A stretch of DNA of 64,000 nucleotides from Octopus vulgaris. Its lineage: Eukaryota. The position numbers were made by a program, and so were the translations under genes. The notes under the pieces are model-generated. The model made no database searches and had not been told where the DNA came from. It saw only the letters and a list, made by a program, of their open reading frames with translations. Positions 1 to 64,000 of the stretch are shown piece after piece; position 1 is the stretch's first letter; the number at the start of each line of letters is the position of its first letter. The stretch spans positions 13,392,001-13,456,000 of the forward strand of contig OX597819.1 of NCBI GenBank assembly GCA_951406725.2, in the 5' to 3' direction.

Positions 1-278
1 AGAGTAATAGATGGTTATAGATGGGGTAGAAGTGAATGTAGGGAGTGATCAATAAGAGTGGACGATGTGTGGTTGATGCAAGATATCAGTATTGAAGGAT
101 GTGGGTAAGGTGAGAGAGAGAGAGAGGGAAGTGGCTCAGAACTCACTTGGTCAGAATGTAGGGGGCTAATGAACAAAATGTAAGAATGAGGAAGAGATGT
201 AGAGTGACAGAAATAAAGGTCAGAGATACTTAAGGGTGGTGGATGAAATGTGGGGAATGCTTAAGGGTCAGATTGGGT

Positions 279-3200
279 ACAGGGGAAGGGCCCGGCATGT
301 ACATCAACAAAATACTTTAAGACCTTTTTTACAATAAGAAACAGGGGAAGGGCCCAGCATGTACATCAACAAAATTCTTTAAGACCTTTTTTACAATAAC
401 AAACAGGGGAAGGGCCCAGCATGTACATCAACAAAATACTTTAGGACCTTTTTTACAATAAGAAACAGGGGAAGGGCCCAGCATGTACATCAACAAAATA
501 CTTTAAGACCTTTTTTACAATAAGAAACAGGGGAAGGGCCCAGCATGTACATCAACAAAATACTTTAGGACCTTTTTTTACAATAACAAACAGGGAAAGG
601 GCCCAGCATGTACATCAACAAAATACTTTAGGACCTTTTTTACAACAACAAACAGGGGAAGGGCCCAGCATGTACATCAACAAAATACTTTAGGATCTTT
701 TTTACAATAACAAACAAGGGAAGGGCCCAGCATGTACATCAACAAAATACTTTAGGACCTTTTTTACAACAACAAACAGGGAAAGGGCCCAGCATGTACA
801 TCAACAAAATACTTTAGGACCTTTTTTACAATAACAAACAGGGGAAGGGCCCAGCATGTACATCAACAAAATACTTTAGGACCTTTTTTACAATAACAAA
901 CAAGGGAAGGGCCCAGCATGTACATCAACAAAATACTTTAGGACCTTTTTTACAACAACAAACAGGGAAAGGGCCCAGCATGTACATCAACAAAATACTT
1001 TAGGACCTTTTTTACAATAACAAACAGGGGAAGGGCCCAGCATGTACATCAACAAAATACTTTAGGACCTTTTTTACAATAACAAACAAGGGAAGGGCCC
1101 AGCATGTATATCAACAAAATACTTTAGGACCTTTTTACAACAACAAACAGGAAAGGGCCCAACATGTACATCAACAAAATACTTTAGGACCTTTTTTACA
1201 ACAACAAACAGGGAAAGGGCCCAGCATGTACATCAACAAAATACTTTAGGACCTTTTTACAATAACAAACAAGGGAAGGGCCCAGCATGTACATCAACAA
1301 AATACTTTAGGACCTTTTTTACAACAACAAACAGGGAAAGGGCCCAACATGTACATCAACAAAATACTTTAGGACCTTTTTTTACAATAACAAACAGGGG
1401 AAGGGCCCAGCATGTACATCAACAAAATACTTTAAGACCTTTTTTACAATAACAAACAGGGAAGGGCCCAGCATGTACATCAACAAAATACTTTAGGACC
1501 TTTACAATAAGAACCAGGGAAGGGCCCAGCATGTACATCAACAAAATACTTTAAGACCTTTTTTACAATAAGAAACAGGGGAAGGGCCCAGCATGTACAT
1601 CAACAAAATACTTTAGGACCTTTTTTACAATAACAAACAGGGGAAGGGCCCAGCATGTACATCAACAAAATACTTTAGGACCTTTTTTACAATAACAAAC
1701 AGGAGAAGGGCCCAGCATGTACATCAACAAAATACTTTAGGACCTTTTTTACAATAACAAACAAGGGAAGGGCCCAGCATGTACATCAACAAAATACTTT
1801 AGGACCTTTTTTACAACAACAAACAGGGAAAGGGCCCAGCATGTACATCAACAAAATACTTTAGGACCTTTTTTACAATAACAAACAGGGGAAGGGCCCA
1901 GCATGTACATCAACAAAATACTTTAGGACCTTTTTTACAATAACAAACAAGGGAAGGGCCCAGCATGTATATCAACAAAATACTTTAGGACCTTTACAAC
2001 AACAAACAGGGAAAGGGCCCAACATGTACATCAACAAAATACTTTAGGACCTTTTTTACAACAACAAACAGGGAAAGGGCCCAACATGTACATCAACAAA
2101 ATACTTTAGGACCTTTTTTACAATAACAAACAGGGGAAGGGCCCAACATGTACATCAACAAAATACTTTAAGACCTTTTTACAATAACAAACAGGGGAAG
2201 GGCCCAGCATGTACATCAACAAAATACTTTAGGACCTTTTTTACAATAAGAAACAGGGGAAGGGCCCAGCATGTACATCAACAAAATACTTTAGGACCTT
2301 TTACAATAACAAACAGGGAAAGGGCCCAGCATGTACATCAACAAAATACTTTAGGACCTTTTTTACAACAACAAACAGGGGAAGGGCCCAGCATGTACAT
2401 CAACAAAATACTTTAGGATCTTTTTTACAATAACAAACAAGGGAAGGGCCCAGCATGTACATCAACAAAATACTTTAGGACCTTTTTACAACAACAAACA
2501 GGGAAAGGGCCCAGCATGTACATCAACAAAATACTTTAGGACCTTTTTTACAATAACAAACAGGGGAAGGGCCCAGCATGTACATCAACAAAATACTTTA
2601 GGACCTTTTTTACAATAACAAACAAGGGAAGGGCCCAGCATGTACATCAACAAAATACTTTAGGACCTTTTTACAATAACAAACAGGGGAAGGGCCCAGC
2701 ATGTACATCAACAAAATACTTTAGGACCTTTTTTACAATAACAAACAAGGGAAGGGCCCAGCATGTATATCAACAAAATACTTTAGGACCTTTTTTACAA
2801 CAACAAACAGGGAAAGGGCCCAACATGTACATCAACAAAATACTTTAGGACCTTTTTTACAACAACAAACAGGAAAGGGCCCAGCATGTACATCAACAAA
2901 ATACTTTAGGACCTTTTTTACAATAACAAACAAGGGAAAGGGCCCAGCATGTACATCAACAAAATACTTTAGGACCTTTTTTACAACAACAAACAGGGAA
3001 AGGGCCCAACATGTACATCAACAAAATACTTTAGGACCTTTTTTACAATAACAAACAGGGGAAGGGCCCAACATGTACATCAACAAAATACTTTAAGACC
3101 TTTTTTACAATAACAAACAGGGAAGGGCCCAGCATGTACATCAACAAAATACTTTAGGACCTTTTTTACAATAAGAAACAGGGGAAGGGCCCAGCATGTA

Positions 3201-4772
3201 CATCAACAAAATACTTTAAGACCTTTTTTACAATAAGAAACAGGGGAAGGGCCCAGCATGTACATCAACAAAATACTTTAGGACCTTTTTTACAACAAAC
3301 AGGGAAAGGGCCCAGCATGTACATCAACAAAATACTTTAGGACCTTTTTTACAATAACAAACAGGGGAAGGGCCCAGCATGTACATCAACAAAATACTTT
3401 AGGACCTTTTTTACAATAACAAACAAGGGAAGGGCCCAGCATGTACATCAACAAAATACTTTAGGACCTTTTTTTACAACAACAAACAGGGAAAAGGGCC
3501 CAGCATGTACATCAACAAAATACTTTAGGACCTTTTTTACAATAACAAACAGGGGAAGGGCCCAGCATGTACATCAACAAAATACTTTAGGACCTTTTTT
3601 ACAATAACAAACAAGGGAAGGGCCCAGCATGTATATCAACAAAATACTTTAGGACCTTTTTTACAACAACAAACAGGGAAAGGGCCCAACATGTACATCA
3701 ACAAAATACTTTAGGACCTTTTTTACAACAACAAACAGGGAAAGGGCCCAGCATGTACATCAACAAAATACTTTAAGACCTTTTTTACAATAACAAACAG
3801 GGGAAGGGCCCAGCATGTACATCAACAAAATACTTTAGGACCTTTTTACAATAAGAAACAGGGAAGGGCCCAGCATGTACATCAACAAAATACTTTAAGA
3901 CCTTTTTTACAATAAGAAACAGGGGAAGGGCCCAGCATGTACATCAACAAAATACTTTAGGACCTTTTTTACAATAACAAACAGGGAAGGGCCCAGCATG
4001 TACATCAACAAAATACTTTAGGACCTTTTTTACAAAACAAACAGGGGAAGGGCCCAGCATGTACATCAACAAAATACTTTAGGATCTTTTTTACAATAAC
4101 AAACAAGGGAAGGGCCCAGCATGTACATCAACAAAATACTGGGACTTCAACAAAAACGGGAAAGGCCCACTGTACATCAACAAAATACTAGGACCTTTTT
4201 TACAATAACAAACAGGGGAAGGGCCCAGCATGTACATCAACAAAATACTTTAGGACCTTTTTTACAATAACAAACAAGGGAAGGGCCCAGCATGTACATC
4301 AACAAAATACTTTAGGACCTTTTTTACAATAACAAACAGGGAAAGGGCCCAGCATGTACATCAACAAAATACTTTAGGACCTTTTTTACAATAACAAACA
4401 AGGGAAGGGCCCAGCATGTATATCAACAAAATACTTTAGGACCTTTTTTACAACAACAAACAGGGAAAGGGCCCAACATGTACATCAACAAAATACTTTA
4501 GGACCTTTTTTACAACAACAAACAGGGAAAGGGCCCAGCATGTACATCAACAAAATACTTTAGGACCTTTACAATAACAAACAAGGGAAGGGCCCAGCAT
4601 GTACATCAACAAAATACTTTAGGACCTTTTTTACAACAACAAACAGGGAAAGGGCCCAACATGTACATCAACAAAATACTTTAGGACCTTTTTTACAACA
4701 ACAAACAGGGAAAGGGCCCAGCATGTACATTGACAAAATACTTTAGGACCCTTTTTTACAATAACAAACAGG
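279..4772. repeat. Satellite, 62-bp unit, ~72 copies
   Basis: Unit acaggggaagggcccagcatgtacatcaacaaaatactttaggaccttttttacaataacaa repeated head-to-tail. Confidence 0.98.
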
Positions 4773-5966
4773 TCTTCTTCAGCACAGTGAATCACCATTT
4801 ATCTTGGTCTCTGTATGTAAAACGAAGACACAAGTCAATTTTTGGCACAAACCCTGTTTGCTCACCAGATGTCCATTATAAACATTGCTTTTTTTTTTAT
4901 CTGTTTATATAATCTATCTTTTAGTTGTTGTATTTTCATTATTTCTTTGTTTGCCATATATTTATTTACATATTTTATAGAGTTATATATTTTATTCGTC
5001 TCACTGTTATTGTTTCTTTTTATTTGATTTCAAAGTTTCAATATTTTGTTTTATTTTTTTTTCTTTGAAATTTATAAACAATTTTATTTAAAAGAATTTT
5101 GTTAATTTTTGTGTAATTCCAATGAAAATATGATTCTAATTTATTCCATATTTTTACTTATTTCATTTTTGTTTTAATTTTTCTTTATTTTTTGGTTTCT
5201 TTTTTTCTTTTTGTTTTTCTTCTTTAGTGAACCTGAGACTGAAACAACAAATGCATATAATGTGTATGTTCTTTGTTTTTGTTTAATTCCTTCAAGCAGG
5301 CTTCATTCAGGCTGCTACTACTAACACTACTACTACTAATACCTATACTACTACTACTACTAATGCTGCTACTGCACTCTCTTAGTCTTCTCACTTCTTC
5401 ATGGTTCTTGCAGTGCCTTTTATCTTCCTTCCAAATATCCTTCAAACAATTCCCTCTAATGATCTCCTCCACTTCCATATACCTTTACCATCACTGTCTG
5501 GCCTTCCCCTTGTTTTATAAACTCTACTAAATCACTTTATGTAATTCTTTTATTGTGGCCATGCTGGAGCACTGACTTTAACTGATGATATTGATTCCCA
5601 TGTCTGTCTATTATTTTATTAACCTTGTAAAGACAAATTTTCAAATTCAACTCGGGTGTAAAAGAACAGAGCCAAATACCACAAGCAGACCAATTCTGCA
5701 TCCAATGTTGCTATACATATGTGATGCATACATACTTCTGAAGTTGAAGAAAATACTACAACAGGAGTCATGTATGAAACCCGAGGTATCAGAGTAACTA
5801 CTGTAGTGTTTTCAGTTTCAAAAATAAACGTGCACACACACACACACACACACACATACATACACACAAGTGAGTTTGGAGGGATATATTATCCAAGTGG
5901 ATGCCATATTAGCTCTCAGTTATGTTCCAGCTAACCACAACAATCAGTATCTAACATTTGTGACTA

Positions 5967-6408
5967 CATTATTTACACTTGATGTATATTTGTCCTCATC
6001 TTGTTTGTTTTTAACACAACTTTTCTGCTGATATACCCTGCAGCTTTCATCAGGTGTCTTGGGGAAATTTCGAACCTGGGTTCACATTCCTAAAGTATTT
6101 TTTTGATGTTGTTATTATTATTCAGGTCACTGCTTGGAATCGAACTCGGAAACTTCAGGTTAGTAGCCCACGCTCTTAACCACTATGCCATATGCCCGTG
6201 GGTATATGGTATAGTGGTTACCTGAATAATAATAATAATAACATTGAAAAATACTTTAGGAATGAGAACCCCGGTTCAAAATTTCCCCAAGATACCTGAT
6301 GAAGGCTGAGGATATATCAGCCAAAATGTTAACAACAAACAAGATGAGGACAAATATCCGTCAAATGTAAATAATGTAAATAATTCCTCATCTCTTAAAT
6401 ATAGAACT
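5967..6408. mobile_element. Fold-back element with tRNA-like head and degenerate hammerhead motif in each arm (copy 1)
   Basis: Arms ~5967-6196 and ~6200-6380 are inverted repeats; A/B boxes on minus strand 6133-6196; CTGATGA at 6296(+) and 6047-6053(-). Confidence 0.8.
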
Positions 6409-6883
6409 ATATTATCTATGACTACAATTAGTCGTTAGTCGCTTTCTGAATTCTTCCAATGGGTAATTCTATGTACCCTTTGGTGGACAGTTAAAATTGT
6501 CTGGAATATATATTAATAATTATAAAGAGTATGGCTATGGATGCCCACTGGAGTAGGTAAAAAATGGTTGAGGACCACTACACTAGTCTGAGACTCTGCT
6601 ACAAGACCATAAAACCTGTCCTTCCACCTTCTCTTTAACTCATCAAATGAGCAATTTGGTTTCCATTCCTGAGGATCTTTGGTATATAGGGTTTTCGTTT
6701 TGTTTTTGGTTTTTTTTTTTTTTTTGCATCCTCTGTCTTCGAATCGTGCCAAGGTTGACTTTATCTTTCATCCTTTGAGGGTCAGTGAAATAAAGTACCA
6801 GTGAAATGCTGGGGTTGATGTAATTGACTAAGTCCCTCCCCTCAAATATTACAAGCCATGTGCTTCAATCAGAAACTATTATT

Positions 6884-7222
6884 ATTACCTCCGTCTTGGT
6901 GGAAGTATTGTTTTTAGTGGTGTTTGTTTGCTTGTGGAAAGATATCTTAAGAACTGCTGGATGGATTCGAATGAAACTTTTAGGGATTGGCATTAACTGA
7001 TTAGATTTTGGGATTGATCCAATACCAGACAACGATTCTGGATTATTTTTCCGAATTTTTAAATTTAATTTTTGAGAGTGGTCAGGTTCATTTTTAGTAT
7101 TCCTGTTTGTGAAAGCAGTTGAGTTTATTTCAGATATTCTCATTTTAAAAATCATCTCTGGCTAATCATTGAGAGGTCATTGGTGTTATCTTGGTGGAAG
7201 TTTACACTCTCTGAGTGCTTTT
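6884..7222 (+). mobile_element. HINE/DINE-1-like non-autonomous Helentron-type element
   Basis: 5' attacctccg..ggaagt sub-terminal inverted repeat, (gttt)n, 3' hairpin cactctctgagtg; homologous copies at 12646, 17840, 39717. Confidence 0.65.
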
Positions 7223-7224
7223 GT

Positions 7225-7527
7225 TGTAATTATTATTATTATTATCATTATTATTATTATTATTATTATTAGCATTATTATTATTATTATTATTATTATT
7301 AGCATTATTATTATTATTATTATTATTATTAGCATTATTATTATTATTATTATTATTATAATGGCGAGCTGGCCAGATTGTTGGCATGATGAGCAAAATG
7401 CTTTGCAGCTTTTCATCCGTCCTTACATTCTGACTTCAAATTTAGGAATGAGAACACCGGGGTTGATGTAATCGACTCATCCACTCCCCTCAAAAACTGC
7501 TGCCCCTGTGGCAAAATTTGAAATCAA

Positions 7528-7585
<58 letters not shown>

Positions 7586-7617
7586 TATTATTATTATCAT
7601 TATTATTATTATCATCA

Positions 7618-7696
<79 letters not shown>

Positions 7697-7719
7697 CATT
7701 ATTATTATTATCATCATCA

Positions 7720-7765
<46 letters not shown>
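7225..7765. repeat. (ATT)n/(ATC)n microsatellite tracts flanking a decayed SINE
   Basis: Tracts at 7225-7358 and 7528-7765. Confidence 0.95.
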
Positions 7766-7766
<1 letters not shown>

Positions 7767-8528
7767 GTGGTTATTTGAATGATTAGAGCTTCAGGCAAAA
7801 TGCCTTGTATTTCTTTCAGCTCTTTACCTTCTGTGATCAAATCCCATCAAAAGTAACTTTGCTTTCATGCATCTGGGGCGCAATGAAACTTCCAATAGCA
7901 GTCATACACAGGAGTTGACATGACCCTATGCTCTCCCCTCGAAAATGTGTGGCCTTGTGCCTAAATTAGAATCAATTATCATCACATTTAGGTTTCTATA
8001 TCACCACAACCCTTTTTTTACTGATCTTATACAATTATTACTGATACAGGTTTCCATATTTCCAATTTAACATCAAAACGTTTCCATATCTTTTCCCATG
8101 CCACTCCTTGTTGTATCCGATAACATCATTGCATCATAATAACTCCTCTTCTGTCCTCTTCTTATTCATCATCTCAATCAGTTTTCCCATCTCTATTCGT
8201 TTGCTTCGATCTACTCAGCTCAGTTATTGGTTTCCATAACAAACTTGTTTTAACTAAGTGGTAGGTCTCGGTCGGTCGTCTCTTTTCCCTGTTGTCTGTT
8301 TAGTCACCATTGTTAGGATTGTCACTGCTGTATGTATGAATTAATTTGTCACAATACTATCATTGATATTACCACCATTCATCTCTTCCACCACCACCAC
8401 CTCTCTGTCCCTTTACAGCCCTTCTATCACTATCTCCTTATCTCTCTCTTTCCCATATCTATTTCTGATCACACACACACAATTAGTCAGTCATTCATGT
8501 ACAGTGATACGCCCACACAATCATACCT

Positions 8529-8943
8529 ATTTCTTTACTACCCACAAGGGGATAAACACAGAGAGGACAAACAAGGACAGACAAACGGATTAAGTCGTTT
8601 ATATTGACCCCTGTAGGTAACTGGTACTTAATTTATGGACCCCAAAAGGATGAGAGGCAAAGTCAACCTCGGCGGAATTTGAACTCAGAACGTAGCGGCA
8701 GACGAAATAACTATTTCTTTACTACCCACAAGGGGCTAAACACAGAGAGGACAAACAAGGACAGACAAACGGATTAAATCGTTTATATTGACCCCAGTGT
8801 GTAACTGGTACTTAAGTTATCGACCCCGAAAGGATGAAAGGCAAAATCAACCTCGGCGGAATTTGAACTCAGAACGTAACGGCAGACGAAATACGGCTAC
8901 GCATTTCGCCCGGCGTGCTAACGTTTCTGCCAGCTCACCGCCT
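8529..8943 (-). mobile_element. Dimeric tRNA-derived SINE (family B, Meta-domain-like core)
   Basis: Two head-to-tail monomers; core gtcgactttgcctttcatcctttcggggtcgataaattaagtacc; 14-bp TSD acacaatcatacct at 8515-8528 and 8944-8957. Confidence 0.88.
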
Positions 8944-9264
8944 ACACAATCATACCTTCTACATAATCACTTTGACTTACTCACACACACTGGCAGAAAC
9001 GTTAGTGTTGAATGAATGCCTGGTAGTATTTCTTTCAACTCTTTAGGTTCTGAGTTCCGATCCCATCTAGGCCAACTTTGCATTTCATCCCTGTGGGGTT
9101 GATAAAATAAAGCACCAATCAAGTACTCAGGATATCAAGGTAATCAACTAACCCACCATCCCCAAAAAAGCTGGTTTTGTACTTAACATTAGAAGTCCCA
9201 AATGAACACCGGGTCAATGTAATCAACTCATCCACTCTCCACCAAAATTACTGCCCTTATGGCA

Positions 9265-9697
9265 AAAGCACCATTCAAGCCTGATCGTTGCCAGTGCCAC
9301 TCAACTGGCTCCCATGCCAGTGGCATGTAAAAAGCACCATTTGAGCGTGGCCATTGCCAGTGCCGCTTGACTGGCTCCCATGCCAGTGGCATGTAAAAAG
9401 CACCATTTGAACATGGTCGTTGCCAGTGCCGACAGACTGGTCCTGTGCTGGTGGCATGTAAAAAAGCACCATTCAAGCATGGCCGATGCCAGTACTGCCT
9501 GACTGGCCCTCATGCCAGTGGTATGTAAAAAGCACCCACTACACTCATGGAGTGGTTGGCGTTTGGAAGGGCATCCAGCTGTAGAAACTTTGCCAAATCA
9601 GATTGGTGCCTGATACAGCCTCCCGGCTTGCCAGTCCTCAGTCAAACCATCCAACCCATGCCAGCATGGAAAGCAGATGTTAGACAACAATGATGAT
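9265..9697 (+). mobile_element. Family C SINE-like element with internal ~60-bp tandem units and (GAT)n tail
   Basis: Repeated aaaagcaccatt...ccagtggcatgt units, gtggttggcg..ggaagggcatccagctgtag motif; related copies near 29810, 35560, 37075, 38760, 56960, 60780. Confidence 0.8.
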
Positions 9698-10361
9698 TAA
9701 ACAACAGTTGTTGTTGTTATTATTATTATTATTATTATTATTAGAGAATAAAGCTGAGTTGGGATACTTACCATCGATATTTAGAGGAATCCTGGGTCCA
9801 AAGTTTCTTAATGGCCCCTATTAACATCTCATTTGATACTTTTTAATATACATCTGTTTTCTAAACCGGTTTCCTTTTCTCCGTAAGTTCTTCATAAATT
9901 CTCATAATTTGTTCCTTTAATGTCCTCTCATCACCCTTGTGGCAAATAAATTTTGAACAATTTAGTGAATCTTACACACACACACACACACACACAGTGC
10001 TAGAAATACCTGGATCCATGTCCCTGCAATTTATCAATGGTGTTGTTTAACCCCAAGTAAGGTGTGACCGAGCTGATCTATGACCAAAACAGTTAGTCCT
10101 AAACATCTTGGCTTCCTTCTCTCTTGTGTTGTAAATCTAGGACTACATTAGTCAGCGGGTCATTGTTTTTTGAAAGTGAGAGGATGCAATTTGAGGATGG
10201 TTTGGGTGTTATTTCATGCAGATTGAGTGATCATTATGAGGCTTCTCTCTGGGACCGTGTGTATCATACATTGGTATGAAAAGACTTTTTTTTAAAAATC
10301 ATCCAGATTACTTTCATTTGCATTTTTGGATTTTCCATGTCAAAAAAAAAAAAAAACTAGT

Positions 10362-10753
10362 ACTCTTTTACTTGTTTCAGTCATTTGACTGCGGCCATGC
10401 TGGACACCACCTTTAATCGAGCAACTTGACCCCGGGTCTTATTCTTTTGTAAGCCCAGTACTTATTCTATCGGTCTCTTTTGCCGAACCGCTAAGTAACG
10501 GGGACATAAACACACCAGCATCGGTTGTCAAGCGATGTTGTGAGGACAAACACAGACACACACACACATATATATATATACATATATATGACGGGCTTAT
10601 TTCAGTTTCCATCTACCAAATCCACTCACAAGGCTTTGGTCTGCCCAAGGCTATAGTAGAAGACACTTGCCCAAGGTGCCACATAGTGGGACTGAACCCA
10701 GAACCATGTGGTCGGTAAACAAGCTACTTACCACACAGCCACTCCTACGCCTG
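10362..10753 (-). mobile_element. tRNA-derived SINE family A, full length
   Basis: Matches copies at 13672, 41120, 53826 (-) and 58940 (+); tRNA-like head, ccttgggcaagt box, internal (TA/TG)n, gtaaaaga tail. Confidence 0.9.
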
Positions 10754-11508
10754 TTTAATAATAATAATAATATGTTATAATAGTGTTTAATAATTTTTCA
10801 GACTGTGAACCTCATCGTTAAAAATGAAACCTTTTTCAGGGTTTGTGCCACTGCGAAGAGGAGCAAGCTGGCAGAATCATTAGCACCCCAGGCAAAATGC
10901 TTAGCATCATTCCATCCGACTTTACGTTTGGAGTTCAAATACCACTGAGGTTGATTTTGCCTTTCATCCTTTCGGAGTCAATAAAATTAATACCATTTAA
11001 ATACTAGGGTTGATGTAATCAACTCACTCCACCCCCACCCCAAACTGCCGGTCTTGTGTCAAAATTTGAAACCAATATTGACATCGGCTCTCATCATCAT
11101 CATTTGGTTTCCATTTGTCATCTTATTCTTGGTTACGTACATAGTAACGGGTTGCATTCGAGTATTTGGTTTCTTAAGTAAATGTTAACAATGCTCTTAG
11201 ACACAGCCAACTTTCTCTGGTTCTGTTGTCCATCCCTTTTTGTACATGCTCCGACCCAGAGCCATTGATTTATTGGTTTAGTGATATCTAATTGTGGTTT
11301 GACATTAAACTGACTGATATGTCATGAAGATGCAAATATTTAAAAATTAATCTCATATGCGAAGATGCTAATAACTTAATTAATCAGAATCTGATTAACA
11401 ATAATAACCCATCTCAGTTATTTAGGTATTTAATTAATGGTTCAGCACTTTTGTTACCAACCTGCCTAAGATTGTTCCTCAGTTCTGTGATGCAAACTTC
11501 TGGTTTAA

Positions 11509-11728
11509 CCCTTCAGCATTCAGATTATCCTGTCAAAAGTAATCCTTATTTATCCATCTTGTTTTGCATTAATCATGCATTATCTCAAAGCTTTAAGATT
11601 TTAAGGAGGTGATTGTCTGTTTTTAGAATGACATTGTAGGGTAGGTGTGAGAGGCTAGATCTGGTCAGTTTGAACATAAACAGACCATACCTGGCCAAAA
11701 AAATCTACCTGTTTTAAATGCTAAAAGG
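11509..11728. mobile_element. piggyBac-like MITE nested in another TTAA element
   Basis: TTAA-ccct...aagg-TTAA ends; same family as 33552 and 55118. Confidence 0.75.
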
Positions 11729-11850
11729 TTAAAGCGATCCAGATTAAACCATTCATCAAAATTTCTTAATTCTAAACAAAAGCTTAAAAATGACTTATTT
11801 CATTAAATTCTTTATTATTTTAGAAATTAACTGAAACAAAAGTGGTGCAT

Positions 11851-12137
11851 TCTGTTGTGTCTGGGAAGAGTCATTTTCTTCTTGTGCCTTAAAATGTAAC
11901 ACACTCACCGGTAAAATTTCCACTTATTTCTTATTTTTATTTTCCTAAGACTATTGAAAAAGTTGCAAGACGCAAAGAAAATTTTCGGAAAATAAAAATA
12001 AGAAATAAGTGGAAATTTTACTGGTGAGAGTATTACATTATAAGGCACAAAAAGAAAATGAAACTTCCCAGACACAACAGAATATGCTTCAACACACGAA
12101 CTCATATAAAGAATCTTGCAAACCAAATCCTAAAACG
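11851..12137. mobile_element. Asymmetric fold-back element with 13-bp TSD
   Basis: ~95-bp inverted arms; TSD aaaagtggtg(c/t)at at 11838-11850 and 12138-12150. Confidence 0.8.
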
Positions 12138-12645
12138 AAAAGTGGTGTATATTTGTAGAAACACAATAACAAAAGGGTTAATAATTACAATGTTATTTTA
12201 CTAAATTTTTTATTTTAAGAATTAATTGAAATAAAAGTAATTTAGATTGATAGAAATATGGTAACAAAAGGGTAAATTCTCTTCAAATTTCCTGACAGTG
12301 TCATCTTTCTAACATTCCATTAACTCTTTTAACATTAACTCTTTTACATAACGAACATTATACCGCTGTTTATTGAAATAACAGATTGATTTATTTACAA
12401 CTTTTTGTTGTTAAGCTCTAGGTTAATCTTGATTCAGCAAATCTCTAATCAGCTGTTCAAGCTGTGACCATCTCATCTTTTATTCAGACACAGTGTAGCA
12501 AGGACTATAATATTCAACGTGCTCTTTTTCTATGTATATAAGTAAGTTATAAAAGGGAGGATTTTGTTGCTATTTCTAGCAGGTTGAACGGTTAGGAAGA
12601 TGCTCCTCATTAGCTGCCTTGCATTAGTGACTCTATAATACTAAT

Positions 12646-13308
12646 TATTACCTCCACCTTAGCGAAGGCAGAGGTATTGTTTTCAGTTGTGTTTGTTTGT
12701 TTGTTGGTGGACAAGATATCTCAAGAACCACTGGATGGATTCAGATAAAACTTTCAGGGATGTTTGTCTTTGCGACTGGCACAAACTGATTAGATTTTGG
12801 GGTTAATCCAGTACAGGACAAGGATTCTGGCTTATTTTTTTTCTGTTTTGTTACATAATTTTTGAGAGCGGTCGGGTTCATTTTTAGTATTCTTGCTTAT
12901 GAGAGCAATCGAGTTTATTTAAAAATCATCTCTGGCTAATCATTGAGAGGACATTGGTGTTGCCTTGGCAGAGGTTTGTGCTGGGGAGGCACATGACCTA
13001 ATAGTTAGAGCGGTGGACATGCGGTCGAGGGATCGCGGGTTCGAATCTCAGACTGGGCAATGTGTGTATTTATGAGCAAAACACCTAAGCTCCACGTGGC
13101 TCCGGCAGAAAGTAATGGCAAACTTCTGCTGACTCTTTCACCACAACTTTCTCTCACTCTTTCCTCCTGCATCTTGCAGCTCACCTACGACGGACTGGCA
13201 TCCCATCCAGGTGGGGAACCTATACACCAAGGAAACCGGGAAACTGGCCCTTATGAGCCAGGCTCGAGAAGGAACAAATAAGAGGTTTGCACTCTCTCAG
13301 TGCTCTTG
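12646..13308 (+). mobile_element. HINE/DINE-like element interrupted by a tRNA SINE (12983-13280)
   Basis: SINE flanked by TSD agaggtttg(tg/ca)ct at 12970-12982 and 13281-13293. Confidence 0.75.
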
Positions 13309-13671
13309 TTGTAATTATTTCTTTCATTACTGGATTATGAGGAAAAATATTTCAGGTTATGTGGGTGAGTTGGGTGCTATTTCTAACAGATTAAGCAACC
13401 ATTTAAATGCTTCCTTGTTGATTCGACTATATTTTTTCCATCTCCAATGTAGGTTGAAGGCTACAACTTTTGGCGGGAATGGAATGGCTGTTTGTATCAA
13501 TACTCAATACTTGATTGGTATTTATCTGATCAAACTTGGAAAATGATAAAGCAAAGCCAGACAGAGTTTTATTGGGAATCTAAAAAGAACCAATTAAATA
13601 TACATTTATATTGTTGCTCTACCGATTCTCTCAAGAATTCTACTGAATCTTGTGCCTCCTTTAGTTTCTCT

Positions 13672-13854
13672 TTTATTCTTTTATTTGTTTCAGTCATTTT
13701 ACTGCGGCCATGCTGGAGCACTGCCTTTAGTCAAGCAAATCGACCCCAGGACTTATTATTTGTAAGCCTAGTACTTTTCCTATCAGTCTCTTTTGCTGAA
13801 CTGCTAAGTTACAGGGATGTAAACACACTGGCATCAGTTGGGAAGTGATATTGT

Positions 13855-13930
<76 letters not shown>

Positions 13931-14058
13931 GATGGGCTTCTTTCAGTTTCCGTCTACCAAATCCACTCACAAGGCTTTGGTCAGTTTGAGGCTATAGTAG
14001 AAGACATTTGCCCAAGGTGCCATGCAATGGGACTGAACCCAGAACCAAGTGGTTGGTT
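13672..14058 (-). mobile_element. SINE family A; an inverted partial copy follows at ~14130-14335
   Basis: Homology to 58940-59340. Confidence 0.85.
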
Positions 14059-16130
14059 ATAAAATTTTTAAAAATTTCTCGCAAAAAAAAATTAACTAAG
14101 TAATGAAACTTTGATAAAAATAAATCTAAAATGTGTTTGTATTTGTCCCCCACCACTGCTTGACAACTGGTGTTGGTTTGTTTATGTCCTTGTGGTCTAG
14201 CACTTCAGCAAAAGAGACTGGTAGAAAAAGCATTGGACTGAAAATAAATTTGGGGATTGAATTGCTGGACTAAACCCTTCAGGGTGGTGCTCCAGCATGG
14301 TCATAGTCCATTGACTGAAACAAGTAAAAGATAAATGAAAATGGTTGCTCTGTTTGTTTCGGTGAATGTTAACCTCTAAAAATATGGAAGGAAATTGAAG
14401 ACAGAACTGGAATATTTAACCCAATGAAATAATATTTACAAAGATCTATATATCTATATGCTTCAAAATAGAATCAACAATTTCTATAAAATGTTGAATT
14501 TCCACAGGTCCTTGTTGCTAAAAATATTTGGCACAGATAAATTTTGAAAGAAATTGCGTTCTGATCTTTTGTCCCACATTTCTAACCTGATTACTAACGA
14601 AATGACTGTCAGCTATCCCCTGCCCCGTCTCCCAGTCCTTCTTTTCCTCTTTCTTTCAAAAAAAAATCAAATCAAAGTTTAAAAAATACCAAGCATGCCA
14701 AAGAATACAGACTCCTGAACCATTCCTATAAACCACCTTGACACGGCATTGTCTGCATTCTGTTTAGTTGGCACCACATGGTTTCGAAAATAACTTGATG
14801 CTAATTTCGGCTAATCAATAATGTTTCATTATTGAGTTCAGGTTGTGTCTTGGCAGAAGTAGCAAAGTGCAGCACTGTAATGTCACTCTCTCTCCAAATA
14901 CCATGAAGTATCCGATTTCATTCTTGTACATTCTAAGTCCAGGTTCTTCTGCTGGGCTTGGTAAACATAATCACGTTTATCAGTAAAACACTGTGAGAAA
15001 TTAAATCTTTTGACTCTTCCCCTCCATTTACAGTTGAACTTGCTAGAAGTAGCAGCTATCAACCCAAGCCATACAATTTTAAAAAGAAGTTACATTGAAT
15101 AACGTGACACACAGACAGACAAGACATTCATGGTTGGAATAGCTTTAATTATAGACCTTTTCAACCATGGTCGACTGGTTCTAAGCGACATTATTTGAAT
15201 GCAGTGGTTTGTAAAATAAAATCAGTTGTATGATATTTCGTAAAATTAGTGACGTGGCTGAAACATGAGAGAATCCAGCAAAATTTTATAAAGTCACTAG
15301 GATTTGCTTTTCTCTGTTCTGTGTTTGAATTCTTTTGAGGGATGACATTTTTATTTCTTTCAGAGTTAGTAATAGAATAAAATAGTGGAATGGTTCTTGT
15401 TGGTTTATTGAAGTGGCTCTGTCTTCTCCCATCCTTTCCTTTGAGTTTCTTTGTAAAAGATATACTATGATGATGTTTTGTAACCTAATACAGGAACACA
15501 TTTCATCTGAGGGGGTTTGCTCCATCATGTCCAACTTGAGACTATGAAATACAAGAATAACACCAACAACAGCAACATCTCTTATCCAACTCTGAAAGTT
15601 TAACCCTTTTATTCCAACTCACTTAAAATCATGATACAAAACTGTCAGGTTTAAAGTTTTCACATTTAAATTAAAACTATTATAATTTTATGTAAAAACA
15701 TTCTTAGTATTTTCCAAAACCAGTTGGTTAAATAAGATACTTTTAAGGAATTCCAACTATGTTTCATGGTTTGCTACTTCAACAGCTCCTTTATAGGATC
15801 CAGTGGCTAAAGACATCATCTGGGGACATCGTCATATAACAAACAGTGTATTTTGTTAATTAGATACAAAGAAGATAATAATTAAGGAGTGACTTACTGA
15901 TTGGTTTACCATTATTTGCACTCCATTGGTTCCAATGACAACGGTTCCAGCTGATCCAATCACCAGAACAGCCTGATTGTGAAATTAATATGCAAGTGGC
16001 TGAGCACTCCACAGACATGTGTGCCCTTAATGTAGTTCCCAGGGAGAGTCAGCACCACACAGAAAGTGACAAGGCTGGCCCTTTGTAATTACAGGTATTA
16101 CCCATTTTTGGCAGCTGAATGGACTGATTG

Positions 16131-16185
<55 letters not shown>

Positions 16186-16813
16186 AAAGATCCTAACTTC
16201 TCTCTTGGAGAAAGATTGCAAAAACCTTGGAATAATTAACAACCCTTAAAGAAAAGCAAGGATAATTTCTAGAAATTAGTAATTAATCTTTACGGAGATG
16301 TACTTGCATAGCAAGTGATTTGATCTGAGATCTGATTTGATCTGAGTAATTAATCTCTCAAAGTTAATTTGCTCTTTCTTCTTTTCATGTTTCTTGAGCC
16401 CTCCAAGGCTGCTTTCTTGATTTCCACAGTGTATAAGTGATGAAGATCACAATGTGACTCTTGAATGAGGCACTGGACTGCCACAGGAATCAAGGCCAGC
16501 GATTTTTGAAGGGAGGGAACAAGCTGACTACATTGATCCTGATACATGATTGGTCCCTTATTTTGTTGGGCCTGAAGGGAAGACAGGCATAGTTGACTCT
16601 GGTAAGATTTGACTTTGGGATGTAAAGAACCAAATGAAATGCTGCCAAGCATTTTGTCTGACATTTTAACAAAATCTTCTGGCTTTGAATGGCCGTTTTA
16701 GCATGTCAAAGAGAAGTTAAAAGGAAAAGAGCAGAGAGTTGATGTTAAAATGATGATGATGATGATGCCAACTTAGCTTTTCATCCTTCAAGAGTTGATA
16801 TGAATGACTAATT

Positions 16814-17118
16814 CACGTGATCACGTGACCGACCAGTCCATCAGATGTAGTTACACATCGCTGGTCACAATGCGTTCGCATTGTTTTACCCATCGAATGA
16901 CGCCACCCCGCTGGCTAAGCGAGCAGGCCAACAGGAGAAAGAGTGGGAGAAAGAGTGGTGAAAGAGTACAGCAGGGATCACCACCCCCTGCCGGAGCCTC
17001 GTGGAGCTTTTAGGTGTTTTCGCTCAATAAACACTCACAACGCCCGGTCTGGGAATCGAAACCGCGATCCTACAACCGCGAGTCCGCTGCCCTAACCATT
17101 GGGCCATTGCGCCTCCAC
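16814..17118 (-). mobile_element. tRNA-derived SINE family D
   Basis: Minus-strand head ggaggcgcaatggcccaatggttagggcagcggactcgcgg...ggtttcgattccc; TSD atgaatgactaatt; relatives at 12983, 38330, 43915, 52560. Confidence 0.85.
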
Positions 17119-17197
17119 ATGAATGAATGACTAATTACCTGTCCCCAACAAATTTCTGATCTTCTGCCTCATTTAGAAACCATTATTATTATTATTA

Positions 17198-18440
17198 AGG
17201 CGGTGAGCTGGCAAAATCGTTAGAACACTGGGTAAAGTGTTTAGTGGCATTTTGTCAGTCTTTACAGTCTGAGTTCAAGTTCCACTAAGGTTGACTTTGC
17301 CTTTCATCCTTTTGGGGTTGATAAATTACGTACAAGTTATGTACTGGGGTCAGTATGGTTGACTATCCCCCTCCTCCAAATTTCAGCCCTTGTGCCTATA
17401 ATAGAAAGGATTATTATTTTTATTATTAGCATTCCAGACAAATTGCTTATTGGCAATTAATCTTCTGAATTCAAATTTCACTGAAGTTGACTTTGCCTTT
17501 CATGCTTTTGGGACCAATAAAATACATACCAGTTATGCATTGGGGTCAATGTAATCAACTAGCCCCCTTCTGCCAAAATTGTGCATATAGTAGAAAGGAA
17601 TATTATTATTATGTAAAGCAGCAAGTTGGGAGAATCGCCAACACGCTGGGTAAAAATGTTTAGCATCAGTTCAGCCTTCTTTTTATATTCTGAGCTCAAG
17701 TTCCTTCGAGGAGATTGACTTTGCCTTCCATTCTTTTGTGGTGGTCAATGGAGTAAGTACCAGTTGAGTACTAGGGTTGATGTAATCAATTCCCCACTCC
17801 CATCAAAGACAGCTGGCTCTGTGCTGAAATTTGCAACCATTACTACCTCTGCATTAGCGAAGGTATTGTTTCCAGTCGCGTTTCTTTGTTTGTTTGTCCA
17901 TGGTCAAGATATCTCAAGAACCACTTGATGGGTTCGGATGAAACTTTCAGGGATGCTTGGCCTTGTGACTGGCACAAACTGATTAGATTTTGGGATTGGT
18001 CTGGTACCAGAAAAGGATTCTGGATTACTTTTCCTGTTATTGTACTTAACTTTCGAGAGCGGTCGGGTTCATGTTTAGTATGCTGGTTTGTGAGAGCAGT
18101 CGAGTTTATTTCAGATATTCTCATTTTAAAAATCATCTCTAGCTAATCGTTAAGGGGACATTGGTGTTGCCTTGGCAGAGGTTTGCACTCTCTGAGTGCT
18201 CTTGTTATTATTGTTTTTATATGAAGTGGAAAATTGGCAGAATCTTTAGCCAGACATAATGCTTAGAAGCAGTTCATCCAGCTTTACATTGAATTTGAAT
18301 TCCACTGAGGTTGGCTTTGCTTTTCAACCTTTTGGAGTCAATGAAATAAATACCAGTTGAGCACTGGGCCCTATATAATCAAATAGCTTTCTTCTCCAAA
18401 AATTTCAGGCTTTTGCCTAAAATAGAAAAGATTATTATTA
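17198..18440 (+). mobile_element. Cluster of four decayed family-B-like SINEs separated by (ATT)n tails, with a HINE-like element at 17840-18204
   Basis: Four repeats of gttgactttgcctttcatccttttgggg...ccagtt..tactgggg core. Confidence 0.75.
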
Positions 18441-18816
18441 TCATTATATATGTTAATCCCTCAAATATAAAGTAGGTCATCTTTTGTTTATTTAACAACT
18501 AACATTCATGTTTAATCATGTGCATGCTGAGCAAATGTCTTCTTTGCTCATTATTTGTTAATCAATCAATCAAAACTAATGAAGCATTTCTGTTCTGTTT
18601 GTCATGTTCTGTTTCTCAAATCAATTGTAGATTTTGTCATTCATTTGTCTGATTAATAGAGAGCAAGGTGAGGTGTAGAACATTGCTTAGAGGTATTCAA
18701 AGATATTAGCAGCTTCCTCCCAAAAACTTGTGTGGTTACAGATCTGTAGACATGGCAAGTTATTAAGATAGTACTCCAGCATGGCCACAGTCCAGTAACT
18801 GACTAGCAGTAACTGA

Positions 18817-19217
18817 CTAGCAGCATAGCCTGGCGTTGCCCAGGGTATGTAAGAGCCCCTAGTAGGCAACGACTAATCCCAATCTAGTTTTTTCCCTCTA
18901 GGGAACGAAGGCGCATGTGTAGGTTGCAATGTCTTCTCTTCACTCGAATACTTCTATGTATATGATGTTCCTAGCTGTCTCCCGACAGAAAATGTGTTGC
19001 ATATAAAAAGCTTAGATTCTCGACCCCATGTCGAATTTATCGATTTTTTTCAGAACTGGGGGAGCTTTTCAAAATTTTAGCTGCGTTAGTTTTGAATTAT
19101 GACATTGGGCTATGTGTGTGTCAAGTTTCATCAGAATCGGTTGAAAGCCGTGGTCAGGGTGAGGGTACAACCTGACAGCCACACAGACAGACAAACTGCC
19201 GTTTATATATAGAGAGA
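18817..19217 (-). mobile_element. Non-autonomous Helitron
   Basis: Minus strand: A|TCtctctatatataaa start, (ctgt)n, 3' hairpin cctgggcaacgccagg then gctgCTAG|T; no TSD. Confidence 0.85.
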
Positions 19218-21057
19218 TGAGAAATAACTGCTCATTAAAGACAAATGATTGTTGTCTTAATGAGAACAAAGCTGAGAAATAGTAAAATCAAAGAGAAATC
19301 TTCACCATTATAATTTAATGTCCATGTTCCAAGCTGACATGAGTAAAATGGTTTGTTAGGATCTAATCAGTCCAAAGACTCCATTGTGCTCCAATATCTG
19401 CCTTGGCCATAGTGTCTGTGTCTAGATGTCCTTCCTAATGTCAGCCATTTTATTGAGTGCAAACTGGGTGGGGTTTTTTTGTGGCCCCAGCATTAGTCAG
19501 GTCACTATGTAGCTCACAAGACCAAAACCCCCTTCAATTGAGTAGAACTACACAGACTGGGAGGTGAATTTATGCTATGAGATAAAGGGTTAAAGTGCGA
19601 AAGAAGGGGCTAGAACAGAACGGGGGTTTCTTGCTACATGACCACTTACATTATAGAAGAGGAGGTGGGAGTGGATGGAGCTGGAGTAGGATAAATAGAT
19701 AAAATAGGGGTCATGAGTAGAAGTGAGGGGGTGGAGAAGAACAAGAGGAAGTGTGGATGGGTAGAGGTTGAATGAGTGTATGACAGAGTGAGGGGTGGTT
19801 AGAGATGGGAAATGGGTGAGAGGGTGTGTGAATACAATGAAGAATTGATGCTGAGGATAGTATGAAGGGGAGAGTAGGTGATGTCTGTAGAAATTAAGGG
19901 TTGAGGGGTTATATAATGAATGGTGGATAAGGGGTGGCAGGTGACCAATGATATATATGAGGTGTGGGAGAGTAGGAAGTGACTGACAGTGCAGAAAAAG
20001 GTGGGGAGGAAAAGCAACAGAATAGTAATAATAGTTTAATAGAGGAAGGATGAGAGAGAGAGAGATGATGTGTGGTTAACAATGATCAATGTAAAATGTA
20101 GGTGGAGAGGACAGTATTAAGAAGGATGGGTAATCAGTAAAATGGTTCCAGGTAGTAAGAAGAATAAGTGGAATCAAGAAGCAGCTGGTGAAGAGTGCAG
20201 TTCTACGTAATGGAAAGAAATTTCCAAGAAATTTACTTACCAAATTAATTGACATTTTAAAGACTGTTATTGATTTCTGTGCATAGAAGTAATTTTATGA
20301 TAAGAGAAGGGATATGAAATTAGGTGATGTTTATCTCTTTCTTCATGTAAGTGAAACCATATATTTGCAACTTTGGATCAAATTGTGTTTGAAACTCAAG
20401 ACTCAACCCAGATTAATTTGGGTCAAGTTAAAGTTGGACTTTAAATATGGATGTAGTGAGCTTACCATTTACTTTCTTTAAAGTATGGAGGAAGGGACAG
20501 AAACAGGCATGTAACTGTAATCTCTTAACTTTTCACACAGTCACCCCCCCCCACACCTTTTCTACTAATTTCCTACTCAGTCAAGCAGTCTTTAAGCCTT
20601 GTGAGTTACAGGATAACTTTACTCGTGCCAGCGCTTAAAAAAAAAAAACCAAAAACAAAAGGCACCCAGTTCACTCTGTAAAGTGGTTGGAATGAGGAAG
20701 GACCCCCCCCCCAACTGCAGGCATCCAGCCAAGGCAGATATTGAAGAATGTCCCAGTTTTCCAATTCATCAGATCCTATTGGAGCGTGCGATCCACACCA
20801 GCATGAAAGACAGGCATTCAATGATGATAATGATGACATTTAGTTCGTTTCTATCAGTTTGTGCTCATCTTCTCTGGATACCTGAATGTCTATCAATTCA
20901 TCTCTCTCTCCCTCTTTCTCTCTCCCTCTTTCTCTCTCCCTCTTTCTCTCCCTCTTTCTCTCTCCCTCTCTCTTTATATTTAAGGTTCTGCCTTCCTTAG
21001 TGTTTGCCTGTCTCATACTTCCTGGTTTACCAATGAATAAACTATGTTTGTATATAT

Positions 21058-21393
21058 GCATGGCTCAGTGGTTAGAGCGTCAAGCTTACGATCGTGAGGT
21101 TGTGAGCTCGAATCCCGGACCGGGCTGCGTGTTGTGTTCTTGAGCAAGGCACTTTATTTCACGTTGCTCCAGTTCACTCAGCTGTAGAAATGAGTTGCGA
21201 CGTCACTGGTGCCAAGCTGTATCGACCTTTGTCTTTCCCTTGGATAACACTGGTGGCGTGGAGAGGGGAGGCCGGTATGCATGGGCGACTGCTGGTCTTC
21301 CATAAACAACCTTGCCCGGACTTGTGTCTAGGAGGGTAACTTTCTAGGTGCAATCCCATGGTCATTCATGACCGAAGGGGGTCTTTACCCTTA
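21058..21393 (+). mobile_element. tRNA-derived SINE with CORE-like domain
   Basis: A box tggctcagtgg, B box gagctcgaatcc, followed by gtgttcttgagcaaggcactt. Confidence 0.8.
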
Positions 21394-22131
21394 TATAAAT
21401 ATATGTAGGTATGGTGGTGTTTGTGCTTGATTTATCTCCACCACACACTCACATCATCTATTTTGCCCATAAAGACTAGAGACAATAAATATTAACAATG
21501 TCCTGGGATTGTATTCATCAGCTTTCAACCACTCCTTATATGTTGATAAAATATTTGAATCCGAAACCAGTCAAACCCTGACTGGGTTTATCTTGTGACT
21601 TGTGCCAAAGTTTAGTTATTTTTATGCTATTGTATGTAGTAATCATTTATGTTTTCAAGGATTATTTATCTAAATAGGTTATTAAGAAAGCACCTCACTA
21701 CACAAGAGTTCAAAATTAGAATTAAAATACTAGTTTTCATCTTTGTCTCTTGATTTATCATCTAATGTAGAAGAATTTATTACTTTGAAAATGTATTGCT
21801 TTTAAGTAACATTTTCCTTTTGAAGTGATGTCATTCTCATCACTTTTTAAGCTATATTATCTTCTCCAAAGTATTGGAATATTCTGCTATTTATTCAGTG
21901 AATTGTTCCATTGACCAAACTATTGGAATGATCATTAATCGAAATCAATATGAGATCTATTTCCAATATATTTTTATGAGAGGGAAGAGTCTATGTGGCA
22001 ACATATCCGTTTATTTCTATAGTTTTGTAGATACACAAATATAAATATATTATTTCTCTCCATAGAGATAGATATCTATTTATTGATAGTTTGCGGCTAA
22101 ACTAATATATTCTCTCGTTGTTATTCTTCAG

Positions 22132-22219
22132 GTGGACGACTTTATTCTACTGCAGCCATGATCAAAACATGTCAGGCTCAAGTGAGTCTTTGGATACAAC
22201 AATTCACTTACAAGATCGG
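22132..22219 (+). CDS. TMEM63: TMEM63 exon a: WTTLFYCSHDQNMSGSSESLDTTIHLQDR
   Basis: ttattcttcag| ... |gtaagt; 88 nt; joins in phase 0 to the GFCSW exon. Confidence 0.88.
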
Positions 22220-23591
22220 GTAAGTTTGCAACATGGCCACAGTCAAGTGTCTGAAACAAGTAAAAGGATAAAAGAATGCTAAATTTGATAACCATGACTG
22301 TTTGGGATTGTCACTGGACACATTCACTCAACTGTGACAGCTTAAACTTGTGGTGCAAAACATTGTTGCATGACAATTCACTTGCAAGAATGTGTGCGTG
22401 TGTATATGTATGTGTGCATGTATATGTGTGTGTGTACGTGTAGGCATGTGTGTGTATGTGTATATGTATGTTTGTATATATATGTATGTGTGCGTGTATG
22501 TATGTGTGCGTGTATGTATGCATGTGTATATGTATGTGTGCGTGTATGTATGTGTGTGAGTATATATGTATGCGTGTGAGTATATGTGCATGCTTGTGAG
22601 TATATATGTATGCGTGTGAGTATGTATGCATGTGGTATATATGTGTGTATGTGTGTATATATATGTATGTGTATATGTATGTATATAAATGTGTGTATAT
22701 GTATATATGTGTGTGTCTGTGCATGTATATGTGTGTATGTGTGTGTATATATATATATGTATGTCTATATATGTATGTATATGTATATATGTATATTCTA
22801 CTGCAGCCATGATCAAAATATGTCAGGCTCAAGTGAGTCTTTGGATACAATTCACTTACAAGATCGGGTAAGTTTGTGTATATGTGTGTATGCATGTGTG
22901 TGGTTTGTGGGTGGAGGTGTTTCATTCATGCAGGCCTGGTGAGCCATCAAAATTCTCATAGAAATTGACCCATGATAAACAATGATGTCGCTATTAAAAT
23001 TCACAACAGAACGTGTGCAAAATGTGGAAGGGTGTGCCTCTCAGTTGGCGGTCTAAAAAGACATGTTAAGTGAGTGCATACGGTGGCACCTGTTTCTCCT
23101 GCCAGCCAGCACAGTTGTCTAGTATGTAATAAGATGTTTAAAAGCTTGGCCGGGCTTAAAGGTCATATAAGGGCATCACATGGCAACAATTATGAATAAT
23201 TTCAGTGAGTTTTCTTGGCAATGACTTTTCTCCTGTAACGAGGATGAAGCTGTGTGATATATGTGTGTATATGTATGTATGCGTATGTGTATATGTTTGT
23301 ATGTATGTATGTGTGTGTGCGTGTGTGTGTGTGTGTGTATGTAGGTATATGCATGTATGTATGGATATGTGTATGAGTGTATATGTATATATGTGTATAT
23401 GTATATGTGCGTATGTATGTGTGTGTGTGTATATATATATACGTATGTATGTATACATGTGTGTGTGTGTGTATATATATATAAACTCTGCCAGATCAAG
23501 ATTGAAGCCTGGTGCAGCCATCTGGTTCGCCAGCCCTCAGTCATTCATCCAACCCATGCTAGCATGGAAAGTGGACGTTAAACGATGATGA

Positions 23592-23630
<39 letters not shown>

Positions 23631-23889
23631 TACACACACACACGCGTGTGTGTGTGTATATATATATAACTCACCATGTTTGACTGCTGAACTCTACACA
23701 GTTTTTCTCTATCGATTTCTTTTCCGTTTTCTTCTACATTTTTTCCCTCTTATTCCCTTCTGTCGAAGAACATAGGCTCAAAATGTCAAAGTCTTTCCCA
23801 TTCTTCCCGAACATTACACTAATACACCTGCTTGTTGTTCCTTCACCTGTCTTCATCTTTTGTTTTTCTGTAAATTTCAAGTATATATA

Positions 23890-23943
<54 letters not shown>

Positions 23944-24426
23944 CACATGTCTGTGTGTATATACTGCATGGCACCTTGAGCAAATGTCTTCTACTATAGC
24001 CTCACGCTGACCAAAGCCTTTTGAGTGGGTTTGGTAGAGGGAAACTGAAAGAAGCCTGTTGTGTATATATATATATATATAATGTGTGTGTGTGTATATG
24101 TTTCTGTGTCTGTGTTTGTCTTCCCCAACATCGCTTGTCAACCAATGCAGGTGTGTTTACGTCCCTGTAATGTAGCGGTTTGGCAAAAGAGACCGATAGA
24201 ATAAGTCCTGGGGTCAATTTGCTTGACTAAAGGCAGTGCTCCAGCATGGCCACAGTCAAATGACTGAAACAAAAGAACATATGTATTTGTGTGTGTATAT
24301 GTGTTTGTATATGTGTGTGTGTGTGTGTGTGTATATATATGTATGTGTTTGTATGTATTTGCGTGTATGTGTGTGTGTGTATATATATGTATGTGAGTAT
24401 ATATATATATATATATGTATGGGTGT

Positions 24427-24458
<32 letters not shown>

Positions 24459-27400
24459 ACATATATAATTTTAGCAGTAACCACTAGGGTATGATCTTCA
24501 ATGTGGGAGATAGCTATTTGCCAACTAGGGTAAACTATGCCAAAAAAACAAAGTCACACTCCCACTTTCTGCTTGACTGCATAATATTTTAAGAGCTTCA
24601 TTCATTCATACAATATCACAGGTGAATGAGATGTTTGTATAAAATTAAAATCATTCTTTAATGAAAAGCTCTATTTTAAATGTTCTCTTGGTTAAACCTT
24701 CTCCTGCTTCACTGACATCTTGTTTTTGACTGCATTATCCTCACCAAGGCACAATGGCCCAGCTCCAGGAGTTGTTAAGAGGTGTCTGTGGTTGGGGATG
24801 GGCAAAGATCATTACAGTAAACAGTACATTTATTGTGTATATTTCTGGAATGTTTTTTCATTAGCTTTGAACACCCACCACCAAGACAAGAAAAACTAAA
24901 CAAAAAGAGAAAGCAAACACCAAACCCTGTATTAGTTTTAGTTAAGTTATTCTTAAGATATTTAATGTAGGAAACATTAACTCTTTGATGATTTAATAAA
25001 AATGTTGAGTGAGGGCCTTTTTCATTTGTTTGTTGAAATAATTTAGAGATCTCTTTATGTGGCTAACCACTAATGAACTCTTGTATATTACTCTTTTATT
25101 CGTTTCAGCCATTTGACTGTGGCCATGCTGGAGCACCGCCTTTAGTCGAGCAAATTCAACCCAGAGCTTATTCTTTGTAAGCCTAGTACTTATTCTGTTG
25201 GCCTCTTTTTCTGAACTGCTAAGTTACGGGGATGTAAACACACCAGCATTGGTTGTCAAACGATGTTTTGGGGGACAAACACACACACAAACATATACAC
25301 ACACACACACACATATACCAGCGGCGAGCTGGTAGAAACGTTAGCACGCCGGGCGAAATTCGTAGCCGTATTTCGTCTGTCGTTACGTTCCGAGTTCAAA
25401 TTCCGCCACGGTCGACTTTGCCTTTCATCCTTTCAGGGTCGATAAATTAAGTACCAGTTATGCACTGGGGTTGATGGAATCGACTTAATCCCTTTGTCTG
25501 TCCTTGTTTGTCCCCTCTGTGTTTAGCCCCTTGTGGGTAGTAAAGAAATACATATACGACAGGCTTCTTCCAGTTTCTGTCTACCAAATCCACTCACAAG
25601 GCTTTGGTTGGCCCCAGGCTATACTAGAAGACACTTGCCCAAGGTACCACGCAGTGGGACTGAACCCGGAGCTAGCTACTTACCATGCAAAAAATACGTT
25701 AGTGTGTTTATTAGTGATATTGTACATCTATGGCAATTGACTCTTACCTTTTCTTTTGTCTTTTATCTTGTTTCACTCATTTGACTATGACCATGCTGGA
25801 GCACATTTTAGTCAAATGAATTGACTCGGTACTTTTTTGTTTTAAGCCTGGTACTTATTCAATCAATCTCTTTTGCCAAACTGCTAAGTTATGGACACAT
25901 AAACACACCAACACCAGTTGTGAAGCAATGGTGGAAGATACATAAGGTGGCAAGCTGGCAGAAACGTTAGCATGCCCGGCGAAATGCTTAGCAGTATTTC
26001 ATCTGCCATTACGTTCTGAGTTCAATTTCCACCAAGGTCGACTTAGCCTTTCATCCTTTCGGGGTGATTTAAATAAGTACCAGTTATGCACTGGGGCTGA
26101 TTTAATCGACTTAATCCCTTTGTCCTTGTTTGTCCCCTCTATGTTTAGCCCCCTGTGGGTAATAAAGAAATAAATGGTGGGAGACACGTTATCTTTGTTT
26201 GTCCCCTCTATGTTTAGCCCCCTGTGGGTAATAAAGAAATAAATGGTGGGAGACACGTTATCTTTGTTTGTCCCCTCTATGTTTAGCCCCCTGTGGGTAA
26301 TAAAGAAATAAATGGTGGGAGACACGTTATCTTTCTTTGTCCCCTCTATGTTTAGCCCCCTGTGGGTAATAAAGAAATAAATGGTGGGAGACACGTTATC
26401 TTTGTTTGTCCCCTCTATGTTTAGCACCCTGTGGGTAATAAAGAAATAAATGGTGGGAGACACGTTATCTTTCTTTCTCCCCTCTATGTTTAGCCCCCTG
26501 TGGGCAATAAAGAAATAAATGGTGGGAGACACGTTATCTTTGTTTGTCCCCTCTATGTTTAGCCCCCTGTGGGTAATAAAGAAATAAATGGTGGGAGACA
26601 CGTTATCTTTCTTTGTCCCCTCTATGTTTAGCCCCCTGTGGGTAATAAAGAAATAAATGGTGGGAGACACGTTATCTTTGTTTGTCCCCTCTATGTTTAG
26701 CCCCCTGTGGGCAATAAAGAAATAAATGGTGGGAGACACGTTATCTTTGTTTGTCCCCTCTATGTTTAGCCCCTGTGGGTAATAAAGAAATAAATAGTGG
26801 GAGACACGTTATCTTTGTTTGTCCCCTCTATGTTTAGCCCCTGTGGGTAATAAAGAAATAAATGGTGGGAGACACGTTATCTTTGTTTGTCCCCTGTGGG
26901 TAATAAAGAAATAAATGGTGGGAGACATGTTATCTTTCTTTGTCCCCTCTATGTTTAGCCCCCTGTGGGCAATAAAGAAATAAATGGTGGGAGACACGTT
27001 ATCTTTCTTTGTCCCCTCCATGTTTAGCCCCCTGTGGGTAATAAAGAAATAAATGGTGGGAGACACGTTATCTTTGTTTGTCCCCTCTATGTTTAGCCCC
27101 CTGTGGGTAATAAAGAAATAAATGGTGGGAGAAACGTTATCTTTCTTTGTCCCCTCTATGTTTAGCCCCCTGTGGGTAATAAAGAAATAAATGGTGGGAG
27201 ACACGTTATCTTTGTTTGTCCCCTCTATGTTTAGCCCCCTGTGGGCAATAAAGAAATAAATGGTGGGAGACATGTTATCTTTCTTTGTCCCCTCCATGTT
27301 TAGCCCCCTGTGGGTAATAAAGAAATAAATGGTGGGAGACATGTTATCTTTCTTTGTCCCCTCTATGTTTAGCCCCCTGTGGGCAATAAGAAATAAATGG

Positions 27401-30400
27401 TGGGAGACACGTTATCTTTGTTTGTCCCCTCTATGTTTAGCCCCCTGTGGGCAATAAAGAAATAAATGGTGGGAGACACGTTATCTTTCTTTGTCCCCTC
27501 TATGTTTAGCCCCCTGTGGGTAATAAAGAAATAAATGGTGGGAGACACGTTATCTTTGTTTGTCCCCTCTATGTTTAGCCCCCTGTGGGCAATAAAGAAA
27601 TAAATGGTGGGAGACACGTTATCTTTGTTTGTCCCCTCTATGTTTAGCCCCCTGTGGGTAATAAAGAAATAAATGGTGGGAGACACGTTATCTTTGTTTG
27701 TCCCCTCTATGTTTAGCCCCCTGTGGGCAATAAAGAAATAAATGGTGGGAGACACGTTATCTTTGTTTGTCCCCTCCATGTTTAGCCCCCTGTGGGTAAT
27801 AAAGAAATAAATGGTGGGAGACACGTTATCTTTGTTTGTCCCCTCTATGTTTAGCCCCCTGTGGGTAATAAAAAAATAAATGGTGGGAGACACGTTATCT
27901 TTGTTTGTCCCCTCTATGTTTAGCCCCCTGTGGGTAATAAAGAAATAAATGGTGGGAGACACGTTATCTTTCTTTGTCCCCTCTATGTTTAGCCCCCTGT
28001 GGGTAATAAAGAAATAAATGGTGGGAGACACGTTATCTTTCTTTGTCCCCTCTATGTTTAGCCCCCTGTGGGTAATAAAGAAATAAATGGTGGGAGACAC
28101 GTTATCTTTGTTTGTCCCCTCTATGTTTAGCCCCCTGTGGGCAATAAAGAAATAAATGGTGGGATACACGTTATCTTTGTTTGTCCCCTCTATGTTTAGC
28201 CCCCTGTGGGTAATAAAGAAATAAATGGTGGGAGACACGTTATCTTTGTTTGTCCCCTCCATGTTTAGCCCCCTGTGGGTAATAAAGAAATAAATGGTGG
28301 GAGACACGTTATCTTTGTTTGTCCCCTCTATGTTTAGCCCCCTGTGGGTAATAAAGAAATAAATGGTGGGAGACACGTTATCTTTGTTTGTCCCCTCCAT
28401 GTTTAGCCCCCTGTGGGTAATAAAGAAATAAATGGTGGGAGACACGTTATCTTTGTTTGTCCCCTCCATGTTTAGCCCCCTGTGGGTAATAAAGAAATAA
28501 ATGGTGGGAGACACGTTATCTTTGTTTGTCCCCTCCATGTTTAGCCCCCTGTGGGTAATAAAGAAATAAATGGTGGGAGACACGTTATCTTTGTTTGTCC
28601 CCTCCATGTTTAGCTCCCTGTGTGTAATAAAGAAATAAATGGTGGGACACACGTTATCTTTGTTTGTCCCCTCCATGTTTAGCCCCCTGTGGGTAATAAA
28701 GAAATAAATGGTGGGAGACACGTTATCTTTGTTTGTCCCCTCCATGTTTAGCCCCCTGTGGGTAATAAAGAAATAAATGGTGGGAGACACGTTATCTTTG
28801 TTTGTCCCCTCCATGTTTAGCCCCCTGTGGGTAATAAAGAAATAAATGGTGGGAGACACGTTATCTTTGTTTGTCCCCTCCATGTTTAGCCCCCTGTGTG
28901 TAATAAAGAAATAAATGGTGGGAGACACGTTATCTTTGTTTGTCCCCTCCATGTTTAGCCCCCTGTGGGTAATAAAGAAATAAATAGTGGGAGACACATG
29001 TGTACATGCGCATGCACACACACACACACAGACACGTATTTTGTCTTCAAAAAAATGTATATTTAAATCAGGACAGATTTTTACCATAAAGGATCTTTTA
29101 CCAGTTCATCAAAAAATTATACATATGCTATTAAATGTTAAGGATGTAATGAAGATTACATATCTTCAACAAAACTAACTATTCACAGACAGCAAATGCG
29201 AAACCCCTATACTAGACAAATCCCACTGAGTGGACACATAGACATATGTGCAAAAAACAAATCTCCTAAATTCCAAGTCTTTCCACTTTGTTTGTTCAGG
29301 CAATATCATAGACCAAGCATGAATGAAGAAAGAAAATATATTCATACAAAAATTTAAAAAAATAAAACTGAATAAACTTTAACAAAGTGGGGATGGAAAC
29401 TTAAAAAAAATTTCTAAGCCTAATCATGTGATAATTCTCAACCAAAACAGATACTAATGTGAGCTATGTTCTCTCTATAAAAACAAGAGAATTCTTGAAC
29501 TCCAATCAGAAGCAAGACAGTTGCTGCATAGCTCTGTGTCTTTCTGTTTCGACTTTTGAGAATCAGAGACATCTGTGAAACTGGTTAAAAAATTTTAAAT
29601 ACAAAATCTAAATAAATTCCACTGTATTATCATCTTGTTTTTTCTATATTTCTGCCCATGTAGAATAAAATAACTTTGTTTTATATATATCATTATCATT
29701 GTTTAGCATCTGTTGTCCATGCTGACATGGGTTGGGTGGTTTGGCCAGGGCTAGTAAGCTGAGGATCTGCACCAGTCTCCAGTCTGATTTGGCATATATA
29801 TATCATCATCATCATCATCATCGTTTAGCGTCCACTTTCCATGCTAGCATGGGTTGGATGGTTCAACTGGGGTCTGGGAAGCCAGAAGGCTGCACTAGGC
29901 CCAGTTTGATCTGGCAATGTTTCTACGGCTGGATGCCCTTCCTAATGCCAACCACTCCATGAGTGTAGTGGGTGCTTTTTACGTGCCACAGGCACAGGTA
30001 CCAGACGAGTCTGGCAAACGGTCACGATCGGATGGTGCTTTTTATGTGCCACTGGCATGGGGGCCAGGCGAGGCTGGCAACGGCCACGAACGGATGGTGC
30101 TTTTCACGTGCCACTGGCACGAGGCCAGTCGGGGTGGCGCTGGCAACAGCGGCACTGGTAACTCAGCTGCAATTTCCATTGATCGATTTCGATTCTGATT
30201 TGTATGTATATAAAAGTATACATTCCAGTTTCTTTGTTTCTATCTACCAAATTTACTCACAAGGCTCTGATCAGCTTGAGGTTACAGTAGAAGACACCTA
30301 ACTAAGTTACCGGACAGTGGGTCTGAACCCAGAACCATGTTTAATACATCCCAAAAGGATGAAAGGCAAAGTCGACCTCAGTGGAATTTGAACTCAGAAT

Positions 30401-33400
30401 GTAACGGTAGACAAAATATTGCTAAGCATTTCACCCGGTGTACTAAACGTTTTTGCCAGCTCGTCACCTTCTCAGAAAAATTGCTTTGCTCAGTATTCTG
30501 AAAAGGTACAACTTCCATAAGGTGTACCCAGTGTAAAGTATGGATGTGATAGGTTCAGAGACAGGCCAACAGAGTAGGTCACCTCTGTATGTACCAGTTG
30601 AACAAAAGTAGTCAGCAGTAAATGTACGCAAAGAATGCCTTTGAGACTTGACAAAAGTAATTGATAGTTTTGTTGCCAAGGTGACCTAAATAGCAGTGTA
30701 GGTGGGCACCATGAATGTGTAGTAACCATAGCAAGAACAAGGTGGGAAAAGTCAAGGACTGTAACAAAGGGATCTATCACAGATTGAAGGGCTGATGGTT
30801 ATGCTTGTGTTCAAAGTATGGGAGCAAGATGTGGGCCTTAAATTCTGAGGACTTGCAAAAAAAAAAAGGGGTGGGGGAAGAAATGGGATGAATATGCTAC
30901 ACTGGATGTGTAACATTAATGTTTAAGAACAGCAGAGCACAAGTAAACAGAAGTTGGGTATAAGAGGAATGGGATTAGATGTGCAAGTGTTTGTAAGATT
31001 GTGATGGTATAGGTATGTGTATAGAGGTTGTCAGTTGTATTAAGAATCTGTAGAAGAGGGAAATCTCAGACACAGAATGAAATGATGAAGACCGAAGAAG
31101 CTAAACCTCCTGAAAGATACAACTACTGGCCATGAGGAATGGCAACACACAGTGTTGGAGAGGACCTACCTATTCATGCAGACACAAACAATTGAAAATT
31201 AAAATGATGGTGGTGGTGGTCATGGTTGGGTTGCATGTTGTCTACATTTGGGTATCTTGTGTATGATCTTTCTGTTAAGTTTCCATCAATTACCCTTCTT
31301 GTCTCTTCATTACCCTCTCATCTTTCAAACACACTGTATTATTTACTGCACTCCCCCACCTTGTAACAAAAGATGGTATTGGATCTGTCTGCATTCAACT
31401 CCTGACCCCATTACTTTTCTTTACTATCTTTCTTTTACATCTTTCTCTCAACACTCCCTCCTTCATCACTTGGTTTTAACATCACTCTGTCTTCCTCCTA
31501 TAATTCATTATTGACATATACTGTGCTCTCATCCCTCTCTCTCAACACACTGCTTTCTAATCAATGTCCTTACCAACAACCATCATGTAGCTACCTATCA
31601 CAATCTCTCCACTACTACTTTGTCTATCACTCTCTCATCCCTGTTCTCTCTCCTCCATTCCACTCTCTTCTTTTCACCTTCTCTCTCACATTGCATTGAA
31701 TGAAATGATGTAATTAGTTTTAGTAAGAGCAAGGCAAATGCTTGTTTTGGTGCCAGTCTAAAATTCATCCAATACATTCTGTAAAGTGGCTAGCATCCAG
31801 CAATAGAAGCCATGCTAAAAATGGATTGTACAAATAGACTCAGACCCCAACTCATCTAGTGGAGGAGTGACTCCAAATAAGAAACAACTTTAGTTATTTT
31901 ATACTGGTATGTGAACATGACAACCCTTGCTAGCATGAAAACAGACCATAAACTGAGGAATGTATGTATGAGAAATAAATAAAAGAGACAGACTAGCTTT
32001 TCAATACCTGACACACAGCCACTCATTTCCACCTTCCCTTCCTAAATACTTCTCAGTAGTGGTGGCCTTTTCCTCCATTTTCTTCTCTTCTGTCTCTGTT
32101 TTTTTCCTGTCTTGCAAGTTTACATGGCAATCTCACTAGTGCCAGTAGCATGAAAACAAACACCCAGTATACTCTGTAAAGCAGTTGGCATTAGGAAGGA
32201 TGTCCAGGTGTAGAAACCATGCTATAGATGACATTGAAACTCGATGCAGCCTTACACTTGATGGTTCCCTATCAAACTGTCGTACACATGGCAGCATGGG
32301 TTAGACGGTTTGACCGGAGCTGGCTAGGCAGAAGACTGTACAAGGCTTCAGTGTCTGTTTTGGCATGGTTTTTACAGCTGGATATCCTTCCAAATGCCTA
32401 CCACTCTACAGTGTGGACTGGACACTTTTTATGTGGCACCATATATATGTATATATATATATATATATAGCTAATATATAATTTTCTTGTATTTTTAGGG
32501 ATTTTGTTCATGGATTGCTGCATTTATACGAGTCAAGTAAGAAAACTATTTTCTTTCGCTGTTGTTCTTTATTTATTGAAGAATTATTATAATTAGCATT
32601 ATAATATCTAATATCCTCCTTTTAATTATATCACTTGATGAAAATAATGATGTAGTTGTTGCCGTAAAAGTAGATTAATCCATGATTGGCTGGGGTGTCT
32701 GCTGAATCGGGGCTGATCAGAGGCTAAGCAACAATGCCAGCATGACGCTGTAAATACTAGGGGTCCATTTCAATTTGGGACCACATTGTTATGAAATGCA
32801 GTACTTGATTGGTTCTCTCATTTACTTGGCTATGTGATTCACTCTTTGCAGAGATGCAGATATTCTTCGCAAATGTGGCCGTGATGCAGTACAGTACCTG
32901 TCATTCCAGCGGTACCTTTTGGTCTACCTCTGTGTGATATGTACCCTCTCAACTGCTGTTGTGTTACCTGTTAACTTTCAGGGCAATCTTGGTAAGTATG
33001 AACTGAACCGTACAATTTATATTAGAAATAAGTCACTACAATTTTGAGAAGACTAGTCTATAACCTGTACTAACCAAATTGTGTTAGTGTTACACAAAGT
33101 TCCACGTAGTATGTAGATATGGTTGTTTGCAGTGTGATTTCAAACCATGCCAAAGTCAACTTTGCTTTTATCCTTCTGGGATTGATAAAATAAAGTACCA
33201 GTAAAATACTAGGGCTGATATAATCAACTTACCTTCTTGGCTTTCAAGATATGTATTAAGATTTACTTTGTATTTATTTTGTTTTTATAATTTTCAGTTG
33301 GTAATTCCACCGATTTTGGCCACACAACAATTGCTAACGTTGATTCCAGGTAAGGAATATTTCCCAGCATTATATTTACTTGAATATTTATAAATATTCT

Positions 33401-34811
33401 TTCATATTAGTAAATATTCATAAATTAATATACATTTTCTTAATTCTTTTGTGAAACTTTTTCTCTGGCTGCTTTCCATTTATTCTGAAAATTAATTTGG
33501 AAGGCTTTATTAAAATAACCATTAATAACCAATGTTTAAAACTTAATTTAACCCTTTAGCATTCAAACTGGCCATATCCGGCCAAAATATTTAACCTGTT
33601 TTATATTGAAACTGACCAGATCTCGCCTCTCACCTCAGCCCTACCATGTCATTCTAAAACTAAAAAATCACATCACTGAAATCTCTAAACTACAAGATAA
33701 TGCATGATTAATTCAAACCATTTTAAATAAACAAATATCACATTTGACAGAATAATCTGAACACTAAAGGGTTAAAAGGTAATGAAACTTATGATTGAAG
33801 GTTTTAATTTAGCCTTCTGGAACTAAGGGCTGTTTTAAATGGCTTCATATCAGAAAGATTTATAATAGTTATGTTGTTTTTCCTTCCAATTGACTGTACC
33901 AATACATCTAAAATATTTCGTTTGAAATCAGCTGACTGTATAGCATTAAATATACATTGGTATCTTCCAAGGTGGCAACTGGAAGTTATTTCTTTCAGTT
34001 TGAAACCTAAGCAGTTCTTTTTGTGTATCCTTGTCTGTCCCACCAGTGTACAGTCTTGCATGTTCACTTACTGAATATCCCAACACTATTTTGGCAAGTT
34101 TATTTTGCTTATGGCGTCAAGATAATTACTGAAACCCGTTGCTGAAACAATTAAAATATCAGTTATTGATTAATACTGTTATTTTATCTCAACATTATTA
34201 TATCTCGTTAGCTTTTTTTAATGCTCCATACATCATCTTTTGAACACTAACTTTTCCTGCTTGCCATCCATCAGTTCCTGTTGCCAATCCTTATTTGTTT
34301 CCAAGCAAGATAATATTTCCTTTTGGCTAGACATGTTGTCACAGAATATTGCAAATAAACAACACTCCATATATGACAGTGTTGCTTATTTATATCCCAC
34401 AATGTCAAAACAAGAACACGCACGTGCGGCTTCTTTCAGTTTCCACCTTCCAGATCTGTACACAAGGCTTTGGTCTGTTCAAGTCTATAGTACAAGACAT
34501 TTACCAAAGGTTCCCTGCAATAAGACTGAACCCAAGACCACATGGTTGGGATGCAATATTCTTAACCACACAGCCATGCCCTGGGGCCTTCTATGTAGTC
34601 ACTCAACCTGGTAGAAATATCAACTGGAGCTCCCTCAAATCACCTGCTACTACCTTAAAAAAAAAGGACACTCTGAATCGTTTAGTCCCAGATACACTGT
34701 CTAAAAAAAGACAAGATGATCATATGAGTGGAACATCTTTTTGTTCTAAGTCTGCTGTATGAGGTGTGCCATGGGCTATTGGCAAGAAATCTTGAAATAA
34801 AACTGAACAAT

Positions 34812-34866
<55 letters not shown>

Positions 34867-34913
34867 TCATCATCATCATTTAACATCCACTTTCCATGCT
34901 AGCATTGGTTAGA

Positions 34914-34960
<47 letters not shown>

Positions 34961-36021
34961 CATACACTATGGGCTTCTTTCAGTTTCCATCTACCAAGTC
35001 CACCCACAAGGCATTGATTGGCCTGAGACCATAGTAGAAGAAACTTGCCCCAGGTGCCTCACAATGAGCTGAACCCTTGTACTATAGACTCAACAGCAGG
35101 AAGCAAACTGCCTGCATCTGTAGATAACTTGCTCCCATCTGTTTCGGGGACCCTACAAAGGGATCATGGACACTTCTCACTGAACAATAAAACTTGAAAA
35201 ATAAAATCAACGGGACTGACACCCCCCCCCTGCCATTGTTGGATATTTTTGTCATTGAATTAATTGATTGATTCTATTTATAGCATTAGGATTTAAGATG
35301 ATTCACTATCAATCTATTATTTCTCTGTATTTTTTGTTTGTTTTTCAGTTCCCAATTGCTTTGGATCCATGTTCTTCTTGCCATAATCTACCTAATGATT
35401 GCAGTATTCTTCATGCAACATTTCTCTCATAGTCTTCAATTTGAAGAAGACGATCAGGTAACAATTAAGCTGAAATACATCATATAAAACAACATAAATT
35501 TAAAATTATAGTTTATTTTCCACAATATGTGTAGATATTTATTATATATATATATATCATCATCATCATCGTTTAACGTCCGCTTTCCATGCTAGCATGG
35601 GTTGAACGATTTGACTGAGGTCTGGCAAACCAGACTCCAATCTGATCTAGCAGAGTTTCTACAGCTGGATGCTCTTCCTAACACCAACCACTCCGAGAGT
35701 CTAGTGGGTGCTTTTACGCGCCACCGGCACGAGGGCCAGTTTGGCGGTATTGGCAATGACCACGTTCAAATGGTGCTTTTTATGTGCCACCTGCACAGGA
35801 GCCAATCCAGCGGTACTGGCAAAGGACCTCGCTTGAATGTTTTTTTTCGTGTGCCACTAGCACAAGTGCTAGTAAGGTGACGCAGGTAATGATTACGCTT
35901 GAATGGTGTGTTTAACACGCCATCGGCACAAAGGCCAGCTTGTTGCTCTGGCTACGATCTCACTTATATGGTACTCTTAGTGCTCCACTAGCAACGGATG
36001 CCATACATACATACATATATG

Positions 36022-36053
<32 letters not shown>

Positions 36054-37020
36054 CATATGTGTGTGTGTATACTGTCTCGGCAATACTCTCAACCAATGAC
36101 AGAAAAGGCCAACCATAATGAGTATGTAATGGCAGTGAAAGTGTTTTGTCCTATGTTTTTTAGTATCTGAGTTGAAATCCTTCTTTCATCCCGTAATCAA
36201 ATATTAGGGGTCAGTAGAAATTGACTGTTTATCTGTAATGCGGATTGTGTATTTGTGTATCTGTATTGTGGAAAACCATATTTTGTAACCTTATGTCTTT
36301 ATTAGAAGTTAATTTAATGGAAAACAAAAAGAACAATTTCTAATATTTTCACTAAAAACGAAAGCACAAAATGTCTTGGAAGTAATCTGGGTGCACTTGT
36401 GTGCATCATATTACGCAAATTGTTACATATTCTAACAATTATATATTCTAGAAATAACATTAACAAAGAAACTAATTACCTCTTTTATACCTAGCAGCAT
36501 TTTTTGACAAAAAAGAAAAAAAAATTTATGTTAACAACTTGGTGCAGACATCTTTTGTTTCACATATAACATGTCCTGTTAACCTGTTAACGTATAAAGT
36601 TTAATTAAATCTCTATTTAATAAAAGCCAATAGAAATGTTGGTTGGATTTTCCAAGTCATGCTTTACGTTGTGTAGAGAGAGGAGGAGAGAGAGTTAACA
36701 TAAGACATGCAGGACAAGCGCACTTAAGGATTAAAAGAACACACATACACACACATACACTCTCACAGAGTGAGAGAAAGAATCAGAGACAAAGGAAGAG
36801 GAGAGTAAATAAATGAATAGTGGTTGTGGAAGGAGTTATTCCAATGAGAAATCTTTTATTTGATTTTATTTTAAAGTAATATTTTTCTTTTTTTAAGCAC
36901 TAAGTGATTTGACAAAATTTAAACAATACATTATTGTATATGCACCATATTTTCTGATATTACTCATGGTGGCAAAAATGTACTTCCAGAGTTATCCATC
37001 ACATGAGCGACAACACTCTA

Positions 37021-37057
<37 letters not shown>

Positions 37058-40000
37058 TACGTACGTACATACACATCATCATCGTTTAACGTCCGCTTCC
37101 CATGCTGGCATGGGTCGGATGGTTTGACTGAGATCTGGCAAACCAGGAGGCTGCACCAGGCTCCAATCTGATCTGGCTAGGTTTCTACAGCTGGATGCCC
37201 TTCCTAATACCCATTTCTTTACTACCCACAAGGGGCTAAACACAGAGAGGACAAACAAGGACAGACAAACGGATTAAGTTGATTATATCGACCCCAGTGC
37301 GTAACTGGTCCTTAATTTATCGACCCCAAAAGGATGAAAGGCAAAGTCGACCTTGGCGGAATTTGAACTCAGAACGTAGCAGCAGACGAAATACTGCTAA
37401 GCATTTCGCCCAACGTGCTAACGATTTTGCCAGCTCGCCGCCATAATACCAACCACTCTGATAATATAGTGGGTGCTTTTTACGTGCCACTGGCACAGGG
37501 GCCAGTCAGGCGGCACTGGCATCGGCCACATTCGGATGGTGCTTTTTACATGCTACCAGAACGGGAGCCAGTCAGGCAGCACTGACATCGACTACGCTCA
37601 ACTGGTGCTATTTACTGGCCACTGGTATGGTAGTCAGTCAGGCAGCACTAGCATCGACCATATTCGAATGATGCTTTTTATGTTCCACCGTAGAGTGTTA
37701 TTTGTCATATGACAGGCAACACTGGAGTACTTTCTATAATTTTTTGTTTTGGAGATGGTCTGCCTTAATGAGTTAATGAAGCCTTCACATGACTGCTTAA
37801 TGTCTTAGAAATAGCAACTAAATATTCCAAAGGCAAAGCCAAAAATTACCCAAAGCAGTCCTAAAAAAAGACATGTTGGACACCATATTACAGATGATCT
37901 GTCTAGACTAGCCAAAAATTAACCATCTTTTAATGACACATCTGCTGAATCATGGCTGACCTGGGGCTAAACAACTATCACAGCATATTTCTGCTCCCTT
38001 GGGAGCATTGAACCAACAAAAGATCCTCAGTCTGCTAGAAATAGCACACAACAGTTGTTCAATTGCATCATACCACTTCGAATAAGAAAAGGACTATATG
38101 AGATTTAATTTTGTCCTACACACCTGTAAAAAGCTGGGATGGTCGTGAATGGAACGCTTTGACTAATGGGTCTGCTTGGTCAGGTTTTACTTTGTGTTGA
38201 ATAACTCTGTGAGTTCTTTCAACAGTAAAAAAAAAAAATAACCAGTCTGAAAACCTCTTCCCTGCACCCATTAATGGGTCAGAGTGTTTCAAGTAAAAGT
38301 TTAGTCTCCTTTTAATACATCAACAAAGTGGAGGCACAATGGCTCAGTGGTTAGGACAGTGGACTCGCGGTCATAGGATTGCGGTTTCGATTCCCAGACC
38401 AAGCGTTGTGAGTATTTATTGAGAGAAAACACCTAAAGCTCTGCAAGGCTCCAGCAGGGGGTGGTGGCAAACCCTGCTGTACTCTTTCACCACAACTTTC
38501 TCTTACTCTTTCTTCCTGTTTCTGTTGTAGCTGTATTTCAAAGGGCCACCCTTGTCACACTCTGTGTCATGCTGAATCTCCAACGAGAACTACATTAAGG
38601 GTACACGTGCCTGTGGAGTGCTCAGCTTGCATGTTAATTTCATGAGCAGGCTGTTCCATTGTTCAGATCAACTGGAACCCTCATCGTTGTAGCTGACAGA
38701 GTGCCATGAAAACATCAACAGTACATAAGACTAATCGAAACCATCTCTGCGTATTGGCACCAACATTTACGTGCCACCTGCACGGAAGCCAGTCGAGGCG
38801 GCACTGGCTTCGGCCACGATTCGGATGGTGCTTTTTCCGTGTCGGTGGCACGTAAAAAGCACCATCTGAATCGTGGCCGAAGCCAGTGCCGCCTCAACTG
38901 GATTCGGATGGTGCTTTTTCCGTGTTGGTGGCACGTAAAAAGCACCATCCGAATCGTGGCCGAAGCCAGTACCGCCTCGACTGGCTTCCGTGCCGGTGGC
39001 ACGTAAAATGCACCAATCCGACCATGGCTGATGCCAGCCTCGCCTGGTACCAGTGCAGGTGGCACGTAAAAAGCACCCACTACACTCTCGGAGTGGTTGG
39101 CATTAGGAAGGGCATCCAGCTGTAGAAACTTTGCCAGATAAGACCGGAGCCTGGTGCAACCTTCTGGCTTCCCAGATCCCCAGTTGAACCGTCCAACCCA
39201 TGCTAGCATGGAGAACGGACATTAAACGATGATGATGATGATCTCTTTTGTAACCATTCAGTCCATAATTTTGTGTTTGATTTATATTTTTTTCTAATTT
39301 TCTTTCTAGGTTTCCAAGACTTTGATGATATCAAATATCCCAAAAGATAAATGTTTCAAAAGCATTGTATTACAACATTTTCAGTGAGTATTATTATTAT
39401 TATTATTATTACTTTACATTTTGAGTTCAAATTCCGCCGAGGTCAACTTTACCTTTCATCCTTTTGGGGTGGATAAATTAAGTACCAGTTGAACACTGGG
39501 GCCAAAGTAATTGACTCATCCCCACCTCCCTCAAGCTACCCTTATGACAAAATTTGAAATCATTATTATTATTAGTAGTAGTTGTAGTAGTAGTAGTTGT
39601 AAAGTACCTACTCATGTAACTAGAATTGATGTAATTGACTATACCCTGACTCCACAGATGTGTGGCCTTGTGCCTGTGTCAGAAATTAATATTGTTTTCA
39701 TCAACATCATCACCATTATTACCTCCGTCTTAGTGAAGGTGAGGTATTGTTTTTTAGTTGTGTTTGATTGCTTATTTGTCCGTGAACAAGATATCTCAAG
39801 AACCGCTTTCAGGGATGTTTGGCCTCATAGCTAGCATGAACTGATTAGATTTTGAGATCAATCTGGTACCGAACAAAGATTCTGAATTATTTTTCCTGTT
39901 TTTTTACTTAATTTTTGAGAGCAGTTGAGTTCATTTTTAGTATTCTCATTTATGAGAGCAGTAGAGTTTATTTCAGATATTCTCATTTTAAAAATCATCT

Positions 40001-41492
40001 CTGGTTAATCGTTGAAAGGACATTGGTGTTACCTTGGTGGTGGTTTGCGCTCTCTGAGTGCCCTTATTATTCATCATCATCATCATCGTTTAACGTCCGC
40101 TTTCCATGCTAGCATGGGTTGGACGATTCAACTGGAGTCTGGGAAGCCCGAAGGCTGCACCAGGCCACTCAGATCTGGCAGAGTTTCTACAGATGGATGC
40201 CCTTCATAACGCCAACCACTCCGTGAGTGTAGTTTCCATGAGTGTATTATTATTACTATTATCTCATGGAATGTCATCAGGCATTCACTCCCCTCAACCA
40301 GTCAGGCATTGCACATGATGGAAATTCTACATGTGTGATATATAAAGATCTAGTCAACATTCTCAAGGAAACTTTATGCATCAATGAGCATGACCAAACT
40401 GGTCTGTTTCAGAGAACTTTTGAGCTGGGGGTTACAAGTGATGACTTTCATAAATCCTGAGCCTGGCTGTGCAGCCAAGAGGCACTGTCAGTTTAAGAAA
40501 ATTCTGCTGGCATGGAAGTGCTGTCAGGTAGGACTGCCTCAAATGTGCGCAAAGTGATGAAACCATACTATATACACTTGCTAACTTGTGGAGTTGTGTT
40601 GTACACTTGCGGTGATGTGTAGGAGATTTCTGGTTATCAGCTGAGTCCATTGTGAAGACCATGCTGTCAACTTCCTTTGGTCAAGAGGGGCAAGCAAAGT
40701 TTTAGTGTAATTGGTTGTGTGGTGGACCAGATTGAAAGGGCTGAAGACAGGGACTTTTCTCTTTGGCCTTGCTCTCATCAACTTATCCAAGTTGGAAAGT
40801 GAAAGTAAAGAGAGAAAGAGAGAGAGAGAGAGAGAGAAGTATTGGCTCCCAGTAAATTTGTTGAAAAGTGGGTGGGAGTGGAGAGCATGGTTTGAATGAC
40901 CTGGCTTATTCTGAGTATGTGCCTTTAAAGAGAAGGAGTACAACAGGGAGAAGGCACTTGTTTTAGTGTCCAAGGTGACCCATGGTTTTGTGGGATTTCC
41001 ACAAGCAGCCCTCAAAAGTCTCTCTCTTTTCGGTAATCATTCACTGTTGAAACATATGGTCATTGGTAATCTTCTTTTGAAGTACTCCTTCATGTAATTC
41101 CACATTGTATCATCTTGTACCATGGCCATACTGGAGCACTGCCTTGAAGCGATTTTAGTCAAGCGAATTGACCCTAGTACTTTTTTAAAGCCTGCTACTT
41201 ATTCTATCAGTCCCTTTTGCCAAACTGCTAAGTTACAGGGATGTAAACACACCAGCATTGGTTGTCAAGCAGTGGTTGGGAACAAACTAAGACACACACA
41301 CAAATACATGTGATGAGCATCTTTCAGTTTCTGTCTACCAAATCTATTCACAAGGCTTGATGTGCCTGAGATGATAGCAGAAGACACTTGCCTAAGTTAT
41401 CATGCAGTGGGCTTGAACCCAGTGTCACGTGGTTAGGAAGCAAGCTTCTTGTCACACAGCCATGCCTGCACCTTAATAATTAATAAAGATTA

Positions 41493-41535
<43 letters not shown>

Positions 41536-44500
41536 TACTACTACCCTGTGTGCATATGCAAAAGCAGAGTATTGTAATCACTCATCTTTGTCTGTGCGTT
41601 TGCAAAATTATTGGAAAATGGTCGAGCGGATTTTCACCAAATTTGGCAGAAATACTCATTGGGTGAGTGGCTCGAAATGATGAAAATTTGGTTTGATTAT
41701 CTTCAAACATGCAATAAATACATACACAGATATGCATATGTGTGTGTGTATGTGTGTGTGTCTGTGTGTACAGTGATGGATTCAAGGGTTTCGTTTATTA
41801 ATGAGTTGATATCCGAATTTCACCGGAGTATAAATATACCTATAATGGTGATATTTAATCGAACTTACAAATTTCCCAATAAGCCAGTGATCATATTATT
41901 TATATCCTACAATGAACTATGAAAGATAGTGCAAAACACTTCTCAAATTCTATGCAATATTTTCTATAAGTATTTCATTTTGTTCACTTTCTTCTTCATA
42001 ATCATGATTATTATTTGAAGAATCATTTATTTAGTCATTTGCAAATTTTACTCATATATATAATTTGTATGTTGAACTTTCCAAAACAACCTTTGATTTT
42101 CTTTGTCAACTTGTATTTTAGTATTTCACTGTAAAACTATTGAATATAGAAAGTTTTTTTTTTTTTTTTGAACACACATAATTCTTCAGTGAAAAATTGG
42201 AGAAGAATCTTCATTTTACGTTATTTTTTTCTTAATTTTAATTCCAAACCCCTTAAAATAACATTCAAATTTCTTGACCAACTCATATTTTAATGTTTTC
42301 GCAAAAACCAATTGAAATACGAGTAGCTGCTTCCACGTGCCTGGTGGAAATGAAAAATTATAAATTCACTTCTTTGACCATATTTCCTTTAACTTCAATC
42401 ATATTTTTGGATAAAAAAAAAACAAACAGATTTTTGTAATTTATCTGCATTGCCCCCTCCAGTGCCTTTTTTCTTCATTATTATAATTATTTTAATTTTA
42501 TCTTTTATTAAAGAGAGTCCTATGAAGACATTTCTATTCTGGACATTCAATTTGCCTATGACATCACAAAACTTGTTAAATTGGACTCAAATCGGTAAGT
42601 TGATTACTTAGATACTCTAAATTCAGTATTTATGTTTGTTGTGTTGTTTTTTATTGTTGTTGTTGTTTAACCCCGAGTATCCCTGATCCAACAGTCCTCT
42701 GATCAACCAAATCAATTCTTGTTTTAATCTGACAGTTTTTTTTTTCTAAGACATAGCATCAGTTATATAAGTCCCGGTTGTTGTTTTTGCTGTTTAGTCC
42801 AAATGTATTCCAGTCATGACCATCCTGTCTTTTCCCCCAACACAGTACATTGAGGACCATATTGTCCAACATGTCCTTCTTTTCAAATACTCTATAGTGT
42901 AACTGTTATTTCTATCAGATCAGGTGACCATGTAGAAGCCACATTGTTAACTTGACAACTTACTGTTAATTATCAGAGGATTAATTTACTTGATTGTAAA
43001 CTCCAAATACAAATCCTCACTGCTTTGTGAGTGCGTTGGAAAAGGTTAAGGGAGCCAAACCTCAAAAGGTAATCAAGGAGTGGGGCCCTTAACTCCTTAG
43101 TTTTCAGATTATCTCTCTGCAAATGTAATCTTTATCTATACACATTGTTTTGAATTTATCAGGCATCATCTTGTAGCTTTGAGATTTTGATGATGATGAT
43201 CATGATCATCATCATCATTTAACGTCCATGTTCCATGCTAGCATGGGTGGGAAAGTGCCACAAGAGCCAGCCAGGCTGAAGCCTGCACCAGACTTTTATG
43301 ACTGTTTTGGCAGGATTATTCCTAACACCAACTACTCAGCAGAGTGGACTTAGTGCTTTTTATGTGGCACAAGCACAGGCAAGGTCAGTTTGGCAAGGTT
43401 TTTACAGCTGGATACCTTTCCAAACGCCAAACCACTTTACCAGTGTGGACTGGATGCTTTTTAAGTGGCACCTGCACTGACAGGGTTACCAAGTACTTAC
43501 ATGACAAAAACTTTTAAGAGGGGAGGAGGCATTGGAAGAGGTGATGATGAAAAGATTATAGTGAGTTGGATACAGGTGTCTTGCTGTAGAGGAAGTACAA
43601 GGTTACCTGGCTAGAGAGAGAAAGATCTGGAATAGAGACAGAAACTGGTGTGCTACCGCAAAGAAAATACATGGTTGTTCAACCTGAGGGAAGTGCAGGG
43701 GAGAGAGAGAGAGAATGGGAAACCGCAAGATGAAGATGGGGTTCAAACGCCATAATATAAGTGACAGGATTTTGTGAAGGGAGTGCGAGTAAGTGGCAAA
43801 AGACCTGGGTATATATAGATGGAGGGGCTACTGGGTAGCAATGCTGCAGAGGAACAGGGGTGTGAGGACAGGATTGGGGAGTGAGAGCTAGGCATGGTGA
43901 ATGAAGATGGTGAGCTGCTAGATGCAGGAGGAAAGAGTGAGAAAAAGTTGTGGCGAAAGAGTCAGCAGAAGTTTGCTATTACCTTCTGCCAGAGCTGCAT
44001 GGAGCTTAGGTGTTTTGCTCATAAACACACCAATCGCCTGGTCTGAGATTCGAACCCGCAATCCCTCAACTGCGAGTCCGCTGCTCTAACCACTAGGCCA
44101 TGAGCCTCCAGTCATGTAAACATATACAGGCTCTTTTATTGGTTTGGCTTATTTGATTGATTATAGGGTGGGTAACATGGGGGAGGGATAAAAACAAAAT
44201 TGACCTTGACAAGAACTGGAAGGAACAGAACTAAATATCACCAAATATTTATTTTGTCAATCATTTCCCTGGTTCTGCCATCCACTGCTTCTTCTGAGAT
44301 GAATACATGAGCTTCTCTCCCACCCACTCCTGCCTCTCTCATTTTGTTAGCAGCATACGTTCTGAGTTCAAATTCCGCCGAGGTCGACTTTGCCTTTCAT
44401 CCTTTCGGGGTCGATAAATAAAGTACCACTTTCCAACTGGGGTCGATGTAATCGACTGAATCCCTTTGTCTGTCCTTGTTTGTCCCCTCTATGTTTAGCC

Positions 44501-47500
44501 CCCTGTGAGCAGTAAAGAAATACATTCTTATTTTTTAAAATTTAATAACAAACATCTCAGTGATAAAAAGTGTAAAATATGTTTTATTACCATTTAAATT
44601 TCTAGTTTTTTGTTTTGCAGTTATTTTTACTGCAAGTTTCATCTGTTTGTGAAAAAAAAACCCAAAAAACTTAATATTTGACTTTGGTTTGTTGCAGGCG
44701 AAGAGCTCTGGAAGCTAAAGTGAATTCAGAAAATGAATACCATAAAACTGGTCAAAGACCTACTCTTCGTCCATACCACTGTGGTCAGTTTTGTTGTTGC
44801 TGTAATAGATGTGGATGTCAAAATGTGAGGAGATGCTAATTTTCTTTTCCTTATTTATTTGTTATGATATTTATTTTTTTAATTTAAAACTTTACTCACC
44901 AAAACAAACCAATTTTCATTTAGTATTGTGCCACCTGCCACAATACTAGACACCCACTCAGTCAAAGAATCTTGTCTTGCAAGTTACTTGGTGACCTCAC
45001 TAGTGCCAGTTCCACAAAGGAAGCACCCAGTACACTCTGTAAAGTGGTTGGCATTAGGAAGGGCATCCAGCTGTAGAAACCCTACCAATACAGGCACTGG
45101 CATTTAACACAACCTTTTGATTTGTCAGATTCCGTGCCAGCATGGAATACGGATGCTAAATGATGATTGTGTTGTGTATGTATGTATTTATGTGTGATTA
45201 AAATAACCATCATGTCTGATGTCCTACTTTGTATTTAACTATAATCGTCAACGTCCAAATCTCTGTTTGTCTCAGGTTGATGCTATTGAGTACTACACAG
45301 AAGATGAAATGAGACTAAGCAATAAAGTGGAGACTGAAAAAGTTTGTGCCTATCAACGACCCCTAGGAATGGCCTTCCTCACTCTTGCTACAGATGTCAT
45401 GGCTGAAAAGTAAGTTAATATTCATCATCATTATCATTTAACCATTTCATTACTGTTTTTATTTTGAGATGCTCTGTGTTTCTTTCAATTAATTTTAAAT
45501 ATAACAAAGAATTTAGTAAAATAACTTAGTTATCATTAAGCTAGTGTGGAAGATTTTAATTCAGAACTTTTGAAAACAAGACATTTCTACTACAGAGCCA
45601 GAAGCGGTTTCAGCCGAGTTGGTATCAAAAGGGTTAAGAATTGTTTCTCTGTTATATATTTTAATCCTTTATGTTACCATATTTCTGTTGAGATGCTCTG
45701 TTTTTTTCAATTAATTTTAAATATAACAAAGAATTTAGTAAAATAACTTAGTTATCGTTCAATTAGTGTTAGGAACATAAATTGTGATTGAGGCTTCGTG
45801 GAAGATTTTTATTCAGAACTTTTGAAAACAAGACATTTGTACTACAGAGCCAGAGGTGGTTTCAGCTAGGTTGGTAATGAAAGGGTTAAGAATTGTTTCT
45901 CTAATATATATTTTAACCCTTTTGTTACCATATTTCTGTTGAGATGCTCTGTGTTTTTTTCAATTAATTTTAAATATAACAAAGAATTTAGGAAAATAAC
46001 TTAGTAATCACTAAATTAGTGTTAGGAACATAAATTGTGACTAAGGTTTGGTGGAAGATTTTAATACAAAACTTAGGAAAACAAGACATTTGTATTACAG
46101 AGGTCAGAGTCGGTTTCAGCTGGGTTGGTAACAAAAGGGTGAATGTCTGTTGTCCATGCTGGAATGGGTTGGATGGTTTGACCAGGGCTGGTAAGCTGGA
46201 AGGCCTCATATTTATGGGGAAGGGATTAAGTCAATTACATTGACCTCAGTGCATAACGAGTAATTATTTAATCGAAAGGATGAAAGGCAAAGTTGAACTC
46301 AGAACGTAGCAGCAGACAAAATACTGCTAAGCATTTCACCCAGCATGCTAATGATTCTGCCAGCTTGTTGCTTTAATAATAATAATAATAATAAGATTTG
46401 CTTGTCAGTTGTTTGACCTTAACCAGTTGAGCATGTCCCTTAGTGGCTGACGATATGTGCATCTCTGATCATGAGCAGAAGTAGTGGGGGAGCATCATAG
46501 CCATGTGTTGAGAGGGATTCTTTGGGGTTCGAATAATTCACCTCTGGAAACATGGGTGGTTCTTTCAACATCCTTAAACAACCCTTATTCAGGGACCTTT
46601 TGAGCGGGATGGGCTACTCGACCTGAAGAAAATTTTAACTGGGCCCCACCTGCAAGGTCATGCGCTGTTTACCTTGATATGAGATGACCATGTCGCGCAC
46701 ATATGGTTGTGATGCATGTGCCAGGTGTACCCTTATCAGACGGGTAGTCATGATGGGTATATTGGGCTTCGTATATTTTACCCCAGTATCACTTTGATGG
46801 CATGAACTGCTCTCTCACTCAATAATAATAATAATAATCCTTTCTACTATAGGCACAAGGCCTGAAATTTTGCAGGAAGTAGTAAGTCGATTGCATCATC
46901 CCCAGTACTCAACTGGTACTTATTTCATTGACCCCAAAAGGATGAAAAGCAAAGTTGACTTCATTAGGATTTGAACTCAAAACATAAAGATGTATAAAAT
47001 GATGCCAATCATTTTTCCCCCAGTGTGCTAACGATTCTGCCAGTTTGCCAATAATTAACAATTTCTGCTTTAGGCACAAAGCTTGAAATTTGTGGATAGG
47101 GGACAGTTGATTACATCTGGTCCAGAGTATATATATCTATATATATATATATATATATATATAGGGGAAGGAGTGGCTATGTGGTAAGAAGCTTGCTTCC
47201 CGGCCACATGGTTCCGGGTTCAGTCCCACTGTATGGCACCTTGGGCAAATGTCTGTGCCATGTGAAGAGCACACATGCCCGCACCGCGTGAAGAGCACCG
47301 ATGTTGGTGTCACACGAAGAGCACACATGTTGGTTCCACGTGAAGAGCATGCATGCCCGTGCTACGTGAAGAGCACACATGCCCATGCCACGTGAAGAGC
47401 ACCCGTACCTGTGCCACATGAAGAGCACGCATGCCCATGCCATGTGAAGAGCACCTGTACCTGTGCCACATGAAGAACACCTGTGCCCATGCCATGTGAA

Positions 47501-49292
47501 GAGCACCTGTACCTGTGCCACATGAAGAACACCTGTGCCCATGCCATGTGAAGAGCACACATGCCAGTGTCACAAAAGGAGCACACATGCTGGTGTCACA
47601 TGAAGAGCACACATGCCTGTTCCACATGAAGAGTGCCTGTGCCATGTGAAGAGCATGCATACTAGTGTCACATAAAGTGCACCTGTGCCAGTGTCATGTG
47701 AAGAGCATCCTTACAGCGCCACGTGAAGAGCACCCATGACTGTGCCACATAAATAGCACCCGCACCTGTGCCATTTAAAAGTACCCAGTACACTTTGTAA
47801 AGTGGTTGGCGTTAGGAAGGGCATTCAGCCGTAGAAACCATGCCAAAAACAGACAATTGGAGCTTGGTGCAGCCCTCCGGCTTGCCAGCTCTTGTCAAAC
47901 TGCTCAACCCTAGTTAACATAGATGTCAATTGGTGAGTATAGATTTGCAGCTAATTAAAACATTTTGAAGAAAATTAGGTAAATTTTAACAATTATTTTG
48001 TTGCTTTCATCAGGAATTTTAATTAAATTTTTTAACAATAATTAATGAAGATGATGGAAACTTTTCATGATAGAGATGCATTAAGTTTCAGTAATTGTGA
48101 ATTAATATCTTCTTTTGTTTCTAATATTTATTAGAGTACACCAAGATTTCCAAGCTGTTTGCCAGGGAGTCCATAATTCTGCTGTATCTAGTGTTAGTGA
48201 AGAGATTGGTGTTGGCCATTGGGAGATCTCTTATGCACCCTCACCTGGTAACATTTACTGGTAAGGAAACACACTTGTCCTTTCTTTTTCTTTTTCTTTT
48301 TTGATCAGGTACAAAATTGCTTAAACTTTATAACAGTAAAATCATTAATTTTGTTCATTTCTACATCTTTCGTTTGTAACAATTTAACTCTTTCCGACAC
48401 ATATATTTAATTCTTTATTGCCCACAGAGGGCTAAACATAGGGGACAAACAAGGACAGACAAAGTTCTTTATAGCTTTCTGCCATTGACCCCAGTGCGTA
48501 ACTGGTATTTATTTAATCGACCCCGAAAGGATGAAAGGCAAAGTCAACCTTGGCGGAATTTGAACTCAGAATGTAAAGATAGACTAAATACCTATTTCTT
48601 TACTACCCACAAGGGGCTAAACATAGAGGGGACGAACAGGGACAGACAAACGGATTAAGTCGATTATATCGACCCCAGTGCGTAATTGGTACTTATTTAA
48701 TCGATCCTGAAAGGATGAAAGGCAAAGTCGACCTCGGTGGAATTTGAACTCAGAACGTAGTGACAGACGAAATACCGCTAAGCATTTCGCCCGGCGTGCT
48801 AACATTTCTGCCAGCTCACTGCCTTTCTAGCATATATATTGTGATCTCTTCTGTATTATGTTTATGAATTCTCTTAATTGCTCATCTATGGAAAAATAAC
48901 AAAAATCTGGAGTTTCACATGAAATTTTTCAAATAAAGTTGTAACCTACAGATTCGAGAAGATTTCTTATTTTATCAAATATAATGAGATGCAGGGCAAA
49001 AATGGTTTCTGTTTCCTAATAATACCGAACAACAAAGCTAAATACTTTATAGTATCTGCCTAATTCTTTATAGCTTTCTGCTATTCCACCATTTTCCTTA
49101 CAGACAAAATATGAACATTAAACATCATAGGCACAGGAGTGACTGTGTGATAAGAAGCTTGCTTCTTAACCACATGGTTCTGGGTTCAGTCCCACTGCAT
49201 GGCACCTTGGGCAAGTGTCTTCTACTATAGCCTCAGGCCAATCAAAGCCTTGTGAGTGGATTTGGTAGATGGAAACTAAAAGAAGCCCATCA

Positions 49293-49332
<40 letters not shown>

Positions 49333-49480
49333 CAAGATTGCCCATATAATACAGTAAATGAATTGATTGCATCGCAATCCTTAACATTTATGTATTAACT
49401 TTGTTGGGTACTTCACTAGCAGTATATTGGATATATGTTATCCCATGGAGGGTTGCATTTACAACCCCTATCTCAATTTT

Positions 49481-49528
<48 letters not shown>

Positions 49529-52500
49529 CTTTTAATATAGGATAACGTTTTTTTCTGAAAAATTTCATCAAGTGGCCAGCATATTAAAATACCTTTTAAG
49601 GTGAAAATTATAAACAGTTATAAATAAGGGCAAAAGAAAAAATTTCTATGTCAATATGCTGAGAAATAGACTTTTAAGCGTCAATCACCACATACAATAT
49701 ACATCTCTATAAATGCATGCCATGTTGCAAATGAGGAAAGCAAACTAATGGAATCTTTTTCTTAATTCATTATCTCTGAATTGAATGATTTCGGGATTAA
49801 TCCAATGGATTTTCCCATTTATCAGCAGAGAATATGATAAAAAATAAATAAAGTGGTTGGCATTAGGAAGGGCATCCGGTCATAGAAACCATGCCAAAAC
49901 ATGGATTCTGGTGCAGCTCTGCAGCTGACCAGCTCCTGTCAAACCGTCCAACCCATGCCAGCATGGAAAATGGATGTTAAATAATAATAATAATAATAAT
50001 AAATAATAATAATAATAATAAAAACATTGTGTACAGTGCTCAGGTGCACTACAACTCCTCTAAAGTGTATGTATAATCAGGTGTAGTTTCGGCGGATTTC
50101 GGAAAGCATGAGGGCCTTAAAGGATGCAGTGTCATGGCAGTCAACAACTGACGCAGGCAGTTTGTTCCATGCTTCAGCAACTCTGAGCATGAAAAAATGT
50201 TTCCGAAAGTCATGTTGTTTACTGACTTTGTAGGCATGTCCACATGTGTTAGACACATGAAGATCAAAAATGATGATAATGCATGGATTGCACATATGTT
50301 ATACAATGATTCCATGAGCTATACACCTCCGCCTCCTCCCTAGTATTTATGTAATCCTGGTTTATTTTTTCTTTCTAGGGAAAACCTCTCCATCCCTGTG
50401 TGGAACTGGTGGCTCCGAGTGATCTTAATCAACACAGTTCTTACTGTACTTCTATTTTTTCTTACTACACCAGCTATCATTATGAACCAACTTAATGAAA
50501 TAAATTATCAGAAAGCTTTTCATGACTTACATGTAAGTGTACAATCTTGCTCTCTCTGATTCTCACTCTCTCTCTCTCTCTCACTCTTAATTTCTTCTAA
50601 TCTTTCAATCATCTTCACCGTTATTTAATGGGTTTTTTTTTCCCCATACTAGTATATGGCATGGGGCAGGCACTGTTTCTCTGTTAATCTTATTTCTTTA
50701 CTGACCACAAGGGGCTACACACAGAGGGGACAAACAAGGACAGACAAATGGATTATGTCAATTATATCGACCCCAGTGCGTAACTGGTACTTATTTAATT
50801 GATCTTGAAAGGACGAAAGGCAAAATTGACCTTGGTGGAATTTGAACTCAGAACGTAACAGCAGATGAAATACCTATTTCTTTATTACCCACAAGGGGCT
50901 AAACACAGAGGGGACAGACACAGGTATTAAGTCGATTACATCGACCCCAGTGCGTAACTGGTACTTAATTTATCGACCCCGAAAGGATGAAAGGCAAAGT
51001 CGACCTTGGCGGAATTTGAACTCAGAACGTAACAGCAGATGAAATACCGCTAAGCATTTCGCCCGACATGCTAACGTTTCTGCCAGCTTGCCGCCTTCTC
51101 TATTAACCTTCTTGTTATACTGCTGCTCATCTTATACGTCCATAACTTACAAATCCACTTGCAAGGCTTTGGTTGGCCCAAGGGTAAAGTAGAGAACACT
51201 TACCAAAGGTGCCATGCAGTGGGATTGAACTTGAAACCACTAAGCTTTAAATTATCACGATAATTAAAATTACAATTTTCCTTACTATGAAACTGTTTGT
51301 GTGTGTGTGTGTTTTTAGATGTATCAATCAGTTCAGCTGTTCTACGCCTGAATGTGTACACTGCCCAAGGCTGTATGTGAACTCAGATCATTTATTATGA
51401 AAGGATGAGGATAGATATCCTAATTATCATCTCAACCAATGAGATTTATTCAATTATAAACTCTAATTAGACAATGTTTGTGATGTATTTTCAGAATGAG
51501 TTGTTGGTACAGTTTGTTCCTACGTTTCTTATATGGATATTATCGGCCATTCTACCTATAATTGTCTATTACTCAGACCAATATATTGGCTACTGGACGA
51601 GGTAAGATGTATTTTTGTCTTTTTCTAAAACATCCACTTCCTACTTCTCTGGCATAACATGTCACCATTTTATTCAGTTTCATGTGGTGACTCAATTTGT
51701 TAGAATTGATCACCAGATATCCTTCAAATTACGCCCTAGAAAGACATTTTGGATATTGTAGTTCTAGATCAGTGGTTCCCAAAATGGGGGCAATGGAAAG
51801 TTCCAAGGGAGCATTGAAGAAAAGTGGGGTTATAATGGGGGTAGTGATTCATGTAAAAACAAAGTAATGGGTTTGTTAGGTTAAGTTTTATTTGTGAAAT
51901 ACAGTTGCTTTGAGTTTGCTTCAGAAAGAGGTCTGTGTTTGTGAGGGTTAGTTGGGGTGGGAGAACTAGGAATGTGGCCTGGGTGTCAAGGGGGCAGCAT
52001 CCCGGAAAAGTTTGGGAACCACTGTTTTAGATAGACTCTCTGAAAATAGATGGAATGATATTTTGATTAAATATTTAATGAACCAGGACTGACCTGGGAT
52101 TAGACAAGATCTTGTTTATGAGATCTGACAGCATTGCTTCTCTTTTATCCATCTTCTGTACTTTCTTCAGATATCACTCTTTTTAATTATAAGTCCATAC
52201 CATCTCGGCCATCAACATTGTTGAAGAATTGATAGTTTGTTAGGTTGTCTTGGACTCCCATATGATGACATAAAAGTCATCCAATCATACAAAACTCTTG
52301 TCAACTGATGCAGGCATAGATAAAACAATGATGATAGTATGAGATTCAGATACCAATTTTTTTTTTTTTTGTGTGGGACATGAAATCCTCAATTTTTGGG
52401 AGTTTTTAAAATGTGATGTAGAAGTGGAATAAATGTTGAGTACAAAAATGGCTTTATGGTGTCTCAGAGCAGAATACTTCCTTTGTCTTAAATTAACTAG

Positions 52501-55500
52501 CAGAGAGAGAGAGAGAGAGATAAGTACCATTGTCATTTGTGTTATTTATTTATTTTTTTTATGCACCCTTTTCAAGCCTAGCCAGGCTCATGGACCCAGT
52601 TTCCCGGTTTCTGTGGCATATGTGTTCCCCCCAGCTGGACGGTACACCAGTCCCTCACAGTGTTACTCAAGAAACAGGAAGAAAGAGTGAAAGAAAGTTG
52701 TGGTGAAAGAGTACAACAGGGGTTGTTGCCACCCCCTGCCGGAGCCTCATGGAGCTTTTAGGTGTTTTCGCTCAATAAACACACACAACATCCGGTCTGG
52801 GAATTGAAACCGCGATCCTCCAATCGCAAGTCCACTGCTCTAACCACTGGGCCATTGCGCCTCCACCATCTGGAGTTTTATCTAAAGAGAGGTGTATCTC
52901 TCACCTGCTTCACACTATGAAATTGGATGTTCAGGAAGTAAGAAGAGGAGGCTGTGTTCTAAAATACATATTGTTTTGTTTATTTAGTTACCTCAATTAT
53001 TTCTACTTATAAACAATACCTACAAATACCTCAAGGTACCTTTAGCACTAAATTTAACAATACTCAATGTTGGTGAAAAAAAAATGGTTCCTTTTCTCTA
53101 TGAATGCTCATTTTTATAAAATAATTGGTTTTGTATATTTTGTATTTGGTTTTCAAGATTCTCTGTGTGAACTTGTAATAAAAGATGATTCTGTATACAG
53201 GGGTGGGCAAAAGGGGGAGGCTATAGTTGCTTGATATGAGTGTAATATTCTTTTCGTTTCTCTGTTTCCTTTTTAGGATAAGAATTCTATGTTCTTTGTA
53301 GTAAAATAATTATTCCTAACAGTTTAGGAAAGAAACAGAGAAATGGAAAGATCATTCCACTCATATTATGCAGCTGTAATATACCTACTTTTGCCCACCT
53401 TTGTATCGATGCGATTGAAATTTTCAAAATCATCCACTTATCCTTCCTTCCCTTTCTATTCTTGTTACCAATGGCTACGAGTCACTGCTTTTATTTGAGT
53501 AACAAGACTTATATTTGGCTGAGTTTTCTCACAATAAACATCTTTATTCTGTGTTCCAGGAGTGCCGAGCACCATGCTGTGATGAGAAAAACCTTTATCT
53601 TCCTTGTATTTATGGTTCTGATATTGCCTTCTCTAGGACTTACAAGGTATAAAAAAACCCCTGTCATATTGTATTTTGATGCATTTGTCTCCTCTTGTAT
53701 TATCTGTGTTGTTTTTGTGCCAGGTTCTTTTGATTTCTATCTCTTACTAACTTTTGTGTTGTGTCTGTATCTAATGCTTTCCCTATTAGCACTCATTTAT
53801 AACTTTTATTATAATTTATTATTCCTCTTTCTCTTTACTTGTTTCAGTCATTTGACTGCGGCCATGCTGGAGCACCGCCTTTAGTCGAGCAAATCGACCC
53901 CGGGACTTATTCTTTGTAAGCCCAGTACTTATTCTATCGGTCTCTTTTGCCGAACCGCTAAGTGACGGGGACGTAAACACACCAGCATCGGTTGTCAAGC
54001 AATGCTAGGGGGACAGACACAGACACACAAACATATACACACACACTTATATATATATATACATATATACGACAGGCTTCTTTCAGTTTCCATCTACCAA
54101 ATCCACTCACAAGGCATTGGTCGGCCCGGGGCTATAGCAGAAGACACTTGCCCAAGATGCCACGCAGTGGGACTGAACCCGGAACCATGTGGTTGGTTAG
54201 CAAGCTACTTACCACACAGCCACTCCTGCACCTATAGATTTTGCTTTGTAATGTCCTTTTAATAAACTATTTAAATAAAGATGAGTCAACCATGTCAAAC
54301 ACTTTATTCACACGGCATTGTGCTTCATTGCTGGTTACTGCCATATTTAGGTCATTATTTAAATCAATAACTCAGCATGGTGCTGTTTTGCACCCAACTT
54401 GACTTTAATCAGACATATGCATGATCTTGTGAATTCTCACTATGATCACCTCATCTTTTTTTGTATATATATGACCCCTTGCTTAATGTGTCCCTTCATC
54501 TTCCAGACAGCAAGATGTGGTTTGTCAGAGGTTTAGCTGCTATTTCTAAGTTGTTGAATGACCATTTACAAGTTCCTCCATTATCTTGCTGTTTGGGGAA
54601 TATATCAATAAAAGGCAACTTTGTTATCAAATAATTCCATCTTCCAACGTCCTCAACAATAGTCAGAATTTGTATTCCATATTCTACACTTTGACACATT
54701 TCTGTTGTCGGTACCAAGTATTCTTGTCATTAGTTTTCTTCTCTTCTGTTTCAGCGTCAAAGCCTTACTTGAATGGGCAGTAAAAGACAAACAACATCGT
54801 TACAGATGGCAGTAAGTAATCTTAAGCCTTTATCCTTTTGCATCCCTATATCTCCCTCTCTACTGCTCGTCCACATCATTTTACTTCTTTCTGTTCTGTT
54901 TTCCTTCCTCATCCACTCCTACGTCTCCCACCTTCCCCCTCTCCATACTGCACAATTAGTTTCAAGTACTTTTAGTAGAGTCCACACTGCTATAAGCATT
55001 TGGACCAGGTTTTGAACCAGAGGAACCAGGTTTCTGCTTCCTACTCTAGCATTGTTTCTTCCTCCTTCCAGTCTTGGATGCCATGGTCATAAGTATTGCT
55101 GTTCTTCTTCTGCTTAACCCTTTGGTGTTTAAGCCGGCCATATCCGGCCCAAATATTCTACATGTTTTACATTCAAACTGGCCATATCTGGCCCCTCACA
55201 CCTAACCTACATTGACATTCTAAGAATAAACTATCACACCATTGAAACTTCAAAGCTGTAAGATAATGTATGATTAATTCAAAACAATTTAAGTGAAAAA
55301 TGTATTACATTTAACAGATTAATCTGAACACTAAAGGGTTGGTTAAATGATGAAAAAAGAAAATAACATTCATATTCTTTCAAAATGTTGTGAGCTGTTG
55401 ATAAACTTGATGTTGTTGTTGTTTTCCACAGGTGTATCTTTGTGTCTGGAAATGGTGCTTTTTTTGTAAATTATGTGATAACATCAGCATTTATTGGTAC

Positions 55501-55746
55501 TGGTTTGGAGTTGATGCGTTTCTCCGAACTGTTCAACTATGGAATCCGTATAATGTGTGCTCGTTCTACAGCAGAAAAAACTGCTGTGCGTAAGGTGAGT
55601 TGGTTTTGTTGTATTCAAGGTAAACAATTATCTTATGAAACACATACAGTAACCATAAGAGCATCTCAACAAACCACAGCACATACCCAAGACACACAGA
55701 GCTGCGCTCAGTAGTGAAGTGAAAGCACGCTATAAAAATAAAACTA

Positions 55747-55790
<44 letters not shown>

Positions 55791-58700
55791 GTAGTTGGGG
55801 AGAATCATAGTCATGTGTTGAGAGGAATTCTTTGGGATTTGGATAATTCACCTTTGGAAACATGGGTGTTTTGTTCATCACCCTTAAACAACCCTTATTC
55901 AGGGACCTTTTGAGCAGGATAGGTTGGGAAGGGCATCCAGCTTATTAATATTCTATATTAATAAGCAAAAACTGATTTATAGCATGTGTAAATTAAGAAT
56001 CTTTGAAATTATTAAACGCGGAAACTTCTACATGTTTGCTCAATCCACTACAAATAGCAGCCAAATATCCCTCATATCACACTCTTCTGCCTTAAAATAT
56101 GAAGGACACATTGAGTACTGTAGCATGGAAGCAAGAAGGCAAGATGTCCAAGTTCCACAACTCTTTACTGAAATAGTGCAATTGTTTTCATTATTTACAT
56201 TATTTACATTTGACGGATATATGTTCTCATCTTGTTTGTTGTTAACACAACATTTCGGCTGATATACCCTCCAGCTTTCTTCAGGTGTTTTAGGCAAATT
56301 TCGAACTTGGGTTCTCATTCCTAAGGTATTCTTCGATATTATTATTATTATTGTTGTTCAAGTCACTGCTTGGAATCGAACTCAGCATATGGCGTAGTGG
56401 TTAAGAGCGTGGGCTACTAACCCCAAGATTCCGAGTTCAATTCCAAACATCGAAGAATACCTTAGGAATCAGAACCCAAGTTCGAAATTTCCCCAAGACA
56501 CTTGAAGAAGGCTGGAGGGTATATCAGCTGAAACATGTTAGCAACAAACAAGATGAGGACAAATATCCATCGAATGTAAATAATGTACATAATTCCTCAT
56601 CTCTTTAATATAGAACTGTGCAATTGTTTTGTTTTATTTTATGATAAAATGTCTCAGTGTGCAATAGATTGTAGTGTGACCTGTTTAATCCCTGTTGTGA
56701 GGTTGTCATGTCTGAGAGTTGTTAAGACGTGGGAAGTGAATTGGCAGGATTGGTAGAGCATCGGACAAAGTGTGATTTTTGGTTACATCTCTTTGCAGTC
56801 TTGAGTTCAAATCCTATCCAAGTCTAATCTGCCTTTTATGCTTCTAAGCTTGGTAAAAATAATACTACTGTCAATGACTCTAACTTAGAATCTATTACTT
56901 TAGTCTATAAGTGTAAAACAATGAAAGGTTGTTCAACTAAACTTTATATTTTGTTATGAATGTGGTTGATGCTGGTGCTCCCTGACTGGCTCCCGTGCTG
57001 GTGGTACATAAAAAGCACCATCTGAACATGGTCGATGCTAGGTCTGCCTAGCTGACTCCCATACCGGTGGTATGTAAAAAGCACCATTCGAATGTGGTTG
57101 ATGCTGGTGCCCCCTGACTGGCTCCCATGCTGGTGGTACATAAAAAGCACCATCTGAACATGGTCGATGCCAGGTCTGCATGACTGACTCCCATGCCGGT
57201 GGCATGTAAAAAGCACTGTCCAAACATTATCAATGTCAGGCCCACCTGACTGACTCCCGTGCCAGTGGCACATAAAAAGCACCATCCAAATATGGCTAAT
57301 GCCAGTGAGGGTCATCTGACTGGCTCCCGTGCCAGTGGCACATAAAAAGCACCATCCAAATATGGCTAATGCCAGTGCCCCCTGACTGGCTCCTGTGCCG
57401 GTGGCACATAAAAAGAACTGTCCGGACATGATCAATGCCAGGGTCATCTGACTGACTCCCGTGCCAGTGGCACATAAAAAGCACCATCCAAATATGGCTA
57501 ATGCCAGTGCCCCCTGACTGGCTCCCGTGCTGGTGGTACATAAAAAGAACTGTCCGGACATGATCAATGCCAGGGTCATCTGACTAGCTCCTGTGCTGGT
57601 GGCACATGAAGAGCATCCACTACACTCTTGGAGTGGTTGGTGTTAGGAAGGGCATCCAACTGTAGATATCTATATATATAAAACTCTAGTTGTGTGAGTG
57701 TCTGTCCCCTTCGATTTAGATTCCTAACTCCTCCCACATTTTGCGGTGCAGTTTAACCAAATTCGGGTATCTTATAGTCGTGATTCATATCGAGCCCGTC
57801 TGACTATTAGCGCGCGTCAACGATGAGTCTACGATTTTAAAAATAATTTAACATCATTTTTTATTCCATTTTAATGCATAAAATGCATCGTGTGTCGATG
57901 GCGGCGGAGTTGGCGTCCACGCTCACAGCTGCACCTGTTTGCTTTTCCCCCTTCCCTCCCTCGTGAAGCTGTGGGGAAGGGAGTGTAAAGAAATCAACGT
58001 CGTAATGCGTTGTGAAGGAAACCAGCGTTCTTTTAGAACAACGACTTCATGGCTTGAAAACACCAAACCAAAAATGGCTAAGAAAGCCTGAATTTATAAG
58101 GGAAGTAACTTTCTAAAAATGCTTATATAGTTATTTCCCTTACAAACCCGAGCGATACTGCTAGTCTTTATATATAAAAGTAAGGTTGTATGTCTGTCTC
58201 CTACGATTTAGATTCCTAACTACTCCCACATTTTGTGGTGCAGTTTAACCAAAACCGGGTATCTTATAGTTGTGATTCATATCGACCTCTTCTGGGTATT
58301 AGCGCGCGTCTACGATTTTAAAAAAAATTACCATCATTTTTTTCCATTTTAATCCATTTTTTTCGCTATTATATAAGGGAAGTAACTCTCTAAAAATGTC
58401 TACGATGTGTCAACGATTTAAAAAAAATTTACCATAATTTTTTTTCCATGCCATTTTTTTGCTATTTTTTGGCTATAACTCTCTAAAAATGCTTATATAG
58501 TTATTTCCCTTACAAACCCGAGCAACGCTGGGCGATACTGCTAGTTTGATAATATAGTTCTAGATACACTAAAAATGAGACAAAATAGTTATGGCTAGAA
58601 TGTCCTGGGGTTGACCAGTGGGGTAGGGGCTAAAGAGAAATCTGTGTATAATGAAAATATTAATCAGTTCTGTTTCTTAAATCAAAATTCTATTTTCCAT

Positions 58701-59510
58701 TTCAGGCTGTTATCTGGGAATTTCAATTTGGTTGTCAGTATGCATGGATGCTGTGCATCTTTTCAGTGATAATTGCTTACAGTATTCCATGTCCAATGGT
58801 AACAACATTTGGTAGGTATTCATTCGAAATATTGTGTATAACTTTTGAAATTTACTACTGGAATTAAAATGTTAATAATATCTCTTACATTATTAGTGAA
58901 TACAGCTTGTTCAAACAAACTTAGAAAAAAACTTACATTAGGTGCAGGAGTGGCTGTGTGATAAGTAGCTTGCTTACCAACCACATGGTTCCGGGTTCAG
59001 TCCCACTGTGTGGCATCTTGGGCAAGTGTCTTCTGCTATAGCCTCGGGCCAACCAAAGCCTTGTGAGTGGATTTGGTAGACGGAAACTGAAAGAAGCCCG
59101 TCATATATATGTACATATATATATGTGTGTGTGTGTTTGTCCCCCTAGCATTGCTTGACAACCGATGCTGGTGTGTTTGTGTCCCCGATACTTAACGGTT
59201 CGGCAAAAGAGACCGATAGAATAAGTACTGGGCTTACAAAAAGAATAAGTCCCGGGGTGGAGTTGCTCGATTAAAGGCGGTGCTCCAGCATGGCCGCAGT
59301 CAAATGACTGAAACAAGTAAAAGAGTAAAAGAGTAAAGAGTAACACTTTTGTTACCAACTCACCTCAGACTATCCTTGATTCTATAATACAAAGTTCCTG
59401 TTTTAAATGATGTTAAAACTTTCCATCAAAATTTCATGTTCATTTATCTTCCACACTACAGCCTATAGATAATAATGATGATGATAATAATGATAATAAT
59501 AATAATGATG

Positions 59511-59547
<37 letters not shown>

Positions 59548-62497
59548 TAATAATAATAATAATAAAAACACTTTCAATACAGTAACCATAAGAGCATCAC
59601 AACAAATCACAGCACATACCCAAGGCACACAGAGCTGTGATTTGGATAATTCACCTTTGAGAACATGGGTGTTTTGTTCATCATCCTTAAACAACCCTTA
59701 TTCAGGGACCTTTTGAGCAGGATAGGTTACTTGACCCGAAGAAAATTCTAACTGGGCTCCACCTGCAAGGTCATGCACTATTTATCTTAAAACAAAATCA
59801 CCCTATCACACACACACGATTGTGATGCATGTGCCTAGTGTACCCTTATCAGACGGGTAGTCATGATGGGTATACTGGGCTTCATGTATTTGTACCCCAG
59901 TGTCACTTTGAAGGCATACACTGCTCTCTCACTCAATAATAATAATAACAAAGTTTTGTTGTGTCTGAGGAGAGTCATATTACCTTAATATCTAACACAC
60001 AAGTTCAATGTCCACTCATTCGTTATTTATATATTTTTTCCTATTAAATTGTTCGTTATTTTCAAAATTCATTGTAACAAAGGCAATGTATTTCAACAGA
60101 ATATAAGAAAAGGGTTAAATATTACAGCTTTAGGAATCTCAAACCAAATTTAGAAAAACTGAGAATAATAAGACCACTGTCTCCTTTATTGGTGCTTCCT
60201 ATCTCCTCTTTTACTTGTTTCTAGTAAGCTGTAGTGCCCCTGAACCCTATATACAATAAGCTGATTATTGCTTTTAAAATAAGCAGGGGAAAAGTTATAA
60301 TTAAATTAAGAAAATATACAAGAATATAAAAATGATATTGAATTTCTTATGAAATATATATTGTTGCTATCATTTGTTATTGTTTTTCTATTTTAGGTCT
60401 AATATATCTTGCCATGAAACACATGGTTGATCGCTATAATATATATTTTGCATACAAGCCATCTCGTATCAACAAACACATCCACACAACAGCCGTGAAC
60501 TTTGTTATAGTCTCTGTAATATTACTCCAAATTGTTATAGTATTCTTCACAGCACTACGTCTAAGTAAGTATTTTGATAATTCTCTCTTTAATATTACTA
60601 ATTATTGCGGAGGAGTGATCTGCTCCAATGGTAGAACACCTGGCATGTGTGCAGGAAATGCAGTTTCGAATCCTATGGACTTCCTTTGATTCTCGTTTTT
60701 AAGGCAGCAAGCTGGCAGAATCGTTACCACACCAGGTGAAATGCTTAGCAGTATTTCATCTGTCTTTATGTTTATCGTCATCATCATTGTCATTTAATGT
60801 CTCCTTTCCATGCTGGCATGGGTTGGACGGTTTGACTGAGGGCTGGCGAGCCAGAAGGCTGCACCAGGTTCCAATCTAATCTGGCAATGTTTCTACAGCT
60901 GGATGCCCTTCCTAACGCCAACCACTCTGAGAGTGTAGTGGGTGCATTTTACATGCCACTGGCATGAGGGTCAATCAGGCGGTACTGGCATGGGCCATGC
61001 TTTGATGGTGCTTTTTATGTGCCACCAGTCAGCTGGCACCAGCAACGACCATGCTCGAATGGTGCTTTTTATGTGCCACTGTCACAGGTGCCAGTCAGGC
61101 GATACTGTCATTGGCCATGACGATGACTTCACTTGCCTCAACAGGTCTTCGCAAGCACAGTTTATTACATTCTGAGTTCAAATTCCGCCGAAATCAACTT
61201 TGCCTTTCATCTTTTCGGGGTCGATAAATAAAGTACCATTTGCATACTCAAGTCGATCTAATTGACTGGCCCCCTCCCCCAAAATTTCCGGCCTTGTGCT
61301 TAGAGTAGAAAAGACTGTTACTAATTATCATTAATAATTTTACTTTATATTCTTTTTGAGACTGTCATCCTTTGTAACATAACGAGGATTATTACATCTA
61401 AAAATTAGTGTTGCGTAGCAATAAGTTGTTTGCAAGTTAATGGGTTGGTTTCAATTTAAGCTCCACTGTCCTCTTTGGTCAGCCACAGAAATTATACCAA
61501 AGGTGACATTTGAGCTTGACGCAATCCAACCCTTGCAAGCATCGGAAAGCAGATATACCTCAAGTGCTGAAGAGGCTGCTATGCACTTTTAGCCAGCATG
61601 CCTGAAGAATTTATCAAAACTGTCCAGTGGCAATATTTGACATGAAAACGACGGTAACATTCTGACAGTGAGGAGGAGGAGGCTAAAACTGCTTGACTTA
61701 ACCCATTCTAACATTACTTCTGCTTCTTTGAAACAAAACTGTTTCCTTTAAAGTTTTCCTACTTCTATCAGAATCCTTCCTTACAAAACTGTTCTGTATT
61801 TTTGAGATGAGGAATTCTGTACATTATTTACATTGGATGGATATGCATCCTCATCTAGTCTGTTGCTACCTTCCTTCCTTAAAGTTTATATTCAAAACTC
61901 CTTTTTATGTTCCCAACACCATGATAAAAGCCAAAAAATAAGAACCATTGGTTAATTTCTTGAAATTCTGGTTTGAAATATTGGTTTCAAATTTTTGCAC
62001 AAGGCCAGCGATTTCTGGGGTGGGGCTGGGGTAAGTTGATTACATCAACCCCAGTGCTTAACTGATACTTAGGCTATCAACGCTGAAAGAGTATCATTAT
62101 ATTGTTAGAAATTTGATTATAAAAGACTTTATGACCCACATAGAACTTTTGGAAAAGATATGAATGTTACACTTTCTGATTTTGTCTTTGACTTTATAGA
62201 ACTATACATCATCATCATCGTCGTCATCATTCTTAATCACACACCTCTGCCAGTGTAAAGAAATAGGTATAAAATATGTGGTTTTGGTTAAAATTGATAG
62301 AAATTAGGTAACCAAACATTTAATGTTATGTTTAGATTATATGTGGTGAAGTGGTTAATAATAATAATAATAATAATAAAAACACTTTCAATACAGTAAC
62401 CATAAGAGCATCTCAACAAGCCACAGCACATACCCAAGGCACACAAAGCTGCGCTCAGTAGTGAAGTGAAAGCACAATATAAAGATAAAACTACTGA

Positions 62498-62531
<34 letters not shown>

Positions 62532-62774
62532 GTAGTAGTAGTTGGGGAGAATCATAGCCATGTGTTGAGAGGAATTCTTTGGGATTTCAAAATCCTCAAA
62601 TCACTCATTAAAATTACATTTATTTATTCATTTCTTTGTATTTTTCTCTCCTGTTTAGCGGATACGTTTCAACCGACGTTTCTATTCTCACTGGTTGCTC
62701 TGGTCTTCACACTCCTCGTATTCTTTGGTCGTATCAGTTTTGGTTGGTTTAAAGGGCTGACGCCAAATTATAAG
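22132..62774 (+). CDS. TMEM63: TMEM63/CSC1-like (OSCA/TMEM63 family) mechano/osmosensitive cation channel, partial gene, 18 exons in window
   Basis: Hand-spliced exons all have AG/GT boundaries and compatible phases, giving 642 codons without a stop. Family motifs: GFCSWI, KCGRDAVQYLSFQR, FGHTTIAN, APSPGNIYWENL, LFFLTTPAII, FMVLILPSLGLTS, GAFFVNYVITSAFIG, EFQFG-YAWMLC, KHMVDRYN. N- and C-terminal exons not found in window. Confidence 0.96.
22390..22793. repeat. Complex (TG/TA)n microsatellite; similar tracts at 23255-23482 and 24280-24468
   Basis: Direct inspection. Confidence 0.95.
22794..22876 (+). pseudogene. Partial duplicate of TMEM63 exon a including its 5' splice site
   Basis: Identical to 22143-22228 except one C>T and a 3-nt deletion. 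Confidence 0.93.
22897..23199 (+). mobile_element. Decayed three-C2H2-zinc-finger ORF remnant, probably the 3' end of an RTE-type LINE
   Basis: CVVCGWRCFIHAGLVSHQNSH, CAKCGRVCLSVGGLKRHVK*VH, CLVCNKMFKSLAGLKGHIRASH in one frame with two TGA stops; followed by short UTR and microsatellite. Confidence 0.75.
25090..25670 (-). mobile_element. SINE family A interrupted by family B SINE (+, ~25321-25550)
   Basis: acatatac duplicated either side of the inner SINE. Confidence 0.82.
25946..26172 (+). mobile_element. SINE family B whose 3' end seeds the 69-bp satellite
   Basis: ggtggcaagctggcagaaacgttagc head ... gtgggtaataaagaaata end. Confidence 0.88.
26126..28999. repeat. Satellite, 69-bp unit, ~42 copies
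   Basis: Unit ttatctttgtttgtcccctctatgtttagccccctgtgggtaataaagaaataaatggtgggagacacg. Confidence 0.98.
32499..32536 (+). CDS. TMEM63: TMEM63 exon b: GFCSWIAAFIRV(K)
   Basis: tttttag| ... |gtaaga; 38 nt; GFCSW motif. Confidence 0.93.
32852..32991 (+). CDS. TMEM63: TMEM63 exon c: DADILRKCGRDAVQYLSFQRYLLVYLCVICTLSTAVVLPVNFQGNL
   Basis: ctttgcag| ... |gtaagt; 140 nt. Confidence 0.95.
33298..33349 (+). CDS. TMEM63: TMEM63 exon d: (V)GNSTDFGHTTIANVDS
   Basis: ttttcag| ... |gtaagg; 52 nt. Confidence 0.94.
33552..33771. mobile_element. piggyBac-like MITE
   Basis: TTAA|ccctttag...ctaaaggg|TTAA. Confidence 0.85.
35349..35457 (+). CDS. TMEM63: TMEM63 exon e: SQLLWIHVLLAIIYLMIAVFFMQHFSHSLQFEEDDQ
   Basis: tttttcag| ... 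|gtaaca; 109 nt; LLWxH TM motif. Confidence 0.94.
37075..37690 (-). mobile_element. Family C element with a nested family B SINE (~37212-37442)
   Basis: taatacc duplicated around the inner SINE; outer element resumes aaccactc. Confidence 0.8.
38330..38706 (+). mobile_element. tRNA-derived SINE family D
   Basis: ggaggcacaatggctcagtggttagg...ggtttcgattccc head. Confidence 0.8.
38760..39242 (+). mobile_element. Family C element with inverted internal units
   Basis: Ends ggacattaaacgatgatgatg; 5' part is a nested fold-back. Confidence 0.82.
39310..39383 (+). CDS. TMEM63: TMEM63 exon f: VSKTLMISNIPKDKCFKSIVLQHF
   Basis: tttctag| ... |gtgagt; 74 nt. Confidence 0.94.
42514..42594 (+). CDS. TMEM63: TMEM63 exon g: ESYEDISILDIQFAYDITKLVKLDSN
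   Basis: ttattaaag| ... |gtaagt; 81 nt; AAG acceptor. Confidence 0.92.
44698..44824 (+). CDS. TMEM63: TMEM63 exon h: RRALEAKVNSENEYHKTGQRPTLRPYHCGQFCCCCNRCGCQN
   Basis: gttgcag| ... |gtgagg; 127 nt; Cys cluster of the cytosolic loop. Confidence 0.93.
45276..45409 (+). CDS. TMEM63: TMEM63 exon i: VDAIEYYTEDEMRLSNKVETEKVCAYQRPLGMAFLTLATDVMAE
   Basis: gtctcag| ... |gtaagt; 134 nt; VDAIEYY and PLGMAF motifs. Confidence 0.95.
45438..46142. mobile_element. Three tandem TTAA-flanked piggyBac-like MITE copies
   Basis: ttaacc...aaagggttaa x3, with identical spacer gaattgtttctct..atatattt between copies. Confidence 0.8.
46394..46820 (+). mobile_element. (AAT)n-tailed interspersed repeat (probable LINE 3' region) inside an AAT tract
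   Basis: Homologous segments at 55790, 59640, 62535; ends ctctctcactc(aat)n. Confidence 0.65.
47165..47910 (+). mobile_element. Composite SINE: family A head + array of ~21-bp units + family C tail
   Basis: tRNA head to 47253, gtgcca(c/t)gtgaagagcac units 47255-47780, then gtggttggcgttaggaagggc. Confidence 0.75.
48135..48260 (+). CDS. TMEM63: TMEM63 exon j: VHQDFQAVCQGVHNSAVSSVSEEIGVGHWEISYAPSPGNIY
   Basis: ttattag| ... |gtaagg; 126 nt. Confidence 0.94.
48410..48823 (-). mobile_element. Dimeric SINE family B
   Basis: Same internal junction as 8529-8943. Confidence 0.85.
49981..50263 (-). mobile_element. CR1/L2-type LINE 3' remnant with (TTA)n tail
   Basis: Minus-strand TCGHAYKV..FRKHFFMLRVAEAWNKLPASVV..SFK resembles the CR1 ORF2 C-terminal RGH..R.FF..RV..WN.LP..VV..FK motif. 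Confidence 0.82.
50379..50532 (+). CDS. TMEM63: TMEM63 exon k: (W)ENLSIPVWNWWLRVILINTVLTVLLFFLTTPAIIMNQLNEINYQKAFHDLH
   Basis: ctttctag| ... |gtaagt; 154 nt. Confidence 0.95.
50692..51095 (-). mobile_element. Dimeric SINE family B
   Basis: TSD ttctct(g/a)ttaa(t/c)ctt at 50677-50691 and 51096-51110; same junction. Confidence 0.85.
51495..51601 (+). CDS. TMEM63: TMEM63 exon l: NELLVQFVPTFLIWILSAILPIIVYYSDQYIGYWT
   Basis: ttttcag| ... |gtaaga; 107 nt. Confidence 0.95.
51770..52024. mobile_element. hAT (Charlie-like) MITE
   Basis: TIR cagtggttcccaaa / tttgggaaccactg; 8-bp TSD ttctagat / ttttagat. Confidence 0.88.
53198..53403. mobile_element. Tc1/mariner-like palindromic MITE
   Basis: TA|caggggtgggcaaaag...cttttgcccacctttg|TA; imperfect inverted repeat over most of its length. 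Confidence 0.82.
53560..53646 (+). CDS. TMEM63: TMEM63 exon m: SAEHHAVMRKTFIFLVFMVLILPSLGLT
   Basis: gttccag| ... |gtataa; 87 nt. Confidence 0.95.
53826..54234 (-). mobile_element. SINE family A, full length, well preserved
   Basis: Near reverse complement of 58940-59340. Confidence 0.9.
54755..54811 (+). CDS. TMEM63: TMEM63 exon n: VKALLEWAVKDKQHRYRW
   Basis: ctgtttcag| ... |gtaagt; 57 nt; phases fit both neighbours. Confidence 0.9.
55118..55338. mobile_element. piggyBac-like MITE
   Basis: TTAA|ccctttgg...ctaaaggg; homologous to 33552-33771. Confidence 0.8.
55432..55594 (+). CDS. TMEM63: TMEM63 exon o: CIFVSGNGAFFVNYVITSAFIGTGLELMRFSELFNYGIRIMCARSTAEKTAVRK
   Basis: ttccacag| ... |gtgagt; 163 nt. 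Confidence 0.96.
56189..56617. mobile_element. Fold-back element with tRNA-like head and degenerate hammerhead motif in each arm (copy 2)
   Basis: 13-bp TSD gtgcaattgtttt at 56176-56188 and 56618-56630; A/B boxes 56385-56444; homologous to 5967-6408. Confidence 0.85.
56960..57665 (+). mobile_element. Family C element with ~10 internal ~60-bp tandem units
   Basis: Repeated gactggctcccgtgccagtggcacataaaaagcaccat units then gtggttggtgttaggaagggcatcc. Confidence 0.82.
57669..58544 (+). mobile_element. Head-to-tail dimer of non-autonomous Helitrons (57669-58164, 58165-58544)
   Basis: A|TCtatatatataaa starts, CTAG ends, final hairpin cccgagcaacgctggg, inserted between A and T. Confidence 0.88.
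58706..58811 (+). CDS. TMEM63: TMEM63 exon p: AVIWEFQFGCQYAWMLCIFSVIIAYSIPCPMVTTF
   Basis: atttcag| ... |gtaggt; 106 nt. Confidence 0.95.
58940..59340 (+). mobile_element. SINE family A, full length, well preserved
   Basis: ggtgcaggagtggctgtgtgataag..gggttcagtccc head to (gtaaaaga)n tail. Confidence 0.9.
59566..59948 (+). mobile_element. Composite of an R4/Dong-like LINE 3' end (KTLSIQ*) and the AAT-tailed repeat; related copies at 55640 and 62380
   Basis: aaaacactttcaatacagtaaccataagagcatc... located in (AAT)n tracts; clade assignment is from memory of the C-terminal motif and TAA targeting. Confidence 0.55.
60397..60564 (+). CDS. TMEM63: TMEM63 exon q: (G)LIYLAMKHMVDRYNIYFAYKPSRINKHIHTTAVNFVIVSVILLQIVIVFFTALRL
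   Basis: attttag| ... |gtaagt; 168 nt. Confidence 0.96.
62659..62774 (+). CDS. TMEM63: TMEM63 exon r: DTFQPTFLFSLVALVFTLLVFFGRISFGWFKGLTPNYK
   Basis: ctgtttag| ... |gtaagt; 116 nt; last TM helix. Confidence 0.92.
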
Positions 62775-64000
62775 GTAAGTTTCTTCTACAAACAGAAAGA
62801 AATAAGTTGTTTGTCCAGACAAAAACAAACAAAAAATCCAGAAAACATTTATACAAATTATTTTCTATTTAAAAACATTAAGCTCCTATACTTTCCAAAG
62901 GCTTTCGTTGGTCCTAGGCTATGGTAGAAGTCACTTGTCCAAAGTGCAGCACAATGACATCAACTGAAGGTCACAGAGCGGTGAAGTTAATAATCACACA
63001 GCCATGCCTTCACTGGTAAGCAGAATGCTGCATAGAAACACTAGCAGAATAATACTTACGAAGTTTGAATAGATTGATATTTGAATGATACATTGAGTTC
63101 ATAGAAAGACAAACCTAATGGGCTCCAAAAAGTTCCCAAAAAGAACTCAATAAGCATCCAATGGTGCTCAGAAATGGTTATTTAATAAAATATTTCTGAA
63201 ACATTCAAAATTGACATTTGAAAAAAAAAAATGGTAGAAAAAATACTAAAAATGCAAAAACAATTTTAGTCTGAGCAATCTTTTGTCAGGAGATTTGTAG
63301 CAAGGAATTGATATCTATTATTAGTTTTCTAACACTTATAAAATGGTTAATGTTCAGAAATTACTCAGACCTTTCAAGAATCAACTTTTAGTTTCCTCAA
63401 ATTTTGTGTATTTGAAGAAAATTTGGTTAGTGAAACAAAGATTCTCCATTAATATTTAATTCCATTCTGGAAAAAAGAAATTATGGTGTATTGAAAGCAT
63501 TTTTGAGAAACACAATATATTAGGGGTACAACCCTATTCTCTAGGCTTGTAATTGTTTCTGATTTCTTTCCAATTCCTTCAAAAGTTTAATAAATATTAA
63601 TTTGGGGTGGGAGCCATATTCTGTTTCAAGATTACTTAAAAGTTCCACTTTTTACAATACCACTTACCAATTTCTTCAACTGTATCAAATCTAGCAACTT
63701 GAGAATTTTGTACTTAAGATATTCCTGTTAATTCTTTGATGATTTTGTTCTTCAGATTTGGTATTCTTCCTGGATATGTAATGAACTAGGCATTACAAAA
63801 CACACTTTAAAAGCATTCTGAAAGCCACCCATAATTACACTATATATACATTATGTATATATGTGTGTGTGTATATATTTGAAAAAAATGAATAGAAATG
63901 GCTTTTCTAGCAATTTCTCCATTTAATTATGAGTTTATAAATTATTAGCTGTTGATCTATAAACACATAATTTATAAACATTTTTATTATTAAAGCGGAA

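Follow-up and report, generated by a model that had tools for sequence, protein, structure and literature searches.

The octopus TMEM63 gene carries, in the intron after its coding exon 4, a partial copy of that exon, which is probably a UG-flanked pseudo-exon: mostly silent, derived from templated repair at the edge of a LINE, and expected to trigger nonsense-mediated decay if it is spliced in. The window (the whole 64-kb stretch of Octopus vulgaris DNA that was analysed) contains most of this TMEM63 (CSC1-like) gene, which encodes a mechanosensitive channel. Its 24 coding exons form a chain that spans from 7.7 kb upstream of the window to 17 kb downstream of it, and the translated chain is an exact match to the O. 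vulgaris record P0043. Coding exon 4 (22132-22219, + strand, 88 nt), here called exon a, is constitutive and is the template of the copy; it belongs to the exon chain, is spliced in a presumed-RNA contig of sequencing run X17, and encodes WTTLFYCSHDQNMSGSSESLDTTIHLQDR in the M0-M1 loop of the protein. Coding exon 5 (32499-32536, +) provides the acceptor for exon a and, in the annotated isoform X4, for the copy.

The partial copy of exon a and its reading frame

The copy (22794-22876, +) consists of 77 exonic nt and 9 nt of donor and is identical to 22143-22228 at 83 of 86 nt (E 1.5e-34), 651 bases downstream of the template. The first-pass annotation had placed a duplicate of the 3' part of exon a and its donor ~650 bp downstream, and our search bears this out. 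The alignment also agrees with its statement that the copy has two differences only, a C>T change at 22819 (AAC>AAT) and the in-frame loss of 3 nt (ACA). The exon a donor is retained in the copy and the exon a acceptor is absent from it. As proposed earlier, an AG at 22805-22806 would define a candidate 61-nt cryptic exon (22807-22867, +) with the phases and the donor of exon a; it carries an in-frame ATG (22820-22822) and reads HDQNMSGSSESLDTIHLQDR. We reproduced this structure and recomputed both of its predicted effects. Used in place of exon a, it would give a protein of 793 aa instead of the normal 802, i.e., the expected removal of 9 residues. Used after exon a, it would shift the frame, as had been claimed, with a stop at the copy's second codon and a 122-aa product. 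The genome search found the exon a unit at two places only (the original and the copy), and no copies of 20 nt or longer of the other TMEM63 exons (24-exon set) were detected in the 94-kb locus.

Other features of the gene were recorded as well. The O. vulgaris record P0041 begins with MATVK at 22233-22246 (+), within a short repeat past the exon a donor, and reaches exon 6 via a donor 27 nt downstream; it is probably a noisy or mis-called isoform. Two 39-nt exons are located near the TMEM63 C-terminus (69146-69184 and 77825-77863 in window numbering; L004 and L005), and isoform length differences of 12-13 aa in octopods and cuttlefish suggest that one of the two is optional. The introns also hold large tandem arrays, of 62 nt x 73 at 279-4772 and of 69 nt x 42 at 26126-28997. 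Elsewhere in the genome (G000:C14:51786008-51788032, +), an open frame of 723 aa without introns shows 35% identity to TMEM63 residues 17-727 and, judged by this similarity, is a distant paralogue or an old retrogene of TMEM63.

Flanking repeats and origin of the copy

Three neighbouring features were absent from the first-pass annotation: a surrounding 400-nt TG/TA microsatellite, a LINE 17 nt past the copy, and a second exon a fragment. Exactly at the end of the duplicated unit begins a high-copy short repeat, which we take to be SINE-like and of which the 3' 50 nt are present (22229-22278, +). The second exon a fragment (22373-22389, +; 17 nt, 16/17 identical) lies directly before the degenerate TG/TA microsatellite (22390-22793, +; ~400 nt), which is upstream of the copy and UG-rich in the pre-mRNA; a comparable exon a fragment was found in 0/42 control windows of 600 nt. 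The 3' end of the copy stands 17 nt before the 5' end of the truncated LINE (22894-23250, +), which is followed by the LINE's own TG/TA microsatellite tail (23251-23482, +). The local element represents the last 360 nt of the family repeat plus this tail, and its private substitutions amount to 17 in 328 columns (5.2%), a divergence computed from 60 of the 67 family copies. In longer copies of the family, the encoded reverse transcriptase has a C-terminus of RTE type, and from these reverse-transcriptase and C-terminal motifs we presume that the LINE belongs to the RTE clade. RTE LINEs have been reported from the O. vulgaris genome (PMC13282606).

The copy is likely a product of templated DNA repair. 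The DNA would have been broken at the LINE 5' junction or in the microsatellite and repaired by new synthesis that used exon a close by as template, with at least two jumps; the presence of two pieces with a local template beside the 5' edge of the LINE fits such iterative templated repair. Sequence copied from a local template reaches to within 17 nt of the LINE at its 5' junction, and patchwork insertions templated from flanking DNA are described as a known repair product (PMC12426944). In being a locally templated patchwork at a LINE 5' junction, the copy resembles the insertions of microhomology-mediated repair and the extra nucleotides of LINE junctions (PMC12426944; PMC2912911), the latter reported at the 5' junction of 14.6% of 5'-truncated L1 elements (PMC2912911). 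Unlike the L1 elements of that study, the octopus LINE is RTE-like, and the candidate repair product is longer and farther from its template (83 nt, 651 nt away) than typical templated insertions. Polymerase-theta insertions are given as usually <25 bp (PMC12426944); 83 nt, in our assessment, is long for such an insertion, which counts against a repair origin. A coupling of the duplication to the LINE insertion is plausible rather than shown, and the copy may instead stem from a break that hit this microsatellite later. Unannotated tandem exon copies are described as abundant, some of them expressed (PMC9013439); the octopus copy resembles these duplications as a near-identical exon copy in the adjacent intron, and differs from them in that it is partial and lacks the original acceptor.

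We also surveyed the junctions of other LINE family copies. Of 38 family copies (the local one included), 18 had a purine-pyrimidine microsatellite at the 5' junction, vs 148 of 1850 control positions (8%). Unique local duplicates ending within 40 nt of the junction were found in 3/61 other LINE copies and 2/183 controls (p = 0.10), in a survey that skipped 6 of 68 loci with the 5' end near an edge and probably missed the 5' end in ~9. Among the surveyed copies, the geometry at TMEM63 was matched by L032 only (G000:C8:67472400-67478200), where 51 nt from 965 nt upstream are repeated (88%), ending 11 nt before the LINE junction. L048 carries 21 nt of its own LINE sequence, inverted, at the 5' junction.

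A different origin, which we regard as possible but doubtful, treats the two 86-nt units as a long target-site-like duplication flanking a 565-nt insert (22229-22793), with the LINE already beside the donor and the function of the copy as in the preferred explanation. In its favour, the truncated short repeat begins (22229) precisely where the unit stops on its right, and a microsatellite resembling a retro-tail closes the insert. However, the composite insert occurs in one piece at none of the other loci among 40 scored, target-site duplications are mostly ≤20 bp by the account of PMC6007223, and the 17-nt exon fragment within the insert would require a local template anyway.

Splice signals, isoforms and possible uses of the copy

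The internal acceptor named in the first-pass annotation looks usable: it scored 8.7, within the range of the gene's 23 real acceptors (1.4-15.8, leave-one-out) and in the top 1.2% among 1442 intronic AGs, with a crude matrix built from TMEM63's own 23 acceptors and a T-rich repeat that inflates the score. No other AG is found in the 185 nt preceding it. A YTNAY branch-point consensus is absent within 100 nt of the copy's acceptor, whereas exon a has CTAAT at -30. TG density around the copy is 0.43 upstream and 0.48 downstream, compared with maxima of 0.27 and 0.24 around the real exons (n = 24). The AG inside exon a equivalent to the copy's acceptor was considered as an alternative acceptor giving a similar deletion, and was rejected with a score of 0.5 and no protein using it.

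UG repeats are present beside both splice sites. Cryptic exons with UG-rich flanks are repressed by TDP-43 in mammals (PMC5959245), and the octopus copy is like them in its UG runs on both sides, its usable splice sites and its non-conserved exon; it differs in having arisen from a coding exon of its own gene, and the TDP-43 repression in that study was shown in mammals. The genome contains two TDP-43_N matches over the cut-off (L087 and G000:C17:60861086-60861307, -), 28 kb apart, which suggests a tandem TDP-43 gene pair. From this analysis, inclusion of the copy is probably repressed. We propose that the copy retained a strong donor, that a passable acceptor was supplied by the T-rich repeat, and that the UG runs would recruit TDP-43, so that, with the branch-point consensus missing, inclusion would stay low. 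Leaky inclusion after exon a would lead to the stop and to decay, and rare or mis-mapped junctions would give rise to the X4 annotation.

The X17 contig (organism B, presumed RNA, depth 38.5) contains a 36-nt cassette exon, exon a with ACA, and exon 5, and skips the copy; being one contig from one run, and contigs dropping rare forms, it represents the main isoform only. Small word shares in six presumed-RNA runs were considered as evidence of copy use and dropped because 22915-23245 is high-copy LINE sequence (643 candidates). The octopod protein cluster (n = 13) consists of 11 proteins with full exon a, one that starts farther downstream and one that begins at the copy's ATG; internal use of the copy was found in none of the 13. 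A search for shorter proteins with the loop yielded five candidates, none of which scored. The only annotated use of the copy is therefore at a start: O. sinensis RefSeq isoform X4 (P0044, XP_036360093.1; 697 aa) begins at the copy's ATG, has the copy's single T, uses the copy's donor and joins exon 5. It equals P0001 from residue 93 minus one T, and without the first 92 residues the first membrane helix is lost. This annotation is compatible with a stop-causing inclusion downstream of exon a, with an internal first exon, or with mis-mapped reads; as the copy and exon a share their last 21 exonic nt, junction reads with short overhangs can be mis-assigned to the nearer donor.

The first-pass annotation had read the copy as a nascent mutually exclusive exon, replacing exon a and making the loop 9 residues shorter. 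We now regard this as highly improbable. The two exons are homologous neighbours with the same phases, compatible splice sites and an open 793-aa frame, as expected under the definition in PMC3228551, and the loop has low confidence in the structural model (pLDDT <50 at 68-97), so that a deletion may fold. However, the lengths differ (61 vs 88 nt) and the encoded protein part is not the same, with WTTLFY lost, although loops are allowed some difference. The swap would delete WTTLFYCS, the best-kept motif of the loop, present in 78/80 full-length homologues (isoforms counted apart) and, as a looser pattern, in 90/95 further loops including vertebrate TMEM63C and amphioxus; it is modelled as a short helix at 81-86 (pLDDT <50). 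By sequence comparison the motif is kept from molluscs to vertebrates, and the copy is likely not a swappable exon because its use would delete it. As to exactly one exon per transcript with both in use, we found one contig with exon a only and 0/13 proteins with the copy internally; a transcript with the swap would keep the normal start, whereas X4 starts at the copy's ATG. Of the exclusion mechanisms listed in PMC5740500 (steric hindrance at <50 nt, U2/U12 incompatibility, competing base pairing, frameshift), the first three were not found: steric exclusion would need a shorter intron than the 587 nt present, each donor is of U2 type, and no stretch complementary to the duplicated unit beats E 0.85, with only short-repeat copies pairing with the flank. 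The frameshift on joint inclusion is present, and decay of joint products is one known route to apparent exclusivity (PMC5740500).

The first-pass annotation had also linked the duplicated exon to the alternatively spliced exon 4 of mammalian Tmem63b; alignment moves this link to coding exon 3, the 36-nt cassette (5228-5263, +), and pairs exon a with the constitutive stretch after exon 4. Mammalian TMEM63B exon 4 (39 nt, aa 80-93) carries an RER retention signal (PMC9830214). The copy lies in the same M0-M1 loop, but it is the octopus cassette that is the counterpart of exon 4; the cassette has no RxR motif, and its homology, as far as the aligned residues go, is positional only. Forms with and without the cassette exist in octopus, cuttlefish, abalone, periwinkle and brachiopod. 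A protein insert ending in Y-N/D-V/I was present in 63 proteins, lacking in 67 and different in 6, and inserts ending in YNV/YNI were also found in nemerteans, an annelid and a barnacle. Among the papers listed by our literature search we found no published account of this cassette exon, and those listed for TMEM63 in octopus held nothing on the copy.

Two regulatory uses of the copy were weighed against the preferred pseudo-exon reading. It is quite unlikely that the copy is a regulated poison exon, whose inclusion after exon a would stop translation and lower the TMEM63 dose via nonsense-mediated decay, with UG-binding proteins in control. The stop at the second codon on joint inclusion lies far before later junctions (122-aa product, 20 exons downstream), the acceptor and donor are within the real range, the copy has fewer substitutions than predicted (see below), and a gene caller would presumably write an X4-like start for such a transcript. 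Against it, no contig joining exon a to the copy was present in X17, and the conservation excess is borderline and could be caused by gene conversion or by a copy younger than the LINE. An internal first exon, with transcription from the microsatellite region and TMEM63 starting at the loop methionine without its first membrane helix, is very unlikely. X4 lacks the helix modelled at 36-74, and starts after this helix are also annotated in three Schistocerca species (P0094, P0095 and P0098) and in Pomacea (P0077). But 48 ATGs in 22390-22819 precede the copy's ATG, and the 21 identical final nt allow the read mis-assignment described above. Jointly, we put these two uses at about one in four; they are kept alive by the low substitution count. 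A fuller version, in which a repair scar at the LINE junction was recruited as a regulated exon (a TDP-43-gated poison exon or an internal first exon) and has been retained among Octopus species, is unlikely.

Age, conservation and meaning of the copy

The first-pass annotation had named the presence of the copy in relatives as a check, and the ACA-less form was found both in the O. sinensis model and in a contig of organism D (DNA run X7). The O. sinensis/O. vulgaris split is dated to ~2.5 million years ago (10.1101/2023.05.16.540928). The comparison of sequencing runs covered contigs only, 82 bases and 4 of 21 runs; among these, the runs numbered X19 and X4 yielded no contig at the locus, a result that does not argue against the copy. 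The first contig of organism D is its exon a; it matches the copy including the T over 22794-22849, and 3 of 30 loose letters differ from O. vulgaris exon a. The second contig aligns ungapped on 22820-22871 (without ACA) and is identical to the copy at 51/52 positions. An overlap of 30 letters between the two contigs implies a branch, with these letters also present in another sequence. Most simply read, organism D carries the copy, the assignment of the ACA-less contig to the copy being drawn from the contig's own sequence. A less likely alternative is that the real exon of organism D lost ACA, but the corresponding spacing is 5 residues in 79/79 matching loops. An assembly artefact in O. vulgaris is barely conceivable and largely refuted: low-complexity flanks on both sides would favour one, but the copy has its own differences and its ACA-less form recurs in these two relatives.

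The real exon of organism D has T, and thus the synonymous difference is no evidence of selection on the copy. Contrary to the earlier claim of a synonymous change in the copy, the C/T difference probably arose in O. vulgaris exon a. At the age of the LINE, 4.3 changes would be expected in the 83 nt of the copy; relative to the inferred ancestral exon 0 were observed (P(0) = 0.012), or 1 if the T is the copy's own (P(≤1) = 0.067). Between O. vulgaris and organism D, copy-type sequence differs at 1/52 positions (2/53 with the branch site) vs 4/~29 neutral-like sites (Fisher p 0.053-0.11). Both tests share data and use few sites. By these comparisons, the copy shows fewer substitutions than the LINE age predicts, a borderline result (p 0.01-0.07), as if it were younger than the LINE or better conserved. 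Selection on the copy, its later origin, or gene conversion by exon a would each be enough to account for the low divergence. The ACA loss alters the spacing that is constant at 5 residues in the matching loops (79/79), as relaxed constraint would predict, and this change joins the loss of the WTTLFYCS motif (78/80), the absence of internal use (0/13) and the X4 start in speaking against a mutually exclusive exon.

If the pseudo-exon reading is true, the octopus TMEM63 copy is one more intronic exon copy with an origin readable at a retrotransposon junction, and it matters little. If it is under selection, the copy would offer a dated example in which a repair patch at a LINE junction gave a mechanosensitive channel gene a regulatory exon; the poison form would set the TMEM63 dose, and the first-exon form would be a channel without the first membrane helix. 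Reads derived from the copy can be told by the T allele and the ACA loss, so that the regulated-exon case can be tested with existing octopus RNA-seq. The old 36-nt cassette at the TMEM63B exon 4 position may matter more for channel biology than the copy.

Follow-up and report, generated by a model that had tools for sequence, protein, structure and literature searches.

The fold-back element at positions 56189-56617 of a 64,000-nucleotide stretch of the Octopus vulgaris genome (contig OX597819.1, assembly GCA_951406725.2, positions 13,392,001 to 13,456,000; hereafter the window) is, judging from sequence, almost certainly a pair of truncated pLTR pieces of an autonomous Penelope/Poseidon-type element. 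The pLTR opens with a tRNA-Arg-derived A/B-box sequence, which looks to be a new feature at the head of a Penelope pLTR and is plausibly a Pol III-type promoter.

Anatomy of the window insertion

The two arms of the element lie head to head between target-site duplications, and two further members of the family occur in the same window. The features are as follows.

56176..56188, plus: left target-site duplication, 13 bp, identical to 56618-56630
56190..56384, minus: inverted partial pLTR copy that lacks the tail and extends from the B box to the first RT start point; this end type clusters at profile columns 2619-2628
56244..56288, minus: minimal type-I hammerhead with its core preserved and the palindrome of stem III lost to CpG decay
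56372..56383, minus: B box of the inverted arm
56385..56617, plus: forward pLTR copy from tRNA position +3, profile columns 2387-2652, with the (AAT)n spacer deleted internally
56390..56400, plus: A box of the tRNA-Arg-derived head
56433..56444, plus: B box of the tRNA-Arg-derived head
56468..56470, plus: likely start codon position of the element, mutated in the window copy; the frame crosses the hammerhead
56497..56541, plus: decayed hammerhead with C3 changed and a recurrent 3-nt deletion at the cleavage triplet
56586..56617, plus: Penelope tail, an extension of the plus arm only; column 2652 is the exact end of 72 arms
56618..56630, plus: right target-site duplication, 13 bp, identical to 56176-56188
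5961..6426, both strands: second insertion of the family, a minus and a plus arm within an 8-bp duplication
5961-5968 and 6419-6426: the 8-bp duplication of the second insertion
6180-6190 (A box) and 6136-6147 (B box), minus: minus arm of the second insertion, with the full head
6189-6209: hairpin junction of the second insertion
61791..61869, minus: third, older 3' fragment of the pLTR

The preliminary description had recognized two arms inside a perfect 13-bp duplication, a hammerhead core in the minus arm and the lack of any intact arm in the window. All of these hold: the duplicated ends are identical, the core is present at 56244-56288, and 0/4 arms pass a strict hammerhead scan. It had also assigned tRNA-like A and B boxes to one arm. 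Those of the plus arm are real, but a B box is present in the minus arm too, making that arm a more truncated copy of the pLTR unit. The arms are 87% alike over 151 nt and diverge from 56384/56385. In the second insertion the plus arm runs to 6408 and is followed by 10 nt that match the ORF body at 9/10 positions.

Family arms have two fixed end points ~24-34 nt apart, at columns 2619-2628 and 2652, and in the window element only the plus arm has the tail. An inverted truncated copy and a tail are described for Penelope in PMC8557442, which agrees with the earlier interpretation of the inverted partial copy as a Penelope insertion product. A crude search of 41 inverted structures found duplications of 12-18 nt in 16, shorter duplications in 6, and nothing of the kind in the other 19. 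A 9-nt duplication that keeps the frame is present at the tail-less end point (columns 2608-2628) in 27/147 arms.

Other repeats in the window include a 62-bp satellite (279-4772, 73 copies), a 69-bp satellite apparently derived from part of a common dispersed repeat (26126-28997, 42 copies), and a different tRNA-headed SINE on the minus strand (43909-44110, A/B boxes at 44100). A dispersed repeat with 66-bp internal units occurs at 9264-9536, 38793-38988 and 56975-57615; one copy forms a long hairpin and yields spurious miRNA matches.

The autonomous element

A search of the 2.8-Gb assembly with the plus arm as query returned 5669 first-look pLTR candidates, 40 of which were scored; first-look candidates numbered 2273 for the endonuclease and 385 for the RT start. 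Inspected by eye, 11/27 distinct head-bearing loci had a GIY-YIG frame upstream of the tRNA-like part, its stop codon separated from the head by a 30-nt spacer. Farther upstream lay the RT domain and then, ahead of the ORF, the 270-nt pLTR unit again. Among loci found with the ORF start as query, the pLTR ran straight into the ORF start in 21/29. The order within the pLTR is tRNA-like A/B boxes, (AAT)n, ATG, hammerhead and tail, and the RT + GIY-YIG frame stops ~30 nt ahead of the next pLTR. In the column-majority sequence of 265 aligned hits, which served as our yardstick, an 835-codon open frame has its ATG inside the pLTR and crosses the hammerhead, and the peptide encoded by the hammerhead is kept in a relative with 54% identity.

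The frame contains an RT domain (PF00078, E 1.4e-10); nearly all of 18 longer relatives also have the RT, and all have PF26215. The predicted structure of the C-terminus resembles the GIY-YIG domain of I-TevI (Z 10.2, rmsd 2.5, 87 aligned), and the next-ranked structures are GIY-YIG proteins too. Foldseek with the C-terminal model gave no match at E<=0.001, I-TevI being the best relevant one at E 0.37. PF01541 was matched by 7/23 aligned members and the element's own domain had no match to it. The domain is of the GIY-YIG type with a CCHH motif (invariant Y53, C57, C59, Y63, R74, H78, H95). No extra zinc-finger motif, the feature linked to Neptune/Nematis in PMC8557442, was seen in the RT-EN linker of natural copies. 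Other traits of EN+ Penelope-like elements were pLTRs on both sides, partial tandems, the inverted 5' copy and a tail of 30-40 nt.

None of the 20 long loci inspected was an intact full-length copy; all were broken or partial. Profile hits were counted by hand in 140 stretches of 10 kb, evenly spaced over contigs C1-C17 (1.4 Mb in all); the resulting ~26 loci, or 18.6/Mb (95% interval 12-27), extrapolate to a family of roughly 50,000 loci, mostly truncated. The viral contigs searched contained no relative of the element. Relatives with ~52% identity in the P0007 cluster include barnacle proteins annotated as uncharacterised genes. Two loci, L083:1210-1938 and L074 (G000 C3 and C4), have ~270 nt of the ORF start followed directly by a second pLTR from its head, possibly through template jumps or as an internally deleted derivative.

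The preliminary description had proposed a non-autonomous ribozyme SINE, transcribed by Pol III and mobilised by a Penelope RT, and had suggested a search for an autonomous RT + GIY-YIG Penelope sharing its 3' ~200 nt. That element is present in the same genome and its frame is continuous with the pLTR, in keeping with a Penelope RT as the mobilising enzyme. The SINE reading itself fails: the autonomous element has the complete unit, with the tRNA-like head, as its pLTR, rather than lending a 3' end to a separate SINE. With respect to the traits of tRNA-derived SINEs, a tRNA head with A/B boxes is present and a lineage distinct from the partner was not found. Two subfamilies are marked by hammerhead N7, their only difference within the hammerhead core, and by two linked sites. 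Both hold ORF-linked, head-starting and shorter copies, and the median non-CpG divergence is 3.7-3.8% in all three classes (n = 37, 41, 40). The arms of one insertion differ at N7 in 4/21 pairs (L024, L025, L029, L046), as if two different RNAs had templated one event. We also considered a non-LTR retrozyme, which consists of head-to-tail tandem hammerhead units in bioRxiv 10.64898/2026.07.22.740005, and rejected it, as copies of this family are single or inverted pairs.

The tRNA-like head and its boundary

Among 30 host tRNA loci, a partial set, the head aligned best to tRNA-Arg, with a score of 59 (shuffles 27.5 +/- 3.7, maximum 42). The A and B boxes are kept and the cloverleaf is lost, leaving a likeness in primary sequence only. 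ARAGORN found no tRNA in the window and six family loci, and Rfam at E<=10 gave no tRNA or hammerhead match at the element in the window and eight young copies. The boxes are identical between the subfamilies, whose differences are too few overall to show selection. No A/B boxes were found as part of the element in 54 control relatives; control loci L402 and L335 have a tRNA-Leu and a tRNA-like head nearby, respectively, which were rejected as neighbours.

Copies tend to stop at the head. With a query of the boxes only, 20/20 fetched copies (matches near the top of 40 places) stopped there, compared with 2/20 stopping within 15 nt for a control query in the ORF end (Fisher P 3e-9); there was a minor variant in the query of the boxes, so 20/20 may overstate the boundary. 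With the longer query, 11/27 copies did run on upstream of the head, as counted by eye. In the random sample (1.4 Mb), 9/11 loci reaching the A box stopped there, the 11 leaving out one locus that was too decayed, two folded inside the head and one untraced across an AAT run. The pLTRs ahead of the ORF reach the head in only 2/21 cases, and one true tandem passes it. Most head-starting arms (34/49) end bluntly at ~-8 to +7, and the other 15 end in a small hairpin just upstream of +1. RNase P-type processing was rejected as the source of these 5' ends, since there is no cloverleaf and the ends reach ~6 nt upstream of +1.

Behind the tail, head-starting arms carried at least 3 ORF-body letters in 7/18 cases and at least 5 in 4/18 (chance 0.018 and 0.002 each; one misclassified arm dropped), which points to an RNA with its start at the head and continuing into the ORF as the likely template. 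Type-2 Pol III promoters start transcription 10-20 nt before the A box, with ~13 nt as the usual spacing, and their units have no T run inside. For such a unit here, the copy ends and T4 counts are indirect support. We consider it likely that Pol III starts at the head, counting in the case in which it makes only short or incomplete RNAs.

T4 runs and transcription

The 2652-column unit contains no T4 run, against 2.98 expected from synonymous shuffles of the ORF (P=0.027), and the ORF is T4-poor over its whole length. Natural copies (n = 34) have 0.36 T4 runs/kb vs 3.07/kb in 54 other Penelope ORFs, which were chosen from 80 related Penelope loci from metagenomes as the longer, non-duplicate matches. 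Two of 14 control clusters are equally low, one of them with an ordinary T-rich pLTR, and G4 runs are also absent from the unit. As the unit has no T4 run, a Pol III RNA could read through the ORF, and the T4 poverty gives this moderate weight only.

In three raw RNA-seq runs of one study, ~6% of each of which was read, thousands of reads covered the element with equal depth on both strands and no pile-up at a start or end. This pattern fits passive read-through and speaks neither for nor against Pol III. Among the indexed sequencing runs searched, none with the element is recorded as RNA. That the coding RNA is also made by Pol III seems to us an evenly balanced proposition, leaning slightly towards yes.

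The hammerhead

As the preliminary description expected, CUGANGA and GAAA are conserved in the family consensus, with core columns at 88-98% apart from N7 and CpG sites. Fully intact hammerheads occur in 13/124 genomic arms, and an intact arm folds into stems I and II. The described stem III palindrome, AACGUU, is indeed palindromic, but its pairing part is ACGU and the rest is A14 and the cleavage-site nucleotide. The extra A is a published trait of Penelope minimal hammerheads: PMC4209133 reports an additional nucleotide following A9, and also motif pairs on opposite strands. Comparison with the Rfam hammerhead models, also suggested earlier, did not recover the motif at E<=10. A double-hammerhead dimer is feasible but lies above the minimum-energy fold (-21.3 vs -28.6 kcal/mol). 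Stems I and II show no compensatory differences between the subfamilies, and the copies behave as a single young family under neutral decay.

No indel in the whole unit is commoner than the 3-nt deletion at the cleavage triplet, where columns have 30% gaps; the median is 0, and the adjoining AAC repeat has 5-9%. It occurs in both subfamilies (10/30 and 15/76 arms), and its state differs between the arms of one locus in 6/19 pairs. The deletion is possibly a ribozyme footprint, on this comparison of copies: an RT jump over the cut via 2-nt homology would yield it. Simple slippage would yield it equally. In the targeted loci, 5' ends do not clearly accumulate at the cleavage site (columns 2570-2589 have 7 arms per 10-nt bin, the head 13-15). 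Copies keep sequence upstream of the cleavage site, so ribozyme processing, part of the earlier proposal, is not what generates them.

Proposed mechanism and alternatives

We propose as the probable account that the element is a truncated pLTR pair and that its RNA starts at a captured tRNA-Arg-type Pol III promoter. Transcription would begin ~6 nt ahead of the tRNA-like +1. The RT-endonuclease would bind near the ORF start and cut both target strands 12-14 bp apart, and RT would prime internally at two points, with and without the tail, as anole Poseidon does in vitro according to PMC11167929. Copying back to the RNA 5' end would give SINE-like arms of 270 nt, which would be joined through microhomology or a small self-priming hairpin. 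For an ORF-bearing copy, transcription would have to continue into a second pLTR. Hammerhead cleavage would be weak and would take place in a dimer or with protein assistance, and the main template would be uncleaved RNA. Against the account as a whole, the RNA-seq runs show equal depth on both strands and no start or end pile-up, and translating a capless RNA of 2.9 kb would call for a non-standard route.

Pol III might instead make only short or incomplete RNAs that give the head-starting copies, with the coding RNA arising by Pol II read-through of tandem or intronic copies. Short copies far exceed ORF-bearing ones among the first-look candidates (5669 pLTR vs 2273 endonuclease and 385 RT start), one contiguous tandem exists, and Penelope of D. 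virilis has a TATA-less internal promoter (PMC2377424). This alternative is nevertheless unlikely: the unit lacks a terminator that would release a short RNA, ORF-body letters occur in head-starting copies, and T4 runs are scarce from one end of the ORF to the other.

We find it more doubtful still that the tRNA-like piece was caught in the 3' UTR long ago, as a SINE or tRNA fragment, and is carried along as a passenger, the boundary being a hot spot for RT fall-off or fold-back at a short palindrome immediately ahead of it. The hairpin junction at the boundary in 15/49 head-starting arms and the head's loss of the tRNA fold are in its favour, but 34/49 arms end bluntly and hairpin-free, the hairpin stem is just 4 bp, and the ~13 nt from boundary to A box is the usual Pol III start spacing. 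An independent, non-autonomous tRNA-headed SINE lineage with a borrowed Penelope 3' end is highly improbable: many solo 270-nt copies have head, ribozyme and target duplication, and a short-only sub-lineage is conceivable, but the head belongs to the autonomous element itself, long and short copies of equal age occur in both subfamilies, and the templates carried ORF-body letters. Returning to the captured-promoter account, its fullest form is that an autonomous element exchanged its Pol II promoter for a captured tRNA-Arg gene, cleared its 2.9-kb coding unit of Pol III terminators and sheds tens of thousands of SINE-like 5'-end copies, the hammerhead-site deletion recording in vivo cleavage; we offer this tentatively, at slightly less than an even chance.

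Comparison with known systems

Pol III promoters are known in non-coding passengers such as SINEs, Cassandra, Helenus and Sm-alpha, and autonomous elements are presumed to depend on Pol II. A Penelope with a tRNA promoter in its pLTR would, if true, provide a test of capless Pol III RNA as a retrotransposon mRNA, and would illustrate one step by which a ribozyme-bearing SINE-like family can arise directly from its partner. Head-starting copies are prone to mis-annotation as SINEs or tRNA pseudogenes, and the deletion hot spot could serve as a genomic handle on in vivo cutting by PLE hammerheads. Ohshima and Okada reportedly described tRNA-derived retroposons of octopus in 1994, OR1/OR2 being of Arg origin. 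These likewise have a tRNA-Arg-like head, a likeness of description rather than of compared sequences. The literature searched listed no Penelope with a tRNA promoter in the pLTR; Repbase, Dfam, SINEBase, supplements or the 1994 octopus paper might already list the short form.

A forward tailed copy, an inverted tail-less copy and an extra-A hammerhead are all published for Penelope, so the fold-back itself is ordinary Penelope biology. PMC11167929 shows that RT of anole Poseidon begins synthesis internally, at two sites that flank the tail, that cutting and extension involve both strands, and that uncleaved RNA serves as the principal substrate. Like Poseidon PAc of that report, the octopus element has RT, with GIY-YIG at the C-terminus, in one ORF that starts in the pLTR and crosses the hammerhead, two 3' end points, an inverted truncated 5' copy and, by our model, copying of uncleaved RNA. 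Unlike its Penelope/Poseidon relatives, its pLTR opens with tRNA-derived A/B boxes and its unit has no T4 runs; Penelope of D. virilis has a LINE-like TATA-less promoter (PMC2377424). Compared with the minimal type-I hammerheads of metazoan PLEs (PMC4209133), the predicted helix II is 5-6 bp rather than 7-8, and the putative cleavage triplet is GUU.

In the repeated units of schistosome Sm-alpha/Sj-alpha, too, a hammerhead follows a tRNA-related Pol III promoter (PMC6765202, PMC2770079), but these are non-coding SINE-like tandem repeats, whereas in the octopus a protein-coding element has the combination in its pLTR. Cassandra, Helenus and Ajax (TRIMp3), as described in PMC10886601, likewise have a small-RNA-derived Pol III promoter in the terminal repeat without a functional tRNA fold. 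That report argues that Pol II is obligatory for the autonomous partners of TRIMp3 elements, which are themselves non-autonomous LTR elements of <1.3 kb, unlike the octopus element.
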